A stretch of DNA of 64,000 nucleotides, from NCBI GenBank assembly GCA_964429815.1, contig CAYSCM010000001.1, positions 256,001 to 320,000 on the forward strand. The letters run 5' to 3'. Source of the DNA: an uncultured Candidatus Saccharibacteria bacterium (GTDB lineage Bacteria; Patescibacteriota; Minisyncoccia; Phycocordibacterales; CAYSCM01). Below are positions 1 through 64,000 of the stretch, piece by piece. The position numbers and the translations under genes were made by a program. Within the stretch, counting starts at the first letter, position 1, and every line of letters begins with the position of its first letter. Under the pieces are notes generated by a model, which ran no database searches, was not told where the DNA came from, and was given only the letters and a program-made list of their open reading frames with translations.

Positions 1-20
1 TCCGTATCATCGATATCGTT

Positions 21-55
21 TGAAAAGAAAAGCGCCCGACCAAAGAGTCGGGCGC
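21..55 (-). terminator. rho-independent terminator (GCGCCCGAC/GTCGGGCGC stem followed by T-run on minus strand)
   Basis: 9-bp GC stem at 32-40/47-55; minus-strand continuation is ttttcttttca. Confidence 0.6.
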
Positions 56-72
56 GAACAACAGAGGATGCA

Positions 73-531
73 CTAGGTTCGAATGGCGCGGACGTTATCT
101 TTTTTTCTTTGCTCACGCATTGCGCGTTGTATATCGACAGCAATACTCCGGACTTCGTGGGCGGCCGGCACGATGCCGATGATGAGCAGAACAACCAACG
201 GATCGGCCCAATTCCATGGAACGAAGCCAAACTTAGTTATGGGCCCGGCTAAACAGCCGAATATGTGGGCGGAAAGAATCAGTATGAAAGCGGAGAACCA
301 CTCGAGGGATTCATCTTCCATCATTTTGTTTATCATCCAGAAGGCATAGAGAATGAGATCGGCAAGGAACAGAAGACCCACCCATATAATGATCAGCCCG
401 GAGATGCCCCCTCTGTCTTTAGCCCCCCTCGCCGCGTCCTTCACGAAAGCCGTATTCACGGAGTCGCCAAGCCATACGGCAAAGTAGGCTATGACGAGGC
501 TGAGAGCAATAGTTAGGATTCGGTTGGACAT
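73..531 (-). CDS. hypothetical integral membrane protein
   Basis: ORF with several hydrophobic segments; internal ATG at 531 preceded by GGAGAGG RBS; longer ORF to 597 lacks RBS. Confidence 0.55.
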   Translation of the reverse strand: MSNRILTIALSLVIAYFAVWLGDSVNTAFVKDAARGAKDRGGISGLIIIWVGLLFLADLILYAFWMINKMMEDESLEWFSAFILILSAHIFGCLAGPITKFGFVPWNWADPLVVLLIIGIVPAAHEVRSIAVDIQRAMREQRKKDNVRAIRT

Positions 532-627
532 TTTCCTCTCCGCAGTTGGGAATGAACAGCTTCGTAAGTATTTAACAAAGATTTTTGTTTCTGTCAAGTT
601 TCAATACTTGCTGATATACTTTTTTGA

Positions 628-1050
628 ATGAAATTCACCATCTATACCGACGGGGGAGCGAGGGGAAATCCCGGACCTGCGGGACTCGGTGCGGTCATTG
701 TCGACGAGAAGGGGAAGGTTTTGAAAGAAATTTCTAAATTTCTCGGCCATCAGACGAATAATTTTGCCGAATACGAGGCGATTATTGCGGCGCTCACCGA
801 ACTTAAAAAAATTGTTCCCGAAGGAAAGCGAAAAGATACGCAGGTTGAGATGAAAATGGACAGCGAACTTGCTGTGCGGCAGCTCTCGGGGAAATACCAA
901 ATTAAAACAGAGAGTCTGTTTCCAAAATTTATAGCCATTCACAATATGCGGGTGAAAGATTTCCCGAATATCACCTTCACCCATGTGCGCCGAGAGCAAA
1001 ATAAGGAAGCGGACAGACTTGCGAACGAAGCGATGGACCGTGGTGCGTAA
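628..1050 (+). CDS. rnhA: ribonuclease H
   Basis: MKFTIYTDGGARGNPGPAGLGAVI... and C-terminal RREQNKEADRLAN are the classic RNase H fold motifs. Confidence 0.85.
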   Translation: MKFTIYTDGGARGNPGPAGLGAVIVDEKGKVLKEISKFLGHQTNNFAEYEAIIAALTELKKIVPEGKRKDTQVEMKMDSELAVRQLSGKYQIKTESLFPKFIAIHNMRVKDFPNITFTHVRREQNKEADRLANEAMDRGA

Positions 1051-1052
1051 GT

Positions 1053-2558
1053 ATGCGAGACAAAATTTTTCTCTGGCTCATTCTCGGGTTTGCGGGCGGG
1101 ATCCTGCTTCGTTCGTTTTTTGATTTCGGACTTTTTCTTCCGATCATTTTTTCGGTCGTCGCTTTTTCCGTCATTCTCTCCCGTGCGTTTTGGGATACAT
1201 CCACCGCCGCGGCACTCCTCGTCGCGGCGGCTCTCTTCGGCTGCTCCCTGGGCATGCTCCGCTATGAAAAAGCGGATCTTCCCAAAAATCCCCTCATTGA
1301 GTCGTTTCAGGAAAAAAATGTGGCAGCAGAGGGTGTAGTGGTAGGCGAGCCAGATGAGCGAGAAAACTCAACATTGCTCTACGTCCGGCTCGACAAGATC
1401 GAAGACCAAAGCGTCAACGAAAAAATTCTTGCGGTTGTGGAGCTGTATCCAAAAATATCCTACGGTGATGAAATTACGTTGTCTGGAAAGATTCAATACC
1501 CACAGAACTTTGAAACTGACACGGGAAGAGTATTCGATTACCGCGCATATCTTGCGAAAGAGGGAATTACGTACGAAATGACATTCCCGAAACTTTCAAT
1601 AGAAGGGCACGAGAAAGGAAATCCCGTTCTCGAAGCTCTATTTACACTTAAAGAAAAATTTTTACACAATGTCGAGCAGGTTATACCGGAGCCAGATGCA
1701 TCACTGCTCGGGGGTCTCGTCGTCGGCGCAAAACACTCGCTCGGAAAAGAGCTCCTCGATGATTTTCGCACCGTCGGCGTCGTGCATATCGTTGTGCTTT
1801 CCGGCTACAACGTCACCATTGTTGCTGACTTCATTCAAAAAGTATTCTCCTTTTTGCCCCGCTATGTCGGCATCGGGCTCGGCTCGCTTTCCATCGTCTT
1901 TTTCGCGCTCATGACCGGGGCGACCGCGACGACCGTGCGTGCGAGCATCATGGCACTCCTGGCGATTGTCGCCCGCGCGACAGGGCGCACCTACGTCATC
2001 ACCCGAGCTCTCGTGTTGGCGGGTTTTTTCATGCTTCTCCAAAATCCCCACATCCTCGTCTTCGATACCTCGTTTCAACTCTCGTTCCTCTCAACCCTTG
2101 CGCTCATCTATGTCTCCCCGCTCGTTGAGGCAAGACTTCTTTGGATTCCGGAGAAGTTTGGACTGCGCGAGATTGTGACCGCAACCATTTCGACACAAAT
2201 TTTCGTGTTACCGTTTCTCCTCTATACCACCGGCATCTTCTCTGTCGTTTCATTACCCGCCAACCTCCTCATTTTGCCTTTGGTGCCGGTGACCATGCTC
2301 TTCGGATTTCTCGCGGGTACCCTCGGTTTCGTGAATCTCATCGTGGCGGCACCGTTTTCTTGGGCCGCCACCGCGCTCCTCTCGTTCATGCTCTTTGTCG
2401 TCAAAGAATTAGCGTCGGCACCGTTTGCCGCTGTCGTACTGCCAGCGTTTCCGTTTCTCCTCGTCATGTTCTGGTACGGTCTATATGCGTATGGGTATGT
2501 AAAAATGAGAAAGCCCGCCGCAGCGGAAGCTGCGGCGGGCGCTGCTGCAAGAAGTTAA
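1053..2558 (+). CDS. comEC: ComEC/Rec2 family protein, membrane channel domain only (no MBL domain)
   Basis: polytopic membrane protein with DUF4131-like N-terminus and Competence domain; MBL domain encoded separately at 4268..5125. Confidence 0.7.
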   Translation: MRDKIFLWLILGFAGGILLRSFFDFGLFLPIIFSVVAFSVILSRAFWDTSTAAALLVAAALFGCSLGMLRYEKADLPKNPLIESFQEKNVAAEGVVVGEPDERENSTLLYVRLDKIEDQSVNEKILAVVELYPKISYGDEITLSGKIQYPQNFETDTGRVFDYRAYLAKEGITYEMTFPKLSIEGHEKGNPVLEALFTLKEKFLHNVEQVIPEPDASLLGGLVVGAKHSLGKELLDDFRTVGVVHIVVLSGYNVTIVADFIQKVFSFLPRYVGIGLGSLSIVFFALMTGATATTVRASIMALLAIVARATGRTYVITRALVLAGFFMLLQNPHILVFDTSFQLSFLSTLALIYVSPLVEARLLWIPEKFGLREIVTATISTQIFVLPFLLYTTGIFSVVSLPANLLILPLVPVTMLFGFLAGTLGFVNLIVAAPFSWAATALLSFMLFVVKELASAPFAAVVLPAFPFLLVMFWYGLYAYGYVKMRKPAAAEAAAGAAARS

Positions 2559-3145
2559 GACGCCGCGGAGAAGCGTTTCTCCGCGACACTCCAGTTGAGG
2601 TTGCTCCAGAATGCGTCGATGTAGTTTTTCTTTTCCGCCGGCGCGTAGTCGACCATAAAGGCGTGTTCCCACATATCGAGCGCGAGAATGATCGGAAGCC
2701 CGGCAAGCTGTCCGAGCTCATGATCACCTACCCAATAGATATGGGGTGTTTTTCCTTTACCATCCCACGCAAGCACGGTCCAGCCGATGCCGCGCATGAG
2801 CCCGATATTTTTGAAGTGCGATTCAAACTCGGCGAGGGAGCCGTATTTCTCGACAAGAACCTCACCGAGCGCTCCAGATTCCAAAAGGCCAGCGGGGCCA
2901 CTCTCCCACTGCTCGAAGTAGTACTCGTGCATGCGCATGCCGTTGAACTCGAAACCAAAGCGGCGCATCACCTCGCCGAGGGCGTACGCGTTCTTTTCGC
3001 TGTCGCTTCGAAGATCAGCAAGGACCTCCCGCAGATGGTTGGTGAATTTCACATAGCCAGCGTAGAGCTTGAGGTGCACGTCGAGCTGCTTCTGCGATAT
3101 TCCTCTGAGCTCGGGCAAGGAGAATTTCTGCTCTGCGTAGATCAT
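2555..3145 (-). CDS. sodA: Fe/Mn superoxide dismutase
   Basis: LPELRGISQKQLDVHLKLYAGYV..., DMWEHAF motif. Confidence 0.9.
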   Translation of the reverse strand: MIYAEQKFSLPELRGISQKQLDVHLKLYAGYVKFTNHLREVLADLRSDSEKNAYALGEVMRRFGFEFNGMRMHEYYFEQWESGPAGLLESGALGEVLVEKYGSLAEFESHFKNIGLMRGIGWTVLAWDGKGKTPHIYWVGDHELGQLAGLPIILALDMWEHAFMVDYAPAEKKNYIDAFWSNLNWSVAEKRFSAAS

Positions 3146-3261
3146 GGTGCCGCTTAGTATAGCATCGGCACAATGATTTTCCGGTGTGTCTACCTTGTGG
3201 CCATGTATCGGCGTGGTTCAATACAGGGAGCACCTCAGTTCTCTACAGAAAGGGCAAGAGC

Positions 3262-4209
3262 ATGAAACGACTCTTCCTCATCGTATTATTCTGCGTTTTC
3301 TCGGTGCCGACGTACGGCCAAGTGCAGCTCCTTCGTTCTGACCCTCATAAAGCGGTATGGGCCACATACGCCTACATTCTTCAGAACTCCCTGCGTCGTA
3401 TCGATGTAGCGACCTGTGGGGAGCCCATCCGACGCGCCATCGGAAAAGTTCTCGCGTCCAAAGATGACCCCTTCACCCTCGTCGAGCAGAACTTTATTTT
3501 GCAGACTCGCGGATGCTTTGATCATTACTCGCAGTTCGTCCTGTTCCGAAGGACTCCCAATCCGCCCCAAGAAAATACCTCCGGAGGAACAACGAAGCTC
3601 GCGTACCGGACGGTCATCGGTGCTCCGCTGACCGAGACGACGCAGTACGTACTTATCGAGCGTTTTGGCTCCATGACAGCGCGCGACTTTGCTCGGGAGC
3701 TGTCTTCCACCAGGGGAATGCGCAACCTCGTCCTTGACCTTCGGGACAATCCGGGCGGAAGCCTCGATGGCGCGCTTAGCATCGCGCACCTCTTTGCGCG
3801 CTCCGAGAAGCTTGTCCTCGCGGAGTACGTATTCAAGAACGGGGACGTCAAGACGCTCGTGACGACCTCCGCGGGAATATTCCGTCACGTTCGCATCATC
3901 ATGCTGGTCAACCGCAATACGGCCTCCGCGGGGGAGGCTCTTGCAGGGGCGATCCGGTGCAGCGCCGGGGATGCCCGCATTCTCGGGGAGAGGACGTACG
4001 GCAAGGGCGTGTTCCAAAACGCCCTCGTTCTCGATGAGGGCATTGGCCTCTATCTCACGGCCGGAGAGTACTTCGTCGCCGGGGACCGTGTTCGCGGCAA
4101 GATCCAGGGCATCGGGCTCCTGCCGGATGTACTTCTCCCGAATACGCGACCGACGGAGGTCGACCGCGATGTCGCTGTGAAAATGGCGCTTACGCTCCTC
4201 GAAAAGTAG
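3262..4209 (+). CDS. S41 family C-terminal processing peptidase with signal peptide
   Basis: MKRLFLIVLFCVFSVPTYG signal; NLVLDLRDNPGGSL and TASAGE S41 motifs; start chosen at signal peptide Met. Confidence 0.75.
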   Translation: MKRLFLIVLFCVFSVPTYGQVQLLRSDPHKAVWATYAYILQNSLRRIDVATCGEPIRRAIGKVLASKDDPFTLVEQNFILQTRGCFDHYSQFVLFRRTPNPPQENTSGGTTKLAYRTVIGAPLTETTQYVLIERFGSMTARDFARELSSTRGMRNLVLDLRDNPGGSLDGALSIAHLFARSEKLVLAEYVFKNGDVKTLVTTSAGIFRHVRIIMLVNRNTASAGEALAGAIRCSAGDARILGERTYGKGVFQNALVLDEGIGLYLTAGEYFVAGDRVRGKIQGIGLLPDVLLPNTRPTEVDRDVAVKMALTLLEK

Positions 4210-4212
4210 CGG

Positions 4213-4250
4213 ACGGGCGCGACCCTTGGTCGCGCCCTCTTTCTTTTTTA
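4213..4250 (+). terminator. rho-independent terminator
   Basis: GGGCGCGAC-cctt-GGTCGCGCCC hairpin followed by tctttctttttt. Confidence 0.65.
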
Positions 4251-4267
4251 TATATAGTAGTGCCGCT

Positions 4268-5125
4268 ATGCAGAGACTCCGTCAGCGCGTCCTACTCTCC
4301 ATCGTTCTCGTGCTCGCCGCCGCCGCAGCGCTTTCGCTCTATGCGCTCGTGCGCGAGAGCGCACATCTCCTCACCGTGGCCTTCCTCGATGTCGGACAGG
4401 GCGATGCCATCTATATAGAATCGCCAACAGGCACTCAAATCGTCGTCGATGGCGGCCCAAACAGCGCGCTCCTGCGTGAGCTTGGCAGAGTTATGCCGCT
4501 CTACGACCGCTCCCTCGACGCAATCGTGGTGACGAATCCCGATGCGGATCACTTCTCCGGTTTTATTGACCTGTTATCCCGTTACAAGGTTGGCATCGAG
4601 CTCGAGCCGGGAACGGAAAAACACACGGTAACCTATCAGACGCTCGAGAATACGCTTAGAGAAAAAGGCGTGAAGCAGATCATTGCGCGACGGGGGATGG
4701 TCTTTAATCTCGGCGGCGGTGCACACCTGGATGTTCTCTACCCCGACAAAGATGTCTCGACGTACACACCAAACGATGGCTCCATTGTCATGCGCCTTGT
4801 CTATGGAAGCACAAATATCCTCCTCATGGGCGACGCGACGGCAAAAGTGGAGAGTCGTCTCCTCGCCATCGCCTCATCGACCTCATACAAGACCGATATT
4901 TTAAAACTCGGCCACCACGGTTCCAAGACGAGCTCCTCGCAGGCATGGCTCGCAGCAGCCTCTCCCGCCTACGCTATAATCTCCGCCGGGCTCAAGAATC
5001 GCTATGGGCTACCGAGCCCGGTCGTCACAGAGCGCCTCGCGAGCGACAGCATCCCGACGCTTGAGACGTTTCGCGATGGCACCCTTATTTTTGAGTCAGA
5101 CGGGAAAAACTTTGTACGAAAGTAA
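4268..5125 (+). CDS. ComEC-type metallo-beta-lactamase domain protein (second half of split ComEC)
   Basis: N-terminal TM then FLDVGQGDAIYIE, HHGS MBL motifs typical of ComEC C-terminal domain. Confidence 0.7.
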   Translation: MQRLRQRVLLSIVLVLAAAAALSLYALVRESAHLLTVAFLDVGQGDAIYIESPTGTQIVVDGGPNSALLRELGRVMPLYDRSLDAIVVTNPDADHFSGFIDLLSRYKVGIELEPGTEKHTVTYQTLENTLREKGVKQIIARRGMVFNLGGGAHLDVLYPDKDVSTYTPNDGSIVMRLVYGSTNILLMGDATAKVESRLLAIASSTSYKTDILKLGHHGSKTSSSQAWLAAASPAYAIISAGLKNRYGLPSPVVTERLASDSIPTLETFRDGTLIFESDGKNFVRK

Positions 5126-5149
5126 AACCGCCCTGCAGGGCGGTTTTAC
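5124..5149. terminator. bidirectional terminator (palindrome AACCGCCCTGCAGGGCGGTT)
   Basis: perfect palindrome flanked by A-run and T-run between convergent genes. Confidence 0.7.
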
Positions 5150-5392
5150 TTAGATAATCCCGGCGTCTTTGAGAGCCCTGAACGCGCCTTTCTTGTTGAT
5201 GGTTTTGATGCCGGCGGTTGAGACGTTGAGCACAAAGGTTTTCTGTAGCTCGGGAACAAAGATGCGGCGGCGCTGGATGTTGGGCTGGCGGCGAACTTTG
5301 CCGGACGGGTTAAACTGCGTCGCGCGGACGCGATTGCTGTAGCGGCCCCCGACCAGCGAGCCCTTTCCGGTTATGGCGCAAACTTTAGCCAT
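5150..5392 (-). CDS. rpmB: 50S ribosomal protein L28
   Basis: MAKVCAITGKGSLVGGRYSNRVRATQ... L28 signature. Confidence 0.85.
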   Translation of the reverse strand: MAKVCAITGKGSLVGGRYSNRVRATQFNPSGKVRRQPNIQRRRIFVPELQKTFVLNVSTAGIKTINKKGAFRALKDAGII

Positions 5393-5448
5393 GATTTCGA
5401 GACCTTATCACAACTGCTGGATCTACGCAAAATCGGCTCTGTGCTAGG

Positions 5449-6090
5449 ATGGTCTTCACGATGGACACTCTCTTTCAGATCATCGTCCTCATTTTTTCCG
5501 TCATTCTCCACGAGGTCTCTCACGGCTATGTCGCGGAGCTCTACGGCGACCCGACCGCGCGGCTCCAGGGGCGCCTTACGCTAAATCCTCTGCGGCACAT
5601 CGACCCATTCGGCTCCGTCATACTTCCCGCACTCCTCGTGCTCTCCGGCTCGCGCGTCCTCATCGGCTGGGCCAAGCCAGTGCCCTACAACCCATACAAC
5701 CTCAAAGGCCGCTTCGCCGAGACCATGGTCGCGCTCGCCGGAGTATTCACAAACCTACTCATTGCCGTCCTTTTCGGCCTCCTCATCCGCTTTGCGGGAG
5801 CGATGATGTCGCCGGCATTTCTCTCGCTCATCAGCACCGTCGTTTACATAAATCTCGTGCTCGCTCTCTTCAATCTCGTGCCTATTCCGCCGCTCGATGG
5901 CTCGCGCGCACTCATTTCTCTCCTGCCGTACCGCCTTCTCGAAACATATCGCCGCTTCGAGGGCGCCATCGCGAGTTTCGGCCTTATCGCCTCGTTTCTT
6001 TTTCTCTTTCTCGTCATTCAGCTTATCTGGCCATTTTTCTCAACGCTCATCCAGTACCTCTTCGTGCTCATTACGGGTGTTTCGCTTTGA
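5449..6090 (+). CDS. site-2 protease family (peptidase M50) membrane metalloprotease
   Basis: HEVSHGYVAELYGD HExxH motif in TM helix, multiple TM segments. Confidence 0.75.
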   Translation: MVFTMDTLFQIIVLIFSVILHEVSHGYVAELYGDPTARLQGRLTLNPLRHIDPFGSVILPALLVLSGSRVLIGWAKPVPYNPYNLKGRFAETMVALAGVFTNLLIAVLFGLLIRFAGAMMSPAFLSLISTVVYINLVLALFNLVPIPPLDGSRALISLLPYRLLETYRRFEGAIASFGLIASFLFLFLVIQLIWPFFSTLIQYLFVLITGVSL

Positions 6091-6170
6091 AATGAAGGCG
6101 CGATTTGCGCCCCGGAGCTCTCTATAGTAGAGTGGCCATGCGCAAAAGGCGCGTTTTTGTTTTAGAAAAA

Positions 6171-6581
6171 ATGTCCACAATAAACCAGCTCGTGAAGCGA
6201 AAGCGCAAGGACGCGAAGCGCAAAACCAAGACGCTCGCTCTTACCTATGGCTTCAACACGCTTGAGAACCGCCCGAGCAATTTTAAGTCGCCCTTCAAGC
6301 GCGGTGTGTGCACGAAAGTCACCACCAAGACCCCTCGCAAGCCTAACTCTGCTATTCGCAAGATCGCCCGCGTTCGCCTCACCAACGGCACCGAAATCAC
6401 CGCCTACATTCCCGGTATGGGGCACACCCTCCAAGAGCATTCGGTAGTGCTTGTGCGTGGAGGTCGCGTAAAGGACGTTGGTCTTCGCTACCAGATTGTG
6501 CGTGGTAAGTACGATGCTACGGGTGTCGATACGCGCCGCCAGGGCCGCTCTCGCTACGGTAACAAGCGACCTAAGGGTTAA
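6171..6581 (+). CDS. rpsL: 30S ribosomal protein S12
   Basis: [13 protein letters not shown]...PKKPNSA..RGGRVKDLPGVRY pattern; start trimmed to conserved N-terminus. Confidence 0.95.
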
Positions 6582-6647
6582 AAATCAGGATATGAATAAT
6601 CTAGCTATAGCAAAGTTATTCATACGCCAACATCGACAAAGATAATC

Positions 6648-7112
6648 ATGAGAAGGAAAGTTAAGAAGCGAAATATTCCCGGACCGGATCTTGTCTATCA
6701 AAATCCGAAGGTTCACAAGCTCATCAACTACGTGATGAAGGAGGGGAAGAAGAACGCTGCACGCAAAATCGTGTACGGCGCGTTCGATATCATCAAAAAA
6801 GATCATGGCGATCCGGTCGAAGTCCTTGAGCTCGCGCTCAAAAACGTCGGCCCGACTATGGAGGTTCGCTCTCGCCGCGTCGGCGGTGCCAACTACCAGG
6901 TGCCGCGCGAAGTGCGCCCGGAGCGCCGACTCGCTCTCTCCTACCGCTGGCTCCTCGACGCTGCAAATGGCAAGAAGGGAAAGCCTATGGCCGTAAAACT
7001 TGCTGACGAAATTCTCTCTGCTTCGAAAAACGAGGGTTCAGCCGTGAAAAAGCGCGAAGATACGCACAAGATGGCGGAATCTAACCGCGCCTTTGCTCAC
7101 TTTGCGTGGTGA
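6648..7112 (+). CDS. rpsG: 30S ribosomal protein S7
   Basis: conserved S7 sequence (KEGKKNAARKIVYGAF..., ANYQVPREVRPERR). Confidence 0.95.
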   Translation: MRRKVKKRNIPGPDLVYQNPKVHKLINYVMKEGKKNAARKIVYGAFDIIKKDHGDPVEVLELALKNVGPTMEVRSRRVGGANYQVPREVRPERRLALSYRWLLDAANGKKGKPMAVKLADEILSASKNEGSAVKKREDTHKMAESNRAFAHFAW

Positions 7113-7143
7113 TTTTCGAGTAAAGCGAAGAAAATTCTAGTTG

Positions 7144-7177
7144 CAAATTGGAGCATCCCGCTCCAATTTTGTTTTTC
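7144..7177 (+). terminator. rho-independent terminator after rpsG
   Basis: 10-bp stem AAATTGGAGC/GCTCCAATTT then tgtttttct. Confidence 0.7.
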
Positions 7178-7365
7178 TGTAGAAGCCAAGGGACACAGTA
7201 CTACGATAGTATCGCAGTATCTCGCAAGGCGCGTGCGCAGGTAGCGTTTATCTCCTGGGCGAAGCGCCTTGCGTCTAAATAACCTCGCAAAATTGGGGTC
7301 GAGGCGCCCACTTCGCCTAGTAAAAATCGCTCAGAAACGAGCAGTTTTTACTTGAAGGCGAAAAT

Positions 7366-7395
7366 ATTGACAATTATAAAACTCCAATTTATAAT
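7366..7395 (+). promoter_or_regulatory. consensus sigma70 promoter (TTGACA-18-TATAAT)
   Basis: TTGACA at 7366-7371, TATAAT at 7390-7395. Confidence 0.6.
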
Positions 7396-7432
7396 GATCC
7401 TAGTGGAATGAGTTCCAACTTTGGAGGAGAAT

Positions 7433-7873
7433 ATGTCCGAGATCTCGCTGATCTGGGTGCTCAGGCTCATCGGTCTCACCACCCTTCTGGGGCTCATTGC
7501 CTTACCGACGGGGATCCATTTTGTTAGACTTTTTATTTACCGACTCGAAAAGAGATGCAGCGTGCGGTTGGAAGCGGCCTCGGCATCACTCTATTTACTT
7601 AGAGAAAGTTTTCGACCCCTGCTCTATATCCCAACTGCGCTAGGGTATCTGCTGTGGATCGCATCGTTTCTTTCGGTGGTTGGGACGACGCCTCTCTTCG
7701 TTCTTTATCTTTTTAAGTCAGACTACCCAATCGCTAGCGCCATCGAGGCCGCTGCCGTATTGGCTGCCTACATAATCGGCTGGCGACTTGGGTCAAGCCT
7801 TCATTTTCTCCAGCTAAAAAAGCTGAATGACGAAGCGCTCCTCGACCTGTATCCCCCGAGTTATGATTATTAG
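7433..7873 (+). CDS. hypothetical small membrane protein inserted between rpsG and fusA
   Basis: GGAGGAG RBS 3 nt upstream of ATG; 3-4 TM segments; own promoter and terminator. Confidence 0.6.
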   Translation: MSEISLIWVLRLIGLTTLLGLIALPTGIHFVRLFIYRLEKRCSVRLEAASASLYLLRESFRPLLYIPTALGYLLWIASFLSVVGTTPLFVLYLFKSDYPIASAIEAAAVLAAYIIGWRLGSSLHFLQLKKLNDEALLDLYPPSYDY

Positions 7874-7885
7874 TACTTTGACGTA

Positions 7886-7915
7886 GAGGACCCGCAACGC
7901 GGGTCCTCTTTTTGC
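7886..7915 (+). terminator. rho-independent terminator
   Basis: GAGGACCCGC..GCGGGTCCTC stem followed by ttttt. Confidence 0.75.
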
Positions 7916-7970
7916 AAATTTTCCGCTTTGGAGTATTCTACACATCACGCCACTGGCGCTTATTTTATTT

Positions 7971-10118
7971 ATGAACCGGGACTATCCACTGGAGCGAGTA
8001 CGAAACTTCGGCATCATCGCGCACATCGATGCGGGGAAGACCACCACGTCCGAGCGCGTCCTTTTTTATACCGGCTCCCAGCACAAAATCGGGGAGGTGC
8101 ACGAAGGTGAGACCACGACCGACTGGATGGAGCAGGAGCGCGAGCGCGGCATTACCATTACCGCGGCCGCCATCACTTGCTTCTGGAGCAGGACTGATGA
8201 GGTGGACAAGAATAACAAAGAAAAGAAAACGCGCTTCAACATCATCGACACCCCGGGACACATCGACTTCACCGTCGAAGTGAAGCGCTCGCTTCGCGTG
8301 CTCGACGGGGCCGTCGTCGTTTTCGACGGTGTTGCAGGGGTCGAGCCACAATCCGAAACTAACTGGCGCTACGCGGATGAGGCTTCGGTGCCGCGCATCT
8401 GTTTCATCAACAAACTCGATCGCATGGGCGCCTCCTTTGAGCGCTCCTATCAGTCAATTCTCGACCGCCTCAACAAGAGGGCGGTACGCATGCAGCTCCC
8501 GATCGGGGCAGAGGAAAACTTCTCGGGTGTTGTCGATCTTCTCAAGATGAAAGCGTATCGCTTCGAAGGAAAAATGGGTGAGACCGTCATCGAGATGGAG
8601 ATCCCGGCAGAGCTGATGGATGAGGTTAAGAAGTATCGCGCCGAGCTCATCGAGCGCATCGTTGAAAACGACGATGATGCCATGAATGCCTACCTCGAGG
8701 GCACGGAGCCGTCGATCGATGAGCTCAAGAAAATCCTCCGTAAAGCCGTCATCGCCAATAACATTTTCCCCGTCTACACCGGAAGCGCGCTCAAGAACAA
8801 AGGCGTACAGCTCGTTCTCGACGCCGTCGTCGACTACCTTCCGTCCCCTATCGACCTCCCGCCGGTTAGGGGTACTGACCCAAAGACGGGCGAGGCCATC
8901 GAGCGCAAGCCCTCCGATGCGGATCCGTTCTGTGCGCTCGCCTTTAAGCTCCAGACTGACCCCTTCGTCGGAGCGCTCACGTTCTTCCGCGTCTACTCAG
9001 GCACGGTGGAGGCGGGCTCCTATATCTACAACTCCACGACCAGTACCAAGGAGCGCCTTGGCCGCATCGTGCGCCTTCAAGCGGACAAGCGCGAAGAGGT
9101 GAAGAAGGTGTTTGCCGGTGAAATTGCCGCCGCGGTCGGCCTTAAGGACACAAAGACCTCCCACACGCTATGCGACGAGAGTAAGCCCATCGTGCTCGAG
9201 CAGATCAAATTCCCCGAGCCGGTCATTTCGATGCGCATCGAGCCGAAGACCAAGCAGGACCAGGAAAAAATGGGCATGGCGCTCAAGAAGCTCTCCGATG
9301 AAGATCCGACGTTTAAGGTCTCCGCTGATTCCGAAACTATGGAAACGCTCATCTCGGGCATGGGTGAGCTTCACCTTGAAATTATCGTCGACCGCATGAA
9401 GCGTGAGTTTGGTGTCGAGGCAAACGTCGGCAAACCGCAAGTCGCGTATCGCGAAACTATCCAGAAAGAGGCGGATGCGGAAGGCAAGTACATCAAGCAA
9501 ACCGGCGGTCGCGGCCAGTACGGACACGTACGTATTAAGATCCAACCGCTCCAGCCGATCGATCCAGAGGCGAAGGTCAAGAAAAATGTTTCGCGCGAAG
9601 ATCACTTCGAATTCGTCAACAACATCAAGGGCGGTGTCATTCCGCAGGAGTACATCCCCGCGGTCGAGAAGGGTATCAAGGAAGCGATGGAGCGCGGCAT
9701 CGTCGCGGGCTTCCGCATGGTGGATATTTCTGTCGAGCTCTATGACGGCTCCTATCACGATGTCGACTCCTCGGAAATCGCCTTTAAGATCGCTGGTTCC
9801 ATGGCATTCCAGGATGCCGCCAAGAACGCTCACCCTGTCCTTCTCGAGCCGATTATGAAAGTGGAAGTTGTCGTTCCGGAGAAATTCGTCGGCGACATCA
9901 CCGGCTCTATCAACGGCAAGCGCGGGCAGATCGAGGGTATGGAAGAGCGAGGTATGGCTCGCGCCGTGCGCGCCAAGGTGCCGCTCTCTGAAATGTTCGG
10001 CTATACGACCGCACTCCGCTCCATGACGGAAGGACGCGCTTCCTTCACCATGGAATTTGATCACTACGAAGTGGTACCGCCAAACGTCGCAAAAGAAATT
10101 ACTGAATCTCGCAAGTAG
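7971..10118 (+). CDS. fusA: elongation factor G
   Basis: [10 protein letters not shown]1 motif, full-length EF-G homology. Confidence 0.95.
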
Positions 10119-10120
10119 CA

Positions 10121-10146
10121 AAACCCGCTCTCTGGCGGGTTTTGCG
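10121..10146 (+). terminator. rho-independent terminator after fusA
   Basis: AACCCGC-tctctg-GCGGGTT then ttgcg. Confidence 0.6.
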
Positions 10147-10177
10147 CTAGTTTGTAAGAAGCACAGAGGAGTACCTC

Positions 10178-10351
10178 ATGAGTACGCAAAAAGCTAACCC
10201 CGATCCGTTCATCGAGGGCCATCTCCGTGATCGCTACGAGCGCGGCGAGCGGCCGGACTTTCGCGAGCCGCGAAATCCTCTGCCAAAGGTGCGTCCCGGT
10301 GCCTCGATGGAGGTCGTGCCGAGCTTTATCGCCGGACGTAAAAAGAAGTAG
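10178..10351 (+). CDS. small hypothetical protein (57 aa, basic)
   Basis: GAGGAG RBS 6 nt upstream; followed immediately by strong terminator; below ORF-track length cutoff. Confidence 0.45.
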   Translation: MSTQKANPDPFIEGHLRDRYERGERPDFREPRNPLPKVRPGASMEVVPSFIAGRKKK

Positions 10352-10352
10352 C

Positions 10353-10388
10353 GTGCGGGCCGCCCCTAGGCGGCCCGCGATTTATTTG
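10353..10388 (+). terminator. rho-independent terminator
   Basis: GCGGGCCGCC-cctag-GCGGCCCGC then gatttatttg. Confidence 0.7.
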
Positions 10389-10434
10389 CAATACTGCGGT
10401 TAACAACGTTCTTTCATAAACAGAGGAGAGAGTC

Positions 10435-10953
10435 ATGCTGGACACGTTCGGCCGCTCGATCATGGCCCTTTCGAACTCGTCCTCCAGTGGTTACTGGGCC
10501 AGCTGTCGCAGGTGGGAAGGCGTCATTGCCTTCCTCGTCATCATCGATGAAGAAAAGAAAAAGACGGCGGACGTACTGCTCCATCCGCACGACATCGAGC
10601 CTGTGCTCTATTTCTCTCTTACGGTCCCGGGCGTTCGTATCACGGAAAAGAACCGCGAGTCCGTAGGGAAGCTCGCTAGGATGGTCAACGCGCGCTTGCC
10701 GTACATCTCGATAAGCCCGGAGACGGGCGATGGCACGCTCTTCTGCTATTACGTATGGCGCTACCCCCGCATCATCGACGCCAAAGAATTCCGCGATAAC
10801 GTCGAGGAAATCACCGAAGATTTCGGTGAGGTCATGCGAACATTCCACCGCTATTTCCTCTGGCTCGTGCGCGGGAAAATAAGCCTCGAGGATCTGGAGA
10901 AGCTTCTCACTGAGCGCTTCCCCCTTGAGGGAGGCCCCCCGAGGCTCTCCTGA
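10435..10953 (+). CDS. hypothetical protein (YbjN-like fold suspected)
   Basis: GAGGAGAGAG RBS upstream of ATG 10435; protein-like composition; preferred over GC-rich antisense ORF 10414..11007. Confidence 0.5.
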   Translation: MLDTFGRSIMALSNSSSSGYWASCRRWEGVIAFLVIIDEEKKKTADVLLHPHDIEPVLYFSLTVPGVRITEKNRESVGKLARMVNARLPYISISPETGDGTLFCYYVWRYPRIIDAKEFRDNVEEITEDFGEVMRTFHRYFLWLVRGKISLEDLEKLLTERFPLEGGPPRLS

Positions 10954-10967
10954 AATCAAGACGCTCC

Positions 10968-11005
10968 CCGCGCGGCCCCTTGCGGCCGCGCGGTTTCTCT
11001 TTTTC
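10968..11005 (+). terminator. rho-independent terminator
   Basis: CCGCGCGGCC-cctt-GGCCGCGCGG then tttctctttttc. Confidence 0.75.
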
Positions 11006-11011
11006 ATTCAG

Positions 11012-11040
11012 TTGACTATTTTTAGAAGCCCCTCTACAAT
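11012..11040 (+). promoter_or_regulatory. sigma70 promoter for tuf (TTGACT-17-TACAAT)
   Basis: TTGACT 11012-11017, TACAAT 11035-11040; followed by ~160-nt leader. Confidence 0.6.
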
Positions 11041-11201
11041 TCCCCCTACGCAAGAGTGCGTTCTTTTTGTTTACCCCGGTGCACGGCCGAGGGTCACAGA
11101 GAGGCGCGCCAGGCAGATTAATAGAAGCCAAGTCTTCTTGGGTCAGGCGTCTCTCGCGCACTTACTCAAGACAGGGTTGGAAAAATTATAAACACATACA
11201 A

Positions 11202-12398
11202 ATGGCAACATTTGACCGTTCGAAGCCGCACGTCAACGTGGGCACCATCGGCCACGTCGACCACGGCAAAACGACGCTCACCGCCGGCATCCTCCATGTT
11301 CTCAACATGGCAGGAGGTGGCTACGGTGCACGCGCCGAAGCTGTCGATCAGATCGACAACGCTCCGGAAGAGAAGGCTCGTGGTATCACCATCGCCCTTC
11401 ATCACTCCGAGTACTGGACGCCTGCGCGCCACTATGCGCACATCGACGCTCCGGGCCACGCTGACTACATCAAAAACATGATCACGGGTGCCGCCCAGAT
11501 GGACGGCGCAGTGCTCGTCGTTGCAGCGACCGACGGTGTCATGCCGCAGACGCGCGAACACATCCTTCTCGCTCGCCAAGTCGGCGTGCCGAAGATCGTC
11601 GTCTTCCTCAACAAGGTAGACATGGTTCCGGATAAAGACCTCATCGACCTCGTCGAAGAGGAAGTCCGCGAGCTCCTTACCAAGAACAACTTCGATGGAG
11701 CTAATGCTCCGGTCATCCGCGGCTCGGGCCTCAAGGCGCTCGAATCGAAGGATATGAACGACGAGTACGCACAGAAGGTGCTCGAACTCGCCAAGGCACT
11801 GGATGAATACATCCCGACACCGGTTCGCGAGACGGACAAGCCGTTCCTCATGCCGATCGAAGACATCTTCTCGATCGAAGGGCGCGGTACTGTCGTCACG
11901 GGCCGCATCGAGCGCGGCAAGGTGAAAGTTGGCGAAGACGTCGAAATCGTCGGTATCAAGCCGACGGCCAAGACGACCGTGACCGGCATCGAAATGTTCA
12001 ACAAGCAGCTCGATGAGGGTCTCGCCGGCGACAACGCAGGCATCCTCCTTCGCGGCACGAAGAAAGAAGATGTACACCGCGGCCAGGTCATTTGTAAGCC
12101 AGGCTCGGTCACTCCTCACACGGAGTTTGAGTCAGAGGTCTACATCCTCAACAAGGATGAGGGCGGTCGCCACACGCCGTTCTTCACCGGCTACAAGCCG
12201 CAATTCTACGTCCGCACGACCGACGTCACCGGCGAGGTCACCCTCGCACAGGGCGTTGAAATGGTCATGCCGGGCGATACCGTTACCTTCAAAGTGAAAC
12301 TCACCGCTCCGGTAGCGCTTGAGGAAAAGCAGCGCTTCGCTATCCGCGAAGGCGGCAAGACCGTCGGCGCCGGCGTCGTCACCAAGATCGTCGCCTAA
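11202..12398 (+). CDS. tuf: elongation factor Tu
   Basis: [26 protein letters not shown]...; start trimmed from longer ORF to conserved N-terminus. Confidence 0.95.
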
Positions 12399-12427
12399 CC
12401 GCCTCTTACCTCTTCTGATTTCCGACC

Positions 12428-12805
12428 ATGGCAAGCGAAACCACCAAAAAACCCCGCGCACCTCGCACCAAAAAGGCCACTAAGGCCCCCGAGGCGCCGA
12501 TTCAGAAGCTTCGCATACGGGTGCGCGCCTACGAACACAAGCTTCTCGACGCGTCCGTAAAGCAGATCATCGACACGGCAATACGCTTCGACGCGACGGT
12601 CGTGGGGCCGGTTCCGCTTCCTACGGAAATTAAAAAATATACCGTCAATCGCTCGACCTTCGTCCACAAGAATGCGCGAGAGCAGTTCGAGATGCGGGTC
12701 CACAAACGAATGATGGATATCATGAATCCCAATCCGAAGGTGATCGAGGCACTCACGAACCTCAATCTTCCCTCCGGCGTCAACATCGACGTAAAGATGG
12801 TCTAA
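12428..12805 (+). CDS. rpsJ: 30S ribosomal protein S10 with ~25-aa Lys/Pro/Ala-rich N-terminal extension
   Basis: IRIRVRAYEHKLLDASVKQIIDTA... S10 core. Confidence 0.9.
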   Translation: MASETTKKPRAPRTKKATKAPEAPIQKLRIRVRAYEHKLLDASVKQIIDTAIRFDATVVGPVPLPTEIKKYTVNRSTFVHKNAREQFEMRVHKRMMDIMNPNPKVIEALTNLNLPSGVNIDVKMV

Positions 12806-12823
12806 CAAAAATGCGACCACCCA

Positions 12824-12852
12824 AAAACGCTCCCAATCAGGGCGTTTTTTGG
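12824..12852 (+). terminator. rho-independent terminator after rpsJ
   Basis: AACGC(T)CCC..GGGCGTT then tttttt. Confidence 0.65.
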
Positions 12853-12865
12853 TGTTACCGGCACA

Positions 12866-12894
12866 TTGACAAAATGGCCTAATTCGTGCTATAA
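12866..12894 (+). promoter_or_regulatory. consensus sigma70 promoter (TTGACA-17-TATAAT)
   Basis: TTGACA 12866-12871, TATAAT 12889-12894. Confidence 0.65.
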
Positions 12895-12962
12895 TGTGTG
12901 CAGTATTGAACATCCTGCACTGCAGGCCTGCACCTCAAGGTTTAGGGGTAGGAGTAACTCCG

Positions 12963-13352
12963 ATGACGACCGCCGAAATCAGGATCAGTGGCAAGCGCCC
13001 CCCGAACACTCATGGCATCATGCACCTCTATATTGAGGGACAGGCCAAGCCCATCTACATCTGGACGCCTGAGGAGATCGACTGGCTCTGCGGCCATGCC
13101 GTTCACCGGCTAGACCACGCGTATGACGCTTATCTAAGGGATCTGTCCTGTCCGGAATCGATCGAGAATCCCGAGCTTCGCGAAGCAGTCCGTGTCTGCC
13201 AGAAAGAGCGAGCGGAGAAGGTGCCCCACGAAAAACGCACCTGGCTCCTTCTCTCGCCGAGAAAGATTCGCTATTCGGCGTGGGCGGGGACGCTCGTCCT
13301 TGTCTCGAACCGTGCCCGCATCGAGGAGCTCCTCCAGCTCGCGGCGGCCTAA
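12963..13352 (+). CDS. hypothetical protein (129 aa)
   Basis: AGGAGT RBS 7 nt upstream; own promoter and terminator; inserted between rpsJ and rplC. Confidence 0.55.
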   Translation: MTTAEIRISGKRPPNTHGIMHLYIEGQAKPIYIWTPEEIDWLCGHAVHRLDHAYDAYLRDLSCPESIENPELREAVRVCQKERAEKVPHEKRTWLLLSPRKIRYSAWAGTLVLVSNRARIEELLQLAAA

Positions 13353-13373
13353 GCCCACACGCGCGAACCTATT

Positions 13374-13410
13374 CCGCCCGGAAGTCTCGAACCTCCGGGC
13401 GGTTTTCTTT
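13374..13410 (+). terminator. rho-independent terminator
   Basis: CCGCCCGGA..TCCGGGCGG then ttttctttt. Confidence 0.75.
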
Positions 13411-13438
13411 TGACTTTTTATTTTTTTGTGATATTATT
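13410..13438 (+). promoter_or_regulatory. sigma70 promoter (TTGACT-17-TATTAT)
   Basis: TTGACT 13410-13415, TATTAT 13433-13438. Confidence 0.5.
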
Positions 13439-13482
13439 TTGGAGGCGTCTAGAACCCCCTCAGCACAACTAGGAGTAAGAAT

Positions 13483-13926
13483 ATGAGAAACTCGACCTTC
13501 GGGAAACTCCGCCTCCTGCCTTGGGAGACACGATACACGCCGTTCTCATACTTCATCCGAAATGAAAGAAAAAAGAGAAACGTGTCGCTCAGGGCCTTCT
13601 ATAAATTTCTTGTTGACAGGCACGGAGGACCAATTGTCGGGGTCGATAATTCTCTAATCAGCAGATGGGAAACAGCAAATGCGGAACCGTCCGCTGATGC
13701 AGTGCAAGTTCTTGCAATTATTCTCGAAGTTCCACTGCAGGCGCTAGCATCTCTCATTCCGAGCGCGTGGTCGTTACTACTAATCGAGGTAGCGGATATC
13801 GTGCACATCCTCGCGGAAAGAAAATCCCAGGAGAACATGACGATTGGAGAGATGGTCCGTATGTTGCAGGACCATATTCGCCACAAATACTGGGATGAAA
13901 GCAACGATAGGATTTCACTCAAGTAA
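13483..13926 (+). CDS. XRE-family helix-turn-helix protein
   Basis: AGGAGT RBS; SLISRWETANAEPSADAVQVLAIILEV matches HTH_3 (Cro/C1) motif. Confidence 0.55.
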   Translation: MRNSTFGKLRLLPWETRYTPFSYFIRNERKKRNVSLRAFYKFLVDRHGGPIVGVDNSLISRWETANAEPSADAVQVLAIILEVPLQALASLIPSAWSLLLIEVADIVHILAERKSQENMTIGEMVRMLQDHIRHKYWDESNDRISLK

Positions 13927-13941
13927 CAGATTTTCACCCTT

Positions 13942-13982
13942 CCGCCCGGCAGTCTCGCGACTGCCGGGCGTTTTCTTTTTTA
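13942..13982 (+). terminator. rho-independent terminator
   Basis: CGCCCGGCAGTC-tcgc-GACTGCCGGGCG then ttttctttttt. Confidence 0.8.
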
Positions 13983-14112
13983 TTTGCATATTTTTAGAGG
14001 TTCCTGTAGTGTGTCCCCATTCGCTACGTTCTCTAGGGAATACCCGGTGGGAACCAATGGCAAGAAGGCTCTAAGAGCCCGGCGCCATTGTTGGCGTTTT
14101 TTTGTTTCAACC

Positions 14113-14748
14113 ATGAAATTCATCGTCGGATTCAAACAGCATATGACGCAGATCTTCGACGAAGCTGGCACGGTGCAGCCGGTTACCGTGCTTTCCGCTA
14201 CTCCTAACGTCGTGACTGCCATCAAGAGCAAAGAAAAGGATGGCTATATTGCGGTGCAGGTGGGTGCGGGGGAGCGCAAGGAAAAAAATATTTCAAAAGC
14301 CGTTAAGGGGCACGTGAAAGGCCACGGCAATTTTTCGGTACTTAAAGAGTTCCGCCCCGAAAATGTCGGCGACGAAGGTGAAGTCTCCAAAATGACACCA
14401 GGCACCGCGCTTGCGGTTGATGTGTTCGCTCCGGGCGACAAGGTGGTCGTCTCGGCAATTTCAAAAGGCAAAGGGTTCCAGGGTGTTGTGAAGCGCCACG
14501 GTTTCAAGGGAGATTCTCGCACGCACGGCCGCAAGCACTCCGAGCGCGCACCAGGTTCCATCGGCGGCGGAGGCCGCGCAGGAGGCCGTGTGGTGAAAGG
14601 TATGCGCATGGCAGGCCGCATGGGGTCTGATCGCATTACGGTAAAAAACCTCAAGGTGGTTGCTATCAATAAAGAAGCTGGAGAAATTCTTATTTCGGGA
14701 GCCGTTCCGGGTCGTCGGGGAACGGTCGTTGAAGTGCGCGGCATGTAA
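14113..14748 (+). CDS. rplC: 50S ribosomal protein L3
   Basis: MKFIVGFKQHMTQIFDEAGTVQPVTVL... L3; start trimmed. Confidence 0.95.
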   Translation: MKFIVGFKQHMTQIFDEAGTVQPVTVLSATPNVVTAIKSKEKDGYIAVQVGAGERKEKNISKAVKGHVKGHGNFSVLKEFRPENVGDEGEVSKMTPGTALAVDVFAPGDKVVVSAISKGKGFQGVVKRHGFKGDSRTHGRKHSERAPGSIGGGGRAGGRVVKGMRMAGRMGSDRITVKNLKVVAINKEAGEILISGAVPGRRGTVVEVRGM

Positions 14749-14753
14749 ACACT

Positions 14754-15416
14754 ATGGCTGAAGTAACTATCTACAATCAGAAGGGTGAATCGGCGGGGAA
14801 GGTAAAACTTCCGGGCTTCTTCGAGACGAAGTGGAAGGCGGATGTCGTCCACCAGGTGGTCGTCGCGGAAGCGGCAAACGCTCGTGTGTCTATCGCCAAC
14901 ACCAAGGATAGAAGCGATGTGCGCGGTGGCGGCCGCAAGCCGTGGCAGCAGAAGGGTACCGGCCGAGCTCGTCACGGATCTTCTCGCTCGCCGATCTGGC
15001 GCGGAGGCGGTTCCACCTTTGGTCCGCAGAAAGAAAAGGACTACTCGCAAAAAATCAATAAGTCGATGCGCCGCAGGGCTCTCGCTATGGCACTCTCCCG
15101 CAAGGCCGCCGATGGGGAAGTGATCTTTGTCGATAAGCTCGTCTTTGCAAAGCCTTCAGCTAAAGAGGCTAAGGCAACACTCCTCGCGCTCGGCAAAAAC
15201 AAGGACTTCTCCTCGCTCAAGGATCGCCGCAACAACGCCGCTCTCATCGCGCTTTCCGAAAATGATAAAGAAGCTAAGAAGAGTTTCCGCAATTTCGGCA
15301 ATGTACTGATCGAGGAGGCACGCAACATCACCGCATCCGAGATCCTCGGCAAGAAGTACCTCATCATCGAAAATCCAACCGCGACCCTTCCGCGCTGGGA
15401 AAAAATTCTTAACTAA
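14754..15416 (+). CDS. rplD: 50S ribosomal protein L4
   Basis: RGGGRKPWQQKGTGRARHGS... L4 signature. Confidence 0.95.
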   Translation: MAEVTIYNQKGESAGKVKLPGFFETKWKADVVHQVVVAEAANARVSIANTKDRSDVRGGGRKPWQQKGTGRARHGSSRSPIWRGGGSTFGPQKEKDYSQKINKSMRRRALAMALSRKAADGEVIFVDKLVFAKPSAKEAKATLLALGKNKDFSSLKDRRNNAALIALSENDKEAKKSFRNFGNVLIEEARNITASEILGKKYLIIENPTATLPRWEKILN

Positions 15417-15421
15417 CCACC

Positions 15422-15838
15422 ATGGCTCTCTTCAATTTTGGAAAAAAGAAAAAGGACGCTCCGAATCTTCCTAAGAAGGCGACCCAGGCCGTGGCCGCAC
15501 CGGCGAAAGACGTAAAGATTCCGAAGGCAGCAAAAGTCTCGGGGGAGGGAGCGGGACGCTACGCGCACGTGCTTCTTCGCCCGCGCATCACGGAAAAAGC
15601 GACCGATGTCACCTCAAATAGCGTCTACGTTTTTGAAATCGATCCGCGAAGCGACAAGCGTGCCGTGCGTGAGGCGGTCAAAACCCAGTACAAGGTAAAT
15701 CCGGTGAAGATTAACATCGTGAAGCTTCCCGCTAAGCGTGTCGAGTCAAAACTTCGCGGCGGATTTCCGGGCGCGACTGCCGCGACGAAGAAGGCCTACG
15801 TCTACCTTCCTAAAGGAACCACTATTGAACTTGCATAA
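15422..15838 (+). CDS. rplW: 50S ribosomal protein L23 with ~45-aa N-terminal extension
   Basis: C-terminal L23 core (RPRITEKAT...VFEIDPRSDKRAVREAV). Confidence 0.85.
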   Translation: MALFNFGKKKKDAPNLPKKATQAVAAPAKDVKIPKAAKVSGEGAGRYAHVLLRPRITEKATDVTSNSVYVFEIDPRSDKRAVREAVKTQYKVNPVKINIVKLPAKRVESKLRGGFPGATAATKKAYVYLPKGTTIELA

Positions 15839-15843
15839 CTATC

Positions 15844-16686
15844 ATGAAAAGCCATAACCCCACTTCAAAAGGCCGCCGTCAGCTTGTCTCGATCGAGTAC
15901 GGCAAATACCTCACCGCAAACGAGCCGTGGAAAGGACTCGTCTCGGGCGGCAAGCGCCGCGTCGGGCGCAACGCGTTCGGCCGTATCACGACTCGCCACA
16001 AGGGCGGCGGCCACAAGCGCCTCTTCCGCGATGTCGACTTCATGCTCACCAAGTTCGATATCCCGGCGCGCGTCGAGACTATTGAATACGACCCGAACCG
16101 CACGGCCTTTATCGCCCGCATCGTCTATCGCGATGGCGAGCGCCGCTACGTGCTCGCGAGCAAATCCATGCGTGTGGGCAATGAACTCCTCATTTCGGAG
16201 AAAGCCCCGGTGAAGCTTGGCAACCGCATGCCGCTTCGCAACATGCCGGTCGGCACTTTTGTCTACAATGTCGAGATTCAGCCGAAGGGGGGCGCCAAAC
16301 TCATCCGCTCGGCAGGGAACACTGCGGAAATCGTCGCGCAAGATGGTGACTACACAAACCTCAAGATGCCTAGTACCGAAGTGCGTCGCGTGCTCTCGGG
16401 GGCGTGGGCGACGATCGGTGAAGTATCCAACGATGAGAACAAGCTCCGCTCACTCGGAAAGGCCGGACGCTCCCGCTGGCTCGGCATTCGCCCGACCGTG
16501 CGCGGCTCCGTCATGAACCCGGTTGATCACCCACACGGCGGCGGCGAGGGTCGCCAGGGACGTGGTCGCCGACGCGCCATCTCCATCTACGGCAAACCGA
16601 CCGGCAAGGGCCAGAAGAGCCGCCGACCGAAGAAGTACAGCAACGGCATGATTCTCTCCCGACGTCGTGTCGGAAAAAACCGCTAA
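15844..16686 (+). CDS. rplB: 50S ribosomal protein L2
   Basis: full-length L2 (GRNAFGRITTRHKGGGHKR..., PHGGGEGR). Confidence 0.95.
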   Translation: MKSHNPTSKGRRQLVSIEYGKYLTANEPWKGLVSGGKRRVGRNAFGRITTRHKGGGHKRLFRDVDFMLTKFDIPARVETIEYDPNRTAFIARIVYRDGERRYVLASKSMRVGNELLISEKAPVKLGNRMPLRNMPVGTFVYNVEIQPKGGAKLIRSAGNTAEIVAQDGDYTNLKMPSTEVRRVLSGAWATIGEVSNDENKLRSLGKAGRSRWLGIRPTVRGSVMNPVDHPHGGGEGRQGRGRRRAISIYGKPTGKGQKSRRPKKYSNGMILSRRRVGKNR

Positions 16687-16694
16687 AACTGATG

Positions 16695-16730
16695 AAAAAC
16701 GCCGCGACTTCCGTCGCGGCGTTCGTGTTC
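16695..16730. terminator. hairpin terminator between convergent rplB and minus-strand gene
   Basis: AACGCCGCGAC-ttcc-GTCGCGGCGTT; T-run on minus side. Confidence 0.65.
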
Positions 16731-17391
16731 ACCAGTACGCAAAGGGATCGCGCCAGTCTGGGTAGTTATCATGGAGCCATCGGTATATTGGAGGATGCAG
16801 TTGCGGAAGTCTAGCTGCACGGCGTTTACTGTCTCTCGCCGCGTCTTCCTCAAGAAGGCGTGTATCTTCATCGGTTATTCCGTCGAACTTTCTTTCCTTC
16901 CGTTTTTCGACGTGCACAATGCCAATAAACTCGGCTGGTTTCTCTGGCTCAACAAAGGTACGGTCGATTACCACGTCGATGATATAGCCTCTTGGCCGTT
17001 CGATGGGAGCGGTGTGAATGTTGGGCGGATTCAAAGCGTAGCGACAATAGACTTGAGCGCTCTCTAAACCAAGTCGATCGTCGCTGAATTCCCGGTGTAT
17101 ATGTACCCGGAGATTCCCTTTCCTATCGAGAACATGAAGAATTCCAGAATCAGGCCTTCCGTAGGCATCGTATCCTTCGACCGCTCTCCAACCGGATGGG
17201 AGCACTACATCGAATCTCACATAATTTGGTGGCGGATTAGCCAACTCGTTAAAGAGTTGTCCATTGAGATCAAATGCTCTCAGCACCTGGAAACCTCCTC
17301 GTTGGAGCGTTTCGCGCATTCCCTTCAGTCCCTGCCAAGGGAATTCTGCATTTTCAAGAGTAAACCAGGGGAGTACTACGGTACCAGACAT
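16729..17391 (-). CDS. hypothetical protein (220 aa), antisense insertion within r-protein cluster
   Basis: AAGGAG RBS upstream of ATG at 17391; no recognisable family. Confidence 0.55.
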   Translation of the reverse strand: MSGTVVLPWFTLENAEFPWQGLKGMRETLQRGGFQVLRAFDLNGQLFNELANPPPNYVRFDVVLPSGWRAVEGYDAYGRPDSGILHVLDRKGNLRVHIHREFSDDRLGLESAQVYCRYALNPPNIHTAPIERPRGYIIDVVIDRTFVEPEKPAEFIGIVHVEKRKERKFDGITDEDTRLLEEDAARDSKRRAARLPQLHPPIYRWLHDNYPDWRDPFAYW

Positions 17392-17468
17392 GTAATCTCC
17401 TTTTGTTTGTGGATCAGTCCTGAGGTGACATTAAATTTAAACAGCGCTTTTTGCAATAAAAGAAATTC

Positions 17469-17494
17469 ACCCCGCACTTCTTTGTGCGGGGTGA
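17469..17494 (-). terminator. rho-independent terminator
   Basis: CACCCCGCAC..TGCGGGGTG; minus-strand T-run follows. Confidence 0.7.
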
Positions 17495-17499
17495 GTTCG

Positions 17500-17847
17500 T
17501 CATCCGGTCTCGGACGGCACGCTGTTTTCGAGCTGTGAGCCGACCAGAACGAACGAATTAACGAAGATGATGAGAATACCCGCGAGAATGCTAAGAAACC
17601 ACAGCGGGCTCGAGAGGAGTATAATGAAGAGCGTGTAGAGTAGGGTCGCCGTGACGGAAAGCGATGAAAGCCAGGCACTTTCCTCGTCCCAATCCCACTC
17701 CCACTTCACGAAGCTTTCAGCGACCAGATACAGGACGAGGGCCGGCCCGCCAAAGAAAAAGAGGAAAAATCTCGCCCCATCGATCGCCTGAGTCATCATG
17801 GCGTCGAGGGTCATCAGCACGTGCGCCATCGTCCACGGTTTCGTCAT
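17500..17847 (-). CDS. hypothetical membrane protein (115 aa)
   Basis: AAGGGAGA RBS upstream of internal ATG 17847; 3 TM segments. Confidence 0.5.
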   Translation of the reverse strand: MTKPWTMAHVLMTLDAMMTQAIDGARFFLFFFGGPALVLYLVAESFVKWEWDWDEESAWLSSLSVTATLLYTLFIILLSSPLWFLSILAGILIIFVNSFVLVGSQLENSVPSETG

Positions 17848-17937
17848 AGGTTCTCCCTTCACGGTCTCTTGCGGAACTGTAGATCTTCTTGGGATTTTTG
17901 CAAGAATTTGCAAGAATATGAGGGATCCGAAAGAAAA

Positions 17938-17973
17938 ACGCCGCGATCTGATGCATCGCGGCGGGGACCAAAA
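17938..17973 (-). terminator. rho-independent terminator
   Basis: CGCCGCGAT-ctgatgc-ATCGCGGCG; minus-strand tttttctttc follows. Confidence 0.7.
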
Positions 17974-17975
17974 AT

Positions 17976-18224
17976 TCAGGCAGCGTCCTTTTCGCCGGGG
18001 AATAGAGGGTCGCTAAGCCTGTACTTAGTGATTCCGTCGCGGCGGTAGAGCGTGCCGGGTGCGTAGCCATGGCCTCGCTTCAGGCAGTAGGCCGCGACGT
18101 AGGCCCTCGCTTCCCCTTCGCTCTCGGCCGAAAAGTACTCGAGTTTTTTCTCTGCACTTCGAGCTCCCGAGACGGGATTTCGGAAAAATTTTACGTAGTT
18201 GAACTCGAACTCCTGTCGGGGCAT
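17976..18224 (-). CDS. hypothetical small protein (82 aa)
   Basis: AAGGAG RBS 6 nt upstream of ATG at 18224 (MPRQEFEFNYVKF...). Confidence 0.5.
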   Translation of the reverse strand: MPRQEFEFNYVKFFRNPVSGARSAEKKLEYFSAESEGEARAYVAAYCLKRGHGYAPGTLYRRDGITKYRLSDPLFPGEKDAA

Positions 18225-18289
18225 GGAAGGCTCCTTCAGTTGCGCTCCGGCCACTCTAGACCCGTTCTGTCTCCCTCGCAAGCCTCCGT

Positions 18290-18318
18290 TTGACAGTGCG
18301 GGCTCGCGCGAGTAGTAT
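18290..18318 (+). promoter_or_regulatory. sigma70 promoter for rpsS block (TTGACA-17-TAGTAT)
   Basis: TTGACA 18290-18295, TAGTAT 18313-18318. Confidence 0.55.
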
Positions 18319-18358
18319 GTTGCCACAAGCTCTTCAGCGAGCTTTTTTGATTGAAATT

Positions 18359-18706
18359 ATGAGCCGATCGCTCAAAAAGGGACCCTACGTCGACGAGAAA
18401 CTCCTCAAGAAAATCGAGGGGAAGAAGCCCCAGTCAACCGGGGTTATTAAAACGTGGGCTCGCCGCTCCGTCATCGCTCCTACCATGGTCGGCTTCATCT
18501 TTGGCGTCTACAACGGCAAGCAGCACATCGACGTGCTGGTGACCGAGGAAATGGTAGGGCATCGCCTGGGGGAGTTCTCGCCGACCAAGAAGTTCACCCG
18601 CCATGGCGGCAAGATGCAGAAGGAGCTTGAAATTAAGAAGAAGGAGGCTGAAATTGCCGCCGCGCAGGCCGCAAAGACCGCTGCCGCGGATGCTGGCAAG
18701 AAATAA
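18359..18706 (+). CDS. rpsS: 30S ribosomal protein S19 with ~45-aa Lys/Ala-rich C-terminal extension
   Basis: [20 protein letters not shown]...[17 protein letters not shown]19 core. Confidence 0.9.
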
Positions 18707-18707
18707 T

Positions 18708-19076
18708 ATGAAAGCCTCTCTCAAAAACTATCGACAGGCTCCGCGAAAGGTGCGCCTCGTGACCGACATGGTGAAAGGGAAGAAAGTTCCTGAAGCTCTC
18801 GTTGCGCTCACCCATCTCCCCAAGCGTGCCGCGCTTCCCATGAAAAAACTCATCGAGTCGGCAAGCAGGAATGCCGAGAATCTCGGCATGAAGCGCGAAA
18901 ATCTTTTCATCAAAGATATTCGAGTCGACAAAGGGATCGTCTTCAAGCGCATCATGCCGCGCGCGCGTGGCCGCGGAGCCCTCATCCGTCGTGAGTCGAG
19001 CCACATTTCTCTTTCTCTTGCTGAAGGTAACCCGCCGAAGAAGGGTCGCAACGCCCCTAAAGCGGTCGCCGCATAA
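18708..19076 (+). CDS. rplV: 50S ribosomal protein L22
   Basis: MKASLKNYRQAPRKVRLVTDMVKGKKV... L22. Confidence 0.9.
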   Translation: MKASLKNYRQAPRKVRLVTDMVKGKKVPEALVALTHLPKRAALPMKKLIESASRNAENLGMKRENLFIKDIRVDKGIVFKRIMPRARGRGALIRRESSHISLSLAEGNPPKKGRNAPKAVAA

Positions 19077-19081
19077 ACACC

Positions 19082-19771
19082 ATGACGCACACCGTACATC
19101 CCTACGCACACCGACTTGGAATACTGCGCGACTGGAAAAGCCGTTGGATAACTTCTGATCCCAAGCGCTTCCGGGAATTTGTGAAATGTGATACGACTAT
19201 TCGCGAGTTCCTCACCAAGCGCTTGCGCGGCCTCTATGTCGCCGGCGTCGACATTGAGCGCAACAATAAAGTGCTTCGCGTCATCATAAAGACTTCCCGC
19301 CCCGGCATGCTCATTGGTCGCTCCGGAGAGGGGGCTGTTAAGCTCAAGGCCGAACTGGAAAAGCTCATCGCCAAGCTCGGGCTCTCCGATCCGGTGCAGC
19401 TCAAGCTCGATATCGAAGAGGTTCGCAATCCGGAAGGCAACGCCGCCATCGTAGCCTACATGGTCGCCGAGGGTCTCGAGAAACGCCTCACGTTCCGGCG
19501 CGTTCTTAAGATGACGGTCGAAAAGGTGATGGCAAACCGCGATGTCATCGGGGTGCGCATCGCCATCGCGGGGCGACTCGGCGGGGCCGACATGAGCCGT
19601 GCGGAGGAGATCAAGCGTGGTCGCATTCCGCTCCAGACACTGCGTGCCGACATTGATTTTGCCCGTGAGAAGGCGTACCTTCCCTACGGCGTTATAGGCG
19701 TCAAAGTCTGGATCTATAAGGGCGAAGTATTCGCCGACCGCAAGGGTAGTGCGCCGAAAACCGCTAAATAA
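19082..19771 (+). CDS. rpsC: 30S ribosomal protein S3
   Basis: full-length S3 with KH domain. Confidence 0.95.
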   Translation: MTHTVHPYAHRLGILRDWKSRWITSDPKRFREFVKCDTTIREFLTKRLRGLYVAGVDIERNNKVLRVIIKTSRPGMLIGRSGEGAVKLKAELEKLIAKLGLSDPVQLKLDIEEVRNPEGNAAIVAYMVAEGLEKRLTFRRVLKMTVEKVMANRDVIGVRIAIAGRLGGADMSRAEEIKRGRIPLQTLRADIDFAREKAYLPYGVIGVKVWIYKGEVFADRKGSAPKTAK

Positions 19772-19776
19772 TCACC

Positions 19777-20196
19777 ATGCTCTTTCCGAAAAAAGTAAAG
19801 CATCGCAAGTGGCAGACCGGACGCTGGAACCCCAAGCGCCTTACCCCCGACACGCGCGGCATTACCGTGGCGTTCGGTTCTTTTGGCCTTCGCGCGATGA
19901 CGCATGCTCGTGTCACGAGCAACCAGATCGAGGCCGGTCGCAAAGCGATATCGCGCCAACTGGGGAAGACCGGCAAGAGCTGGATACGAATTTTCCCCGA
20001 TCGACCGTTTACCAAGAAGCCGCCGGAAGTGAAGCTCGGGAAGGGAAAGGGCGACCCGCAGGGGTACGTCTTTGAGGTGCTCCCCGGGCGCATTCTCTTT
20101 GAGATAGACGGTGTTCCCGAGAGCGTGGCTCACGTAGCCCTGCGCAAGGCAGGCGCCAAACTTCCGGTGCGCACGAAGGTCGTTGCCCGAACATAA
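19777..20196 (+). CDS. rplP: 50S ribosomal protein L16
   Basis: MLFPKKVKHRKWQTGR... L16. Confidence 0.95.
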   Translation: MLFPKKVKHRKWQTGRWNPKRLTPDTRGITVAFGSFGLRAMTHARVTSNQIEAGRKAISRQLGKTGKSWIRIFPDRPFTKKPPEVKLGKGKGDPQGYVFEVLPGRILFEIDGVPESVAHVALRKAGAKLPVRTKVVART

Positions 20197-20198
20197 TC

Positions 20199-20387
20199 AT
20201 GGCTACAAACGATTTCAAACATACACCAGAGACGGAACTTCGGAATCTCGCCAACGACAAGCGGGAAGCTCTTCGCGCGTTCCGCTTCGGGGTTGCCGGC
20301 AGCAAGACCCGCAACATCCGCGAGGGGCGCAACCTCAAGCGCGACATTGCCCGCATCGAAACCGAGCTTAACGCTCGAAAGAAATAA
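20199..20387 (+). CDS. rpmC: 50S ribosomal protein L29
   Basis: 62-aa L29-like (ELRNLANDKREALRAFRF). Confidence 0.85.
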   Translation: MATNDFKHTPETELRNLANDKREALRAFRFGVAGSKTRNIREGRNLKRDIARIETELNARKK

Positions 20388-20388
20388 T

Positions 20389-20667
20389 ATGATTGCGAAA
20401 ACCACCACAGCATTCAAACGGAAGTTCCAGGGCGTCGTCGTCTCGGACAAAATGCAGCAGACCGCGGTCGTACTCGTCTCGCGCTACGTGAAGCATCCGA
20501 AATACAAGAAGTATCAGCGCCTCACGAAGCGCTACAAGGCGCACAACCCGGAGAACAAGGCAAAGACCGGCGACTCCGTCGTTATTGAGGAGTGCCGTCC
20601 AATAAGCAAGGATAAGCACTTTCAGATATTGTCCATAACGCCCGCCAATTCCGGGGCAGAAGCCTAA
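20389..20667 (+). CDS. rpsQ: 30S ribosomal protein S17
   Basis: FQGVVVSDKMQQTAVVLVSRYVKHPKYKKY S17; start trimmed. Confidence 0.9.
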   Translation: MIAKTTTAFKRKFQGVVVSDKMQQTAVVLVSRYVKHPKYKKYQRLTKRYKAHNPENKAKTGDSVVIEECRPISKDKHFQILSITPANSGAEA

Positions 20668-20671
20668 TATC

Positions 20672-21043
20672 ATGATCCAGCCCCAGACACTCGTCACCGT
20701 TGCAGACAATTCCGGCGCCAAAATTGCCCGTGTGTTCAAGATTCTTGGAAGCTCCAAGAAGCGCTACGCCGAAATAGGAGACCTCGTTGTCCTCTCGGTC
20801 CAGGTCGCCGAGCCGCGCAAGATGATGAAGAAAAAGGAGGTCGCGACCGCCGTCATCGTGCGCCAGAGGAAGCCTTTTAGGCGCAAGGACGGTTCCTACG
20901 TGCGCTTCGATGAGAACGCGGTCGTCATCATCGATAAAGCAAAAATGGAGCCGAAGGCCGGGCGCGTGTTCGGCCCTATTCCGCGCGAGCTAGGGGAGCG
21001 CGGTTTCCAGAAAATCGTCTCGCTTGCCCCCGAGGTCGTGTAA
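20672..21043 (+). CDS. rplN: 50S ribosomal protein L14
   Basis: MIQPQTLVTVADNSGAKIARVFKILG L14. Confidence 0.95.
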   Translation: MIQPQTLVTVADNSGAKIARVFKILGSSKKRYAEIGDLVVLSVQVAEPRKMMKKKEVATAVIVRQRKPFRRKDGSYVRFDENAVVIIDKAKMEPKAGRVFGPIPRELGERGFQKIVSLAPEVV

Positions 21044-21049
21044 TTCATC

Positions 21050-21352
21050 ATGAAAATCCACAAAGGCGATAGCGTCATAGTGATTTCCGGCAAGGACCGC
21101 GGCAAAACGGGCAAAGTTCTCCGCGCACTCCCATCCGAACACAAGGTCGTGGTCGAAGGCGTTAACTTGCTCAAGAAGCACCAGCGCCCCACGCAAAACA
21201 ACCAGAAGGGCCAAATCGTCGAGAAAACGATGCCCATCCATGTAAGTAACGTGATGCTCGTCGATGGGAAGGGTAAGCGCACGCGCGCCAGCTTCCGTCA
21301 CGTGGGAGAAAAGAAGCAGCGCTTTGCCAAAACGACGGGAAGTGAAATCTAA
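21050..21352 (+). CDS. rplX: 50S ribosomal protein L24
   Basis: MKIHKGDSVIVISGKDRGKTGKVL KOW motif. Confidence 0.9.
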   Translation: MKIHKGDSVIVISGKDRGKTGKVLRALPSEHKVVVEGVNLLKKHQRPTQNNQKGQIVEKTMPIHVSNVMLVDGKGKRTRASFRHVGEKKQRFAKTTGSEI

Positions 21353-21356
21353 TACC

Positions 21357-21878
21357 ATGCTCGAACTCATCAAAAAACAAAACGATGCGCACAAGGCGCT
21401 CTCCTACAAAAACGTAATGCAGACACCAAAGATCGAGAAGGTCATCGTCTCGATCGGCGTTGGCTCTGTGAAGGACAAGAAAAAATTTGACGTCATAACA
21501 GACCGCCTCGCGAAGATCACGGGCCAAAAGGCCGCTCCGCGCGCCGCCAAGAAATCGATTGCAACCTTTAAGCTGCGCCAGGGGGACGTCGTCGGGTTCC
21601 AAATCACGCTCCGAGGCTCGCGCATGAAGAATTTTCTCGAACGCCTTCTCGCGGTGGCGCTTCCACGTACCCGCGACTTCCGTGGGCTTGATCCTAAGGC
21701 TATCGACGAGATGGGTAACCTCACCATCGGCATTAAGGAGCACACTATTTTCCCTGAAACCTCTGACGAGGATCTCAAGGACGTCTTTGGATTTGCCGTG
21801 ACGGTGGTTACTACCGCCAAAAGTCGCGACGAGGCACTGAAGTATCTCACCTACCTCGGATTTCCTTTCAAGAAATAA
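21357..21878 (+). CDS. rplE: 50S ribosomal protein L5
   Basis: L5 core; start trimmed to MLELIKK. Confidence 0.9.
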   Translation: MLELIKKQNDAHKALSYKNVMQTPKIEKVIVSIGVGSVKDKKKFDVITDRLAKITGQKAAPRAAKKSIATFKLRQGDVVGFQITLRGSRMKNFLERLLAVALPRTRDFRGLDPKAIDEMGNLTIGIKEHTIFPETSDEDLKDVFGFAVTVVTTAKSRDEALKYLTYLGFPFKK

Positions 21879-21949
21879 AAAGCCCTAGCTTTCAGAGCAA
21901 TTTGTATTTTTTGGGCTTCAGCTTAGGTCGAGCTTTCGGACCGGAGCAG

Positions 21950-21979
21950 TTGACAATCTCCACTATTATATAGTATAAT
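21950..21979 (+). promoter_or_regulatory. consensus sigma70 promoter (TTGACA-18-TATAAT) driving DGR target gene
   Basis: TTGACA 21950-21955, TATAAT 21974-21979; ~135-nt leader to AAGGAGGT RBS. Confidence 0.6.
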
Positions 21980-22117
21980 TCTTTCCATAACACTAGTTCC
22001 TTGATTTGGTTTTGCCCTGGCAGGAAGAGCTTTCGTTGAGAGAATTTCCTGCTGTGGCAAAGCCCGTTCGGGCCGAGTCTGAACAGCACTGTAAAAACGC
22101 TCAAAGGAGGTAATCTC

Positions 22118-22759
22118 ATGAGCGAACAACAGATCGCCAAGCTCGCCGGCGCATTGGTGGAGCACCAACGGCATTTCGGTGCCATGCCAACCGAGGATCG
22201 CCAGTGGGCGATCCAGAATACTGAAGCGGCCATCGGTCTATTCGCCGTTGCAGTGAAGAACCGCGACAACGGCCAGACACAGAAACCAAGGACGCTCTTG
22301 AAGTTCGTGGCGAGCGTAAGCATCGCCGCGATCGAAGGCTTCAAAGTCTCCGAGAACTTCGAGGAGGGGAAGTTGGGCCCGGTCAGAATCTATTGGCTCG
22401 GCGACGACTTCAAGAAGCACTTCGGCCGCAAGACCGAGAGCGCTTTGGAAGCAGTCGAGCTGAAGGTTCACACTCTGACCAAGGCTTCGCTCGATGCCCC
22501 GATCATCGCGGAACTCGCGGGCAATGCGGAGATCACGATGGGCCAGTTCTTCGCTCTGCTATCGAAGCAGGGCAAGGGCGAGAGCGGGCCGCTCCTTACG
22601 AACGGCTACGCCAACATCGCCTACATCCGCGACGACGAGGGCGTCCTATGGGCGGTGGACGCCCACTGGCACGCCGGCCGCGGGGGCTGGGACGTCTACG
22701 CCGACTCAGTCGCCTACCCGGGCGAGTGGGACCGGGGTCGCCAGGTTCTTTCCCGCTGA
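22118..22759 (+). CDS. DGR variable (target) protein, 212 aa, VR at C-terminus
   Basis: strong AAGGAGGT RBS; C-terminal 36 codons form VR; no signal peptide visible. Confidence 0.8.
   Translation: MSEQQIAKLAGALVEHQRHFGAMPTEDRQWAIQNTEAAIGLFAVAVKNRDNGQTQKPRTLLKFVASVSIAAIEGFKVSENFEEGKLGPVRIYWLGDDFKKHFGRKTESALEAVELKVHTLTKASLDAPIIAELAGNAEITMGQFFALLSKQGKGESGPLLTNGYANIAYIRDDEGVLWAVDAHWHAGRGGWDVYADSVAYPGEWDRGRQVLSR
22649..22756 (+). repeat. DGR variable repeat (VR)
   Basis: 92/108 identical to TR; all 16 substitutions map to TR adenines (11 AAC and 2 GAC codons). Confidence 0.9.
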
Positions 22760-23097
22760 TTCTCGAACCCTTAAGCCCTCGGCCTGAGATCCTTTGACCC
22801 TCTGAAACTTTGCGAAGCAATTTGCGAAGGAGTAGGAGGGTCTTCTATTTTTTATTTTGATATAGTAAGACGTGAGGAGTGCTACTGATGCGGCGGCTAC
22901 GGCTTCCGCACAGCGCCTCGAGTATCTGTATCGCCAGAATCACGTCGGCTAAGGCTTGCGCGAGAGCGCGTGCAGGTACTCTTAAAAAAGATAAAGAATC
23001 GGTGCCTCATGCTGGCGGACTTCAAGGTCCCACATACGATACAGCTCGGAGAGTATTCGATGGGTGGTGTTATTGATGGCTTAAGGCACACAACGGA

Positions 23098-23206
23098 TGG
23101 GCGGTGAACGCCAACTGGAACGCCGACAACGGGGGCTGGAACGTCAACGCCAACTCAGTCGACAACCCGAACGAGTGGAACCGGGGTAACCAGGTTCTTT
23201 CCCGCT
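23098..23206 (+). repeat. DGR template repeat (TR), 11 AAC codons
   Basis: TGGGCGGTGAACGCCAACTGGAACGCCGACAACGGGGGCTGGAACGTCAACGCCAACTCAGTCGACAACCCGAACGAGTGGAACCGGGGTAACCAGGTTCTTTCCCGCT. Confidence 0.9.
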
Positions 23207-23570
23207 ATTCTTTTCTTCCCCCGCCCTTCGGCGGGGTTTTGCTTTCGAGGCCCCTCTTCCATCCCCCAACCATCCGACCCAGTTCGTGCACTTTTTCCGA
23301 GAGAGCAGCATACCTCTTTGTGTCAAGCGCGCGCAGCTCCCATGCGACTCGTAAAAGGAATTTCGCGGTGTCTATTTTTTTGAGTGTGTGAAAAAGTGTC
23401 GGCACTTTTTCACCCGAGCCCTGATAACTTGCGGTGAAGAGAAGTTCCAGCGTGTCTATGAGCGAAAAGTCGATGCGCTCACCGAGTGTATACCGGGCGT
23501 TTTTTGGAAAGTTGTTCCTGCACTCATGCCAGATTTTATATACTGCAACAGCATGTTCAATAACCGGCAA
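23205..23570 (-). CDS. avd: Avd-like accessory variability determinant (four-helix-bundle / 23S rRNA IVS protein family)
   Basis: 121 aa, basic; FPKNARYTLGERIDFSLIDTLE motif resembles FPKxExYxLxxQxxRAxxS of PF05635; stop codon abuts TR end; opposite strand to TR/RT. Confidence 0.6.
   Translation of the reverse strand: MPVIEHAVAVYKIWHECRNNFPKNARYTLGERIDFSLIDTLELLFTASYQGSGEKVPTLFHTLKKIDTAKFLLRVAWELRALDTKRYAALSEKVHELGRMVGGWKRGLESKTPPKGGGRKE
23218..23246 (+). terminator. GC hairpin plus T-run immediately 3' of TR
   Basis: CCCGCC-cttc-GGCGGG then gttttgcttt. Confidence 0.5.
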
Positions 23571-23590
23571 AAGTCGTTGGGGGGGTCGCT

Positions 23591-24592
23591 TTGAGGTCGC
23601 AACTCGCTCATACGTATGACGATATCATCTCGCTAGAAAATCTCCTTGCCGCATGGCAGGAATTCGTGCGCGGGAAGCGCAAAAAATGCGACGTGCAAGA
23701 GTTTCAGTTTCGGCTCGTGGACAATATTCTTGAGCTCTACCGTGACTTGAAAGAGAAAACATACACGCATGGGCCGTACCACCCTTTTAAAATAAGCGAC
23801 CCTAAACCCCGCGACATCCACAAGGCGAGCGTACGCGACCGGCTCCTCCACCACGCAATATATCGGAAACTCTATCCATTCTTCGACAAAATTTTCATTG
23901 CCGATTCGTACTCATGCAGGAAAGGCAAAGGAACACACAAGGCGATGAACCGTTTTCGTTCCTTTGCATACAAGGCGAGCTTAAATCACACAAAAACGCT
24001 TTGGGTGCTCAAGTGCGACATCAAAAAGTTCTTTGCATCAGTCGATCAGCATGTTCTCCTGGAGATTATTAGGCGCTGCATTTCTGACACCGACATCCTC
24101 TGGCTCATCGAGCGAGTCGTGCAGAGTTTCAATCCCAGCAGGGAGGGCACGGGTCTCCCGCTCGGCAATCTCACCTCGCAGCTTTTAGTGAATGTGTATA
24201 TGAACGAGTTTGACCAGTTTGTGAAGCGCACCCTCAAAGCGAAATACTACATCCGTTACGCCGATGATTTTGTGATTTTCTCGCAAGATGCGAAATGGCT
24301 CCAACAAATATGCAAATATATCAGCATATTCTTACGTGAACGGCTGAAACTCGAATTGCACCCTAATAAAGTATCGATCACAACGCTCGCATCCGGTATC
24401 GATTTTCTCGGCTGGGTGAATTTTCCTGATCATCGCGTGCTACGCACCTCGACAAAGCGGCGGATGTTGAAGCGAATGACTGGTGAGCAATCTAAAGAGA
24501 TCATCAAACCGTATTTAGGGCTTCTTCAACATGGGAACAGCAAAAAGCTGCAATTGAAAATCTTGTTTGACACAGCAGAGGCAATCAAGTAA
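23591..24592 (+). CDS. DGR-type reverse transcriptase
   Basis: 333 aa; [20 protein letters not shown] (DGR [ILV]GxxxSQ in place of group II QGxxxSP), [14 protein letters not shown] box. Confidence 0.9.
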
Positions 24593-24734
24593 GCTCATCC
24601 CACAAAGCCGAGTAGGGCTTTTCTTTTGGCAAGTGCTAAACCGTCTACGCGGTCGCATACTCCCAGAAGAAAGGGAAGAATACTTCTCTTTTTTCACTCC
24701 ACACGTGGGGGATTGCCAGAAGTTCGTATACCAC

Positions 24735-24920
24735 ATGGCAAAAACCTCAGTCATCGTTCGAAGCAAACGAAAGCCCAAGTTTAAGTCTCGGGTTGTTCGT
24801 CGCTGTTTCAAGTGCGGACGCAAGCGCAGCTACATGCGCGACTTTGACCTGTGCCGCATCTGCTTCCGCGAACTCGCGAACGAAGGCATGATCCCGGGCA
24901 TTAAGAAAAGCTCCTGGTAA
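24735..24920 (+). CDS. rpsN: 30S ribosomal protein S14 type Z (zinc-binding)
   Basis: 61 aa, CFKCGRK...CRIC zinc ribbon. Confidence 0.9.
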
Positions 24921-24925
24921 TTTCC

Positions 24926-25309
24926 ATGTTGATCACTGACCCAGTCGGAGATTTCATAGTGCGCCTCAAGAACGCGACCGACGCGGGACGCTCGTCGACG
25001 ACGGCGCCCTACAGCAAGCTGAGAGCCGCTATCGCGGAGAGTCTCAAGGGCCGCGGCTTCATCAAGAGCTACGACAAACGCGGCAAGAAGGCGAAAAAGG
25101 TCATCGAAATCGAACTCATCCCTGAGAAGATCCAAGGCGTCGCGCGCGTCAGCAAGCCGGGCCGCCGCCTCTACATTCGCGTCAACGAGATCAAGGCCGT
25201 CCGTTCCGGACAAGGAGCACTCGTGCTTTCGACCCCGAAGGGAATTCTCACCGATCGCGAAGCCCGCAAAGAAAACGTCGGCGGCGAAGCGCTCTTCAAA
25301 ATCTGGTAA
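24926..25309 (+). CDS. rpsH: 30S ribosomal protein S8
   Basis: MLITDPVGDFIVRLKNA S8. Confidence 0.95.
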   Translation: MLITDPVGDFIVRLKNATDAGRSSTTAPYSKLRAAIAESLKGRGFIKSYDKRGKKAKKVIEIELIPEKIQGVARVSKPGRRLYIRVNEIKAVRSGQGALVLSTPKGILTDREARKENVGGEALFKIW

Positions 25310-25313
25310 TTCT

Positions 25314-25850
25314 ATGAGCCGCGTCGGAAAACAAATCATCATGGTCCCCGAAAAAACCGAGCTCACCCTCACGGGAGACCTTGTGTCTGTGAAGGGGCCG
25401 CTTGGAGAGCTCTCCCGGGCACTCGATAGCCGCATCAAGGTGGAAGTAAACGGCAACGAAGTAAAAGTTCTTCCCGCAGTCGCCGGTAAAGAGGGAGACG
25501 TCCTCTCGGGAACCTACGTCGCTCATATCAAGAATATGGTCGAGGGCGTCAACAAGCCCTTTGTTAAAAAACTCATCATCGAGGGTATCGGCTACAAGGC
25601 CGACGCGCAGGGCGATACCATCACTTTCGGCCTCGGTTTCTCGCACCCGATCAAGGTGAAGATTCCGACGGGTCTCAAGGTTACGACCGAAAAAGGTGTC
25701 ATCACGATTTCGGGAAGCAACGTCGAGCAGGTCGGGCAGTTCGCCGCGGACCTGCGGGATCTTAAGCGCCCAGAGCCGTACAAGGGGAAGGGTATCCGCT
25801 ACGAGGGCGAGGTCATTCACCGCAAGGAAGGTAAGAAGAACGTCGCATAA
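25314..25850 (+). CDS. rplF: 50S ribosomal protein L6
   Basis: MSRVGKQIIMVPEKTELTL L6. Confidence 0.95.
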   Translation: MSRVGKQIIMVPEKTELTLTGDLVSVKGPLGELSRALDSRIKVEVNGNEVKVLPAVAGKEGDVLSGTYVAHIKNMVEGVNKPFVKKLIIEGIGYKADAQGDTITFGLGFSHPIKVKIPTGLKVTTEKGVITISGSNVEQVGQFAADLRDLKRPEPYKGKGIRYEGEVIHRKEGKKNVA

Positions 25851-25855
25851 CCGCT

Positions 25856-26197
25856 ATGGCTTCCCTCAAAGAACAAAAACGAGAACGCCGCCACAAAAAG
25901 ATCCGCACGCGTGTCGCGGGTACCGAGTCGCGCCCACGCCTAGCTGTCTTCCGCTCCAATAAGTTCCTCTACGCGCAGCTCATTGACGATGAGAAGGGCG
26001 TTACCATAGCAGCCGCAAAAACCTCTGAGGCAAACAAGCCGATGCACGAACGAGCCGCTGCTGCGGGGGAGGAAATCGCCAAGAAGGCCCTGGCAAAAAA
26101 AATCGAGAAGGTAGTGTTCGATCGGGGCGGTTTCAAGTATGCTGGCGCGATCAAGGCATTCGCGGACGCGGCAAGGAAGGGAGGGCTTCATTTTTAG
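25856..26197 (+). CDS. rplR: 50S ribosomal protein L18
   Basis: RPRLAVFRSNKFLYAQLIDDEKG L18. Confidence 0.9.
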   Translation: MASLKEQKRERRHKKIRTRVAGTESRPRLAVFRSNKFLYAQLIDDEKGVTIAAAKTSEANKPMHERAAAAGEEIAKKALAKKIEKVVFDRGGFKYAGAIKAFADAARKGGLHF

Positions 26198-26203
26198 ACG
26201 ACC

Positions 26204-26803
26204 ATGACTGAGGAAACAAAAACAACGGGAGAAAATGTCGCAGTCGTGCAGGCGGCGGCTCCGGCTTCTGTTCCAGGAGGACCGCAGCGCCCCGACATGC
26301 GCGAACGACGCGCCCCACGCGGACGCGGACGCGGTGAAGGCCGCCGCGGGCAGCGCCCGGAGCGTGCTCGAAGCGAATTCGACCAGAAGATAGTCACCAT
26401 TCGGCGCGTGACTCGCGTTATGGCAGGAGGGCGCCGTTTCAATTTCTCCGTCGCGCTCGTCGCGGGGGACCGCAAAGGGCGCGTGGGTGTGGGGCTGGGT
26501 AAAGGTGCCGATACGTCGCTTGCGATCGATAAGGCACTTCGCGCGGCGAAGAAACACATGATACGCGTGCCGCTCACTCCGGAAGGACGCATTCCACATG
26601 AGGTCTCCGCAAAATTTGCAGCGTCCCGCATCATCATGAAGCCAGCTCCGGGGAAGGGCTTGGTCGCAGGAAGCTCCGCTCGCACTGTGCTTGAGCTTGC
26701 TGGTGTCAAAGATATTTCCGCCAAGCTCCTCTCAGGAAGCAAAAATCGCATCAACAACGCCCAGGTTGCGCTTGAGGCGCTTAAAACGCTCAAAGCCCGC
26801 TAA
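26204..26803 (+). CDS. rpsE: 30S ribosomal protein S5 with Arg/Gly-rich N-terminal extension
   Basis: VTRVMAGGRRFNFSVALVAGDRKGRVGVGLGKG S5. Confidence 0.95.
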   Translation: MTEETKTTGENVAVVQAAAPASVPGGPQRPDMRERRAPRGRGRGEGRRGQRPERARSEFDQKIVTIRRVTRVMAGGRRFNFSVALVAGDRKGRVGVGLGKGADTSLAIDKALRAAKKHMIRVPLTPEGRIPHEVSAKFAASRIIMKPAPGKGLVAGSSARTVLELAGVKDISAKLLSGSKNRINNAQVALEALKTLKAR

Positions 26804-26807
26804 TACC

Positions 26808-27254
26808 ATGAATCTCACCACCCTTAAACCAGCGCATCCTCGGCATAAAACGCCTCGCGTCGGCCGCGGCGGCAAACGCGGCAAGACCTCGGGCCGCGGC
26901 GGCAAGGGGCAGACCGCGCGCGCTGGCGCAAAAATACGTCCGGAATTCCGGGACATTATCAAAAAACTTCCGAAGCGTCGCGGCTACGGCCGCAACCGCT
27001 CACGCACTGTCTACACGATGCGTCCGCGGCCTATACCCATCTCGTTCGCCGACGTACTTAACGCTTTCGATGTCGGTGCAGAGGTGAACCGCAAGGCCCT
27101 CCTTGAGAAAGGGCTCATCGAGCGTCGCGGCGGCAAGCTTCCGCAGGTAAAAATCATCGGCACGGGCGAAGGCAAGAAGCTTTCCCTTGTTGGGATCGAG
27201 GTTTCAATGTCAGCACGCGCGGCCATCGAGAAAGCAGGTGGCTCCATCGCCTAG
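26808..27254 (+). CDS. rplO: 50S ribosomal protein L15 (directly after rpsE; no L30 gene)
   Basis: MNLTTLKPAHPRHKTPRVGRGGKRGKTSGRGGKGQ L15. Confidence 0.9.
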   Translation: MNLTTLKPAHPRHKTPRVGRGGKRGKTSGRGGKGQTARAGAKIRPEFRDIIKKLPKRRGYGRNRSRTVYTMRPRPIPISFADVLNAFDVGAEVNRKALLEKGLIERRGGKLPQVKIIGTGEGKKLSLVGIEVSMSARAAIEKAGGSIA

Positions 27255-27257
27255 GCC

Positions 27258-28529
27258 ATGCAATCTTTTTTCGAAAAAATCCGAGTCATCATTACCGACG
27301 CAGCGCTCCGTAATCGCATCATCTTCGTGCTCGGCGCGCTCGTCGTCTTTCGGCTTCTCGCCATAATTCCGATCCCGGGCGTCAACACAACGGCCCTCAA
27401 CCAGCTCTTCTCCAACAACCAGCTCCTGGGACTCTTCAACACTTTCTCCGGCGGGGGCCTCAGCAACCTTTCGATCGTACTCCTTGGTGTCGGTCCCTAC
27501 ATCACCGCCTCGATCATCATGCAGCTTCTCACCATTATGTCGCCGCGCCTTAAGGCGCTCTATACCGAAGAGGGGGAGGCGGGTCGGGAGAGGTTTTCCC
27601 AATACAGCCGCCTCCTCACGCTCCCCTTGGCGCTCATCCAGTCCTTCGGTTTCCTCGTTCTCCTCGAACGACAAGGCGTCGTCTCGTCGCTCTCCAATTT
27701 CAACTTTGCGGTAAACGTTCTCGTGGTCGCGGCCGGCTCGATTCTTCTCATGTGGATCGGCGAGCTCATTACGGAGTACGGCATCGGCAACGGCGTCTCG
27801 CTTATCATCTTTGCCGGCATCGTCTCGCGCCTTCCCGCAACCATCTCCCAACTCGCCTTCACCTTCACTGCCTCCCAGATCCCGCTCTATCTCACGTTCG
27901 TGATCGCGGCGGTCGCCATCGTCGCAGCGGTCGTCATCCTCACGGAAGCCGAACGACCCATTCCCATAACCTACGCCAAGCGCGTACGTGGTATGAAGGT
28001 CTACGGCGGCACTTCTACCTACCTTCCGCTTCGGCTCAACCAGGCCGGAGTTATTCCCATCATCTTCGCGCTCTCGATACTGCTCTTCCCGCAGCTCATT
28101 TTCAATTTCCTCTCGCACGCGCACAGCGATGTGATCGTCGGTATCAGCAATGTGATACTACGCTTCCTCAACAATCCGTTCGCCTACGCTGCCATCTACT
28201 TCGTTCTCGTGTTCGCCTTCACGTACTTCTATACCGCGGTCACCTTCGATCCGGATTCCATCTCGCAAAACCTTCAAAGAAACGGCGCCTTCATTCCCGG
28301 CGTGCGTCCGGGCGAGACGACGTCGCGCTACCTCGCAAAGATTCTTACCCGCCTTACGCTCGTCGGCGCAATTTTCCTCGGCATCATCGCGGTATTGCCG
28401 CTTGCAGTGCGGGCGATCACTGGCATCCAGGCGCTCGCGATAGGCGGCACCGCGCTTCTCATCGTCGTGCAAGTGGTCATCGATTTCATCCGCCGCGTCG
28501 ATGCGCAGCTCTCCATCCGGGAATATTAA
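27258..28529 (+). CDS. secY: preprotein translocase subunit SecY
   Basis: 10-TM SecY homology. Confidence 0.95.
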   Translation: MQSFFEKIRVIITDAALRNRIIFVLGALVVFRLLAIIPIPGVNTTALNQLFSNNQLLGLFNTFSGGGLSNLSIVLLGVGPYITASIIMQLLTIMSPRLKALYTEEGEAGRERFSQYSRLLTLPLALIQSFGFLVLLERQGVVSSLSNFNFAVNVLVVAAGSILLMWIGELITEYGIGNGVSLIIFAGIVSRLPATISQLAFTFTASQIPLYLTFVIAAVAIVAAVVILTEAERPIPITYAKRVRGMKVYGGTSTYLPLRLNQAGVIPIIFALSILLFPQLIFNFLSHAHSDVIVGISNVILRFLNNPFAYAAIYFVLVFAFTYFYTAVTFDPDSISQNLQRNGAFIPGVRPGETTSRYLAKILTRLTLVGAIFLGIIAVLPLAVRAITGIQALAIGGTALLIVVQVVIDFIRRVDAQLSIREY

Positions 28530-28567
28530 ACTGCAAGGAGCGCAGTGTTGGTGATAAGCTACTCTCC

Positions 28568-29167
28568 ATGGGGCCGAAAACGTTCATTTTCACGGGCCGC
28601 TCCGGCTGCGGCAAGGGGACTCAAGCATCGCTTCTTATTGATGATTATGCCCACGAAGGCCAGCCAAGCTACCGCATCGAATCAGGGGCGATGTTCCGCT
28701 CGTTTATAAGCGAGCATGGCTATACGAATGCCCTTGCCGCCGATATCCTCAATTCCGGCAAGCTTCAACCCGAGTTTCTTTCTATCTGGGTGTGGAGCAA
28801 CCTCCTTATACGTGACTTCCAAGACCCCTCCCCGCATCTCGTGCTCGACGGTATGCCGCGACGGATTCACGAAGCGCCGGTACTTGATGGGGCCCTCGAT
28901 TTCTACGATCGGGCAGAACGATTCGTGATCTATCTCAATGTGTCGAGGAAGTGGTCCGAAGACCGACTCCGCGCTAGGAAGAGGGATGACGATGTGGAGC
29001 AGTACATACAGAATCGCCTTGATTGGTTTGAAAGCGAGGTGATGAAGGTAATCGAGTTTTTCAAGAAGAATACGAAGTACACGTTTCTTGATATCAATGG
29101 CGAGCAGCCCATTGAGAAGGTTCGGGTTGATATCGCCGCTGCCATCAATGCACATTCGAAACACTAA
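28568..29167 (+). CDS. adk: adenylate kinase
   Basis: FTGRSGCGKGTQA P-loop; gene sits at the conserved adk position between secY and map; ORF-track entry 27752..29167 is a frame artefact. Confidence 0.75.
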   Translation: MGPKTFIFTGRSGCGKGTQASLLIDDYAHEGQPSYRIESGAMFRSFISEHGYTNALAADILNSGKLQPEFLSIWVWSNLLIRDFQDPSPHLVLDGMPRRIHEAPVLDGALDFYDRAERFVIYLNVSRKWSEDRLRARKRDDDVEQYIQNRLDWFESEVMKVIEFFKKNTKYTFLDINGEQPIEKVRVDIAAAINAHSKH

Positions 29168-29918
29168 CGATATAGAAATTCTTCGCGAGGGAGGTCGCCG
29201 TTTGGCGGTGGTTTTGCGCCAGGTCGCTGCGGCCGTGAGGCCGGGAGTTTCCTCCGACGAGCTCAACAAGCTGGCGCAGAAACTCATCGAGGAGGGTGGC
29301 GACAGGCCGGCGTTTCTCGGCTACACGCCGGAAGGTGCTCCGCGCCCTTACCCCGCGGCGCTCTGCGTTTCCATCAACGACGAAGTCGTGCACGGTATTC
29401 CCAATGAGATACCGACCGTTCTGCGGGAGGGCGACATCGTCGCCCTCGACCTCGGGCTCATCCATAAAGGGCTCATTGTCGACGCGGCGGTTTCAGTTCC
29501 TGTCGGAAAGGTAGACGCAGAAGCACAAAGACTCATCACCACAACTAAAAAGGCTCTCGAGAAAGGCATCGCCGCTGCCCGTGGAGAGGCGAAGGTGGGC
29601 GACATCGGCGCGGCGATCCAGGCATTCGTCAAGCCGCACGGCTACGGCATCCCCCTTGAGCTCGGAGGCCACGGCGTTGGGATCAAGGTCCACGAGAAGC
29701 CCTACATTCCGAACGTTGGAAGGAAGGGGACGGGAGAGAGACTTACTGTCGGCATGGTCATTGCCATCGAACCCATGCTGAACGAAGGAAGGGCGGATGT
29801 GCGTATGGACAGCGATGATTACACCATACGGACCGCCGACGGCTCACGAAGCGCCCACTTCGAGCACACGATCTTGATAACTGAAGGCGCACCGGAAATT
29901 TTGACGAAAGAAAACTAA
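29148..29918 (+). CDS. map: type I methionine aminopeptidase
   Basis: IEILREGGRRLA..., metal ligands D/D/H/E/E pattern; overlaps adk by 20 nt. Confidence 0.9.
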   Translation: MHIRNTNDIEILREGGRRLAVVLRQVAAAVRPGVSSDELNKLAQKLIEEGGDRPAFLGYTPEGAPRPYPAALCVSINDEVVHGIPNEIPTVLREGDIVALDLGLIHKGLIVDAAVSVPVGKVDAEAQRLITTTKKALEKGIAAARGEAKVGDIGAAIQAFVKPHGYGIPLELGGHGVGIKVHEKPYIPNVGRKGTGERLTVGMVIAIEPMLNEGRADVRMDSDDYTIRTADGSRSAHFEHTILITEGAPEILTKEN

Positions 29919-29931
29919 ACAAGAGAGAATT

Positions 29932-29969
29932 AAAAACGCGGGACCCTAAGGGTCCCGCGCCGGTTTTTC
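29932..29969. terminator. strong hairpin terminator after map
   Basis: CGCGGGACCC-taa-GGGTCCCGCG then ccggttttt. Confidence 0.75.
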
Positions 29970-30224
29970 CGGAAGCATACCGAGAAAGTCGCTGGCGAGA
30001 CGGGACGCTCTACCTCGTCGCTGCGGCGCCTTGGCGCGCGCTCGCTCGATTTCCTGCTCGAGCGCGCGCTGCCCTTCGAGCTTTTTCCGCCTTCTTTCTT
30101 TTCGTCGCTCCCACAGCGAGTGGATAGTGGTGCGCATGAAACCCTCCAAAAAACGTTTCAGCGACTATACCGCAGGTGTGCATCTGTGCAAAGTCGCCGA
30201 TACGAGCGGGGTATACTAAGGTGC

Positions 30225-32945
30225 ATGGAAAAGATGGCTGCTGTCGAGGGAGTATTTCAAACCCCCGAGGAAGAAATAGCGCATTTACGTGAGCAGCTCA
30301 CACGGCACGAGATAGCCGCGATCGTCGGAACCTCCGGGCCGCCCGAGCCGCTCCAGCAGGTAATTCGCGCCTACGCGCAAAAGCCTCCTCACGAGGTCAT
30401 ACCCGGCCCCTCCATGCTTCCCGAAGGGCGTGCAGGCGAGATCGCCCTCGAGCTAAAACCCGAGTCGCATGACGAGAAGATGGCGGAGCTTCTTGGTATT
30501 CTCCAGGAACACGGAATAAAAAACGCTCTCACGGTCGCGGAGAAACTCGGTCCCCACGTTGAAGACGATTTCCACCGTTTTTTGGTCGAGTATCTACGCG
30601 AGGGGTTTTCCGTAAAAGGGTTCCACGAAGGAGGGGCGCTCTGGCGGCCGCTCCATATGAGGCTCTATGAGGTGCGCATATCACAGAAAGAAGAGGAGGC
30701 CGGCAAGGACCTCAAGAAAGCCCTCTCAGGAATGGAACAGCTCTACGCCGCACTCCTCGCCTCCTCCGGCAAGCGTGAGTTTCGCAAAGATTTCTTTACG
30801 CTCGAGATCGCGGTCGGAAATTCCTCGGAGGATATCGTCTTCTATGTTTCCGTGCTCGAGAGCAAAGCCGACCTCCTTCAAAAGCAGACACTCGCGCTCT
30901 TTCCGGGCGCGCGGATCGAGCTCCTGCGCGATGATTATAATATTTTTAACGAAAAAGGCGCCTCACTTGCTTCCTATGGCTCTCTTGCCCGGTCGCCGGT
31001 CTATCCGCTTCGGACCTATGATGAGTTCGACCACGATCCGCTAAGTGGCATCATTGCGGCGTTCTCCCGGATGCGCAAGGAGGGCGAGGGGGCCGCGTTC
31101 CAGCTCTCCGTCTCGCCCGTCGGAGACGAGTTCAATGCACGGTTTAAAAAGGCGGCAGTAGACCTCGAGAAGGGAGTCCCCGCGCCGAAGGCGACCAGGG
31201 TCGCCCTCTCCACGGGAGAGAAAATTGTCTCCGGCATCAGCAAACTCATCGGGGGAGAGGGCAAAAAGAGCGATACCCAGAAGCCGGTCGACTCCGTTGC
31301 GCTCGAGGAGGTAAAGAAAAAAATAGGCAGCCCCATAGTTCTCGCCGGCATTCGTCTCGTCGTTTCGGCCGAAAACGAAATGCGCGCGAGCGCCATCCTC
31401 TCCGACCTTGAAGCATCGTTTGGTCAATTCAGTGCGGCCCAGGGCAACGCGCTTTCGTTCAAACGGGTCCCTCGGAAAGCCCTCACGGCATTTCTTTCCG
31501 ACTTCTCCTTTCGCTCATTCGATGAGGGGAAGGGCATGCCCCTTAGCCTGCGTGAACTCACCAGCCTCTACCACCTCTCCGGTGCAGCGCTTGTCCCCAG
31601 CCGCGAGGTGAAGCAGACGCGCTTCAAAACGGCTCCGGCGCCGCTTGAGCTTGTCGAGGAAGGGATACGCCTCGGCAGCAACCGTCATGGAGGCGAGGAG
31701 CGTCCCGTGCGGTTTGCCGATACCGATCGACTCCGCCACCTCTACGTCATAGGGCAAACGGGCACCGGCAAGTCTGTGTTCCTCAAGAACATGGTCATCC
31801 AAGATATCGCACGAGGGGCCGGGGTGTGCTACATCGATCCGCATGGCTCGGATATCGAGGAAGTGCTCGGCGCGGTGCCGCCGGAGCGCGAGGGAGACGT
31901 CATCTACTTCAATCCGGCCGATCCTGAGCGCCCCTTGGGCCTCAATATGCTCGAGTACGATGCGCGCTTCCCCGAGCAGAAAACGTTCGTAGTCAACGAG
32001 CTTCTCTCCATTTTCAATAAGCTCTTCGACATGAAGGTCGCGGGAGGGCCCGCATTCGAGCAGTACTTCAGAAATTCAGCGCTTTTGGTTATGGAGCACC
32101 CGCAAAGCGGAAACACCCTTTTTGATATCGGGCGAGTTCTTGCGGACCGCGGCTTCAGGCAGATGAAGCTTTCTCACAGCCAAAATCCAACCATCCAACA
32201 ATTTTGGCGCACCGCTGAGGAGACGACCGGCGAGCAATCGCTTGCGAACTTCGTTCCCTACATCACCAATAAGTTCGACGTCTTTACGACCAACGACATC
32301 ATGCGCCCCATCATCGCGCAGGAGCGCTCGGCGCTCAACTTCCGGGAAATAATGGACTCGAAAAAGATTCTCTTGGTGAATCTCGCCAAGGGGCGTCTCG
32401 GCGACATCAACGCGAACCTCATCGGGCTTGTGCTCGTCGGCAAAATACTCATGGCCGCGCTCTCGCGAGTCGACTCATTCGGTGCAGATCTCCCGCCGTT
32501 CTACCTCTACATTGACGAGTTTCAGAACATCACCACTGACTCCATAGTTTCCATCCTCTCAGAGGCGCGTAAGTACGGCCTTTCGCTCACCATCGCGCAT
32601 CAATTCATCAAGCAAATACAGGAAAATATCCGCGACGCGGTCTTCGGGAACGTGGGGAGCCTCTGTACATTTCGGGTTGGAAGCGACGATGCGCAAGAGC
32701 TCGAAAAACTTTTCGCGCCCACCTTCAAGGCTATGGATCTTCAAAATCTCGACAACTACAACGCGATCCTCAAACTCCTCTCCGGTGGAAAACCCATGGT
32801 GCCGTTTTCCCTCGCCACCGCAGCGCCGGCTGCGACCGACCGCGACACGGCCGCCCGCATTAAGAAATCCTCCGCGCTTCGCTTCGGGCGCCCCAAGTTC
32901 GAGATTGAAAAAGAAATTGCCGCACGCTATAGTCAGCCCCTATGA
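30225..32945 (+). CDS. large soluble P-loop ATPase with VirD4/TraG/TrwB-like C-terminal domain (type IV secretion DNA-binding domain family)
   Basis: Walker A VIGQTGTGKS, Walker B FYLYIDEFQN, TIAHQ motif; ~500-aa N-terminal domain of unknown function, no TM segments. Confidence 0.6.
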   Translation: MEKMAAVEGVFQTPEEEIAHLREQLTRHEIAAIVGTSGPPEPLQQVIRAYAQKPPHEVIPGPSMLPEGRAGEIALELKPESHDEKMAELLGILQEHGIKNALTVAEKLGPHVEDDFHRFLVEYLREGFSVKGFHEGGALWRPLHMRLYEVRISQKEEEAGKDLKKALSGMEQLYAALLASSGKREFRKDFFTLEIAVGNSSEDIVFYVSVLESKADLLQKQTLALFPGARIELLRDDYNIFNEKGASLASYGSLARSPVYPLRTYDEFDHDPLSGIIAAFSRMRKEGEGAAFQLSVSPVGDEFNARFKKAAVDLEKGVPAPKATRVALSTGEKIVSGISKLIGGEGKKSDTQKPVDSVALEEVKKKIGSPIVLAGIRLVVSAENEMRASAILSDLEASFGQFSAAQGNALSFKRVPRKALTAFLSDFSFRSFDEGKGMPLSLRELTSLYHLSGAALVPSREVKQTRFKTAPAPLELVEEGIRLGSNRHGGEERPVRFADTDRLRHLYVIGQTGTGKSVFLKNMVIQDIARGAGVCYIDPHGSDIEEVLGAVPPEREGDVIYFNPADPERPLGLNMLEYDARFPEQKTFVVNELLSIFNKLFDMKVAGGPAFEQYFRNSALLVMEHPQSGNTLFDIGRVLADRGFRQMKLSHSQNPTIQQFWRTAEETTGEQSLANFVPYITNKFDVFTTNDIMRPIIAQERSALNFREIMDSKKILLVNLAKGRLGDINANLIGLVLVGKILMAALSRVDSFGADLPPFYLYIDEFQNITTDSIVSILSEARKYGLSLTIAHQFIKQIQENIRDAVFGNVGSLCTFRVGSDDAQELEKLFAPTFKAMDLQNLDNYNAILKLLSGGKPMVPFSLATAAPAATDRDTAARIKKSSALRFGRPKFEIEKEIAARYSQPL

Positions 32946-33547
32946 AACATCCTAAAGAAGAACGCACGCTCGTCCTCATAAAGCCGGACGGCATCCAGCG
33001 CACTCTTATCGGCGAGATCATGGGGCGCTATGAGCGCCTTGGGCTCAAGCTCGTCGGCCTCAAGATGCTCGTGCCGACCGAGAAGGAGGTCGAGGAGCAC
33101 TACACGCTCGACCCAAACTGGCGCCGCATCACCGGGGAGAAGCGCATCGCGAAGGCACGCGAGCGCGGCGAAAAGCCGCCGTCAGAGGACCCGCTCGAAA
33201 TAACCGCCATCATTCTCGAAAAGCTCAAAAAATACATGACCTCGGGTCCCGTCATCGCAATGGTCTGGCAGGGAGCGCACTCGGTCGAGCTGGTCCGCAA
33301 GCTCACTGGCGGCACCGAACCGAGAAGCTCCGATGTCGGCACTATCCGCGGGGATTTCGTACTCGACTCCTATGGCATGGCGGACACCGATGGTCGGGCT
33401 ATCCGCAACCTTATCCACGCCTCCGGCACGGTGCCTGAAGCGGAAAAGGAAATTCCACACTGGTTCTCCAGAAAAGAGCTCGTCGACTATCGTCTCGTGC
33501 AGGAGCAGATACTCTACGACGTTAATCTCGACGGAATCTTTGAGTAA
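32942..33547 (+). CDS. ndk: nucleoside diphosphate kinase (long form)
   Basis: ERTLVLIKPDGIQRTLIGEI NDK motif; ATGA overlap with upstream gene. Confidence 0.85.
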   Translation: MKHPKEERTLVLIKPDGIQRTLIGEIMGRYERLGLKLVGLKMLVPTEKEVEEHYTLDPNWRRITGEKRIAKARERGEKPPSEDPLEITAIILEKLKKYMTSGPVIAMVWQGAHSVELVRKLTGGTEPRSSDVGTIRGDFVLDSYGMADTDGRAIRNLIHASGTVPEAEKEIPHWFSRKELVDYRLVQEQILYDVNLDGIFE

Positions 33548-33711
33548 AGGCCAGCCGAAGTTCTAAAAAACACGCCTATTTTCAGCTGAAAATGTGCTCC
33601 GCTGGGCGCTGTCCCGCCTGCGCGAGGTTTTTCGTCCTTCGGCGGGAGAGTATTGAATGTAAAATACCGGACTACGTAACCTTAAGCCCTCTCTTTGGTA
33701 TACTGGAGGTA

Positions 33712-33895
33712 GGTTCGTCTGGCGTATTACCCCTTACGCAAACATTAGGGAGTCCTATATCTCGCCGCGTCCGTGATCGCCGGCCTAGCCGCGAACTACG
33801 ATGCGCCGTTGCGGACACCCACCTGGCGTAGCGCCAGGTAATACGCACAAATGAACCTCCACAGAGTGCTCCCGCGGTGCGGGGGCATTTTGTTT
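33712..33895 (+). ncRNA. candidate small structured RNA (unknown family)
   Basis: TGGTATACT extended -10 at 33696-33704; no ORF; long-range pairing GCGTATTACC/GGTAATACGC; terminator hairpin plus T-run at 33869-33897. Confidence 0.35.
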
Positions 33896-33916
33896 TTCGG
33901 GGTATACTGCTAGGTC

Positions 33917-35284
33917 ATGGCCAGCGGAAAGCTCACGCTCACATTTTACGGCGGCACTGGGGCCGTGACCGGCTCCAACTTCCTTCTCGACGACGGGGAG
34001 ACGAAACTCCTCATCGATTGCGGGCTCCAGCAGGGCACGAAGTTCGTCGAAGATTACAACCGCCAGAGTTTTCCTTACAATCCCCGTGATATCGCCGCAC
34101 TCGTCGTCACCCACACTCATCTCGACCACATCGGCCGCATCCCTAAACTTGTACGGCAAGGCTTCCGGGGCCCCATTTTTTCGACTCCGCCGACCAAAGC
34201 GCTCGCAGCCATCCTTCTTCGCGATGCGCTTTCCGTCATGGAGCACAACCATAAGCTCCACGGCGAACCCCCCATCTATGAAGCAGAGGATATCGAGCGG
34301 GCGCTTTCGCTGTGGCGGGGGGTGCCCTACCACGCGATGGAAAAGATCGCCGGCGATTTCTCCATCTATCTGAAAAATTCCGGCCACATTCTCGGCTCGG
34401 CTATCGTGCAGGTCTACCACCGAGGCATCTCGGTTGCTTTCACCGGCGACCTCGGCAATTCCCCTTCGCCCCTTCTTCCCGACTGCGAAGAGGTGACTGA
34501 CGTCGATTACCTCGTCATGGAGAGCGTGTATGGGGACCGCAATCACGAGAAACGCGACGAGCGCCGCGACGCACTTGAGGACATAATCGAAGACACAGCG
34601 CATCGCGGCGGCACGCTCCTCATCCCGGCGTTTTCCCTCGAGCGCAGCCAGATCCTCCTCTACGAAATAAACCGGCTCATGGAGGGAAGCAAGATACCGC
34701 TGCTGCCGGTGTTTCTCGACTCGCCGCTTGCCATCAAAGCGACCGTAGTCTACGAGCAATTCTGCGACTACCTCAAGAGCGATGTGCGCGGCCAGTTTAA
34801 AAAGTGCGAGGAGATTTTTTCCTTTCCCCAGCTCTTTCTCGCCCGGGAGCGCAAGGACGCGCAGCGCGTTTTGGAGGGGAGGGGCCCCCGTATCATCATC
34901 GCAGGCTCGGGCATGTCGATGGGAGGCCGGGCCCCCGAGCTCGAGAAAAAAATTCTCCCCGATCCGGACTCGACGCTCCTCCTCGCGGGGTTCCAGGTGC
35001 CGGGAACTATAGGCAGGCGTATTCTCGACGGGGCCAAGGAGGTGGTCATAAACGGAGAAACGGTGTCGGTGCGCGCCAGGGTGCTCTCGATACGCGGCTA
35101 CTCCGCGCACAAAGACTCTGATGCGCTTGTCGCGTTCGGACAGCGCGCGGCGGACGCGGCCAAAAAAATATTCGTCACGATGGGGGAGCCGAAAGCATCT
35201 CTTTTTCTCGCGCAGCGGCTTCGCGACTATGTTGGCGTCAATACGGTCGTGCCCAAGGCGGGAGATAGGGTCGAGCTCATCTGA
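33917..35284 (+). CDS. beta-CASP family MBL-fold ribonuclease (RNase J/CPSF-like)
   Basis: HTHLDHIG MBL motif, beta-CASP and RNA-specificity C-terminal region; TATACT 8 nt upstream of ATG. Confidence 0.8.
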   Translation: MASGKLTLTFYGGTGAVTGSNFLLDDGETKLLIDCGLQQGTKFVEDYNRQSFPYNPRDIAALVVTHTHLDHIGRIPKLVRQGFRGPIFSTPPTKALAAILLRDALSVMEHNHKLHGEPPIYEAEDIERALSLWRGVPYHAMEKIAGDFSIYLKNSGHILGSAIVQVYHRGISVAFTGDLGNSPSPLLPDCEEVTDVDYLVMESVYGDRNHEKRDERRDALEDIIEDTAHRGGTLLIPAFSLERSQILLYEINRLMEGSKIPLLPVFLDSPLAIKATVVYEQFCDYLKSDVRGQFKKCEEIFSFPQLFLARERKDAQRVLEGRGPRIIIAGSGMSMGGRAPELEKKILPDPDSTLLLAGFQVPGTIGRRILDGAKEVVINGETVSVRARVLSIRGYSAHKDSDALVAFGQRAADAAKKIFVTMGEPKASLFLAQRLRDYVGVNTVVPKAGDRVELI

Positions 35285-35328
35285 TTCTCCATACGCAAAA
35301 GGAGCTTTTGGACGTATAATCAATCTCC

Positions 35329-35913
35329 ATGGGCGAGGAAATGATCCGTCACGCACATACGAAGGTAAAGGTCTGCGTCTCCGGCGCGGCGGAGACGGGG
35401 CATTGCGGCCTCAATGCATTTGAAAAGGGAAAAGACCTTGGTCGCGAGATAGCTAAGCAGGGCGCGGTCCTGGTGACCGGCGCCACGACCGGCTTTCCCC
35501 TGTGGGCCGCGCAAGGGGCGAAAGAGGAAGACGGCCTCGTCATCGGTTTCTCGCCCGCTTCCTCCGAGCGCGAGCACGTCGAAGTGTTCCGGCTCCCCGT
35601 CGATTTTCATGACCTCATCGTCTACACCGGCTTTGGCTACCCCGGACGCGACCTCATCCTCACGCGCAGCTCCGACGCCGTCGCATTCGGTTGCGGCCGC
35701 ATCGGCACCATTCACGAGTTCACCATTGCCTTCGAGGATAGAAAGCCCATCGGCGTTTACGAGGCGGAGTGGGAGACCGACGAAGTTATACGTACCATCC
35801 TTGAGAAGGGACACCGCCCGGATGGCTTCGTCCTCTTCGATAAGGACCCCGGAGTTTTGGTAGGGAAGCTCATCAAAATGGTTCAAGACCGCAGAAAATC
35901 TTTGAAAATATAA
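35329..35913 (+). CDS. TIGR00725/LOG-like Rossmann-fold protein
   Basis: VCVSGAAETGHCG...AVLVTGATTGFP pattern of SLOG/LOG family. Confidence 0.55.
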   Translation: MGEEMIRHAHTKVKVCVSGAAETGHCGLNAFEKGKDLGREIAKQGAVLVTGATTGFPLWAAQGAKEEDGLVIGFSPASSEREHVEVFRLPVDFHDLIVYTGFGYPGRDLILTRSSDAVAFGCGRIGTIHEFTIAFEDRKPIGVYEAEWETDEVIRTILEKGHRPDGFVLFDKDPGVLVGKLIKMVQDRRKSLKI

Positions 35914-35915
35914 AA

Positions 35916-35946
35916 CAAAAACTCCCGCGCACGCGGGAGTTTTTGT
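35916..35946. terminator. bidirectional hairpin terminator
   Basis: AAACTCCCGCG-cac-CGCGGGAGTTT flanked by A- and T-runs. Confidence 0.75.
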
Positions 35947-36290
35947 TAGGTGACCGTTTTGACTACTTGCGCAAAGGTCTCGGGGTGCTTTTCGGCGAGG
36001 AGGGCGAGAATCTTTCTATCGAGTCCCACCTTTCCTTTAGCGAGCGCGGCGATGAATTTGCTGTAAGAGATGCCGTGTTTGCGGACCTCGGCGTTTATCT
36101 TTACTGTCCAGAGGGCGCGCATGTCTGCCTTTTTGTCACGGCGGTGCGCGAAGGCGTACTTGCCGGCATGGAAAATGGCCTCGCGGGCCTGGCGTTTCTT
36201 TTTGGAGCGGCCGAAGCGGAAGCCTTTCGTTTGGCGAAGAATGTACTTGCGGCGGCGTGTATTGACTACTCCTCCTTTGACGCGCGACAT
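35946..36290 (-). CDS. rplT: 50S ribosomal protein L20
   Basis: MSRVKGGVVNTRRRKYILRQTKGFRFGRS L20. Confidence 0.95.
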   Translation of the reverse strand: MSRVKGGVVNTRRRKYILRQTKGFRFGRSKKKRQAREAIFHAGKYAFAHRRDKKADMRALWTVKINAEVRKHGISYSKFIAALAKGKVGLDRKILALLAEKHPETFAQVVKTVT

Positions 36291-36293
36291 GGT

Positions 36294-36479
36294 CTAGCTG
36301 TTAGGCAAAAAGCGGCTCTTCTGCGCGTTGGTCATCTTGAGTTCAACGAGTCCACGGCGGTTGAGACGCCCCGTCTGCGACTCCTTGGCGTTGAAATGAT
36401 TCTGTCCGGCTTTGCGCGCCAAAATCTTCCCCTTGCGGGTGACCCGGAGCCTTTTGGTGAATGACTTGTTCGTTTTCAT
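36294..36479 (-). CDS. rpmI: 50S ribosomal protein L35
   Basis: MKTNKSFTKRLRVTRKGKILARKAG L35. Confidence 0.9.
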   Translation of the reverse strand: MKTNKSFTKRLRVTRKGKILARKAGQNHFNAKESQTGRLNRRGLVELKMTNAQKSRFLPNS

Positions 36480-37003
36480 GATGCTTTTTTGCTTTTATTC
36501 CGCTCGATGAGGACCGTGAAGCCCTTGGGCGACTTTTTTATCGGGTCGGCCACCCGGTGAGGCTCCCCGATGATGAGCATGAATCGCTCGAGCCGCTCCT
36601 TCAGGAATTTTTCGTCCATGTACTTGTAGCGTCCCCAGAGGAAGAGGTCGATTTTGACGCGATCTCCCTCCCGCAGCCACTCAGAGGCCTTCTTGGCCTT
36701 GAGCGCGAGGTCGTGCTCGCCGGTGCCTATCTTGATCTGCACGCTTTTTACCTCGGTGGTGTGGGCTTTGCCTTTTCCCTCCTGCTCTTTCTTCTTTTGG
36801 TCGTACTGAAACTTACCATAGTCCATTATTTTCGCAACGGGCGGGTTGGCACCCGGACTTATCTCGATTAGATCAAGTGTCGCTTCTTTTGCCCTTCTGA
36901 GAGCCTCCGAGGTCGGGATAATACCTAAATTGGCGCCGTCAGCGCCAATGACCCGCAGTTCGGGCACTCGGATGGACTCGTTGATTCTTACTTTTTCTGC
37001 CAC
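36476..37003 (-). CDS. infC: translation initiation factor IF-3
   Basis: IRVPELRVIGADGANLGIIPTSEALRRAKE IF3. Confidence 0.9.
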   Translation of the reverse strand: MAEKVRINESIRVPELRVIGADGANLGIIPTSEALRRAKEATLDLIEISPGANPPVAKIMDYGKFQYDQKKKEQEGKGKAHTTEVKSVQIKIGTGEHDLALKAKKASEWLREGDRVKIDLFLWGRYKYMDEKFLKERLERFMLIIGEPHRVADPIKKSPKGFTVLIERNKSKKAS

Positions 37004-37099
37004 AGGAACCGGCCTACTCTAGCATTTGCGAGCCGTTTTCGCAATTGGAACTCCGGGTCGATTTTTCTAGTATTGATACTAGATGAATTGGAGTTACCC

Positions 37100-37498
37100 A
37101 TGATCTTCACGTGCCTCGACCACGTCTCGGTCCTCTGTAGAGACTACGAAGTATCGAAGAAGTTTTACATCACGATCCTCGGCTTCAGGCTCATTCGTGA
37201 GGAATTCCGATGGGACCGTTTCTCCTGGAGGGGAGAATTGTCGCTTCGTGGACGCTACCTCGTCGAGCTCACCTCTCTCCCCAACGCTCCGGCACGCCTG
37301 ACTAATCCCGAAGCAACGGGCGGTAGGCACCTGGCGTTTGCATGCGGAGATTTCGACAGTGCCCTCGCACATTTGCGGGAGCGTTGTTCGGTTGAGAGCG
37401 TGCGTTTTGACGCCTTGCGAAAGCGGAGGTTCACGTTCTTTTTTGATCCGGACGGATTGCCCACCGAACTTGTCGAAGCGAAAAGGCCTCACGTATAG
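37100..37498 (+). CDS. VOC/glyoxalase family protein
   Basis: GGAG RBS; glyoxalase-like beta-alpha-beta-beta-beta pattern (MIFTCLDHVSVLCRDYEVSKKFYITILGF). Confidence 0.6.
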   Translation: MIFTCLDHVSVLCRDYEVSKKFYITILGFRLIREEFRWDRFSWRGELSLRGRYLVELTSLPNAPARLTNPEATGGRHLAFACGDFDSALAHLRERCSVESVRFDALRKRRFTFFFDPDGLPTELVEAKRPHV

Positions 37499-37508
37499 GG
37501 GCCTTTTT

Positions 37509-37865
37509 TCAGTCTTCAGGCGGGTACATCTCGTGTTTGATCGCCCGGAGCTTCGCGATCACGTCGGGATCAGTGATGCGCATGAAACGCTCGACCTCAT
37601 CACCGTCCTTTTTGGCCGCCTCGTAGAACATGTGAAGCGGTCGGTTATCGAACATCTTGCCGAGTTTGTATACCGTAGCCTCTTTGTACAAAGGTCTGTA
37701 ATTAAGCATGAACTGATCGATTGGCCGGCAGTCTTCTTCAGTATGGTGGCCGACGCCGTAGATGTAATAGGCGTAATTGTTAATCGCCCCCGCAGGATCG
37801 TGTTTGTAGTGGTAATAGTAGCCGGGCTCCGGCACTTTTTCTGGTGGTTGCGGATTGTTGCTCAT
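37509..37865 (-). CDS. DUF1653 family protein
   Basis: YYHYKHD...Y.YGVGHHTEE...YRPLY...MF pattern of DUF1653. Confidence 0.55.
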   Translation of the reverse strand: MSNNPQPPEKVPEPGYYYHYKHDPAGAINNYAYYIYGVGHHTEEDCRPIDQFMLNYRPLYKEATVYKLGKMFDNRPLHMFYEAAKKDGDEVERFMRITDPDVIAKLRAIKHEMYPPED

Positions 37866-37946
37866 GTGAAATTTCCTGTTGCCCCTCCAACCTTACTTCA
37901 GAATTTTAAAATACAAAACTCGCCATCGAACGTGTTTTGTGTTCGG

Positions 37947-37965
37947 GTAGAGAGGGGTGGAATCA
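37947..37965. repeat. degenerate copy of tmRNA 3' end (att-like)
   Basis: GTAGAGAGGGGTGGAATCA vs GTAGAGATGGGCGGAATCG (16/18). Confidence 0.35.
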
Positions 37966-38027
37966 TAGGGATATTCCTAACCACCTTAACGTGATATATT
38001 TCGATAAAGTTTTATCCTCCTGACTGA

Positions 38028-38564
38028 ATGCAAAAAAATATATACATAATCACTGGCGGACCTGGGTCTGGAAAAACGAGTATGATCGAGGAATTGAAGA
38101 AGCAGGGATTTAATGGCTCTGAAGAATTATCAAGGCAATTTATTAAGGAGCAGATACAGACGAAAGGGAGGTTACTTCCCTGGGTCGATAGATTGGGATA
38201 CAGCGAAGAGATGCTCAAAAGAAGAGTGAATCAGCATGAAAAAACCTCTTCCAGTGATTTATGGTTTTTTGATAGAGGAATTCCGGACTTAATTGCCTAT
38301 ATAAGAAAAGATAAGCTTAGCGTGCCCGAGATCTTCTATGTCTCAGCAAAAGAGTACAGGTACAATCACATTGTATTTTTAACACCTCCCTGGAAAGACA
38401 TATACGAAAACGATTCTGAACGAAGAGAAACTTTTGAGGAGGCAAAAAAAATTCACGCCGAGATTGTGAGCACCTACCTAAACCTAGGATATGAAACCCA
38501 TACTGTACCAAAGGGCACCATTGACGAGAGGGTCAGTTGGGTTTTGAATCTCGTCGGCGGCTGA
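38028..38564 (+). CDS. P-loop NTPase (AAA_28-like ATPase), in AT-rich segment
   Basis: IYIITGGPGSGKTS Walker A; locally much lower GC than surroundings. Confidence 0.7.
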   Translation: MQKNIYIITGGPGSGKTSMIEELKKQGFNGSEELSRQFIKEQIQTKGRLLPWVDRLGYSEEMLKRRVNQHEKTSSSDLWFFDRGIPDLIAYIRKDKLSVPEIFYVSAKEYRYNHIVFLTPPWKDIYENDSERRETFEEAKKIHAEIVSTYLNLGYETHTVPKGTIDERVSWVLNLVGG

Positions 38565-38633
38565 AGTTATCAAACTGAAAAATCCTCCAATACCCCAGGG
38601 CTTTTCGAGGTCTTTGTCAGTGAAACTCCTAGA

Positions 38634-38660
38634 TGTAGAGATGGGCGGAATCGACATACC
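38634..38660. repeat. partial duplicate of tmRNA 3' end (att-like)
   Basis: GAGATGGGCGGAATCGA identical to ssrA 3'-terminal 17 nt, ~155 bp downstream of ssrA. Confidence 0.5.
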
Positions 38661-38780
38661 AAGTCACTAATTCGCTTCGCTCATAAGTGCTTGCCGGCCC
38701 TCCTCGCCGTCGCGAAGCGACATGGCTCCGGCCGTTCGATTCCGACGAATGTGCCACATTCTCCAACAAAGGCAAAAGAA

Positions 38781-38812
38781 AAAACCGGCACAAAGCCGGT
38801 TTTTCTTTTGCT
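38781..38812. terminator. terminator after ssrA
   Basis: AAACCGGC-acaaa-GCCGGTTT with flanking A/T runs. Confidence 0.7.
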
Positions 38813-38813
38813 G

Positions 38814-39183
38814 TGGAGATGGGCGGAATCGAACCGCCGTGCAAAATAGGGTAAACGCGTTTCTACACTATCTAGTCTGCTCTCAATTCTCGAAGTTATG
38901 CGTTAAGAGCAAACAAAATCGCATACCTTCCAGTCTCGTAGTTTAGACGCGCTCGTGAGACACCAAATGCGTCGAGTCCGGAAATATTACACCCAAGAGT
39001 GCCTAACAGACTTCAACAAGCTGGATGGGATTAGGCCGTCGCGTAAGCGAAGGAGAAATCCTTTGCCGAAAAATACGGCGAAGTAACTGATTTTGCAGTT
39101 ATTTTTTCAGGATTTTAAGGAAGGTCCTGACTTCCACAGTGCACGTTAGTTTACGGATTATTTTGTCTAGGCCGATCATCCCC
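38814..39183 (-). ncRNA. ssrA: tmRNA (transfer-messenger RNA)
   Basis: 5' GGGGATG / 3' CATCTCC-A acceptor with G3-U70 wobble, T-arm GGCGGTTCGATTCCGCC, internal tag ORF GCA AAG GAT TTC TCC TTC GCT TAC GCG ACG GCC TAA (AKDFSFAYATA*); adjacent smpB. Confidence 0.75.
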
Positions 39184-39259
39184 GAGGAGGGCACGAGCGT
39201 GTTTCAGCGATTCACGTGTTTTGTTGAGGAGGCAAGTTTAACGCTTGCCTCTATTTTCT

Positions 39260-39385
39260 TTAGGTGGAACGTTTCCCTTTCACTGCAAGGTACAAGACCA
39301 TGATGAGACCTACTGCTAGCAGTACTCCCCACCCGAAAACGATGTTCTCGCTCACCCATATGAGATGAGCATTGAGATCGCACAT
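39260..39385 (-). CDS. possible 41-aa membrane peptide
   Basis: GGAGGTA RBS 4 nt upstream of ATG; single TM helix; speculative. Confidence 0.25.
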   Translation of the reverse strand: MCDLNAHLIWVSENIVFGWGVLLAVGLIMVLYLAVKGKRST

Positions 39386-39441
39386 GACTACCTCCAAGTT
39401 TCCTCAACAAAACACGCAACTCACGCCCTCTTTGGGAAGGC

Positions 39442-39891
39442 CTAGTATTCTTTTTTCAACGAACGCCCTATGTCTCTCTGCGCCTCGCGCTTCTTCATAT
39501 CTTGACGTTTGTCATGGAGTTTCTTACCACGCACGACCGCGATGGAGACCTTTATCTTGCGAGCCTTACCATACATCGAAATAGGCACTATTGTCAAGCC
39601 CTTTTTGCTCTCAAACCCCAGAAGCCGGGAGATTTCCGTGCGGGTAAGGAGAAGTTTTCGTGTGCGTTCCTGATCGTAGTTCTCGGGGGTGTTCTTCGGC
39701 TGGTAGGGCGGGAGCTGCATGCCAACGAGGTATGCTTCATTGCCGCGCACGACGATGCGCGCACCTTCCAGTTTTCCGCGCCCTTCGCGCAAGCTCTTTA
39801 CCTCAAGACCCAGCAATTCGATACCCGCCTCTAAGGTTTCGAGTATCTCGTAGGTCAGGCGCACTTTTTTGTTTTCGACCAAGGCGGCCAT
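39442..39891 (-). CDS. smpB: SsrA-binding protein SmpB
   Basis: KLEGARIVVRGNEAYLVGMQLPPY...GKARKIKVSIAVVRGKK SmpB. Confidence 0.9.
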   Translation of the reverse strand: MAALVENKKVRLTYEILETLEAGIELLGLEVKSLREGRGKLEGARIVVRGNEAYLVGMQLPPYQPKNTPENYDQERTRKLLLTRTEISRLLGFESKKGLTIVPISMYGKARKIKVSIAVVRGKKLHDKRQDMKKREAQRDIGRSLKKEY

Positions 39892-39988
39892 GCCCCCGAC
39901 TATAGCATTTTTCCTCAGGGAACCCTACCCAAATGCCGATTTTTGTTTTCTAGTATTTTCAGTCCTTTTGTGTATACTACTAGTCTCT

Positions 39989-41947
39989 ATGCCTCCGATG
40001 GGAGATCAAAAAGAGAAAAAAGGCGATAAAAAGCGTAATCCACGTCGTCCACTCTTTCCGCTTCCGGGAGGGGGTGGGTTGTGGGCCAATCTTTTTACCG
40101 CGCTCCTTATTTTTCTCCTGCTCGCCAGCATCTACTCATTCTTTGCGGGAAGCGCCGGCAACCCCGAGAATATTCCCCTTTCGCAGCTTGCCACCGACAT
40201 CACGGCGGGGAAGGTGAGCAGCATCGTTGTTTCTGGCGACGATCTCAAGATCACCTACGCGGACAAAAGCGAGAAAGCTTCGAAAAAGGAATCGGGCACC
40301 GCGCTCACGCAGACCCTCGATAACTACGGAGTCACCCCTGACGCGCTTCGGAAAGTTTCCATCTCGATCGAGAATCAGTCCGGGTTCCGTTTTTGGTTCC
40401 TCGAGCTTTCGCCCTTTATCCTCCCGCTCATTTTTATCGTCGCTCTCTTCTGGTTCCTTTCGCGACAGGTGCGTGGCGCGGGCATGCAAGCCTTTACGTT
40501 CGGCCAGAGCAAAGCGCGCATGATCGATCCCAATGACAAAAATCAGCGGGTGACTTTCAAAGACGTCGCTGGTGCCAAGGAGGCGAAAGAAGAGCTTACC
40601 GAAATAGTTGACTTCCTGCGCAACCCTAAGAAATTCCTCGACATCGGCGCGCGCATTCCGAAAGGGCTTCTCCTCATGGGCGCCCCGGGAACAGGGAAGA
40701 CCTTGCTTGCTCGCGCGGTCGCAGGTGAGGCAGGCGTGCCCTTCTTTACCATCTCCGGAAGCGAGTTCGTCGAAATGTTCGTCGGCGTCGGCGCCTCCCG
40801 CGTGCGCGACCTTTTCGCGATGGCTAAGCGCGCCGCTCCGGCCATTATTTTCGTCGATGAGATCGACGCTGTGGGGCGCGTGCGCGGCACCGGGGTCGGC
40901 GGCGGCAACGATGAACGCGAACAGACGCTGAATCAAATCCTCGTCGAAATGGACGGCTTTGAACCGAATGAAAAGGTGATCGTCATGGCTGCGACCAATC
41001 GTCCCGATGTACTCGATCCTGCACTCCTTCGCCCCGGTCGCTTCGATCGCCGCGTCGTCATCGACCTTCCCGATCGCTCCGACCGCGAGGAAATTCTCAA
41101 AATCCACGCACGCAAAAAGCCGCTCGCTGAAGATGTGAATCTCACGACGGTCGCCGAGCGAACGCCCGGCTTTTCAGGAGCCGATCTCTACTCGCTTATG
41201 AACGAGGGTGCCATTTTAGCCGCCCGCGAGAATAGGAAGCGCGTCTCGCAGTTCGACCTTATCCGCTCTATCGAGAAGGTGATGCTGGGGCCTGAGCGCA
41301 AGAGCCACCTTCTTAATAAAAAAGAGAAGGAAATAACTGCGTACCACGAAGCCGGACACGCCCTTGTCTCCTCAATTCTCCCGTATTCAGATCCAGTCCA
41401 TAAAATCTCGATCATTTCTCGTGGTCGCGCGGCAGGGTACACGCTCAAGCTTCCGTTTGAAGAGACGAAAATGCAGTCACGTCGTGAGTTTCTCGATGAC
41501 ATTGCCGTCTCCCTCGGCGGCTACATAGCGGAGCGTATTGTTTTCGGCGATCTCACGACCGGCCCAAGCAACGACCTCCAAGTTTTGACGGCGCTTGCGC
41601 GCAACATGGTCACCAAGTACGGCATGAGCGAAAAAATGGGACCCGTCGCACTCGAGGGCGAGGGAGGGGCTCTCTTTGGTGCGGGTGTAGGAAGCAAGGA
41701 GTACTCTGAGCGCGTCTCCGCGGAAGTGGATGCCGAAGTGAAAGGCATCATCGATGGGGCCTACAAGAAAGCAGAGACCACCATTAATGAACATCGCCAG
41801 CTCCTTGATGCTATTGCTAAGCGCCTCATCGAAGTCGAGACAATCGAACGCGATGACTTTGAAAAAATTCTCATTACGCACGGCGTGACGCCGAAGAAAA
41901 AAGACGAGCGCATTGATACGACCGAGACGCTCGTCATTCGAGACTAG
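39989..41947 (+). CDS. ftsH: ATP-dependent zinc metalloprotease FtsH
   Basis: GAPGTGKT Walker A, HEAGHAL zinc motif, N-terminal TM; start trimmed. Confidence 0.9.
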
Positions 41948-41954
41948 ATAAAAA

Positions 41955-41981
41955 AGCGGCCGCGACTCTCGTCGCGGCCGT
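41955..41981. terminator. hairpin terminator between convergent ftsH and minus gene
   Basis: GCGGCCGCGAC-tctc-GTCGCGGCCG. Confidence 0.6.
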
Positions 41982-41987
41982 CGTCGC

Positions 41988-42500
41988 TCAGGCGGCTTTC
42001 TTCTTCCGCATCTCCTCGATATCCTTGAGGATCACCTTGGGGATCTTGGGGTTGCCGTTGCGGTAGACGAATCGGAGCGCCTTGGCCCGCATCTGCGCAA
42101 TTTTCTGCACCGCTTTCTCGGAGAGGACTTCTACCGGATCGACGTGCTTTTCCCGCTCGTCAGCATACTTCACCGCAAATCGAATGACTTGTGCCATCGT
42201 GAGCGGCCGCTTTTGCTTCTGCAACTCCGCGATAATGAAAGGAGAACCTGAGACGCTCACTCCGAGAAGCGTGTTCTTCCGAAAACCGTGAAGATGGAGC
42301 ACGACGCTCCCATCGAAGGCGCGGTCCTCCACGTCTGTCTTATTGCGGTTTCGCCAGGGCATAAGTGTGAGCTCCTCAAAAAACGGCATCGCGAAGAAGT
42401 TGGTCGAAGGTGGTACGCGCGGGATCTGCCGCATGATCTCGGCGATCCCAGGGAAACCAACGAGACTAACGGTTTCCACGCGAGTTTTCTTTGTGCGCAT
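41988..42500 (-). CDS. hypothetical protein (170 aa), possible C-terminal HTH
   Basis: AGGAGAG RBS upstream of ATG at 42500. Confidence 0.5.
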   Translation of the reverse strand: MRTKKTRVETVSLVGFPGIAEIMRQIPRVPPSTNFFAMPFFEELTLMPWRNRNKTDVEDRAFDGSVVLHLHGFRKNTLLGVSVSGSPFIIAELQKQKRPLTMAQVIRFAVKYADEREKHVDPVEVLSEKAVQKIAQMRAKALRFVYRNGNPKIPKVILKDIEEMRKKKAA

Positions 42501-42732
42501 TGCTCTCTCCTGTTTTCTGGTCTCCAGAAAGGATACCCAGGCAGAAAAACTAATCAAGTACTTAAAGGAAGGCGAAAAAGGCTGCAACCGCTGCAATCTG
42601 CACCGCTTTAAGGACGGCACCTATAAAAATAAGTTGTTTCGCCTTTTTCTTGCTCACGTTTATGTAAACGTAGAGAGAGGCGTTTCGTTACAAATTCCTG
42701 ATTTACATGATGTGCGCTATAGTCCCGAGGAT

Positions 42733-42805
42733 GGGCGTGTAGCTCAACGGTTAGAGCACCAAGCTTATACCTTGGTGGTTCCTGGTTCGAATCCAGGCAC
42801 GCCCA
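42733..42805 (+). tRNA. tRNA-Ile with anticodon TAT (UAU)
   Basis: cloverleaf: acceptor GGGCGTG/CACGCCC, D-arm GCTC..GAGC, anticodon stem CCAAG/CTTGG loop CTTATAC, T-arm CCTGG TTCGAAT CCAGG; no encoded CCA. Confidence 0.8.
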
Positions 42806-44956
42806 CTATTCGAAGTGAAGGTTGGCAGACGCTTCGGCGGCTTTTGTAGCGACGTGTGGGTACTTAGCGAGGGTAGGATCCTCCTCAACAAGCGCCTCGG
42901 CCTCCGTGCGGGCCGCCTCTACCATTTTGAGATTGCTCATCGCTTCCATCGCGATATCCGAGATGCCCCACTGACGCCCTCCGCCGAGCTCGCCCGCACC
43001 ACGCAGCTTGAGATCAAATTCGGCGAGTTCAAAGCCATTTTTTGCTGTTTTGATGGCGCGTAAACGATCCGTGGTCTGCTTTCCCTTAGAATCCGCAAAC
43101 ACGTAGCAATATGCTTGATGTGTGGAGCGAAGCACGCGGCCACGAAGCTGGTGGAGTTGGGCCAGTCCAAAACGTTCCGCCCCCTCGATGACAATTACCG
43201 TCGCATTCGGAACATTCACGCCCACCTCGACAACCGACGTTGCAACCAATATCTGGATTTTATTCGCAGCGAATTGCTCCATAACGGAGTCCTTGTCCGA
43301 CGCACTCATTTTGCTGTGGAGTATGCCAACATCGAATTCCGGAAATACTTCATCAGCGAGGCGTTTCGCCTCTTTTTTCACCGATTTAGCGAGAAGAGCG
43401 AGCTCCTTGGTGGGATCGGGCTCGTCAATGCGCGGGCAAATGACGTAGGCTTGGCGGCCCGCTTTGAGCTCGGAGCGGATTTTTTCGTAGACACTTTCGC
43501 GCTCACTTGGTGCGACGATTTCTGTCACTATCGGCTTGCGTCCCGCGGGCATCTCGTCGAGGAGTGAGAGGTCGAGATCGCCGTAAATGGTAAGGGCAAG
43601 TGTGCGGGGGATGGGGGTCGCCGTCATAGAGAGAAGGTGAGGTGCAATGTCGTCCTTACGTACCAGTTTTTTCCGCTCCCTCGTGCCGAAGCGATGCTGC
43701 TCGTCGATGATGACGTAGGCAAGATTCTTAAATTTAACCGCCTTTTGAATGAGAGCGTGGGTGCCGATGAGGATGGGTATTTCGCCATTAGCGACCCACC
43801 TGAGAAGCTGTGCGCGGGAGATATCCGTAGCACCCTCGCGGTTAACTTTTGAGGGGAACTTTTTACAGCCCGAGCTCGTGAGGAGGCCGATGTTGATGGG
43901 AAGGTGCTTAAATAGCGCTATGAAAGATTCAAAGTGCTGCTTGGCGAGGATTTCGGTCGGTACCATGTAGGCGACCTGAAGATTGCCAAAATTCTGCCCC
44001 GCCGGTCGGGTCATCACGGTGGCGTACGCGGTCGCAGCGGCAACCGCGGTTTTCCCCGACCCCACATCGCCCTCGAGAAGGCGCGACATAGGGTGTCCCG
44101 ATTTCATATCAGACACAATGTTTTCAATAGATTTTTTTTGTGCACCGGTGAGGGGGAAAGAAAAGCGTGACGTAAATTCACTGATGTCGCGCTGCTCGAG
44201 TGCAATTTTGAACGATTGATGGTGTTCGTACTCACGACGCTCCTTAAACTTTCCGACCTGAATAAAAAATACTTCCTCAAAGGCGAAGCGCTTTTTTGCC
44301 GAAATTGAATCCCTAAGCGTTTTTGGGGTGTGGATCCACACCAGAGCGGCGGCTTTGGTGGGGAGGTGGTAGCGCTCGATGATCTCGGCGGGAATTGGGT
44401 CGACGATTTTCTCCAGAATGCCGCTTTTGAGGACACGGTCGATGGCATAGTAGAACCACTTCGAGGTGATGCCTCGGCTCTCGGGGTAGATGGGGTAGAG
44501 GCTCGAGGCGCTCATATCGGAAAACATGGGCCCCGTGCCGGCCTCGTTTATGTGAGCGGCTTCGATTTCGGGATTACCAAAGTACACACCCGATTTTCCC
44601 GAGCCGACTTTGCCGGCAATTTTTACAAAACTCCCGTCGGGATGCATTTTCGCGATGTAGGGCTGGTTGAACCAAATGAGTTTGACCTTGCCGCTCCCGT
44701 CCTCGAGGTAGCCCTCCGCAATGGGGACCTTGGAGCGGAAGGCGCGGCGTGTTTTGGGCCCTTTGAGAACGCCGTAGAGCGTTGCGGCCTCACCCGGGGC
44801 GAGCGTCGCCACCGTCTTCGTCCTCCCTAAATTTTCGTAGCGGGTCGGGTAGTGGGAGAGGAGGTCGTCGATCGTTGCGATGCTGAGTTTCCTGTGGGCC
44901 CGTTTTTGGACTTCTGAAATACGAAAATGTTTCTCGACGGCGTCGGTGAGTTCCAT
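42806..44956 (-). CDS. recG: ATP-dependent DNA helicase RecG
   Basis: wedge domain plus DEQHRFG and helicase motifs. Confidence 0.9.
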   Translation of the reverse strand: MELTDAVEKHFRISEVQKRAHRKLSIATIDDLLSHYPTRYENLGRTKTVATLAPGEAATLYGVLKGPKTRRAFRSKVPIAEGYLEDGSGKVKLIWFNQPYIAKMHPDGSFVKIAGKVGSGKSGVYFGNPEIEAAHINEAGTGPMFSDMSASSLYPIYPESRGITSKWFYYAIDRVLKSGILEKIVDPIPAEIIERYHLPTKAAALVWIHTPKTLRDSISAKKRFAFEEVFFIQVGKFKERREYEHHQSFKIALEQRDISEFTSRFSFPLTGAQKKSIENIVSDMKSGHPMSRLLEGDVGSGKTAVAAATAYATVMTRPAGQNFGNLQVAYMVPTEILAKQHFESFIALFKHLPINIGLLTSSGCKKFPSKVNREGATDISRAQLLRWVANGEIPILIGTHALIQKAVKFKNLAYVIIDEQHRFGTRERKKLVRKDDIAPHLLSMTATPIPRTLALTIYGDLDLSLLDEMPAGRKPIVTEIVAPSERESVYEKIRSELKAGRQAYVICPRIDEPDPTKELALLAKSVKKEAKRLADEVFPEFDVGILHSKMSASDKDSVMEQFAANKIQILVATSVVEVGVNVPNATVIVIEGAERFGLAQLHQLRGRVLRSTHQAYCYVFADSKGKQTTDRLRAIKTAKNGFELAEFDLKLRGAGELGGGRQWGISDIAMEAMSNLKMVEAARTEAEALVEEDPTLAKYPHVATKAAEASANLHFE

Positions 44957-45020
44957 GGGCCCTAGTATACGTTGGATAGGGAGGTTGTGAGAGGAGCGGG
45001 AATGACGCTACGATGGGGTA

Positions 45021-45509
45021 ATGAAACTCGAAGGCGGTGCGCCGGAGCGTCCCCGGATGGAACTGCGTAAATTAATACCTAAGACAGACTCGGAAGAGAG
45101 CTCGCTCTCTTCCGGACCTCTTTCCCCGATGGCGAAGCTCGTCCAGGAGATCCGCAAGGCGCCAAAGGGTGCCAAGGCGCCACAACCACATGAGCGACTG
45201 GAGAAGGAGCGTCCAGCACCTGCCAATATCAACTACGAGATAATCACCAACTGGGTCAGTCGGGTCACAACGGTAGACGATATCAAAAACTTACTCCAGG
45301 GTCTCTATGAAAAGCCCCTCGGCGATCCGAGCGACGAAGGACACTACCCCGGCTACCCGTGGGATGAAAACCCCGACGATATCATCGGCGCGCTCACGAC
45401 ATATCTCGCGAGCGAGCGTACCGACGAGGCTGCGCTTGAGCGCATACCGCAGGAGTGTGGTCTGCGCAAGAAGGTCGTCGAGCTAGTGCCGCCACAAACG
45501 GTGCATTAG
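45021..45509 (+). CDS. hypothetical protein
   Basis: ORF only. Confidence 0.35.
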   Translation: MKLEGGAPERPRMELRKLIPKTDSEESSLSSGPLSPMAKLVQEIRKAPKGAKAPQPHERLEKERPAPANINYEIITNWVSRVTTVDDIKNLLQGLYEKPLGDPSDEGHYPGYPWDENPDDIIGALTTYLASERTDEAALERIPQECGLRKKVVELVPPQTVH

Positions 45510-45571
45510 GAAAAAGACAAAAAAGTGTTATTGTTGGCGGTGAGAGGAGTTCTTCGCTAAGGAGAACGACG

Positions 45572-45823
45572 ATGACTATCATCCCCGACCCAGCTGTCGA
45601 GTTCCTCGAACTCGCGAAGCAGTCAATACAGACGACAGACCACTTCCACATGGCATGCCGCCTGGCGTCTCTCCACGATTTCGGCTCTGAAGGTAATAAG
45701 CTCGTGCATAGGGGACTCTGTGAGATCGGGGAGGGAGTTCTCGAGCGCATCCGCACCGACTTCGAGGCTGAGCTCGGCGCGCTAGCGCTTGCAAAAGCCG
45801 CGAGGTTCAAAATCGCGGCGTAA
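45572..45823 (+). CDS. hypothetical small protein (83 aa)
   Basis: AAGGAG RBS upstream of ATG 45572; followed by terminator. Confidence 0.45.
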   Translation: MTIIPDPAVEFLELAKQSIQTTDHFHMACRLASLHDFGSEGNKLVHRGLCEIGEGVLERIRTDFEAELGALALAKAARFKIAA

Positions 45824-45830
45824 AAAAACA

Positions 45831-45863
45831 AAGCCGCCGGTTCCTGACCGGCGGCTTTTTGTC
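45831..45863. terminator. bidirectional terminator
   Basis: AAGCCGCCGG-ttcctgac-CGGCGGCTT with A-run/T-run. Confidence 0.75.
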
Positions 45864-46230
45864 AGCTTGCTTTAGAGTGTCTTGCATCAAGCGCTAGCGC
45901 TAGCGCCATCGCGGCGATCGAGATGTCCCGGAAGAGGACAACAAACTGCGCACCGTTGAAGATTACGATCGCGGCGAGCATGAAGGTGGCAAGAGCGCAG
46001 GGGATGAGTATGCGCCAGCCCGAGAGGATCCAGAGAGCAATCACCACTTCAACAACTTCGAAGAGAGTGAGGAGTGTTGTGTCGGCGACGTAGCCGCGCA
46101 CGAGCTCAGGAAAGTAGCCTGTCCAACCACTCGGATCTCCTCCGAAGATCCACACTGACAGCGGCGGATAAAGAAACGCAAACGCGACGCCGGTGCGAAG
46201 GAGGAGCGAAGTGCGTTTATCCATATGCAC
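45862..46230 (-). CDS. DoxX family membrane protein
   Basis: four TM helices, DoxX-like. Confidence 0.55.
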   Translation of the reverse strand: MHMDKRTSLLLRTGVAFAFLYPPLSVWIFGGDPSGWTGYFPELVRGYVADTTLLTLFEVVEVVIALWILSGWRILIPCALATFMLAAIVIFNGAQFVVLFRDISIAAMALALALDARHSKAS

Positions 46231-46250
46231 TTAGTATCGCACGGCGGATT

Positions 46251-46772
46251 CTACTGCACGACGATGGTGCACTTCTGACTGGCGCGCAGGTGGTTGTGAC
46301 AGCCCCACTTTCCGGCATAACTGAAAGTAAAGTCGAAGTACTGTCCGGGCCCGAGCGCTTTGCAAGCGTCGAAGGAGCTTCCGAGACAATCTGAAGCGCT
46401 CTTTTGCGGGTAGAGCGAGTGTGTGGGATGAATGTCCGAGGCTGGCCAGAAGGATGCCGAGGTATCGTTGTTCATAAAACGCACCGTCTGGCCTTTTTTG
46501 ATCGTAATGGTTGTCGGGTTGAAGCCACTTGTGCTCCAATCCACCATGGCATCGTAGCCTTGCGTGTTGGTCGAGGAGCTCTCGTTTCCTGTCACGGTGC
46601 CGGTCTCCATGCCACTTCCCGTGGGGCCTCCTGGGGTATAGTCGGAGCCTCCGGAGGTTGTTTGCGTCTGCCCCGACGGAGAGGGGGAGGCGGTATTTTG
46701 GGAAATGAGGTACCAACCGCCTACGACGATGATAACGAGTATGACGATGATCCAAAGGGTACGCGTGCTCAT
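46251..46772 (-). CDS. secreted cupredoxin-like domain protein
   Basis: N-terminal TM anchor, Ser/Thr/Gly linker, C-terminal plastocyanin-like pattern (..ITIKKGQTVRFMNND...H..C..H). Confidence 0.5.
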   Translation of the reverse strand: MSTRTLWIIVILVIIVVGGWYLISQNTASPSPSGQTQTTSGGSDYTPGGPTGSGMETGTVTGNESSSTNTQGYDAMVDWSTSGFNPTTITIKKGQTVRFMNNDTSASFWPASDIHPTHSLYPQKSASDCLGSSFDACKALGPGQYFDFTFSYAGKWGCHNHLRASQKCTIVVQ

Positions 46773-46816
46773 GGAATGGACAAGGTTAATGAAAAAGAAG
46801 CCTTAGTATACCAAAT

Positions 46817-47596
46817 CTACGAAGTGGAGGCGTTTTTGGGTGCCGAGCGCTTCTCTACTTCGATCGCAAGAAAGAGGGGGATCTCTTTGCGGGAGTGATC
46901 TTCGGCAGCAGCCCGTGGGCCCTTCTCGCTCACCTTGTGCGAGATCCACTCTTCAAGGCGGGTGATGGAAAGCCCTGCCGAGCGAAGTGCCTTCGTATAG
47001 TCTTGCAGCGATCGGTGAAATGAATACGTAAATTCTTTCGCCGCCGAACCCGGGTGCGTATCTATTTCGATCTTCGCGGACGAAAGATAGGCATCGATTC
47101 TGCGATACTGCACCCTTTCTTTCTCATCGTAGCCCCAAGAACTTTTTTTCGGGATACGAAAGGCGGGATGATTAAGGACAAAGATAAAACGCCCCGTTTT
47201 CGTCAGCACGCGTGCCACCTCCGCAAACACCGGGGGAAGCGATTGCATATTTTGAAGCGCAAGGACGCACAGCACGACATCAAAAGAAGCGTCGGCGGCA
47301 AAGGAGAGGTGTGTCGCATTGGCAATATGAAAGGGTATCTTCGGTGAGGCAATTTTCGCCCGTTCGATAAGGGAAGGTGAGAGATCACACCCAACAATCG
47401 TTTTGGCGTTTTGTGCGAAAGCTCTCGTGAAGTATCCTTCTCCGCAAGCAAGATCAAGCACGGCCTCGGCCTTGTCGAGCTCGAGGATACGCTTGAGATT
47501 GGGGAGAAGCACTCTCGCGTGGTAGGTATCCCCCTCCTCGAGGTGTTGCCCGTACCAATCCGCGACATTTTCCCATGACGTGTCTTTCTTTTTCAT
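46817..47596 (-). CDS. class I SAM-dependent methyltransferase
   Basis: VLDLACGEGYFT motif I. Confidence 0.8.
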   Translation of the reverse strand: MKKKDTSWENVADWYGQHLEEGDTYHARVLLPNLKRILELDKAEAVLDLACGEGYFTRAFAQNAKTIVGCDLSPSLIERAKIASPKIPFHIANATHLSFAADASFDVVLCVLALQNMQSLPPVFAEVARVLTKTGRFIFVLNHPAFRIPKKSSWGYDEKERVQYRRIDAYLSSAKIEIDTHPGSAAKEFTYSFHRSLQDYTKALRSAGLSITRLEEWISHKVSEKGPRAAAEDHSRKEIPLFLAIEVEKRSAPKNASTS

Positions 47597-48183
47597 CTCT
47601 TTTCCAAAACAGCGATCACACGCTCGTACAGAGTGTCGATGGGGGAGGCTTTTATGAGTAAGAAATTGTTGGATTCTGCTTGTTTTTTGATCTTATTTCC
47701 GTATGTGTAGTGATACAGGGCATCTTTCTTTGCTCTCTCTCCTTCCTTATTACCACGCTTGCGCAGAGTCTGTCTCTCATAAATGGGCTCGACTTCGTCG
47801 TAAAGGAAGAGTGCCTTTATTTGGATCTAGTCTCTCGTGGCCAATAGATCGGGAATAATCCCATCACCTTCGAAAATTACCTCTTCATTGCATCGTATAT
47901 GTTTCGAAAGGAGTGTATTGAGAGAAGGCCATACTGCGTGGCCAACATCGAGTAATTTCTGAGCGAAAACCTCGGCAGAAAAATCTTCAAGATAATTTTG
48001 GTGATCGACAAACGTAAACAATGCTGGAGACCTTGAGCTGTCGGCCACTTCGCGGATCGCAATTCGTATGTCGTCTATCTCGGTCAGGGGAATCTGATAT
48101 TTATTTGCAATCTGTCGAGCCAAATACGATTTTCCTACGCCGGAACTTCCGCCAATAAGGAGGACTGTCCATTCTTTCTCCAT
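47593..48183 (-). pseudogene. P-loop kinase/ATPase gene interrupted by a single in-frame TAG (47824-47826)
   Basis: GGSSGVGKS Walker A; reading frame continues uninterrupted for 76 codons after TAG and ends in ATGA overlap with methyltransferase start. Confidence 0.55.
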
Positions 48184-48204
48184 CCTTCAATTATAAGGCG
48201 AGCT

Positions 48205-48288
48205 ACTCTGGATTCAGAAAACCGTCGTCAATCCCCATAAGGGTATTTTAGCGCTTCTAAAGACGACTTGTTGAGGCTCTCAGGTCGC
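48205..48288. repeat. intergenic repeat family, copy A
   Basis: shares ggattca..tcaatcccc..gggtatttt..gacttgttgaggc.ctc.ggtcg with copies B and C. Confidence 0.5.
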
Positions 48289-48656
48289 TAAGATTTATGC
48301 ACCGCTTCAAGATTGTGGCCGTTGGGGTCAATTACAAACGCAGCAAAATATCCAGGCTCATAATCGCGCAGGCCGGGAGCACCATTATCAGTCGCGCCAC
48401 GGGTAAGTGCAATTTTGTAAAATTCCTCAACGGCCTGCCTGCTCTTTGCGGTCAGGGCTATGTGTACGGATTTTGAAAGGGGCATGTCCACTCCGGCCTG
48501 GCTTATTTCGAGCATGTCGTGAGGGTTAGACCCAAAGCCAACTACGACACCTTCAATTTCAAATACGACATTGTACCCGAGTGCCCCAAGTACCGCTTCG
48601 TAAAACAAGCGGTTCTTTGCGAAATCTGTTACTTTAATTTGTACGTGGTCAAACAT
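48288..48656 (-). CDS. VOC/glyoxalase family protein
   Basis: MFDHVQIKVTDFAKNRLFYEAVLG glyoxalase pattern. Confidence 0.7.
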   Translation of the reverse strand: MFDHVQIKVTDFAKNRLFYEAVLGALGYNVVFEIEGVVVGFGSNPHDMLEISQAGVDMPLSKSVHIALTAKSRQAVEEFYKIALTRGATDNGAPGLRDYEPGYFAAFVIDPNGHNLEAVHKS

Positions 48657-48685
48657 ACTTACATTATAGTCGAGTGTTGATACCC

Positions 48686-48803
48686 GGATCTGTCCGATAC
48701 AAAAGTCTTCGGGCGGGCCGCTCGGGATTCAAACTTTTAAGCTCAATAAACACGAGGGTATTTTTGGCCCATCTTGGTGCAATCTGTTGAGGCCTTCGAG
48801 TCG
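48686..48803. repeat. intergenic repeat family, copy B (contains both sub-motifs)
   Basis: ggatctgtccgatacaaaag..cgggcgg + ctcgggattcaaacttttaagctcaat..gggtattttt..ctgttgaggccttcgagtcgc. Confidence 0.5.
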
Positions 48804-48863
48804 CAAAGGTTTCTTTGGGATTATCCGAATTGAACTCCGGGAAGATCCTTTCGACGTAACCTG

Positions 48864-49553
48864 CTACCATTGTCCGAGATCAAGAACCGGCTTGCCGATA
48901 ACCGCGTTTTGTGCGACGGTCCAAGTGGAGGTTGCGGACGGATTGTCCTTGGAAAGATACCACTCGCCGCTCTGAATTGTCGTTCCGTTTATTATTTCAC
49001 CAGGAACGCCAATAACCCGAGCGATGATATTGTGCGAACTTTGGCCAGAACCAACTCTGGCAAGAATGATATCGCCTTTTTGTACGGAGCGATCATATTT
49101 TTCAATTATGAGATATTCATTTGCCGGATAAGTTGGCGCCATCGAATCCCCGCTCATCAGAAAAGGTTCGAGGAGAAAACCCCGAAAAGCTACAATGATT
49201 ATAATCGCAAACAACCAGAACGCGACAGAGCCGGTGAGGAGGGCAGGTAAAAATTTCCAGAAGGTGACGGCAAAATATTTCCGATACAGAAAATACGCAA
49301 CAGCGTAGAAAACTAAAGTTATCGAGAGCTTAAAGATGCCTGCTCCAAGCCAGAAAACCAGCACGCCCACGATGGCTGACGCGACTGTGGAAAGAAAAAG
49401 AATTATTGCAACGCGCCCAAAAGTGCTTGTTTTGATCCCATACAATTTATTTGCCAAATTCACAAACTCGATGCTACCAATGAAAAACAGTCCGCCAACA
49501 ATCAGTATGGGCACAAGAATAGTAAGACTCATGTTAAGATTATACCTTTCCAA
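48864..49553 (-). CDS. lepB: signal peptidase I with extended N-terminal TM region
   Basis: SGDSMAPTY catalytic Ser box, ...GDNR-like region. Confidence 0.75.
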   Translation of the reverse strand: MERYNLNMSLTILVPILIVGGLFFIGSIEFVNLANKLYGIKTSTFGRVAIILFLSTVASAIVGVLVFWLGAGIFKLSITLVFYAVAYFLYRKYFAVTFWKFLPALLTGSVAFWLFAIIIIVAFRGFLLEPFLMSGDSMAPTYPANEYLIIEKYDRSVQKGDIILARVGSGQSSHNIIARVIGVPGEIINGTTIQSGEWYLSKDNPSATSTWTVAQNAVIGKPVLDLGQW

Positions 49554-49584
49554 AAAGGTTACTTACATTGTTCACTCAAACCCT

Positions 49585-49680
49585 CAGGTCTACCGATAAA
49601 AAGTTGTCAATGCGGAGAGGGCCGGTCTAGAACTCGGCCTCGTCAAGCAGTGTAAGGGTTTCTTGGCAACTTGGCGACCA
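49585..49680. repeat. intergenic repeat family, copy E
   Basis: caggtctaccgataaaaagttgtcaatgcggagagggccggtctag matches copies B/D sub-motif 1. Confidence 0.45.
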
Positions 49681-49721
49681 CGCGTTTTCAGGGAGAACGG
49701 TCGGGAGCTGTTGAATGCGAC

Positions 49722-50294
49722 CTAATGTAATCTCTTACCAGATCGCATCATCGCGAGAAGTACTTCCATACGGCGAGCTCTCGTTTCTAGCCTTTTAGCC
49801 GTTTGGAGTCTCCACGCAATCGCGTAGGTATTCACACGATTGAGTGACTTGAAAAAATCGTAAGCCTTCGGATCTTTTTTTACCGCTTCAACAAAATCCG
49901 CGGGGACCTCCGCCGTACTCCCGACGTCATAGGCTCGATCCCATCGGCCATCCTTTTTTGCCGCGTCTATCTCCCTCTTCCCAGCAGCGGTCATGCGGCC
50001 TTCTTTAAGTAGACGAAGGACGTGCTCGCGATTCCGCTTCGACCACATGCTTTGTGGACGGCGTGGCGTAAATTTTTGCAAGAATGAACCGGCATCATAG
50101 GCCTTCTTTTGCCCGTCAATCCATCCATAACAAAGCGCTTCATCGAGGGCTTCATCATAGGTTGCGGATTTGTGGCCGGAACCTTTTTTGTAAATACGGA
50201 GCCAAACACCTTCCGAACGCGAGTAATGCTTTGAAAGCCACGAACGCCAACTCGCAGCCATAGCAAACAATTTGATCGGAATTTTTTTCGCCAT
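49722..50294 (-). CDS. YdeI/OmpD-associated family protein
   Basis: pattern typical of PF13376 (LRIYKKGSG..., YAIAWRLQTAKR). Confidence 0.55.
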   Translation of the reverse strand: MAKKIPIKLFAMAASWRSWLSKHYSRSEGVWLRIYKKGSGHKSATYDEALDEALCYGWIDGQKKAYDAGSFLQKFTPRRPQSMWSKRNREHVLRLLKEGRMTAAGKREIDAAKKDGRWDRAYDVGSTAEVPADFVEAVKKDPKAYDFFKSLNRVNTYAIAWRLQTAKRLETRARRMEVLLAMMRSGKRLH

Positions 50295-50310
50295 GAGCCA
50301 AACGTTTTGC

Positions 50311-50398
50311 GGGCCACTCGGGATTCAACTTTTAGAGGTCAATCCCCGCAAGAGTATTTTGGTGGATTCAATGCCGACTTGTTGAGGCACTCGGGTCG
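50311..50398. repeat. intergenic repeat family, copy C
   Basis: gggccactcgggattcaacttttagaggtcaatccccgcaagagtattttgg..gacttgttgaggcactcgggtcgg. Confidence 0.5.
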
Positions 50399-50436
50399 GA
50401 GTCTATAAAGCAGTGGGCTTACTAAATTGCCTGAGG

Positions 50437-51051
50437 CTACCTGGCATCTGTTTTGATCATTTTAACGATTTCCGGGAATCGCTCGATGTTGAAATGTCCG
50501 TTTTTGCTCTTGAAGATAGTTATTTGCGCAGTTGGAAGTTTTGCTCGATATTTTTCTGCGTGCGCGACTGGGACAACATCGTCATCTTTCGAGAACAGAA
50601 GGTAAAGATTCTTACAGTTCTGCTGAATCATCGAAAGGTTTTTCTTAAGCTCAAAGCCTCCGGCTAGCCTGTCGCCTGGCATGTCGTCGTCAAACGGAGG
50701 ACATACGAGATATATCGAAATTGCTTTCTTGGACAGTTTGTTTTCAGAAAGATATTTAGCGAGGAAAATGCCACCGAGAGAGCCACCAATGAGAATGAAA
50801 GGTCGTCTAAGGAGCAGGAGATAATTCTCGAACATAATCTTCCAATCACGATACTGCGAATTGTCCTGCAGCGGCATTCGTGGAATCGTCACAACAAACT
50901 TGGCGCCCAGATCTTTTTGGAGATTATCGCTGTTCCAGCGGATCCGTTTACCCAGCGTTACCTTCTTAGTTTTAAGATATTTGACATATTCCTTGTCGGA
51001 CACAAAAGTATTGCCACCATGGATATAGAGGACATCTATTTTCCTTTTCAT
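50437..51051 (-). CDS. alpha/beta hydrolase (YdeN/RBBP9-like serine hydrolase)
   Basis: GGSLGG nucleophile elbow; AT-richer than flanks. Confidence 0.6.
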   Translation of the reverse strand: MKRKIDVLYIHGGNTFVSDKEYVKYLKTKKVTLGKRIRWNSDNLQKDLGAKFVVTIPRMPLQDNSQYRDWKIMFENYLLLLRRPFILIGGSLGGIFLAKYLSENKLSKKAISIYLVCPPFDDDMPGDRLAGGFELKKNLSMIQQNCKNLYLLFSKDDDVVPVAHAEKYRAKLPTAQITIFKSKNGHFNIERFPEIVKMIKTDAR

Positions 51052-51087
51052 ATTAGAACTATAGCAATAATGAGGGCCAAGATCTTC

Positions 51088-51150
51088 GGGTCTGTCCGAT
51101 AATAAAGTTTTCGGGCGGAGAGGGTGGGATTAGGTCACAAGTATTTTTCT
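51088..51150. repeat. intergenic repeat family, copy D
   Basis: gggtctgtccgataataaagttttcgggcggagagggtgggattaggtcacaagtattttt. Confidence 0.45.
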
Positions 51151-51261
51151 GCTGAAAAATCTCGCGACCCCGCCTCGCGCCAGCGCTGCGGCTTTCGAAT
51201 CCCATCCCTACCGCAATGATGAATCGCGCAGACGCCTCCCCGGGCGTCTTTGCGAATCATT

Positions 51262-51350
51262 GCGGAGAGGGTGGGATTTGAACCCACGGTCCAGTTTCCC
51301 GGACTCCGCATTTCGAGTGCGGTGCCTTCGACCAACTCAGCCACCTCTCC
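51262..51350 (-). tRNA. tRNA-Ser (anticodon CGA)
   Basis: GGAGAGG acceptor, anticodon loop CTCGAAA, long variable arm GTCCGGGAAACTGGACC, T-arm GTGGG TTCAAAT CCCAC; followed by long imperfect hairpin 51205-51260. Confidence 0.85.
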
Positions 51351-51431
51351 AACCTGCAAAACATACCATAGCTCAGACAATTTTCATCTTTGTAAGGAGT
51401 CGCACCAGGTCCGTTTCCTACACGGTGAGCT

Positions 51432-52061
51432 CTAATGCGCCAGTGCGATGAGGACGACTTCGCGCGCTCCGGGAAGCCGGAGCGCGCGTTTTGCTTCCGA
51501 GAGCGTAGCACCGGTGGTCATGACGTCGTCGACGACGATAAGAAGGCCCTCCGGCAAGGCTCCGGTCAGAGCGAAAGTCCCTTCAACATTCTGAAGCCTC
51601 CCCTGCCGGGAGAGCGAAGTCTGGGGCGCTGTGTCGCGCATCTTTTTTAAAAGTCCCGCGACACGGGCCTCGCCGAGCCTTCGTGCCGCAACGGCGAGAA
51701 CAAGCTCGACCTGGTTAAAACCCCGCGCACGCAGGCGCTCTTGCGAGAGCGGAGAGGGGATGAGAACGAGCGGGCGCTCGAGCACGCCCTCGTCTTCCAC
51801 AAACGACAGCAGGGCCTCGGCGAGTGCGCTTCCGAGAATCTCCGCACTGCGCCTATCCCTTCTGTACTTAAGCTCTCGTATGAGCGCGCAGACAAGGGGA
51901 TCTTTGTAGGAGGAGAGGACATGTATACCGTCGACAACGGTGCCGAAGGAGAATTTCGAAAGCGCTTCTGCGTCGCTTGTCGCGGCGATGAGCGCGGCTT
52001 CTCTGCGTTGCGGCAAGAGGAGGTTGAGAAGTTCCAAAAGCGCACGGCGAACTTTCTCCAT
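51432..52061 (-). CDS. comFC: ComF family phosphoribosyltransferase-domain competence protein
   Basis: C-terminal PRTase motif LIVVDDVMTTGATL. Confidence 0.75.
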   Translation of the reverse strand: MEKVRRALLELLNLLLPQRREAALIAATSDAEALSKFSFGTVVDGIHVLSSYKDPLVCALIRELKYRRDRRSAEILGSALAEALLSFVEDEGVLERPLVLIPSPLSQERLRARGFNQVELVLAVAARRLGEARVAGLLKKMRDTAPQTSLSRQGRLQNVEGTFALTGALPEGLLIVVDDVMTTGATLSEAKRALRLPGAREVVLIALAH

Positions 52062-52115
52062 GACCTTAATCTAGCCACGCTAACGTTGTGGGCGCAACGG
52101 GGTATACTACAAGGA

Positions 52116-53252
52116 ATGGTACGTTTAGGTGCTTCACTTTCTTCGCTTTTTGGCGGTGTGTTTTCGCAAAAACCCGCCGAAAGCGTCGTGGGCGTCGACA
52201 TAGGCTCTTCTTCTATAAAGGTCGTACAGTTGCGGCGTAAGTCCGGCGTTCCCGTCCTTGAGACGTACGGCGAGCTCGCGCTCGGCCCTTACGGCGGAGT
52301 CGAGATCGGTCGCGCCACGAATCTAGGGCCCGACGTCATAGCCAAAGCGCTCAATGATGTTGTGCGCGAGGCCAATGTCACCGCAACCTCCGGCGGCTTC
52401 TCCATCCCCTTCAGCGCCTCACTCATTTCACTCATCGAGCTTCCGCAGGTGCCTCCCGGTCAGCTCGCCCAGATGATCCCGCTCGAGGCGCGCAAGTACA
52501 TCCCCGTCTCAATCGGCGAGGTGACGCTCGACTGGTTCGTCATACCCAAAGAAGAAGCGCGCTACCTGTCCCTTTCGGAAGATAAGGAAAAGGCGCCGGA
52601 AGCGTCCAAAATAAACGTGCTCCTTGTCGCTATCCACAATGACACGCTCAGCAAGTACCGCGACATCATAAAACAGACCAAGCTTACACCAGGATTTTTC
52701 GAGATAGAGATCTTCAGCGCCGCTCGCGCTTCACTCGAGCAAGGCATTGCACCGGTCATGGTCCTCGACCTCGGGGCTGCGACCACGAAGCTCTACATCG
52801 TCGAGTACGGCATCGTGCGTGCCTCCCACAACATCAACCGCGGCGGGCAGGACGTGACGCTCGCACTTTCCCGCACCCTCGGCGTTTCCGTCCAAAAAGC
52901 GGAGGAGATGAAGCGCGAACTCGGGCTCCTGCCGGGGCAAAACGGCACGGGGGTATCGGAGACGGCGCTCCTCTCCCTCGAATACATTTTTTCGGAAGCC
53001 AATCGTGTGCTTCTCTCCTATGAGCGGCGTTTCAATAAAAACGTCAGCAAGGTGGCCCTCGTCGGCGGCGGAGCCATTATGAAGGGACTTCTTGAGGTCT
53101 CGAAAAAACATTTCCAGACGGACGTTGTGCTCGGGAACCCTTTTGCGAAAGTCGAGGCTCCAGCGTTCCTGGAGCATGTTTTGCGACAGGCCGGGCCGGA
53201 ATTTTCCGTCGCGACGGGACTTGCCCTTCGAAAGCTCTCCGAGCAGGGATAA
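52116..53252 (+). CDS. pilM: type IV pilus assembly protein PilM
   Basis: actin-like ATPase fold, VGVDIGSSSIKVVQL; TATACT 7 nt upstream. Confidence 0.8.
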   Translation: MVRLGASLSSLFGGVFSQKPAESVVGVDIGSSSIKVVQLRRKSGVPVLETYGELALGPYGGVEIGRATNLGPDVIAKALNDVVREANVTATSGGFSIPFSASLISLIELPQVPPGQLAQMIPLEARKYIPVSIGEVTLDWFVIPKEEARYLSLSEDKEKAPEASKINVLLVAIHNDTLSKYRDIIKQTKLTPGFFEIEIFSAARASLEQGIAPVMVLDLGAATTKLYIVEYGIVRASHNINRGGQDVTLALSRTLGVSVQKAEEMKRELGLLPGQNGTGVSETALLSLEYIFSEANRVLLSYERRFNKNVSKVALVGGGAIMKGLLEVSKKHFQTDVVLGNPFAKVEAPAFLEHVLRQAGPEFSVATGLALRKLSEQG

Positions 53253-53297
53253 CTTGCTTGGAAGAGAATGTGAGCGTCGCCTATACTATAGAGTGAA

Positions 53298-53945
53298 ATG
53301 GAACCGAAGTTCCGTACATCTTTCATTCCAAAGCAGCCCATCGTGGCCGTCCCGGCGAAATCAACGCGTCGTGGCGGCGGGCTTCTCTTTCTCGTCGCGC
53401 TCATAATTTTTCTTGCTGCAGTCACCCTCGCCGGCGCGGTATTTCTCTACCAGCAGTACCTCAAGCAGGCGATAAGCTCCAATAAAGCTTCCCTTGAACG
53501 CGCACGGGCCGCGTTCGAGCCGGCGCTCATCCAGGAACTTGAGCGGCTCGACAGCCGCATAACGGTCGCCGGGCAGCTTCTCGGGAAACATACCGCTCCG
53601 GCAGAGCTTCTCACCTTCCTCGCCGACAACACGCTCCAGGACGTGCGCTTTACCGACTTCAATTACACCGCATCTGCGGACAAGATATCGCTCACCATGA
53701 AAGGGGAAGCCAAAAGTTTCGCCGCGGTCGTCCTACAATCGGATGCATTCGCTAAAACCCACGATCTCCACGAGCCTATTTTCTCCAATCTCAATCTCGA
53801 CGATAGGGGGAATGTCCAGTTCGACTTCGCCGCGTACGTAGAACCCGGCCTCGTTTCCTACGCCGCGTCTCTCGATCGAGGGCTCGGCGCAGCCGGTACG
53901 CAGCAGGGGACGAATGGTTCACAGCACGCCACCTCAACACCATGA
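53298..53945 (+). CDS. pilN: PilN-like pilus assembly protein
   Basis: N-terminal TM then coiled coil, position after pilM. Confidence 0.5.
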   Translation: MEPKFRTSFIPKQPIVAVPAKSTRRGGGLLFLVALIIFLAAVTLAGAVFLYQQYLKQAISSNKASLERARAAFEPALIQELERLDSRITVAGQLLGKHTAPAELLTFLADNTLQDVRFTDFNYTASADKISLTMKGEAKSFAAVVLQSDAFAKTHDLHEPIFSNLNLDDRGNVQFDFAAYVEPGLVSYAASLDRGLGAAGTQQGTNGSQHATSTP

Positions 53946-54484
53946 TAAAGTTCCTTATTCCCATCATCTTCGTTGGCACCGCAGCCGGGCTCTTCTTCGG
54001 CTACATCGACCCCACATACTCGAGCGTGAAAGGGCTTAAGGGGGAGAACCAGCAGTACTCCGATGCGCTCGATAAGGCCAAAGAGCTCCAGGCAGTGCGC
54101 GATCGCCTCCTCTCCAAGTACAACACCTTCCAGGGCTCCGACCTCGACCGTCTCCAGAAGCTCCTGCCGGATGCCATCGACAACGTGCGTCTCATCCTCG
54201 ACCTCGATAACATGGCAAGCCGCTACGCAATGCGCACTCGCAACGTCACCGTAAGTAACGAAAGCGCTCCCGCGCAAGGAACCGTTGGGCCGGACGTAAA
54301 CCGTTTCGGCACGGCGACCATCACCTTCTCGGTCATCGGCTCTTATGAAAATTTCCTTGCTTACTTGCGTGACCTTGAGACAAGCCTGCGACTCGTCGAT
54401 ATCACGACTGTTGTCTTTCAGGTCAACCAGGGAAGCGACCTCAACACCTACACCATTACCGTGAAGACCTATTGGCTCAAGTAA
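53942..54484 (+). CDS. pilO: PilO-like pilus assembly protein
   Basis: N-terminal TM, coiled coil, operon position. Confidence 0.5.
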   Translation: MIKFLIPIIFVGTAAGLFFGYIDPTYSSVKGLKGENQQYSDALDKAKELQAVRDRLLSKYNTFQGSDLDRLQKLLPDAIDNVRLILDLDNMASRYAMRTRNVTVSNESAPAQGTVGPDVNRFGTATITFSVIGSYENFLAYLRDLETSLRLVDITTVVFQVNQGSDLNTYTITVKTYWLK

Positions 54485-54486
54485 CC

Positions 54487-54825
54487 ATGAACTTTTTCGC
54501 AAAATACAAGAACATAACCGTCACCGTCGTTATCGCGATCCTTCTCTACCTCGGCTATTCTTATTTCTTCGGTGGCGTGAGCGCTCCGTCGAACATCGTC
54601 ACGGAGACCGCGAACCCGGCGCAGAGCGAAGTCGGCGGAGACCTTCTTCAGACGCTTCTCACACTGCGCTCGCTTACCCTCAACGAGGGGATTTTCACCG
54701 ACAAGGTGTTCGTCTCGCTCAGAGATTTCAGCCAGCCCATCACACCACTGCCTGTCGGCCGCAAGAACCCCTTCGCTCCGTTCACCGCCGCAGCGACGAA
54801 CCAAAAAGCGGGAACGACGCGCTAG
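54487..54825 (+). CDS. hypothetical pilus-operon membrane protein (PilP-like position)
   Basis: N-terminal TM; between pilO and pilB. Confidence 0.35.
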   Translation: MNFFAKYKNITVTVVIAILLYLGYSYFFGGVSAPSNIVTETANPAQSEVGGDLLQTLLTLRSLTLNEGIFTDKVFVSLRDFSQPITPLPVGRKNPFAPFTAAATNQKAGTTR

Positions 54826-54867
54826 TGCGCGGGAGGGCACAAGCGCGAGTTCGGCGTCAGGAGGACC

Positions 54868-56643
54868 ATGGAAAAACTACTTGAACTTTTAGTCGACAAG
54901 GGAGTTCTCAGCGCTTCCGATGCCGCTGCAATAAGCTCGCAAGCCACCGCCGAAGAGGGGGCCGAAGAGCAGCTTCAAAAGCGCGGCGTGAGCGCCGAAG
55001 ACATCCTTACCACAAAGAGCGATTACTACAAAGTTCCCTGGAAGACACTTGGCGACGAGACGGTCGCCATCGAGACCCTGCGCTATATTCCCGAAGAGTC
55101 GGCGGCGCACTACCGCTTCGTGCCGCTCGCACAGCGCGACGGGGTCCTTGAGGTTGGTATCCTCGACCCGGACAATATCGAAGCGCTCGATGCCCTTAAT
55201 TTCATAAGTTCGAAAATGGGTGTGCCCTACAAGGTGTTCCTCATCACCGAAGAGGATTTCAAAAAAGTCATTGGCATGTACAAGGGCCTCTCCTCCGAAG
55301 TGGGGAAGGCGCTATCCGAGCTCGGCGGGGAGCTTGGAGAGGCTGACGACCTTGAGACTCAGCTCTCGGAGGTGAAGGGGAAACTCAAAGAGGACGAAGA
55401 GCACATCAAGGAAGATGCCCCGGTCACGAAGATGGTCGCCACCATCATCCGCTATGCGGTCGAAGGGCGTGCTTCGGACATACACATCGAACCCACCGCC
55501 ACGAATGTGCGCGTGCGTTTCCGCGTCGACGGCGATCTCTACACGTCGCTCACTCTTCCCGCTGCCGTACAGAAAGCCATCGTCGCGCGCATCAAAATAC
55601 TCTCCCTCATCAAGCTCGATGAGAAGCGGAAGCCGCAGGACGGTCGTTTTTCGGCCATGGTCGACAACCGGCGCATCGATTTCCGCGTTTCGACTTTTCC
55701 CACCTCCTACGGTGAAAAGGTCGTGATGCGCATCCTTGACCGCGACAAGGGAGCCATCAAGCTCACCGACCTCGGGATGGAAGAGGAGCAGCTTGCGGCG
55801 GTCCGCGACATGATAAAGCACCCCTACGGCATCATTCTTCTCTCGGGCCCGACCGGCTCCGGTAAGTCGACAAGCCTCTACGCGATGCTCAACGAGATGG
55901 ACCGCGAAAAGAAAAACGTCGTCTCGCTCGAGGACCCGGTCGAGTATGACATCCAGGGCGTCGCGCAGTCTCAGGTCCGCCCGGAGATAGGCTATACGTT
56001 CGCTTCGGGGCTCCGTTCTATACTGCGCCAAGACCCGAACGTCATCATGGTCGGCGAGATCCGTGACAAGGAAACGGCCCAGCTTGCGGTGCAAGCGGCC
56101 CTCACCGGACACCTCGTCCTCTCGACCATCCACACCAACACGGCTGTCGGCGCAATACCGCGCCTCATCGATCTTGGCGTCGATCCGTTTCTCATCGCGC
56201 CGACCTTGATCGGCGTCATCGCCCAACGTCTCGTCCGTGTGCTCTGTAAGGGAAGCGGCAAGAAAATGCCGGTCGAAGGGAGCATCAAAATAATGCTCGA
56301 GAAACAGTTCGCTGATCTACCCGCCAAGTACCGCAGCCAGATCCCAACCGGAAAGTCCGTCTACGGTCTCGATCCGACGCCAGAGTGCCCCTCGGGGACC
56401 CGCGGGCGCACGGGGGTGTTCGAATTCCTCACCATGGATGCGGCGATCGAATCGATCATCCTCAAGCATCCGGTCGAGGAGGAGATCTGGACCATTGCGC
56501 GCGGTCGAGGCATGTTCACCATGAAGGAAGACGCGATCAAGAAAGCGATGAAAGGAGAGATACCGTTCGAGGAAATAAATACCCTCGGCGGGGCGCTCCT
56601 CACCGACGAAGAAGCGCCGCAAGGGGAAGAGGCGAAGTCATAG
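54868..56643 (+). CDS. pilB: type IV pilus assembly ATPase PilB (GspE family)
   Basis: N-terminal GSPII_E_N domain, Walker A GPTGSGKST, Asp/His boxes. Confidence 0.9.
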   Translation: MEKLLELLVDKGVLSASDAAAISSQATAEEGAEEQLQKRGVSAEDILTTKSDYYKVPWKTLGDETVAIETLRYIPEESAAHYRFVPLAQRDGVLEVGILDPDNIEALDALNFISSKMGVPYKVFLITEEDFKKVIGMYKGLSSEVGKALSELGGELGEADDLETQLSEVKGKLKEDEEHIKEDAPVTKMVATIIRYAVEGRASDIHIEPTATNVRVRFRVDGDLYTSLTLPAAVQKAIVARIKILSLIKLDEKRKPQDGRFSAMVDNRRIDFRVSTFPTSYGEKVVMRILDRDKGAIKLTDLGMEEEQLAAVRDMIKHPYGIILLSGPTGSGKSTSLYAMLNEMDREKKNVVSLEDPVEYDIQGVAQSQVRPEIGYTFASGLRSILRQDPNVIMVGEIRDKETAQLAVQAALTGHLVLSTIHTNTAVGAIPRLIDLGVDPFLIAPTLIGVIAQRLVRVLCKGSGKKMPVEGSIKIMLEKQFADLPAKYRSQIPTGKSVYGLDPTPECPSGTRGRTGVFEFLTMDAAIESIILKHPVEEEIWTIARGRGMFTMKEDAIKKAMKGEIPFEEINTLGGALLTDEEAPQGEEAKS

Positions 56644-56694
56644 TCTGTTGAAAAGCGGCGCGGATAGGCTCATGAGGGCGGTATACTGAGGGGC

Positions 56695-57081
56695 ATGGCA
56701 CTCCAGAGCAAATCGATCCTCATCGTCGACGATGACCGGTTTCTCATCGATATGTACTCGCTGAAGTTCAAAGAAGAAGGGTTCACGGTCTCCTCGGCGC
56801 AGGGCGGGGAAGAAGCCATCAGCAAGCTCTCGACTGAAGCTCCGGACGTCGTACTCCTCGATCTCATCATGCCGGGCGTCGACGGCCTCGAAGTGTTGCG
56901 GACCGTTCGGGAAAAGAATCTTGCGAAAGACACCACGTTCATCGTGCTTAGCAACCAAAGCCAAACCGACGACATAGCGCGCGCCAAGGAGCTCGGCGCC
57001 AATCACTACATCGTCAAGGCGAGCGCCGTACCCTCCGAAGTGGTCGCTGAGGTGCGCAAAAAATTAGCACAAACGTCATAA
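56695..57081 (+). CDS. single-domain response regulator (CheY-like receiver)
   Basis: ILIVDDD...D(57)-equivalent LLDLIMPGVDG, K box. Confidence 0.8.
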   Translation: MALQSKSILIVDDDRFLIDMYSLKFKEEGFTVSSAQGGEEAISKLSTEAPDVVLLDLIMPGVDGLEVLRTVREKNLAKDTTFIVLSNQSQTDDIARAKELGANHYIVKASAVPSEVVAEVRKKLAQTS

Positions 57082-57085
57082 TCGT

Positions 57086-58147
57086 ATGGACTATAAAAAA
57101 GAGCTCGTCGAACTTATCGAGACCGTCATAGCGGAGGGCGCTTCCGACCTCCACTTCACCGCCGGTCGACAGCCGACCATCCGCGTTTCCGGCTCGCTTC
57201 TTCCCCTTATCAAAAAACAGACGCTAACACCCGCCGATACCCTCGGCTTCCTCACCGAGCTCTTGCGGCCGGAGAAGAAAAAAGAATTCCTCGACACCCA
57301 GGAGATCGACTTCTCCTACGCCTTTAAGGACAAAGGACGTTTCCGCGGCAACGCTTTTTTCCAGCAGGGCACCATCGCGGTAGCGCTGCGCCTCATTCCT
57401 CGTGACATCCGGCCTCTCTCCGAGCTCAACTTGCCGCCCATTCTCGGAGAATTTACCAAGCGCGAACAAGGTTTCTTCCTGCTCGTGGGTCCCGTCGGGC
57501 AGGGAAAGTCGACCACCCTTGCGGCGCTCCTTGAGATGATCAACCAGGAGCGCTCTGAGCATATCGTGACCATCGAGGACCCGATCGAGTACCTTTTTCA
57601 GCCGAAAAAATCCCTCGTCGAGCAGCGCGAGGTGCGCATCGACACCAAGGATTTCCACATCGCGCTTAGGCAGGTATTCCGTCAGGACGTCGACGTCATT
57701 ATGATCGGCGAGATGCGATCGCCGGAGACCATATCGACCGCGGTCACCGCCGCGGAGACTGGCCACCTCGTCTTCTCGACGCTCCACACCAACAACGCCG
57801 CCCAGACCATCGACCGCATTATCGACTCGTTCCCCTCCGGACAGCAGGAGCAGATCCGCATCCAGCTTGCCGGCTCGCTTGCGGGTATTTTCTCGCAGCG
57901 CCTCATCCCGCGCATCTCCGGGGGGCTTGTGCCGGCCTATGAGCTTCTCATCAATAACGCTGCAGTCGCCAACCTCATCCGTGAAAAGCGCTCCCACGAG
58001 ATAAACACCGTCATCGAAACGGGCGCCGACCAAGGCATGATCGACATGAATCGCTCCCTTGCGGAGCTGGTCCGGCGGGGCGAAATTACGGTGGAAAACG
58101 CCTTCATGCGCTCCCTTAATCCCAAGGTTCTGGAGCGCCTCGTCTAG
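57086..58147 (+). CDS. pilT: twitching motility ATPase PilT
   Basis: GPVGQGKSTT Walker A, PilT family length and motifs. Confidence 0.9.
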   Translation: MDYKKELVELIETVIAEGASDLHFTAGRQPTIRVSGSLLPLIKKQTLTPADTLGFLTELLRPEKKKEFLDTQEIDFSYAFKDKGRFRGNAFFQQGTIAVALRLIPRDIRPLSELNLPPILGEFTKREQGFFLLVGPVGQGKSTTLAALLEMINQERSEHIVTIEDPIEYLFQPKKSLVEQREVRIDTKDFHIALRQVFRQDVDVIMIGEMRSPETISTAVTAAETGHLVFSTLHTNNAAQTIDRIIDSFPSGQQEQIRIQLAGSLAGIFSQRLIPRISGGLVPAYELLINNAAVANLIREKRSHEINTVIETGADQGMIDMNRSLAELVRRGEITVENAFMRSLNPKVLERLV

Positions 58148-58149
58148 CC

Positions 58150-59358
58150 ATGCTTTTCTCCTATAAAGCCATCGACGAAACAGGTGCCGCACGTGAGGGT
58201 ACCATCGATGCGGTCTCGCAGGACGCCGCGATAGCGGCCTTGCAGCGGCGAAATCTGGTCTTGACCTCCATTGGTGAAGCCGGAAAAGGCGGCGGACTCT
58301 CGCTCAATCTCGCTATTTTTGAGAGGGTTAAGTCGAAGGATATTGTCTTTCTCTCGCGCCAGATCTCGACCCTCTTCGAGGCTCAGGTCTCAGCGCTTCG
58401 TGTCTTCCGCCTCCTTGCCGCGGAATCGCCAAGCCCGGTGCTCGGTAAAAAATTGGCCGACGTCTCCGACGAGCTCCAGGGGGGAAGTTCCATCAGCAAG
58501 GCTTTGAGCAAGCACCCCGAGGTCTTTTCCGATTTTTACGTCAACATGGTGCGTGCGGGGGAAGAGTCGGGAAAACTCGACGAGATTTTCCGTTACCTTG
58601 CCGACTACCTCGACCGCTCCTACGAGGTGACCTCGAAGGTGCGCAATGCCCTTATCTATCCGGCGTTCGTCATCGTAACCTTCGTCGTCGTCATGATACT
58701 CATGCTCACCCTCGTCATCCCGAAGCTCTCCGTCATTCTCCTCGAGGCGGGGCAAAAAGTCCCCATCTATACGCGCATCATAATCGGGCTTTCGCAATTT
58801 TTCGTGAACTACGGCGTCTTTCTTTTCATCCTCGCCGGCATCGGCGGCGTCTTCGCCTGGCGCTTCGCGCGCACGAACAACGGGAGCTACTATTTCGATT
58901 CCCTTAAAATAAACATCCCCTACGTCGGAGACCTCTATCGCAAGCTCTACCTCTCTCGCGTGGCGGACAATCTATCCACCATGCTCCAGAGCGGCATCCC
59001 CATGGTGCGCGCTGTCGAGATATCTGCCTCCGTAGTCGGCAATTCTGTCTACCAGAAGGTGCTCCTCGAGACGCTCGAGAGCATCAAGGGCGGTATCTCG
59101 CTCTCCGATACCCTGGCGCGCTACCCTGCGGAGATCCCGGGCATTCTCGTCCAGATGACGCGGGTAGGCGAGGAGTCCGGCGAGCTCGGCTCTATCCTCA
59201 AGACCCTGGCCAAGTTCTACCAACGCGAGGTAAGCAATGCCGTCGACACCTTGGTGGGGCTTATCGAACCGGTCATGATAGTGGCGCTCGGCCTTGGCGT
59301 CGGCATCCTTCTCGCGGCAGTACTCCTACCCATCTACAACATCGCAAGCGCGGTGTAG
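58150..59358 (+). CDS. pilC: type IV pilus platform protein PilC (GspF family)
   Basis: two GspF repeats, 3 TM. Confidence 0.9.
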   Translation: MLFSYKAIDETGAAREGTIDAVSQDAAIAALQRRNLVLTSIGEAGKGGGLSLNLAIFERVKSKDIVFLSRQISTLFEAQVSALRVFRLLAAESPSPVLGKKLADVSDELQGGSSISKALSKHPEVFSDFYVNMVRAGEESGKLDEIFRYLADYLDRSYEVTSKVRNALIYPAFVIVTFVVVMILMLTLVIPKLSVILLEAGQKVPIYTRIIIGLSQFFVNYGVFLFILAGIGGVFAWRFARTNNGSYYFDSLKINIPYVGDLYRKLYLSRVADNLSTMLQSGIPMVRAVEISASVVGNSVYQKVLLETLESIKGGISLSDTLARYPAEIPGILVQMTRVGEESGELGSILKTLAKFYQREVSNAVDTLVGLIEPVMIVALGLGVGILLAAVLLPIYNIASAV

Positions 59359-59482
59359 AGCCCTGCTACGGCCGTCTCGTTATCCACACGCGCCTGCGTG
59401 GGGCATGGGGTAGCGACGTATACTTATGGCGTACGCTTTAGCATAAAAAGCGGTCGAAATTTAACGGTATTAATCAGTAACC

Positions 59483-59977
59483 ATGTTTACAAGAACTACT
59501 ACATCCAAAGGCTTCACCCTCATCGAGCTCCTCGTGGTCATCGCCATCATCGGCATACTCTCCTCGGTCGTCCTTGCTTCGCTTTCGACCGCTCGTGCCA
59601 AGAGCCGTGATGCAGCACGTGTCGCATCGCTCAAGGAAATGGCGAAATCCATTGCGCTTGCGGACGCAGACCCCGCTCCTGCACTTACGACCTGCACGGC
59701 AGCCGGCGCCAAGGCGAACACCTGCAATGGTCCCTCACCGGTCAACTTCGCAAGCTACTGCGACCCAACAGCCGGTTGTGGCGGCACAGCGTGTACGACG
59801 ACCAATGGCTCGGCTTGTCAGTATGCGATAGGCAAGGCAACCCTCGCAACGGCCAACCCAACCACCCAAAGTTGGGAGATCTGTATCTTCCTCGAAACCG
59901 GCGCAGGTTCGCTGAGTTCGGGTATGGTCCATTCCGGCTCCGATACCGGCGGCGGCGTCGTAGCGACCTGCAACTAG
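59483..59977 (+). CDS. type IV pilin (copy 1)
   Basis: KGFTLIELLVVIAIIGIL prepilin N-terminal methylation motif; Cys-rich C-terminal region. Confidence 0.85.
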   Translation: MFTRTTTSKGFTLIELLVVIAIIGILSSVVLASLSTARAKSRDAARVASLKEMAKSIALADADPAPALTTCTAAGAKANTCNGPSPVNFASYCDPTAGCGGTACTTTNGSACQYAIGKATLATANPTTQSWEICIFLETGAGSLSSGMVHSGSDTGGGVVATCN

Positions 59978-60051
59978 CCTCTATTTCTCACGAAATATCG
60001 AAATCCCCAGCGGTCGCTGGGGATTTCGCTTTATAGCGCTATACTTTTCCT

Positions 60052-60543
60052 ATGAGAAAACCCTATCGCCGCGGCTTCACCCTCATCGAGCTCCTCGTGG
60101 TCATCGCCATCATCGGCATACTCTCCTCGGTCGTCCTTGCTTCGCTTTCGACCGCTCGTGCCAAGAGCCGTGATGCAGCACGTGTCGCATCGCTCAAGGA
60201 AATGGCGAAATCCATTGCGCTTGCGGACGCAGACCCCGCTCCTGCACTTACGACCTGCACGGCAGCCGGCGCCAAGGCGAACACCTGCAATGGTCCCTCA
60301 CCGGTCAACTTCGCAAGCTACTGCGACCCAACAGCCGGTTGTGGCGGCACAGCGTGTACGACGACCAATGGCTCGGCTTGTCAGTATGCGATAGGACTCT
60401 CCTCGGCAATTGGGACCGGTGGCGCGACCACGCAGAATTACCAAATATGTACGTGGCTTGAGACCGGGGCCGGCTCACTTACACAGGGTCCGGTGAGCGT
60501 GCGAAGCGACACAGGAGGTGGCGTCGTGCAAAATTGCATCTAA
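60052..60543 (+). CDS. type IV pilin (copy 2); 5' ~350 nt identical to copy 1, divergent 3' end
   Basis: first ~118 aa identical to copy 1; ORF track shows identical antisense ORFs 59574..59831 and 60137..60394. Confidence 0.85.
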   Translation: MRKPYRRGFTLIELLVVIAIIGILSSVVLASLSTARAKSRDAARVASLKEMAKSIALADADPAPALTTCTAAGAKANTCNGPSPVNFASYCDPTAGCGGTACTTTNGSACQYAIGLSSAIGTGGATTQNYQICTWLETGAGSLTQGPVSVRSDTGGGVVQNCI

Positions 60544-60593
60544 ATCCCCAAGTTCTTGGAATTTGTTGTCGGGAGTGGATATATACTTAGTGT

Positions 60594-61103
60594 ATGAAAG
60601 AGTGCATGAAAGAGAAGCGCGGCTTCACCCTCATCGAGCTCCTCGTGGTCATCGCCATCATCGGCATACTCTCCTCGGTCGTCCTTGCTTCGCTCCAAAC
60701 TGCGCGCGCCAAGAGCCGTGACGCTAAGCGCATATCCGACCTGCGCCAGGTACAACTTGCGCTCGAGCTCTACTATGACGTCAATCGGGCATATCCATCG
60801 GCCATCACGACGGCGACCCTCGTGACCCCCGGCTACATCCCTTCGATACCCACGGACCCGACGACAGGCGTTTCGTATAAGTATTCGGTGCGCAATGCCA
60901 CCTGCACCAGCTATCACCTCGGCGCGGACCTCGAACAGACGAGCAATATCGCGCTCAACAACGACTCCGACGCAACGGCCGTCGCCGCAACGAGCGCCAC
61001 GTGCCCCGACGCATCCGTGACGACGAGCGACTTCAGTGGTGGATTCCCGACATGCTCTGCGACCTCGGGTACTCCTGACGGTTGTTATGATCTAACGCCG
61101 TAG
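60594..61103 (+). CDS. type IV pilin (copy 3); shares only the prepilin N-terminus with copies 1/2
   Basis: RGFTLIELLVVIAIIGILSSVVLASL then divergent. Confidence 0.85.
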   Translation: MKECMKEKRGFTLIELLVVIAIIGILSSVVLASLQTARAKSRDAKRISDLRQVQLALELYYDVNRAYPSAITTATLVTPGYIPSIPTDPTTGVSYKYSVRNATCTSYHLGADLEQTSNIALNNDSDATAVAATSATCPDASVTTSDFSGGFPTCSATSGTPDGCYDLTP

Positions 61104-61169
61104 CGTGCAAGGGAAAACCCGCGCCCGCTCTCAGCGGGGCCCGGTTTCTTTCGCGTTATACTAAGATGA

Positions 61170-61946
61170 ATGGCTCTTATCGGTATTGGCGCGTTCATGC
61201 TCGGAACCATCATCGGCAGTTTCCTTAACGTCGTCGTCCTCCGGCTTGGCTCGGGGCGCTCCGTGACGGGGCGCAGCGCCTGCCTTTCCTGTGGGACGAC
61301 GCTTGAAGCCGTCGATCTCGTTCCTATCCTCTCCTATCTTTTTCTTCGCGGCCGGTGCCGTCGCTGCGGGAGTCGCATGTCAGCCCAGTACCCGCTCGTC
61401 GAGCTTGCGACCGGCATATTGTTTCTCCTCGTCGCACTCCTCCCTTTTTCGCCCTATGAGATGATCTATCTTGCTATCCTCGTGTCCCTTCTTGTCGCCA
61501 TTGCCGCCTATGACATCAGGCACAAAATAGTACCCGATGTGCTCGTCTATCCGTTTATCGCACTTGCCCTCCTCCATGCCGCATTCGCCGCGTTCATCTT
61601 CATTCCCGCCACACCCTTTGCTCTCTATGTAGTCTCCGGATTTTCCTTCGCGCTACCCCTTGTCCTTATCTGGTATCTTTCTCATGGCCGCGCGATGGGG
61701 CTAGGTGACGGGAAGCTCGCGCTCGGACTGGGCTTCATGCTCGGTCCCATCGGGACCATCTCGGCATTCGTCTTTTCATTTTGGAGCGGCGCGCTTGTTG
61801 GGGTTGCGCTCATCGCTATTCAGCGCGTTGCTTTGCGGGCGAGGGGCAAGGCTCTTACAATGAAAAGCGAGATTCCCTTCGCCCCCTTCCTCATCTTCGG
61901 GGCGATGCTCGTAAAGCTCCTGGGAGTCGAGCTGCCGCTTTTTTAA
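61170..61946 (+). CDS. pilD: prepilin peptidase (A24 family)
   Basis: N-terminal CxxC..CxxC zinc motif and DUF/peptidase A24 TM core. Confidence 0.85.
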   Translation: MALIGIGAFMLGTIIGSFLNVVVLRLGSGRSVTGRSACLSCGTTLEAVDLVPILSYLFLRGRCRRCGSRMSAQYPLVELATGILFLLVALLPFSPYEMIYLAILVSLLVAIAAYDIRHKIVPDVLVYPFIALALLHAAFAAFIFIPATPFALYVVSGFSFALPLVLIWYLSHGRAMGLGDGKLALGLGFMLGPIGTISAFVFSFWSGALVGVALIAIQRVALRARGKALTMKSEIPFAPFLIFGAMLVKLLGVELPLF

Positions 61947-61956
61947 TCCCTACTCC

Positions 61957-62697
61957 ATGCACCCTAGAGACGACCACGCTCGATACCCTAAGGGCTTTAC
62001 GCTCGTGGAACTTCTCGTTACGGTCTCTATTCTCGTCGTCATCACTGCTATCATACTCGTGAGCCAAAACCGCTTTGGCGGTCAAATAACTCTCACGAAC
62101 CTTGCATACTCCCTGGCACTTTCCATTCGGCAAGCTCAAACGTACGGACTCGCTGTACGTGAGGTGAACTCCGGAAGCGGAAACTTCTCCGCTGCGTTCG
62201 GCGTCCACTTCGACCCCGCGACGCCGTCCCAGTACATCATCTTCGCGGATCTCGACGGCAACGGTCGCTACACAGACTCAAGCGAGAACTATTCGTTCAT
62301 CAGGATAACGAGCGGCGGCAAGATATCTTCCGTGTGCGGCGTGCTCGCCAATGCCACCAACAAGTGCAACCCCGACATTTCAACCCTCGATATCGTCTTC
62401 AAGCGCCCCAATCCCGACGCGCTCATCAAGAGTAATGTCCTCACCGACACCTATGGCGGCGCCAAAATAGTCCTCACCTCGCCGCAAGGGGATACCCGCT
62501 ACGTCTATGTTGCCGCGACCGGTCAGATCTCGGTCCAGCAGGCCGCCACGACGCTCTATACGCAGGCCTCCTACTATGCGCAGGGGTACTACCAGTCCTC
62601 CTACTACAGCCAGAGCTACTACCAGAGCACTTACTACAGCCAGGGCTACTACCAGAGTTACTACGAGAGTTCCTATCAACCCGGTTATGCATTCTAA
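61957..62697 (+). CDS. pseudopilin/minor pilin with C-terminal Tyr/Ser/Gln-rich repeat ending GYAF
   Basis: KGFTLVELLV prepilin motif; C-terminus ASYYAQGYYQSSYYSQSYYQSTYYSQGYYQSYYESSYQPGYAF. Confidence 0.75.
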   Translation: MHPRDDHARYPKGFTLVELLVTVSILVVITAIILVSQNRFGGQITLTNLAYSLALSIRQAQTYGLAVREVNSGSGNFSAAFGVHFDPATPSQYIIFADLDGNGRYTDSSENYSFIRITSGGKISSVCGVLANATNKCNPDISTLDIVFKRPNPDALIKSNVLTDTYGGAKIVLTSPQGDTRYVYVAATGQISVQQAATTLYTQASYYAQGYYQSSYYSQSYYQSTYYSQGYYQSYYESSYQPGYAF

Positions 62698-62710
62698 GTA
62701 TTTCGCGACA

Positions 62711-63292
62711 ATGAAGAGGGACGAAAAGCTTCGCGACGGCGGCTTCACGCTCATCGAGATCCTTGTCGCCATCACCATTTTTGCAATCGTCATGATGATC
62801 GCGGTCGCAGCACTTCTTGCTCTCGTCGACGGCTCTCGAAAAGCGCAAGCGCTCGAGTCGGTCATGAACAACCTCAACTTTGCGCTCGAGAACATGACGC
62901 GCTCCATCCGCGTTGGGACGCTCTATCACTGTCAGACGACGAACACCCCCTCATCAAACCTTCAGACCCCTCAAGACTGCACGACCGGTGGCGTACTCCT
63001 CGCGTTCGAAGGGGCAACGGGGGATACAACCACGAACAGCGACCAGATCATTTACCGCCTTAATGGGGCTCAGCTTGAGCGCAGTACCGATGGCGGTGGC
63101 ACCTTCATTGCCATTACGGCTCCTGAAGTCAATATCCAAAGTTTTGCATTTTACGTGAGCGGCACCACACGGGGGGACGGACAGCAGCCCAGAGTCCTCA
63201 TGACCATACGCGGCATTGCCGGCGTCTCCCCGAAGGTACAAACTCCTTTCTATCTGGAGTCCATGGCTTCCCAGCGCCTTCTCGACCTTTAA
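62711..63292 (+). CDS. pseudopilin (GspH/FimT-like)
   Basis: GGFTLIEILVAITIFAIVMM prepilin motif. Confidence 0.7.
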   Translation: MKRDEKLRDGGFTLIEILVAITIFAIVMMIAVAALLALVDGSRKAQALESVMNNLNFALENMTRSIRVGTLYHCQTTNTPSSNLQTPQDCTTGGVLLAFEGATGDTTTNSDQIIYRLNGAQLERSTDGGGTFIAITAPEVNIQSFAFYVSGTTRGDGQQPRVLMTIRGIAGVSPKVQTPFYLESMASQRLLDL

Positions 63293-63293
63293 T

Positions 63294-63911
63294 ATGGCCT
63301 CTTTCCAGAGAAAAACCGGATTTACCCTCATTGAGACGCTTGTCGCCATCTCAGTCCTTCTCGTGTCGATCGCGGGACCGCTCACCATCGCTTCTAAGAG
63401 CCTCACCTCCGCCCTTTTCGCCCGCGATCAGGTAACCTCTTTCTACCTCGCGCAAGAGGGCATCGAATTCGTCCGTAATTGGCGCGACAACAATGCGCTC
63501 GCGAGTGCGGCTTGGCTCACGGGGCTTAGCAACTGCATCTCACCGAATGTCTGTTCGGTCGATCCGAAAAATAACCTCATCGTTGCCTGCGCCGGAGGTG
63601 TGTGTCCCGCGCTCAAGTACGACAGTGCTTCCGGTTTTTACAACACTCAAACTGGTGCCAACTCTATATTTACCCGCACTATTAAGTTAACCCAGATAAC
63701 CGCCGATGAGTACGCGATTTCATCAAAAATTTCGTGGACCTCGGGGCTTTTTCCCAAGACCTTTCAGGTACGCGATAACATTTACAATTGGGCGGGCACC
63801 GCCGTCTACGCGCAAGGAGCCTACTACAGCCAAGGCACCTACTATAGCCAGGGCACTTACTACAGCCAGGGCTACTACCAGAGTACCTATCAGTCAGGGT
63901 ACGCGTTCTAA
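63294..63911 (+). CDS. pseudopilin with C-terminal YYSQG repeats ending GYAF
   Basis: TGFTLIETLVAISVLLV prepilin motif; C-terminus AQGAYYSQGTYYSQGTYYSQGYYQSTYQSGYAF. Confidence 0.75.
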   Translation: MASFQRKTGFTLIETLVAISVLLVSIAGPLTIASKSLTSALFARDQVTSFYLAQEGIEFVRNWRDNNALASAAWLTGLSNCISPNVCSVDPKNNLIVACAGGVCPALKYDSASGFYNTQTGANSIFTRTIKLTQITADEYAISSKISWTSGLFPKTFQVRDNIYNWAGTAVYAQGAYYSQGTYYSQGTYYSQGYYQSTYQSGYAF

Positions 63912-63917
63912 AATACC

Positions 63918-64000
63918 ATGTCTCGCTCCTCAGACGGATTCACTCTCTTGCTCGCAGTCCTCATCAGCAGCGTCCTTCTGACGCTTGGACTCGCTATCTT
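63918..64000 (+). CDS. pseudopilin, 5' partial (runs off window)
   Basis: DGFTLLLAVLISSVLL prepilin motif. Confidence 0.5.
   Translation, partial: MSRSSDGFTLLLAVLISSVLLTLGLAI

Follow-up and report, generated by a model that had tools for sequence, protein, structure and literature searches.

What appears to set this DGR locus apart is a conserved expression cassette, and especially the structured leader of its target gene. The same combination of promoter and leader hairpin was found to precede over 100 small DGR-type genes with at least six variable repeat (VR) scaffolds, and a conserved leader hairpin specific to DGR target genes appears to be undescribed; full-text literature searches returned no description of such a leader. 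In its retroelement and its small target without export signals, the locus is typical of the CPR DGR clade. Indeed, the central point of a preliminary description of the window (the whole 64-kb stretch of DNA that was analysed), namely that the target carries no signal for export, is correct but not new: a survey with SignalP and TMHMM (Roux et al. 2021; PMC8144416) reported the targets of CPR clade 2 to be devoid of transmembrane (TM) segments, signals, and other domains, so that the lack of export signals is a property of the clade and not an oddity of this locus. The same survey stated that a genuine non-membrane-bound status 'remains to be established', and the cassette bears on this question of whether the CPR DGR targets are truly non-membrane proteins. 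Furthermore, it represents a dedicated conserved cassette amid an otherwise largely leaderless genome that is poor in Shine-Dalgarno (SD) sequences, its covarying 5'-UTR hairpin offers a handle on the expression and regulation of these proteins, and the same hairpin may be used as a sequence tag for DGR targets in metagenomes, solitary ones included.

The reading preferred here, with moderate confidence, is that of a non-exported, probably C-type-lectin-like variable binder that is produced from a dedicated cassette, with the leader as a cis-regulatory RNA and the template repeat (TR) transcribed separately. The cassette would consist of a sigma-70 promoter, a leader of ~130 nt (with a conserved box, a conserved hairpin of 19-27 bp, and a second hairpin that is short), a strong SD, the open reading frame (ORF), a box flanking the VR, and its own terminator. 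The TR would give rise to a structured RNA of its own, driven by a -10 promoter of the native type. Judged by the sequence features, the reverse transcriptase (RT) with Avd copies the TR RNA into cDNA with errors at adenines, and this cDNA replaces the VR and recodes 17 C-terminal codons. The protein would most likely be a soluble binder inside the cell, or be released only by non-classical means, and its exchangeable N-terminal three-helix module would probably dock it to a partner. The hairpin, as a sense-strand cis-element, may govern how the variable-protein mRNA is processed or translated, or how stable it is, which is the least certain step; most likely, this would run through a protein that binds the hairpin, such as a dedicated factor or an RNase specific for double strands. 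All features of the locus are collected in Table 1.

Table 1. Features of the target gene, the template repeat RNA, and the retroelement genes, in coordinates of the window.
Feature	Position	Strand	Remarks
Target-gene promoter	21950..21979	+	TTGACA (21950-21955), 18-nt spacer, TATAAT (21974-21979)
5' leader, ~132 nt	21986..22117	+	Putative transcription start, from the -10 element
Box A, GTTCCTTGA	21996..22004	+	Conserved single-stranded box, 3 nt before the hairpin in the window
P1, long leader hairpin	22008..22064	+	24 pairs in the window; detected as an inverted repeat
Leader remainder	22063..22103	+	Short hairpin right after P1 (CCCGTTCGGG type) and conserved GAACAGCACTGTAAAAACGCTC box
Shine-Dalgarno sequence, AAGGAGGT	22104..22111	+	6 nt before ATG
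Variable-protein ORF (DGR target)	22118..22759	+	ATG start, TGA stop, 213 aa
Variable repeat (VR)	22648..22757	+	Residues 177-213, runs up to the stop codon
Box GATTCTCGAA	22758..22767	+	Directly 3' of the VR, absent after the TR
Putative target-gene terminator	22796..22859	+	Stem GACCCTC(T)/(G)GAGGGTC, inner hairpin, T-rich run
Extended -10-type element, TGATATAGT	22858..22866	+	Directly behind the T-run; presumed TR-RNA promoter
Conserved 5' domain of TR RNA, ~225 nt	22873..23096	+	Upstream of the TR
Template repeat (TR)	23097..23206	+	28 adenines
avd accessory gene	23205..23570	-	Between TR and RT, opposite strand
Post-TR segment	23207..23240	+	Pyrimidine tract, GC hairpin CCCCGCC-CTTC-GGCGGGG (23219-23236), TTTT
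DGR reverse transcriptase	23591..24592	+	333 aa, TTG start

Retroelement and chromosomal setting

Judged by its sequence, the locus is a complete DGR, with VR, TR, Avd, and RT. The TR lies at an offset of 449 nt from the VR, to which it is 85% identical over 110 nt, and all mismatches (16/16) fall at TR adenines, affecting either the first or the second position of a codon. Both repeats end in the same 17 nt, and divergence begins downstream of these. The codons that are mutable at adenines comprise eleven AAC codons plus GAC, GAG, and CAG, allowing ~10^15 possible proteins without stop codons. The RT was recognized by RVT_1 (E = 4e-26) and by the PHROG RT family (E = 1e-107), its translation displays the motifs LGNLTSQ and YADD, and it is 59-67% identical to RTs that adjoin VR/TR pairs at other loci. 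Similarly, the Avd protein matched Pfam bAvd (E = 6e-14) and the PHROG family 'Avd protein of DGR' (E = 3e-21), with a score of 73.4 bits against NCBIfam DivGenRetAVD, which is below the cut-off of 80. The adenine-confined VR/TR mismatches and the presence of Avd and RT thus uphold the earlier assignment of the ORF as a DGR target. The inverted orientation of avd was kept in related loci. Within the window, the target ORF was the sole one associated with this TR and no further VRs were found; a search for contig pairs differing solely in the VR, which would be a sign of activity, returned none.

The cassette is located between the ribosomal protein genes rplE (L5, end at 21878) and rpsN (S14, start at 24735). 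In the string of ribosomal protein genes around it, L15 directly follows S5, and the absence of L30 is typical of CPR bacteria. The same order, L24-L5-target-TR-avd, was retrieved in an independent short-read assembly (L001). Among genomes, the chromosomal position of the cassette varies, its neighbours being housekeeping genes, those for ribosomal proteins among them. In the loci compared, the variable-protein gene was not accompanied by any conserved effector or partner gene. With the known DGRs of CPR bacteria or Patescibacteria (clade 2; Roux et al. 2021, Paul et al. 2017), the locus shares its cellular nature, a small signal-less target, and adenine-specific differences between VR and TR. 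In contrast, the publications consulted, among them Roux et al. (2021), contain no description of a conserved promoter or leader hairpin at the target genes, of a terminator belonging to the target gene, of a structured domain before the TR, or of an inverted avd.

The variable protein and its export signals

The variable protein is small, as was reported before, with 213 aa by translation instead of the 212 aa given. The earlier statement that it possesses neither an N-terminal signal peptide nor a TM segment was borne out by simple hydropathy analysis and inspection of the N-terminus, and the same result was obtained across the family. The N-terminus (MSEQQIAKLAGALVEHQRHF) does not display a hydrophobic core behind a positively charged n-region, the maximum Kyte-Doolittle value over 19 residues is 1.38, which leaves no TM segment, and a lipobox is absent since the protein does not contain any Cys. 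In addition, no upstream in-frame start could provide a signal peptide, as a TGA at 22037-22039 interrupts the frame, which contains no ATG, GTG, or TTG from this stop codon to 22118.

A protein search yielded 103 homologues of 138-259 aa, almost all of 190-230 aa, originating from Kaiserbacteria, Adlerbacteria, and other Patescibacteria, none of which contained a Pfam domain. About 250 relatives are as short as the protein of the window. The homologues with N-terminal extensions that the preliminary description had proposed to look for did not hold up, the longer entries (P0045 and P0063) being due to mis-called starts inside the leader. The family is modular, with at least six unrelated N-terminal segments preceding the same core, and the N-terminal segment of the window protein (MSEQQ...AVKNR) heads other C-terminal scaffolds too. 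An exhaustive HMMER scan with residues 1-52 retrieved 144 cluster representatives among 1.84 billion, in which the module occurred almost only at residue 1 of proteins of 190-250 aa and never together with a large, membrane, or enzyme-bearing partner; a word-indexed search with the same 52-aa module returned a single match. A weak repeat similarity was seen between the N-terminal module and the secreted repeat protein P0163. When the inspection for export signals was extended to the 103 homologues and to 109 ORFs located via the leader hairpin, no signal peptide, lipobox, or TM segment was found in any of these more than 200 family members, with their many different N-termini. The absence of export signals is, in these translations, systematic across many N-terminal modules, and the protein would not be a Sec, Tat, or lipoprotein substrate.

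The AlphaFold2 model (based on an alignment of 87 sequences; mean pLDDT of 91) comprises a three-helix bundle (residues 3-47), a linker of low confidence (residues 48-60), and an alpha/beta domain (residues 61-213). On two predicted strands, the variable residues (181/183/185, 187-188, 192/194/196, 199-200, 202, 205, and 208) occupy alternate positions (i, i+2, i+4), separated by invariant W/A/V, as expected of one exposed face of a sheet. The VR domain is probably C-type-lectin-like, and the recoded residues would lie on one face of it; the DGR variable proteins with a C-type-lectin fold (Mtd, TvpA, AvpA, and TaqVP) are the comparison class for this domain. Foldseek searches against PDB and BFVD gave nothing significant, and the target did not match any family of Pfam, NCBIfam, or PHROG (E <= 1 or 0.01), whether FGE-sulfatase, DUF1566, or another.

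The known intracellular DGR targets elsewhere are large multidomain proteins, unlike the protein of the window, which consists of just a helical module of ~50 residues and a variable domain. Nevertheless, the intracellular DGR targets of cyanobacteria and multicellular bacteria, which two reports (PMC7517822, PMC10907252) present as regulators or as putative antigen sensors in conflict systems, constitute a precedent for diversified binders without export signals. Alternatively, the protein may act outside the cell, reaching the surface non-classically or upon cell lysis and being anchored through its N-terminal module to a surface structure, such as pili or the S-layer, for host attachment of an episymbiont (the role put forward for the majority of DGR targets), which is possible but rather doubtful. 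Such a role would fit the finding that DGR targets in cells are for the most part binders that are secreted or anchored in the membrane (PMC8144416), the exchangeability of the N-terminal modules, as expected for docking domains, the occurrence of the type IV pilus genes PilB and PilM among the other genes with a strong SD, the proximity of a PilM gene to the cassette in L022, and the weak repeat similarity to P0163. Against it speaks the lack of a signal peptide, lipobox, or TM segment throughout the family, whereas secreted CPR proteins, such as P0163 itself, carry classical signals; moreover, a pilin-type N-terminus is absent and the link with pili is circumstantial.

The promoter and leader of the target gene

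The near-perfect TTGACA-18-TATAAT promoter mentioned in the preliminary description was found to be the only 12/12 match in 13 kb. A promoter match of at least 10/12 was present at 77/103 related sites, with the -35 element being exactly TTGACA in 69 of these 77, and 13 of 15 related genome loci possessed a TTGACA-16/19-TATAAT-type promoter (at least 10/12) at 110-180 nt before the start. The strong SD was retrieved as well, and all related target genes likewise possessed a strong SD. The contrast with the native genes was also real, as these have promoters of the leaderless type and rarely an SD: many first genes have TATACT, TATAGT, or TATAAT ending 6-10 nt before the ATG, operon-internal genes start a few bases after the preceding stop codon without an SD, and an SD-like motif precedes 11/66 ORFs in the window, being strong at only 4/66 (the target, PilB, PilM, and one unknown).

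The leader is indeed long, albeit ~132 nt instead of the ~135 nt estimated before, and it is structured, with a fold of -53.1 kcal/mol (z = -4.2 versus shuffles) and a conserved, covarying hairpin. Box A follows the consensus G[GT]TCYTTGA across leaders, roughly 3-16 nt before the hairpin. The long hairpin (P1) was present in all 15 inspected loci except L002, with a length of 19-27 bp across relatives, a variable loop length, and two sequence types (CGCCACAGCAGAAA...TTTCTGCTGTGGCG for type 1, CAGTCATAGCCAAAA...TTTCTGGCTATGACTG for type 2) in both of which pairing is retained. The short hairpin behind it covaries by eye (CCCG/CGGG versus CCTG/CAGG; CTCGAC/GTCGGG versus CTCAAC/GTTGGG), and the GAACAGCACTGTAAAAACGCTC box is common to the loci L004, L015, and L018. 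The spacing is regular, with mostly 28-38 nt between the end of the -10 element and the hairpin and 40-70 nt between the end of the hairpin and the start codon.

RNAalifold assigned 21 consensus pairs to an alignment of 18 sequences, 13 of them with compensatory changes. A covariance model (R1) scored 56.4 bits at P1 of the window, with no other match in the 64 kb, and gave one strong plus-strand match per related locus, always upstream of a target-type gene, including two loci outside the training set; it did not find the motif at the related loci L002 and L016. In the 71 distinct matches to the model, 96% of the cells were paired and 14/21 pairs changed on both sides, and the covariation of P1 amounted to 0.33, compared with 0.14 for shuffled alignments (0/500 reaching 0.33) and 0.06-0.09 when the partners were slid. 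In the lower stem, much of the covariation comes down to one split between the two sequence types, and the sequence there is more conserved than pairing alone would demand. Independent support for P1 comes from the upper stem, with its many independent compensatory changes, from the type-2 loci found through their proteins, and from the matches outside the training set.

When the type-1 hairpin alone was used as a metagenome query, 113 contigs were retrieved; as the scan pattern demands complementary lower arms, the lower-stem pairing in most of these hairpins is partly by construction. The ORFs downstream of the hairpin encode 109 distinct small proteins, mostly of 160-250 aa, with many N-terminal modules and at least six VR-like C-termini, as judged by eye. 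Among the sites with at least 2.5 kb of downstream sequence, 22/47 contained TR RNA, inverted avd, and/or RT in the same order, the rest being solitary.

The hairpin would act as a sense-strand RNA, in view of its G·U pairs, its variable loop length, and its fixed place between promoter and SD. Indeed, G·U pairs are conserved at two positions of P1 (in 51/71 and 58/71 sequences); read from the opposite strand, these would turn into A·C, pointing to a sense-strand RNA and not to a symmetric DNA site. The suggestion of a riboswitch-like fold did not find support, as the leader contains one long and one short hairpin, no multi-helix aptamer, and no Rfam match. Searches of positions 21700-24800 of the window and of five related loci did not assign an Rfam family to either the leader or the TR RNA, the motifs RT-1 to RT-19 were not matched at E <= 10 (positions 21700-24800) or at E <= 0.5 (the five related loci), and no terminator or alternative structure masking the SD was supported in the leader. 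Processed or protein-bound 5'-UTR hairpins are known, for instance the RNase III sites of leaders from phages and bacteria. With these, P1 has in common an imperfect helix of ~20-25 bp with internal loops between promoter and SD, a likeness that serves as a lead; it differs in a lower stem conserved beyond pairing. Three further ideas were abandoned, namely Box A as an anti-SD (duplex energies no better than shuffles; mean z = -0.06) and, since type-2 leaders did not share them with those of type 1, a sequence link between leader hairpin and TR RNA and an alternative pairing of the 3' arm of P1 with a downstream ACAGC box.

It is unlikely that the hairpin works as DNA or in the DGR reaction itself, either as a cruciform or single-strand hairpin marking cDNA integration or as a site for Avd-RT. 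The motif accompanies VR-bearing genes of unrelated scaffolds, indicating that it tracks the DGR system and not a protein family; known DGRs use a hairpin or cruciform beside the VR for efficient homing (PMC5758913, PMC3240598), and the usual GC-rich repeat 3' of the VR, which follows the VR in only 34% of DGRs (PMC5758913), is not evident at this locus. However, ~580 nt separate P1 from the VR downstream of it, unlike the known recognition elements, which are situated at the VR 3' end, a cruciform is disfavoured by the A·C mismatches that the G·U pairs imply on the other strand, and a fixed distance 3' of a strong promoter and 5' of an SD corresponds to the placing of an mRNA leader. It is less probable still that promoter and leader lack a special function and reflect recent spread of the cassette, hitch-hiking, or a stable palindrome. 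The varied chromosomal sites of the cassette suggest mobility and the two sequence types dominate the lower-stem covariation, but the coding part has diverged beyond recognition while the leader retains sequence, pairing, and spacing; moreover, the upper stem shows independent compensatory changes and the -35 element is exact in 69 of the 77 sites with a promoter match.

In the founding DGR, that of Bordetella phage BPP-1, the diversified protein belongs to the tip of the tail fibre and is likewise devoid of a signal peptide. Despite this precedent and the PHROG matches of Avd and RT, it is highly improbable that the ORF is a phage-derived receptor-binding module, as the preliminary description had considered, in a cassette belonging to a prophage or phage remnant, since the target has neither a PHROG match nor a structural match in BFVD, 2.9 million viral contigs contain neither of the hairpin types (versus 113 metagenome matches for type 1), the neighbours are ribosomal and other housekeeping genes, and a cellular nature is ascribed to CPR clade 2 (PMC8144416).

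An extension of the preferred reading, a sense-strand leader RNA controlling a non-exported binder, is put forward as speculation and is itself considered improbable. Promoter and hairpin might form a DGR-specific regulatory RNA that couples the dose of the binder to its diversification, in a family of small intracellular hypervariable binders with swappable modules. If so, a DGR component or a dedicated factor would recognize the promoter and leader hairpin, the ultra-small bacteria would possess an internal diversified recognition system and not surface adhesins, and the swappable N-terminal modules would plug the binders into different cellular partners.

Boxes, putative terminator, and proposed template RNA downstream of the variable repeat

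In most of nine aligned loci, the VR is followed by GATTCTYGAA or a close variant and the TR by TAYTCTYTTCTTTC, the corresponding sequences in the window being GATTCTCGAA after the VR versus ATTCTTTTCTT after the TR. The GATTCTCGAA box may thus be a candidate discriminator of VR from TR. A VR-specific inverted repeat (GGTTC...GAACC) that was described as spanning the VR 3' end up to 22775 did not stand. Its arms (22744-22748/22765-22769) form 5 bp around a 16-nt loop and do not reach 22775, its left arm lies within the part homologous to the TR, an equal repeat occurs in 30% of random 40-nt windows, and it was not conserved in eight other loci with aligned VR and TR ends. With this chance frequency and without conservation, it was rejected as a DGR cruciform.

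The putative target-gene terminator folds at -31.6 kcal/mol (z = -2.7), and a stem with T-run is kept at the equivalent site in nine loci. At the position of TGATATAGT, these nine loci possess TATAGT, TATACT, TATAAT, or TAGTAT, an element type as encountered at native genes, and TGATATAGT may be a native-type promoter of the TR RNA. The 5' domain of the TR RNA displays conserved blocks with visible compensatory changes in nine loci. Similarly, a covarying hairpin with T-run is present 3' of the TR in most of the nine loci and is terminator-like. Two RNAs would be produced, a target mRNA from ~21986 to ~22850 and a TR RNA from ~22873 to ~23240. A single transcript of target and TR is unlikely, because a conserved terminator followed by a -10 element is located between them.

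Like the BPP-1 DGR RNA and the Rfam RT-10 motif (PMC5737381), the locus would specify a conserved structured RNA with the TR, presumably for cDNA synthesis. Whereas BPP-1 has a structured spacer between TR and RT, the conserved domain in the window is upstream of the TR, 3' of which there is a short hairpin alone, with avd antisense in the TR-RT interval. Such a separate TR RNA, with its conserved domain 5' of the TR, would point to a template RNA whose layout is a variant of that in other DGRs. An nhmmer search with the TR-RNA unit gave 88 matches, and the 70 listed ones lie in about 60 loci, some of them with other VR scaffolds. Lastly, short CTTTGR-like repeats occur between the GATTCTYGAA box and the terminator stem.

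Candidate template RNA and arrangement of the cassette

The template repeat (TR) of the diversity-generating retroelement (DGR) is preceded by a conserved, apparently structured RNA domain of ~225 nt, which matches no Rfam family. The same domain was retrieved from L002, L004, L005, L007, L008, L010, L011, L017, and about 50 further loci. A -10 element of the type used by the native genes precedes the domain, and a covarying GC hairpin with a U-run, immediately after TR, ends the unit. In phage BPP-1, a structured RNA lies between TR and the reverse transcriptase (RT) gene, whereas the domain of the present DGR lies upstream of TR. The unit is a candidate template-RNA architecture for the clade of CPR DGRs. 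The interval between TR and RT is occupied by the accessory gene avd in opposite orientation. At its 3' end, avd extends over the post-TR hairpin up to the end of TR, and just 20 nt separate its start from that of RT. This inverted layout was kept in 11 of the 18 genome loci, as well as in the metagenome loci of sufficient length. Several short CTTTGR/CTCTGA-like repeats occur between the stop codon at the end of the variable repeat (VR) and the terminator, and also in the equivalent regions of L004-L011. The post-VR box, GATTCTYGAA, appears to resemble box A of the target leader, GTTCYTTGA.

Coordinates of features in the window and in related loci
Feature	Position	Strand
DGR cassette (2.85 kb)	21878-24735	
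Post-VR short repeats	22768-22795	
TR RNA unit	22873-23240	
avd	23205-23570	-
Start-proximal -10 elements (examples)	3145, 30224, 33916, 35328, 44956, 56694, 61169	
PilM gene (type IV pilus)	51921-53249	
PilB gene (type IV pilus, T2SSE ATPase)	54868-56640	
Leader motif copies, L088	383-491 and 1894-2002	
RNase P RNA match, L004	5929-6400	-
Sigma-70 family gene and 106-aa ORF, L023-L028	3912-4849	

Insertion among ribosomal-protein genes

The cassette is flanked by rplE (L5) and rpsN (S14), in a string of ribosomal-protein genes that is tightly packed except at this insertion. Neither L5 nor S14 adjoins any of the 18 related genome loci, which makes this insertion site specific to the genome of the window. 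The cassette brings its own terminators and one minus-strand gene into the string, so that S14 and the genes beyond it must depend on a promoter of their own or on read-through. A further case of a cassette among core genes was seen in the Kaiserbacteria locus L004, where an RNase P RNA match (99.6 bits, slightly below the gathering score of 100) lies directly 3' of the RT gene.

Expression signals of the native genes

Throughout the window, TATACT, TATAGT, or TATAAT elements end 6-10 nt 5' of the ATG of many first genes, a sequence pattern suggesting that leaderless mRNAs are widespread in this genome. Operon-internal genes lack a Shine-Dalgarno (SD) sequence; any SD-like motif was found for only 11 of the 66 ORFs. 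A strong SD precedes only four ORFs, including those of the DGR target, PilM, and PilB. In the related locus L022, a PilM gene lies ~4 kb from the cassette.

Target genes in related loci

Two copies of the leader motif, the conserved hairpin upstream of the target ORF, were present in both L088 and L102, each followed by a small ORF, which suggests multi-target arrays at these loci. L099 contained a second, weaker match (38 bits), but a downstream ORF was detected at neither of its two motif sites. In the secreted CPR protein P0163 (582 aa), the ~35-residue motif ALVYFGAxxxRMPSxxDDW is repeated four times; it shows weak similarity to the N-terminal module of the target (summed E = 6e-7), a match that may be spurious. 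In the Adlerbacteria loci L023-L028, the target is 162 aa long and has no N-terminal module, and an ECF-type sigma-70 family gene and an ORF of 106 aa lie directly 5' of the target cassette.

Follow-up and report, generated by a model that had tools for sequence, protein, structure and literature searches.

The question raised by this locus was how the template RNA of a DGR is delimited and folded when the accessory gene avd runs antisense to it and terminates at the edge of the TR. The window, i.e., the whole 64-kb stretch of DNA that was analyzed, contained the following cassette.

21950–21979, plus strand: target-gene promoter, consensus sigma-70-like (TTGACA-18-TATAAT, 12/12), directly after rplE
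22118–22759, plus strand: target gene of the DGR (213 aa), carrying the VR at its 3' end
22648–22757, plus strand: VR; the target TGA stop codon is 22757–22759
22796–22857, plus strand: target-gene end, a nested hairpin (22796–22842) and a T-run, terminator-like (z = −2.8); the putative TR-RNA promoter follows directly
23097–23206, plus strand: TR
23205–23570, minus strand: avd, 121 aa, TTG start; residues 108–121 come from the strand opposite the U-tract, hairpin and linker described below
23580–23586, no strand assigned: G7 homopolymer in the 20-nt gap between avd and the RT gene
23591–24592, plus strand: DGR RT, 333 aa, RVT_1, TTG start; LGNLTSQ and YADD were seen in the translation
24604–24621, plus strand: terminator-like hairpin and T-run after the RT gene, preceding rpsN

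The TR and VR were 110 nt each and 85% identical, and all internal mismatches (16/16) fell at TR adenines and affected the first or second codon position in the target frame. The final 17 nt (CCAGGTTCTTTCCCGCT), identical in the VR and the TR, were IMH-like and had no further copy in the window. With this adenine pattern, a VR-bearing target and an adjacent RT gene, the element is a DGR. The 213-aa target protein gave no matches to Pfam or NCBIfam profiles. At the position of the terminator-like end of the target gene, many related loci carried a clearer GC hairpin with a T-run. The location within a ribosomal operon was not typical of the clade, as L5, L24, S8 or L6 was found within 5 kb in 0 of 80 related loci.

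The RT matched RVT_1 with 92.4 bits, and its nearest relatives were RTs of cassettes with the same make-up. DGR-type RTs carry [I/L]GxxxSQ in place of the QGxxxSP of group II, plus YxDD. The NCBIfam retron RT profiles matched the protein weakly, under their cut-offs.

The earlier note had taken the antisense ORF for an Avd-like gene, and profile comparison agreed: Pfam bAvd (PF22296) matched residues 12–107 with 52.8 bits against a cut-off of 40 bits. The full-length match to NCBIfam DivGenRetAVD (NF033474) reached 73.4 bits (E = 1.5e-20), below the cut-off of 80, as expected for a divergent CPR member. The product was basic (pI 9.67; 21 K+R vs 14 D+E). When a profile of 45 Avd relatives was searched against the PDB, the sole match was 4DWL (Bordetella Avd, Bbp7), a weak one (E = 0.84), and a phmmer search of the PDB with the single Avd sequence returned no Avd among its matches. 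An AlphaFold model from the single sequence was all-helical at low confidence (pLDDT 58). Judged by its profile similarity, the 23205–23570 ORF is an Avd homologue, the accessory gene of the DGR.

The orientation was also as previously described, with avd on the minus strand and both the TR and the RT gene on the plus strand. The two genes diverge from start codons separated by 20 nt (avd at 23570, the RT TTG at 23591), and neither ORF could be extended to an upstream start. No co-directional avd was found elsewhere: the 64-kb window contained neither a second avd nor a second RT. The implied unusualness of this arrangement did not hold, since Wu et al. (2017/2018, NAR, PMC5758913) have published it as architecture B3, "TR-(avd)-RT", and give its share of the CPR DGRs as 90%. 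The order in the window, target(VR), TR, reverse-strand avd and RT, is this standard CPR layout, identical in order and orientation and with no difference at the cassette level. A minus-strand avd lay directly upstream of the RT gene in 76/76 related genome loci and in 69/70 metagenome loci, and the TR adjoined the avd stop codon in 62 loci. All close relatives were Patescibacteria/CPR MAGs. Their RT identities to the window were 61–71%, so the alignments used below were not built from near-identical sequences. By itself, an antisense avd is the normal layout of a CPR DGR and leaves the picture unchanged.

The avd stop codon was located at the TR boundary, as had been noted: its TAG is the complement of CTA at 23205–23207 and overlaps the final two TR bases. 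The C and T of this triplet are the last bases common to the TR and VR, and the A at 23207 stands opposite the G of the target TGA, TR/VR homology stopping one base later. The special meaning attached to this coincidence was not borne out by the relatives, where it was one arrangement among several. A two-base overlap occurred in only 5 of the 62 loci; the commonest place of the stop codon was in the linker, ~7 nt past the TR, and in ~20 loci it lay within the hairpin. The stop codon of the window probably straddles the TR edge by happenstance.

Comparison of the loci pointed instead to the sequences on both sides of the TR, where the following elements were delineated.

22858–22866, plus strand: extended −10 motif TGATATAGT, proposed TR-RNA promoter, ~236 nt upstream of the TR
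22940–22963, plus strand: P0 hairpin of the predicted TR-RNA leader, weak in the window, covarying in the family
22984–22999, plus strand: conserved A-tract (22984–22989) and 5' strand of the predicted long-range duplex, AAAGAAT (22993–22999)
23002–23089, plus strand: predicted core structured domain, with P1 (23002–23013/23078–23089), P2 (23017–23020/23027–23030) and P3 (23044–23051/23058–23065)
23207–23218, plus strand: polypyrimidine linker, contributing ATTCTTT (23207–23213) as 3' strand to the predicted long-range duplex
23219–23236, plus strand: terminal stem-loop CCCCGCC-CTTC-GGCGGGG, a 7-bp GC stem with a CUUC tetraloop
23237–23246, plus strand: U-tract TTTTGCTTTC, where the TR RNA is proposed to end

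The GC hairpin and T-run reported earlier inside the 3' coding region of avd were located at 23219–23246, within the last 14 codons. The hairpin had a terminator-like score on the plus strand and a folding energy of −15.5 kcal/mol (z = −3.6), which was reached by 0 of 200 shuffles. Terminator-like sites were abundant in the genome (45 vs 22 ± 5 in shuffles). De novo detection found a hairpin in 55 of 62 loci, ~13 nt past the TR, with differing stem sequences followed by TTTTGTTTTG, and the U-tract was present in 52 of 62. The family stems were of 5–14 bp, mostly 7–10, with a mode of 9 and frequent tetraloops, e.g., UUCG and UUUG; the 7-bp stem of the window, starting 12 nt after the TR, was below this mode.

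A covariance model (R1) was built over the linker, hairpin and T-run. In 68 related genome loci it matched once, on the plus strand and at the corresponding position, and an independent metagenome set yielded 55 copies. R1 was specific, with a single extra match in 786 kb scanned on both strands, and it matched at a VR flank once, in locus L006. In the stem, 116 double-change cells were counted against 38 ± 6 in shuffled alignments (0/500 reached this value; slid controls were far lower), and the independent set gave 85 against 29 ± 5. The first three stem pairs (C-G, U-A, C-G) were nearly invariant. The avd frame over the U-tract varied, all three frames being used in a ratio of 17:13:4; since avd reads the hairpin and U-tract in three frames, selection acts on the nucleotides. 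RNAalifold returned no pairs from the gap-rich, model-fitted hairpin alignment (A3), in which the loop columns were rich in gaps; it was set aside, and the evidence for the hairpin consists of de novo detection in each sequence and explicit pair counts. RNAalifold also gave no consensus structure for the 170 nt past the U-tract, a silence that is weak evidence because the hairpin alignment had likewise yielded no pairs. Apart from one chance CRISPR-repeat match, no Rfam family was found over 21500–25000 at E ≤ 1.

The 5' side of the TR was structured more extensively. A TGnTAnnnT motif was located 225–260 nt upstream of the TR in ~38 of 60 loci. In a plain MAFFT alignment of the 5' domain, 94.2% of the cells paired, and 478 double-change cells were counted against 143 ± 13, a value reached by 0/500 shuffles. 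The model of this domain (R2) had a single match in the window (22984–23092, 97.5 bits), where P1 contained two mismatches. Among independent loci it was found in 61 of 80 at 40–113 bits, 58 of these matches being full-length at 57–113 bits, and the covariation was replicated there.

The linker covaried with a strand ~210 nt away. Contiguous complementarity between the two averaged 6.3 bp for cognate and 5.1 bp for non-cognate combinations (p = 2e-8), and variants were matched between the strands (AAAUGAAGA/UCUUCAUUU, AAGUGAG/CUCACUU, AACGAAGA/UCUUCGUU); the duplex of the window was only 7 bp long. An A and a U located between the long-range strand and P1 were nearly invariant and are candidate priming nucleotides. 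A separate unrestricted RNAduplex run, pairing 100 nt 5' of the TR with 220 nt 3' of the hairpin, gave huge non-specific duplexes that were the same for cognate, non-cognate and shuffled combinations, and was rejected.

Comparison thus showed the TR to be flanked by a predicted extended −10 promoter and a structured leader of ~220 nt on its 5' side, and by a 12-nt linker, a covarying stem-loop and a U-tract on its 3' side. It likewise showed that the linker is predicted to pair with an A-rich strand where the leader core begins, clamping the core and the TR into a closed domain. The CPR DGR set is said to originate from Paul et al. 2017; in the literature accessible to search, that work apart, the CPR promoter, 5' leader, duplex, terminator/avd overlap and repeat tract were not found described.

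The likely reading is that transcription of the TR gives a discrete RNA with its 3' end at the hairpin, and that the convergent avd overlaps this end. Such an RNA would be a non-coding transcript of ~375 nt, running from ~22873 to ~23246. A GC stem-loop followed by a U-tract, with a promoter motif upstream, was present in the sequence, and this form and its conservation suggest that the element acts as a Rho-independent terminator. After release of the RNA, the same stem-loop would probably serve as the Avd-binding stem-loop, by likeness to the Bordetella phage DGR RNA. The earlier note had proposed that the hairpin defines the 3' end of the TR-RNA or acts as the structural stem-loop of the DGR, and it was found conserved and suitably placed for either or both roles. 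The 3' scaffold of the Bordetella RNA (the spacer, Sp) would here be replaced by the 5' leader, and termination at the hairpin would spare avd from antisense TR transcription. On the other strand, the helical domain of Avd would end at a GGW motif, where the U-tract begins, and the ORF would continue across the U-tract, hairpin and linker, read from their opposite strand, to the first stop codon, yielding a short, variable and basic tail that is probably disordered.

An alternative that was judged unlikely limits the hairpin to Avd binding, as the stem-loop of a long RNA running antisense through avd into the RT gene, this stretch being the Sp and the U-tract pairing with the A-tract. In the solved Bordetella RNP, the stem-loop directly 3' of the TR is indeed the Avd-binding element. 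For 207 of 278 DGRs with an Avd, those of CPR among them, a stem-loop at this place has been predicted as a putative Avd-binding element (bioRxiv 10.1101/2023.10.23.563531). Near-invariant first three pairs would be unusual in a generic terminator. The functional Bordetella RNA extends ~105 nt past its stem-loop, so the stem-loop and U-tract could be purely structural, with the U-tract pairing to a conserved A6 tract that precedes the long-range strand. Efficient termination would require the RT gene to have its own promoter. In the window, a scan for sigma-70 promoters of the RT or avd gave one weak site only, inside avd, and nothing convincing was seen by eye; among the relatives, however, a −10-like hexamer belonging to the RT was present in 27 of 100 loci, 19 of which had a start codon exactly 7 nt downstream of it. 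A long RNA is further opposed by the canonical terminator form of a GC stem with TTTTGTTTTG, by the lack of consensus structure in the following 170 nt, by the strongly covarying scaffold that lies 5' of the TR instead, and by the full antisense complementarity that a read-through RNA would have to the avd mRNA.

It was regarded as highly improbable that the hairpin terminates avd, alone or bidirectionally, or forms a DNA cruciform for target recognition like the inverted repeat at the Bordetella VR. The minus-strand complement of the hairpin does fold equally well (−17.4 kcal/mol), shared terminators are frequent between convergent genes, and inverted repeats rich in GC are known from DGRs. 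In most loci, however, a minus-strand transcript passes the hairpin before reaching the avd stop codon, which means that avd mRNAs ended at the hairpin would be stopless, and on that strand the hairpin is followed by purine-rich GAAGAAAAGAAT with no T-run. As for the cruciform, in Bordetella the inverted repeat stands beside the VR and the TR has none, whereas the hairpin of the window flanks the TR, and R1 matched at a VR flank only in the one locus named above. Practically no credence was given to the view that the stop/TR coincidence and the hairpin are functionless accidents, the ORF merely abutting the TR. CPR genomes are compact and the exact position of the avd stop codon differs among loci, as accident would have it, but covariation of the hairpin in two independent sets, the nucleotide-level conservation of the U-tract and linker over three reading frames, the covariation of the linker with a strand ~210 nt off and the specificity of R1 all speak against it.

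The cassette and its proposed RNA were compared with known systems. The Bordetella phage BPP-1 DGR (mtd-avd-TR-brt; Handa et al. 2018, PMC6182149, bioRxiv 10.1101/2023.10.23.563531) shares with the window the adenine-specific transfer from TR to VR and the pair of Avd and RT. Its stem-loop directly 3' of the TR (Sp 3–33, Avd-binding) corresponds by position to the stem-loop at 23219–23236, and its duplex of avd 369–379 with Sp 59–70 brackets the TR, as the predicted duplex of the window does. The position and form of the Avd-binding stem-loop (Handa et al.; ~9–11 bp with a tetraloop just 3' of the TR) were likewise found in the window, with 7 bp and CUUC. In BPP-1, however, avd precedes the TR on the same strand, whereas in the window it is antisense and occupies the position of the spacer. 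The 140-nt BPP-1 spacer 3' of the TR contains the priming adenosine and an RT-binding stem-loop; 3' of the stem-loop in the window, no further spacer elements were seen, the U-tract following at once and the next 170 nt being without consensus structure. Furthermore, the 3' strand of the duplex precedes the stem-loop in the window and follows it in BPP-1, and the large structured domain is located 5' of the TR, unlike in BPP-1.

Rho-independent terminators overlapped by a convergent coding region have the same GC stem, tetraloop and U-tract and the same promoter-led unit. Unlike plain terminators, the element had a family-conserved stem base (CUC...GAG) and U-tract and a linker engaged in a predicted long-range helix, and these features suggest a role beyond termination. 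Retron msr-msd RNA (PMC8867640) similarly carries a structured non-coding part 5' of the template and complementary flanks that join the RNA ends. The product here would be a homing cDNA rather than msDNA, and the branched priming guanosine is a retron feature.

The 20-nt gap from which avd and the RT gene would be divergently expressed carried the G7 tract, separated by 8 nt from the avd start codon and by 4 nt (TCGC) from the RT TTG. Among the genome loci, poly-G of at least 6 (G6–G14) was found in this gap in 70 of 75, and 4 further loci had (CTGG)n, (CT)n, (GA)n or (GT)n; in the metagenome set, a repeat tract was present in 64 of 69 loci. In one case, the tract length differed (G11 vs G10) between 400 nt of identical flanks (L066 vs L148). 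Five other identical-flank pairs, some of them perhaps from one sample or assembly, had equal tract lengths. The RT of the window was found on one other contig (L081), also with G7, which does not extend to the VR. The Logan run SRR12313479 contains the locus of the window as well. In one class of loci, the repeat tract was located directly upstream of the −10-like hexamer, with a total spacer of 16–19 nt. Repeat tracts in the spacer are found in phase-variable promoters such as those of Bordetella fim (poly-C) and Neisseria (poly-G). The CPR tract likewise lies at one fixed place between divergent genes; unlike in those promoters, the G7 of the window is at Shine-Dalgarno distance from the RT start and not before a −10 hexamer.

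Taken jointly, these elements may describe a self-contained CPR RNA of ~375 nt with its own promoter, a 5' scaffold for RT and Avd, a clamp and a dual-role stem-loop, combined with repeat-tract-gated expression of RT and avd; we put this forward tentatively, as somewhat short of an even chance. Within the joint proposal, the stem-loop would be both a terminator and an Avd-binding site, overprinted by the convergent avd, and a hypermutable tract in a divergent promoter region of 20–60 nt would provide stochastic on/off control; both parts are held with the same reserve.

The CPR DGRs form the largest clade of these elements and the one least studied, and the comparison yields testable boundaries and a structure for their template RNA. 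A Bordetella-style 3' spacer is not open to this RNA, because its place is taken by avd on the opposite strand. If the model is true, it would explain how these DGRs work with an antisense avd, and would define a minimal RNA (~22873–23246) for in vitro reconstitution of a CPR DGR or for compact diversifiers. It would also provide a clear case of a protein tail made by reading through a terminator. If the tract is phase-variable, hypermutation itself would be stochastically switched in these reduced genomes.

A complete diversity-generating retroelement (DGR) was present in the window, with a variable repeat (VR), a template repeat (TR), a reverse transcriptase (RT) and the accessory gene avd. 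The following features were assigned:

21950-21979: promoter of the target gene (12-of-12 match)
22118-22759, plus strand: target ORF, stop codon TGA at 22757-22759
22648-22757: VR, 110-nt direct repeat with TR, 85% identity
22796-22842: nested hairpin, then T-run, ahead of the -10 motif
22858-22866: extended -10 motif, window copy TGATATAGT, putative TR-RNA promoter
22940-22963: helix P0
22993-22999 with 23207-23213: clamp pair AAAGAAU/AUUCUUU
23002-23013 with 23078-23089: helix P1
23017-23020 with 23027-23030: helix P2
23044-23051 with 23058-23065: helix P3
23097-23206: TR, 110-nt direct repeat with VR, 85% identity
23205-23570, minus strand: avd, 121 aa, TTG start, pI 9.67
23219-23236: hairpin CCCCGCC-CUUC-GGCGGGG, terminator-like on the plus strand only, then TTTTGCTTTC
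23580-23586: G7, in the gap between the avd and RT start codons
23591-24592, plus strand: RT (RVT_1), with LGNLTSQ and YADD motifs

The internal differences between TR and VR all (16/16) fell at TR adenines; read in the target frame, they affected the first or second base of a codon. The cassette (~21880-24730), with a terminator-like site downstream of RT, lay within a ribosomal protein cluster, flanked by rplX-rplE (L24, L5) on one side and rpsN-rpsH (S14, S8) on the other; the ribosomal stretch around the DGR, which was located between rplE and rpsN, covered 21264-25309. The G+C content of avd and RT (~47%) was about 10 points lower than that of the flanks (~57%). This location was not shared: L5, L24, S8 and L6 were absent within 5 kb in all 80 related genome loci. 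Two related loci carried two adenine-biased VRs, i.e. two targets, per one TR (L034, 579-705 and 3841-3967; L065, 4015-4123 and 6657-6765). Elsewhere in the window, tandem paralogous ORFs (59483-63911) shared a repeated 5' segment, GGCTTCACCCTCATCGAGCTCCTCGTGGTCATCGCCAT, read as encoding GFTLIELLVVIA and resembling the N-terminal part of a type IV pilin or pseudopilin; TAC- and CAG-rich periodic repeats of 12-18 nt (Tyr/Gln/Ser) were observed at 62562-62675 and 63812-63889, and a repeat of 45-60 nt (families D6, D8, D10) occurred three to four times between minus-strand ORFs at 48198-51131.

The earlier note had described an Avd-like ORF antisense to both TR and RT, and its description proved correct throughout. 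The ORF was confirmed as an Avd homologue by HMM comparison, scoring 52.8 bits against Pfam bAvd (residues 12-107), above the gathering score of 40, and 73.4 bits against NCBIfam DivGenRetAVD, a near miss just below the cut-off of 80. A profile of 45 relatives matched only 4DWL (Bordetella phage Avd) in the PDB, weakly (E = 0.84) and over the full length, and a low-confidence single-sequence AlphaFold model (pLDDT 58) was all-helical with an unstructured tail (residues 111-121). The avd and RT start codons were separated by 20 nt in divergent orientation, as estimated previously, and the ORF reading of the window allowed no further-upstream start for either gene. No second avd or RT was found in the 64-kb window, and hence no co-directional avd of the kind that the note regarded as contrary to its view. 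The avd stop codon TAG was the complement of CTA at 23205-23207, where C and T were the final two bases identical in TR and VR, and the A (23207) corresponded to the G in the TGA stop of the target.

A scan limited to one genome per species yielded 80 loci whose RTs were 61-71% identical to that of the window; most record titles named Patescibacteria/CPR, some only "bacterium" or other taxa. An avd homologue was encoded on the minus strand directly upstream of RT in all 76 genome loci having upstream DNA and in 69 of 70 loci from an independent scan of metagenome contigs. This is the published architecture B3, "TR-(avd)-RT", where parentheses denote the reverse strand (Wu et al., PMC5758913). 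The comparison thus upheld the antisense layout and not the departure from the norm that had been implied: among CPR DGRs, avd is already known to be antisense as a rule, and the layout is not unusual. An adenine-biased TR could be placed in 62 genome-set loci and abutted the avd stop. Measured from the lowest base of that codon, most TR ends fell between -48 and +9 nt, with -7 the commonest value; the two-base overlap of the window (+1) was seen again in four loci (L002, L003, L014, L021). Because the stop position varies across loci and the +1 overlap recurs, a stop placed exactly at the TR boundary is just one of the forms that this tight convergent junction takes and no special feature.

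The GC hairpin noted inside the 3' coding region of avd was recovered with an energy of -15.5 kcal/mol (z = -3.6). A de novo search of each locus alone found stems of 5-14 bp (mostly 7-10) with loops of 3-8 nt in 58 of the 62 loci; they began ~13 nt past TR, and in 52 loci a T-run came next, usually TTTTGTTTTG. Stem sequence varied from locus to locus, and the linker between TR and stem was a conserved polypyrimidine with the consensus CTCTCTTCATTT. A covariance model of linker, hairpin and T-run (R1), built from 53 of these sequences, matched 68 genome loci once each, on the plus strand and where expected; the 786 kb scanned, both strands included, contained only one further match. In the alignment, 85% of the cells were paired, compared with 37-63% for slid partners, and double-change cells numbered 116 versus 38 ± 6 in shuffles (0/500 reached 116). 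The 80 metagenome loci, which were outside model building, gave 55 matches, all on the plus strand and at the expected place, with covariation of 85 versus 29 ± 5 (0/500). The covariation and the R1 matches in two sets show that the hairpin is a selected structure.

The conserved Avd domain ended as ...G(K/R)M(L/V)GGW-x-x-(Q/G)-L, and the codons that followed were the complement of the U-tract. Where avd read through the hairpin, the U-tract was found in frame 1, 2 or 0 in 17, 13 and 4 loci, respectively, giving dissimilar tails (KQNSPAKAGEK, SKTPPKGGGRKE and others), and in ~20 loci the hairpin contained the end of the ORF. Since the motif persists at nucleotide level in three frames while the stop moves, selection must act on the element as RNA or DNA, and read-through leaves the C-terminal tail of Avd (residues 108-121 in the window) as a by-product. 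The hairpin was rejected as the terminator of avd because the minus strand past it was purine-rich without a T-run and the avd stop usually lay beyond it.

Further conserved features lay 5' of TR. The VR-TR spacer (258-464 nt, median 339, 60 loci) was conserved at the nucleotide level. An extended -10 motif, TGnTAnnnT, occurred 225-260 nt upstream of TR in ~38 of 60 loci, chance being a few percent at that width, and was commonly preceded by a GC hairpin and T-run ending the target gene. A plain MAFFT alignment of 183 nt ending just inside TR (56 loci) gave 32 pairs by RNAalifold, 29 of them with compensatory changes; 94.2% of the cells paired, versus 37-54% in slid controls, and double-change cells numbered 478 versus 143 ± 13 in shuffles (0/500). 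In the independent metagenome set of 80 loci, a model of the domain core (R2; 109 positions, 23 pairs) matched 61, with scores of 40-113 bits; 58 of the matches were full-length and scored 57-113 bits. With a single exception they lay immediately 5' of TR on the plus strand, and covariation in this region was repeated there (340 versus 92 ± 10, 0/500). The 64-kb window contained one R2 match (22984-23092, 97.5 bits). The structured domain, observed in 56 genome and 61 metagenome loci, spanned 22873-23092 in the window, with its core at 22984-23092. No Rfam family matched at E <= 1 within 21500-25000, one chance CRISPR-repeat hit aside. L104 may have another TR-RNA unit in inverted orientation, as suggested by a partial copy of the 5' domain on the minus strand (1535-1608), which lies past RT where the contig ends.

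An A-rich strand just ahead of P1 was complementary to the linker 3' of TR, and both co-changed, as in the following pairs:

L006, L024, L071: AAAUGAAGA/UCUUCAUUU
L070: AAGUGAG/CUCACUU
L041: AAAUAAAGA/UCUUUAUUU
L016: AACGAAGA/UCUUCGUU
L035: AAGAAGGA/UCCUUCUU

Contiguous Watson-Crick pairs averaged 6.3 for cognate strands; with non-cognate strands the mean fell to 5.1 (p = 2e-8), and with the linkers shuffled it was 4.6. This clamp duplex encloses P1-P3 and TR and abuts the terminal stem-loop.

In the cryo-EM structure of the Bordetella bRT-Avd-RNA complex, an Avd-binding stem-loop (Sp 3-33 of the spacer 3' of TR; 11-bp stem, UNCG loop) directly follows TR, which is bracketed by a duplex of 11 nt upstream of TR with Sp 59-70; a priming adenosine and a long RT-binding stem-loop lie further 3' (bioRxiv 10.1101/2023.10.23.563531). 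The same study folded 40 nt upstream and 100 nt downstream of TR and, for 278 DGRs with an Avd, CPR ones among them, reported a putative Avd-binding stem-loop in 207. A stem-loop 3' of TR is thus a DGR element already in the literature, and the window hairpin takes the corresponding position. What sets the CPR family apart is the U-tract directly after the stem-loop, the 3' clamp strand lying before rather than after it, and the large covarying scaffold 5' of TR, outside the 40 nt surveyed. A fourth difference is that RNAalifold gave 0 consensus pairs in the 170 nt past the U-tract, antisense to avd, the same tool having also missed the hairpin itself on a gap-rich alignment.

The avd-RT gap carried poly-G of at least 6 (G6-G14, mode G10) in 70 of 75 genome loci. 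The start codon of avd and the beginning of the tract were usually 6-11 nt apart, and from the RT start the tract lay at a variable distance. The other five had (GT)9 (L026), (CTGG)12, (CT)n or (GA)n (three loci), or no tract (L007); the 69 metagenome gaps comprised 59 poly-G, 3 (GT)n, 2 (AG)n and 5 without a tract. The tract was directly followed by TAnnnT in 27 of 100 loci, 19 of which had a start codon exactly 7 nt further (17 ATG, 2 GTG), the geometry that a leaderless RT mRNA has. Loci of this class kept 16-19 nt between the avd start and the hexamer, since longer tracts went with a shorter non-G part (r = -0.53, n = 19). One pair of loci, L066 and L148, had 400 nt of identical flanks and differed in the tract (G11 versus G10). 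The pattern is consistent with a promoter spacer that contains a repeat tract, a lead towards a possible phase-variation switch for RT/avd. The window belongs to a different subclass, with the tract five bases upstream of the RT TTG (TCGC between), at Shine-Dalgarno distance, and the sole other contig with the window's RT had the same G7. No papers linking DGRs with such tracts were found in the literature search.

The comparison of loci established the conserved, covarying elements and their order. That canonical promoters and GC-stem/T-run terminators operate in this genome is clear from 20 kb of sequence with 45 terminator-like sites, versus 22 ± 5 in shuffles, and from several 12-of-12 promoters. 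Two similar strong terminator-like hairpins with T-runs (13372-13427 and 13940-13995, 568 nt apart; family D9) were also observed, the first followed by a promoter-like site at 13410-13437. We proposed that TR would be transcribed as a discrete RNA of ~375 nt, from ~22873, a few bases past the -10 motif, to the U-tract at ~23246. The terminal stem-loop would act as a transcription terminator and, in the released RNA, bind Avd, and the 5' domain would replace the Bordetella spacer in holding RT. The interpretation in the earlier note was supported in substance. The avd/terminator overlap, the promoter-to-terminator template RNA, the 5' scaffold with its clamp and the avd-RT repeat tract, of which no description was found in the literature accessible for search, constitute a model that is well supported by two independent sequence sets.

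Termination at the U-tract would also shield avd from convergent transcription. Since the terminator scan found no minus-strand terminator past the avd stop, between 23205 and 22760, avd transcripts may in turn run antisense over TR and its 5' domain, and, if they do run across TR, they could matter for regulation.

Follow-up and report, generated by a model that had tools for sequence, protein, structure and literature searches.

Stacked small units at the T loop of a Patescibacteria tmRNA gene suggest serial insertion of elements lacking their own integrase

Introduction

How did a conspicuously AT-rich ATPase gene, and more than one copy of the end of ssrA, come to lie behind the tmRNA gene of a member of the Patescibacteria (CPR)? 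Bacteria of this group have tiny genomes and few recognised mobile elements, and the routes by which they gain genes are unclear. Williams, in 2002 and 2003, reportedly distinguished T-loop sublocation classes of integration into tRNA and tmRNA genes. Site-specific insertion into such genes is recognised by direct-orientation repeats that extend from the T loop as far as the end of the gene (PMC4383910), and where integration occurs repeatedly at a single tRNA or tmRNA gene, the earlier elements and partial tRNA copies come to lie farther out (PMC4383910; bioRxiv 10.1101/2020.12.28.424599). The DNA analysed here, which we call the window, is a stretch of 64,000 nucleotides (64 kb) with a GC content of 0.549. 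A first-pass annotation had seen degenerate duplicates of the tmRNA 3´ end around an ATPase gene in this window, and had interpreted them as the scar of a tmRNA-integrated element, a decayed islet from which the integrase had disappeared.

Results

The putative insertion target is ssrA (38813..39183, minus strand), identified by ARAGORN, which gives the tag peptide AKSVTSPYFSAKDFSFAYATA, and by Rfam model RF00023 with 93.3 bits (E 4e-36) against a gathering score of 47; the tag reading frame is present, and smpB is adjacent (39442-39891, minus strand). The smpB side also holds ftsH and a tRNA-Ile(TAT) gene. On the other side of ssrA are an AAA_28 ATPase gene (38028-38564, plus strand), beyond it a DUF1653 gene (37509-37865, minus strand), and then a gene for a YaeR-like glyoxalase-fold protein of the VOC family (37073-37498, plus strand), after which come infC, rpmI and rplT. 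An Rfam scan of the region returned tmRNA as the sole family, with none for the hairpin motif element described below. The sequence of the region is identical across independent assemblies, which rules out an assembly artefact. The nearest relatives by SmpB, at no more than 63% identity, come from Patescibacteria, Kaiserbacteria-like and Paceibacteria-like MAGs.

In 77 related smpB loci the common gene order is recG, tRNA-Ile, ftsH, smpB, ssrA, infC, rpmI, rplT, SLOG, beta-CASP, ndk. Many of these relatives have an infC that starts within about 100 nt of the ssrA end; the corresponding gap in the window is 1.8 kb. The glyoxalase, DUF1653 and ATPase genes, sought by tblastn, are present in none of the 77 loci, a comparison with distant genomes given that the best SmpB identity is 63%. 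Same-species contigs are all 100% identical, and no strain lacking the insert is among them. The gap between ssrA and infC varies among relatives: one (L009) has a 505-aa large serine recombinase ORF that overlaps the ssrA end, another (L018) has a GIY-YIG gene, and others have SDR, DUF1761, TruD, threonine synthase or TPR genes. The first-pass annotation had named conserved synteny of the ATPase gene beside ssrA, at native GC, as evidence against an inserted segment; in these distant relatives the gene is absent from all 77 loci, and in the window its GC is low.

The tail of ssrA recurs on the same strand, as had been claimed, in the form of an exact 17-mer, GAGATGGGCGGAATCGA, with exactly two occurrences in the 64 kb, one in ssrA (38816-38832) and one at 38638-38654. 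The match extends to 20 of 21 positions, including the 17 exact ones. The copy within the working gene, R1 or block A (38812..38832, minus strand), was also returned by a direct repeat search and comprises the T loop, the T-stem 3´ strand and the acceptor 3´ strand. R2 (38634..38654, minus strand) is a displaced direct copy of this tail that starts in the T loop; on the ssrA strand it reads TCGATTCCGCCCATCTCTACA, and repeat alignment places the identity from the TCGATT of the T loop to 2 nt past the discriminator. The spacing between R1 and R2 is 178 nt, and R2 lies 157 bp beyond the ssrA 3´ end. This corrects the earlier figure of about 155 bp from the ssrA terminator, for which the actual distance is about 125 bp. 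We refer to the DNA between R1 and R2 as unit 1, and to that from R2 to R3, a third copy, as unit 2 (about 0.67 kb).

R3 (GTAGAGAGGGGTGGAATC; 37947..37964, minus strand) probably represents an older, degraded direct copy of the ssrA tail. Repeat alignment gives 16/18 to R2 and 15/18 to ssrA. In a mismatch scan, R3 was the sole further match with at most three mismatches on both strands of the window (128 kb), where 0.04-0.06 would be expected; since it also shares the strand of R2, at a distance of 688 nt, a chance match is unlikely, though R3 is far weaker than R2. Its position coincides with the GC break. A fourth direct copy, which would bound the DUF1653 and glyoxalase genes, was sought between R3 and infC, where the best match was 11/18.

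The DNA that follows these copies, TCTAGGAGTTTCACTG after R2 and CCGAACACAAAACACG after R3, contains structures that may be vestiges of earlier gene ends. A weak hairpin with a U-run after R2 (38578..38610, minus strand; fold z -1.6, not significant) is suggestive of a former ssrA terminator, and a hairpin ACAAAAC/GTTTTGT with a T-run after R3 (37908..37940, minus strand; fold not significant alone) could be the oldest one. A 10-mer within the latter, ACAAAACACG, recurs upstream of ssrA. R3 also has a short inverted partner, GGTGG..GGAAT with ATTCC.ACC (37965..37986, minus strand; fold z -0.9, not significant), possibly the collapsed inverted block of unit 2. We rejected a longer reading of R3, as a complete T arm (GGTGG...CCACC) whose loop carries an insert of 14 nt, since 47 of 6394 windows score as high in gapped alignment.

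Unit 1 is a mini-element, a non-coding module of 157 bp (38655..38811, minus strand) supported by alignments and by an nhmmer match at E 3.6e-24, a value obtained with the mini-element itself among the seven training sequences of the profile. Inside it lies the intrinsic terminator that now serves ssrA (38779..38805, minus strand; terminator scan, fold z -4.1). Next to this is block A´ (38729..38766, minus strand), an inverted copy of the tmRNA tail recognised by an inverted repeat of 15/16, an exact 11-mer at +70 and a predicted forked-hairpin fold (z -8.9). A´ consists of an inverted acceptor strand, TTGGAGA (38760-38766), an extra hairpin, GAATGT/ACATTC (38747-38761), and an inverted T arm (38729-38744) that is complementary to 38824-38839 at 15 of 16 positions and represents a fourth copy, one absent from the first-pass annotation. 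The remainder holds a conserved core 13-mer, GCCGGAGCCATGT (38720..38732, minus strand), found by sequence comparison, and a conserved hairpin, CTTA-TGAGCGAAGCGAA-TTAG (38660..38693, minus strand; motif 38667-38686). The stem of this hairpin co-varies, with the pair types UA, AU, CG, GC and UG at one position, and none of 500 shuffles equalled the observed covariation. The circle junction expected of the element is ...TTAGTGACTTGGTATG, followed by the block and CAGCAAAAGAAAAACCGG.

The stretch from ssrA to R2 does not consist of random remains of a decayed island; it is one member of a family of recurring non-coding modules. These modules, of 150-270 nt, were located in six other Patescibacteria, five of which have them after ssrA and one after tRNA-Ile, giving seven sites in seven genomes, two of which have two copies. 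The nhmmer profile, built from seven copies, recovered 9 copies and no other match in the approximately 2 Mb of fetched loci or the rest of the window, and these nine copies make up the family as known. On the strand of the target gene, the layout starts with the gene 3´ block (A), followed by a terminator, an inverted acceptor strand and the small extra hairpin. It continues with the inverted T-stem 3´ strand and T loop (which, with the inverted acceptor strand, form A´), then CGGAGCCATGT and a GGCAGGAGCC-like stretch, and ends with the hairpin CTTA-TGAGCGNAGCGAA-TTAG, which shows compensatory stem changes, and the displaced direct copy.

In each genome the inverted block follows the target gene of that genome. 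At 6 of 28 loci (the window, L011, L013, L015, L024 and L025), 10 nt or more of the genome's own T arm recur as an exact inverted copy 54-82 nt after ssrA. Across loci there are six inverted T-arm matches in 8.1 kb of proximal downstream sequence, compared to one in 82.7 kb of upstream control and one in 66.5 kb further downstream. The T-arm sequences of the six loci differ between genomes, and the inverted copy co-varies with its own target. In the Kaiserbacteria MAG L015, whose SmpB is 51% identical, an 18-nt direct copy of the MAG's own ssrA tail lies 180 bp after ssrA, and the intervening DNA has its parts in the same order as in the window and shares the identical 13-mer GCCGGAGCCATGT. 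The inverted T-arm copy is an exact 11-12-mer in L011 and L024, and the direct copy is degraded there. L013 has two adjacent module copies, and the T arm of one of them is foreign to L013. L025 has a 1.85-kb segment, containing one TPR gene, with a 190-nt module on either side. This parallels the R2-ATPase-R3 arrangement of the window and is better preserved; the cargo gene is convergent with ssrA in both. The ninth copy, in L021, follows tRNA-Ile(TAT) and is flanked by a 57-nt direct repeat (55/57) composed of the tRNA tail from the T loop plus downstream flank, and its inverted copy matches the T arm of tRNA-Ile, not of tmRNA.

With DNA folding parameters, the target strand is predicted to form a forked hairpin at all seven sites (z -6.3 to -14.2; 0 of 200 shuffles as good). 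In the outer stem, A´ is the partner of the T loop and T-stem strand; the acceptor strand and terminator make up one arm, and the extra hairpin the other. A consensus RNA fold was also tried: RNAalifold on the seven modules recovered the terminal inverted repeat alone, and single-sequence interior folds were unremarkable.

Unit 2 carries an intact cargo gene, the ATPase ORF, placed exactly between R3 and R2. The protein matches AAA_28 (PF13521) at positions 2-164 of 164 (163/164; E 2e-39, 135.9 bits against a cut-off of 27) and has a Walker A motif, GGPGSGKT, at residues 10-17. The P-loop ATPase gene of the first-pass annotation was thus correctly assigned, and a sliding GC check agreed with its AT-rich segment. 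The GC of the gene is 0.41 against 0.549, and the lowest-GC 537-bp window of the 64 kb starts at 37901 (0.387; mean 0.549, sd 0.042). By its composition the segment is foreign, although the low GC that the ATPase family shows in most host contexts could partly reflect protein composition rather than recent transfer. In a Foldseek search, the AlphaFold model (pLDDT 78) resembled dTMP, adenylate and deoxynucleoside kinases (TM 0.6-0.69, 11-18% identity), and PHROG thymidylate-kinase families match the protein (E 3e-13). The predicted fold therefore suggests a nucleotide-kinase-like protein. No sequence relative was found in the PDB. A role in defence was rejected, since the PADLOC match does not go beyond the P-loop.

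Homologues of this ATPase with 58-67% identity occur in unrelated loci of CPR-like contigs, and one (P0017) is in an archaeal-type operon. In most contexts the gene lies 4-18 GC points under its flanks, the exceptions being the archaeal-type L174 and one flank of L180. One homologue (L082) is wedged between tRNA genes. Two others (L087 and L090) share about 75 nt upstream and about 50 nt downstream but not their neighbouring genes, and a further one (L185) is a unit of an array bounded by an unrelated 28-nt repeat. No tRNA-derived direct repeats were found around the homologues in L082 and L087. A metagenome scan with the ATPase alignment returned only distant homologues (36-46%), which are no help on contexts. 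Taken from these sequence contexts, the ATPase gene appears to behave as a mobile single-gene unit.

A scan for integrases and recombinases that covered the window ORFs of 250 aa or more, the ATPase and the alternative-frame ORFs of the region found none, nor was a recombinase found in or beside any module at the seven sites. The first-pass statement that no integrase remains is accurate as to what the scanned ORFs and alternative frames hold, but its implication of loss is doubtful. The units more likely never had an integrase than lost one, given that the same architecture is present in six other Patescibacteria genomes, none of them with an integrase. IMG/VR contained no free or full-length elements bearing the module, a plasmid BLAST with the module and the motif element gave no match, and a literature search for the motif sequence found none. 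Matches to a two-part core pattern in IMG/VR were discarded, as they lay in coding sequence only and arose by chance. The 20-nt hairpin motif was seen in five phage-like contigs of IMG/VR, where it is intergenic and not beside integrases.

Discussion

We consider it probable that the region was built by serial insertion at the T loop of ssrA, by integrase-less elements that were mobilised in trans and the older of which carried the ATPase gene. According to this model, two small foreign units entered the T loop successively, and each would have provided a fresh gene tail while moving the existing one farther downstream. Unit 2 would have come first, with its AT-rich, kinase-like AAA_28 gene between a tail block and an inverted block; its module has presumably been mostly eroded since, with R3 left. 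Unit 1 would have arrived later and without cargo, bringing the present tail, the terminator, an inverted tail split by a small hairpin, and the core, and displacing R2. The earlier idea of a tmRNA-integrated element thus holds with respect to the direct repeats from the T loop to the gene end, the foreign composition and the absence from 77 loci. It does not hold as a single decayed islet, given that one unit is stacked on another, that the cargo gene is intact and that unit 1 is not debris.

We infer the order of these events, the mobilisation in trans and the kind of enzyme from the arrangement of the repeats and genes. Neither unit encodes a recombinase, and hence the enzyme that moved them would have to come from a gene elsewhere; the most likely candidate is a tyrosine recombinase that acts at the T loop. 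It is from their architecture that we would judge the modules as a family to be mobile.

A more tentative suggestion, about which we have considerable doubt, is that the modules are previously undescribed integrase-less miniature integrative elements of Patescibacteria that use a single, target-mimicking strand. By analogy with known systems, the layout of A, terminator, A´, core and displaced block is exactly the outcome expected of one strand exchange between a circular single strand and the chromosomal site, with the A/A´ hairpin as mimic of the duplex target. The target block, terminator and inverted block would fold in single-stranded DNA, such that the fork reproduces the duplex T-arm/acceptor region. 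A tyrosine recombinase, either host-encoded or acting in trans, could then carry out a single strand exchange at the chromosomal T loop, comparable to that of CTXphi at dif or of attC at attI. The insertion would be fixed by replication, and gene-less and single-gene cassettes, such as the one with the ATPase, would stack behind ssrA. Retargeting from ssrA to tRNA-Ile might require no more than a change of the two matching blocks.

The site has much in common with tRNA/tmRNA islands of the Islander type, in which an intact target gene restored by the element lies beside a displaced direct 3´ fragment, the two are identical from the T-loop region up to the end of the gene, and tandem arrays have their older units outward (PMC4383910). 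Islands of this type favour ssrA as a target. In the window, the intact gene and the direct-orientation fragments are on one replicon (R1/R2 20/21; R3/R2 16/18), and R2 extends from the T-loop region to the gene end, with an identical boundary in L015. The inserted DNA is both missing from the 77 loci, which belong to distant relatives, and lowest in GC in the window. The departures from the classical picture are the lack of a recombinase at any site, so that no integrase separates the gene from its fragment; the very small size of the elements, with unit 1 just 157 bp and gene-less; and the extra inverted, target-matched block, which is absent from the classical attL/attR picture. Prochlorococcus, whose genome is streamlined, has islands beside a few tRNA genes and the tmRNA gene, together with partial tRNA copies and degraded elements (10.1101/2020.12.28.424599). 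For Tycheposons, too, repeated integrations push older elements outward (10.1101/2020.12.28.424599), but these elements carry genes of their own for a tyrosine recombinase and for replication, and descriptions of them include no inverted copy that mimics the target.

CTXphi illustrates how an element can integrate without a recombinase of its own. Its inverted attP1 and attP2 sites, about 90 nt apart, form a single-stranded forked hairpin that is the attachment site for host XerCD, and integration leaves one functional and two non-functional site-like copies (PMC3089051). Similarly, R1 is functional in the window and A´ and R2 are non-functional, a forked hairpin made of an inverted target-like pair is predicted for all 7 sites, and, as for the other Xer-exploiting integrative elements (IMEX), there is no element-encoded recombinase. 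Unlike IMEX, which use dif and XerC/XerD, the modules have as their target the T loop of ssrA, or of tRNA-Ile in L021. They are also without filamentous-phage or rolling-circle genes and measure 0.16-2 kb compared to 6-8 kb, and single-stranded integration is, for them, a tentative suggestion drawn from their architecture.

Integron cassettes are another parallel. Gene-less cassettes exist, the newest cassette adjoins the fixed site, and recombination takes place at an imperfect inverted repeat that is folded and has an extra-helical feature on one of its strands. The units described here resemble cassettes inserted by attC x attI recombination in being promoter-poor, single-gene units stacked beside a fixed site. 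In contrast, the T loop GTTCGAT does not fit, by inspection, the attC core GTTRRRY; the scanned window ORFs include no tyrosine recombinase, and no integron integrase was found in the window; and the direct repeats of the modules are 18-57 nt rather than about 7 nt. Cis-mobilisable elements (CIMEs) are att-flanked, have no recombination genes and are presumed to be mobilised in trans. The modules share the attachment-site flanks and the lack of recombination genes, but CIMEs are kilobases long and derived from known ICEs with identifiable parents, whereas no parent element was found for the modules.

Other histories could have produced the same locus. One is the decay of classical islands, in which integrase-encoding elements recombined into ssrA as double-stranded attP x attB and then lost the integrase and most of the cargo by deletion. 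The repeats from the T loop to the gene end and the compositional break would both be accounted for, tRNA and tmRNA genes are known sites of tandem arrays and of degraded remnants (PMC4383910; 10.1101/2020.12.28.424599), and a relative (L009) has a recombinase-bearing element at ssrA. We nevertheless think this history unlikely, as independent deletions would not yield one 150-270-nt architecture, with a core and a target-matched inverted copy, at seven sites, and a fragment of an integrase was found in no frame of the region. R3 could instead be a chance match, in which case ssrA is linked to no more than the mini-element between R1 and R2, and the ATPase gene arrived independently, for example through illegitimate recombination or another cassette mechanism. 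The two to three mismatches in 18 nt and the lack of a significant partner structure leave room for this, and homologues elsewhere move with their own flanks and no tRNA repeats (L087/L090) or as a cassette with a different, 28-nt repeat (L185). That the only match with three or fewer mismatches in 128 kb should fall on the right strand and exactly at the GC break, when 0.04-0.06 are expected, and that L025 also has a cargo gene between two module copies, make coincidence improbable.

It is also conceivable that the module is a resident, vertically inherited functional element of ssrA, for example an extended terminator or processing structure, an antisense or decoy RNA, or a protein-binding site, for which selection keeps R2 and the inverted copy matched to the tmRNA, with the ATPase gene alone foreign. 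Consistent with a function of this kind, the inverted copy is exact where the direct copy is degraded (L011, L024), the forked hairpin extends the ssrA terminator, and one core hairpin carries compensatory changes. However, the distribution is patchy, with 6 of 28 ssrA loci, one copy is at tRNA-Ile with a 57-nt flanking direct repeat, two copies surround a cargo gene in L025, and one copy in L013 has a foreign T arm. The terminator is upstream of the inverted copy, and thus little of the module would be transcribed with ssrA; nor is there an Rfam family, or a consensus RNA fold past the terminal repeat. A resident element is therefore highly improbable in our judgement, and serial insertion at the T loop of ssrA is the explanation that we prefer.

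If serial insertion is correct, a hot spot behind ssrA that gathers single-gene units would constitute a concrete mechanism of accessory-gene turnover in Patescibacteria. If the modules do act through a forked hairpin, tRNA and tmRNA genes would join the targets of a principle known from CTXphi and integrons, in which a folded single strand mimics its target and relies on a recombinase of the host, and the system would be naturally retargetable. If they do not, the site would still be a clear and well-bounded case of serial integration at ssrA, which has been little documented in this phylum. The cargo of unit 2, a gene for a protein that is nucleotide-kinase-like by predicted fold, is also known from other CPR-like contigs and from a context of archaeal type that may be DPANN.

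Modules and other features at ssrA

The conserved hairpin motif (positions 38667-38686, TTATGAGCGNAGCGAATTAG) of the 157-bp non-coding module behind the tmRNA gene ssrA includes GCGNAGC; judged by eye, this stretch could fold into a mini-hairpin with a GNA cap and tandem G.A pairs at its flanks. Co-variation is present in the stems of the motif. The same motif was also found in five high-GC phage-like contigs from IMG/VR (L186-L190), where it is placed in intergenic palindromic mosaic elements; in one of these, L187, it lies 8 nt past a tRNA-like 3´ end, at the end of the contig.

The ssrA loci of relatives vary in what they carry. At locus L013, two copies of the module stand side by side (3630-3965), the second of which contains a perfect palindrome of 51 nt and a T arm, GGTTCAACTCCC, that is foreign to the tmRNA of its own genome. 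A relative represented by L009 encodes a large serine recombinase of 505 aa (10832-12349; Resolvase and Zn_ribbon_recom domains), the ORF of which overlaps the ssrA 3´ end by 11 nt; this is another kind of element with the same target. In the lineage of L021 and L015, the smpB-ssrA pair is flipped relative to ftsH and infC when compared with the other loci. These two sequences are identical through the ssrA terminator and GTGGAGAT, the beginning of the inverted block, and diverge beyond it.

Between smpB and ssrA, the window has a hydrophobic 41-aa ORF (39260-39385, minus strand; MCDLNAHLIWVSENIVFGWGVLLAVGLIMVLYLAVKGKRST) bounded on both sides by the arms of a 16-nt perfect inverted repeat (39215-39230 and 39401-39416). 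Only three copies of the 10-mer ACAAAACACG exist in the 64 kb, versus 0.05 expected: one in each arm of this repeat, and one at 37931-37940, 7 nt past R3, the degraded copy of the ssrA tail.

Logan contigs of SRR12313479 and SRR12313480 start or stop within the ssrA 3´ block (38816-38842), and a third sample is continuous across it. Strains that differ at this site could account for the breaks, as could k-mers common to other species.

ATPase homologues and other genes

Homologues of the P-loop ATPase encoded behind ssrA also occur in other settings. In L185 (ENA ERZ22857436 NODE_19272, 1-4384), nine direct copies of TGCTGGCAGARTGGGACGATGTTAGAAC are spaced 255-1011 nt apart with small genes in either orientation between them, one of which encodes a homologue with 63% identity. 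This series resembles a cassette array of another type; a 3´ fragment resembling tRNA or tmRNA is located at 3047-3072. A homologue with 58% identity (L174-L178) lies within an archaeal-type operon with ribosomal proteins S19e and L31e and NFACT-R, a setting suggestive of transfer between archaea, possibly of the DPANN type, and CPR bacteria.

Elsewhere in the window, a reverse transcriptase of 333 aa (23591-24592, plus strand; RVT_1, E 4e-26) is encoded within the EF-Tu and ribosomal-protein region, and could be part of a DGR or retron, or of what is left of a group II intron. A tRNA-Ile with anticodon TAT (42733-42806, plus strand) adjoins ftsH, a position kept in no fewer than 12 related loci of Patescibacteria (L006-L011, L016, L021, L024, L033, L036, and L077); decoding of AUA by a tRNA-Ile with this anticodon is unusual.
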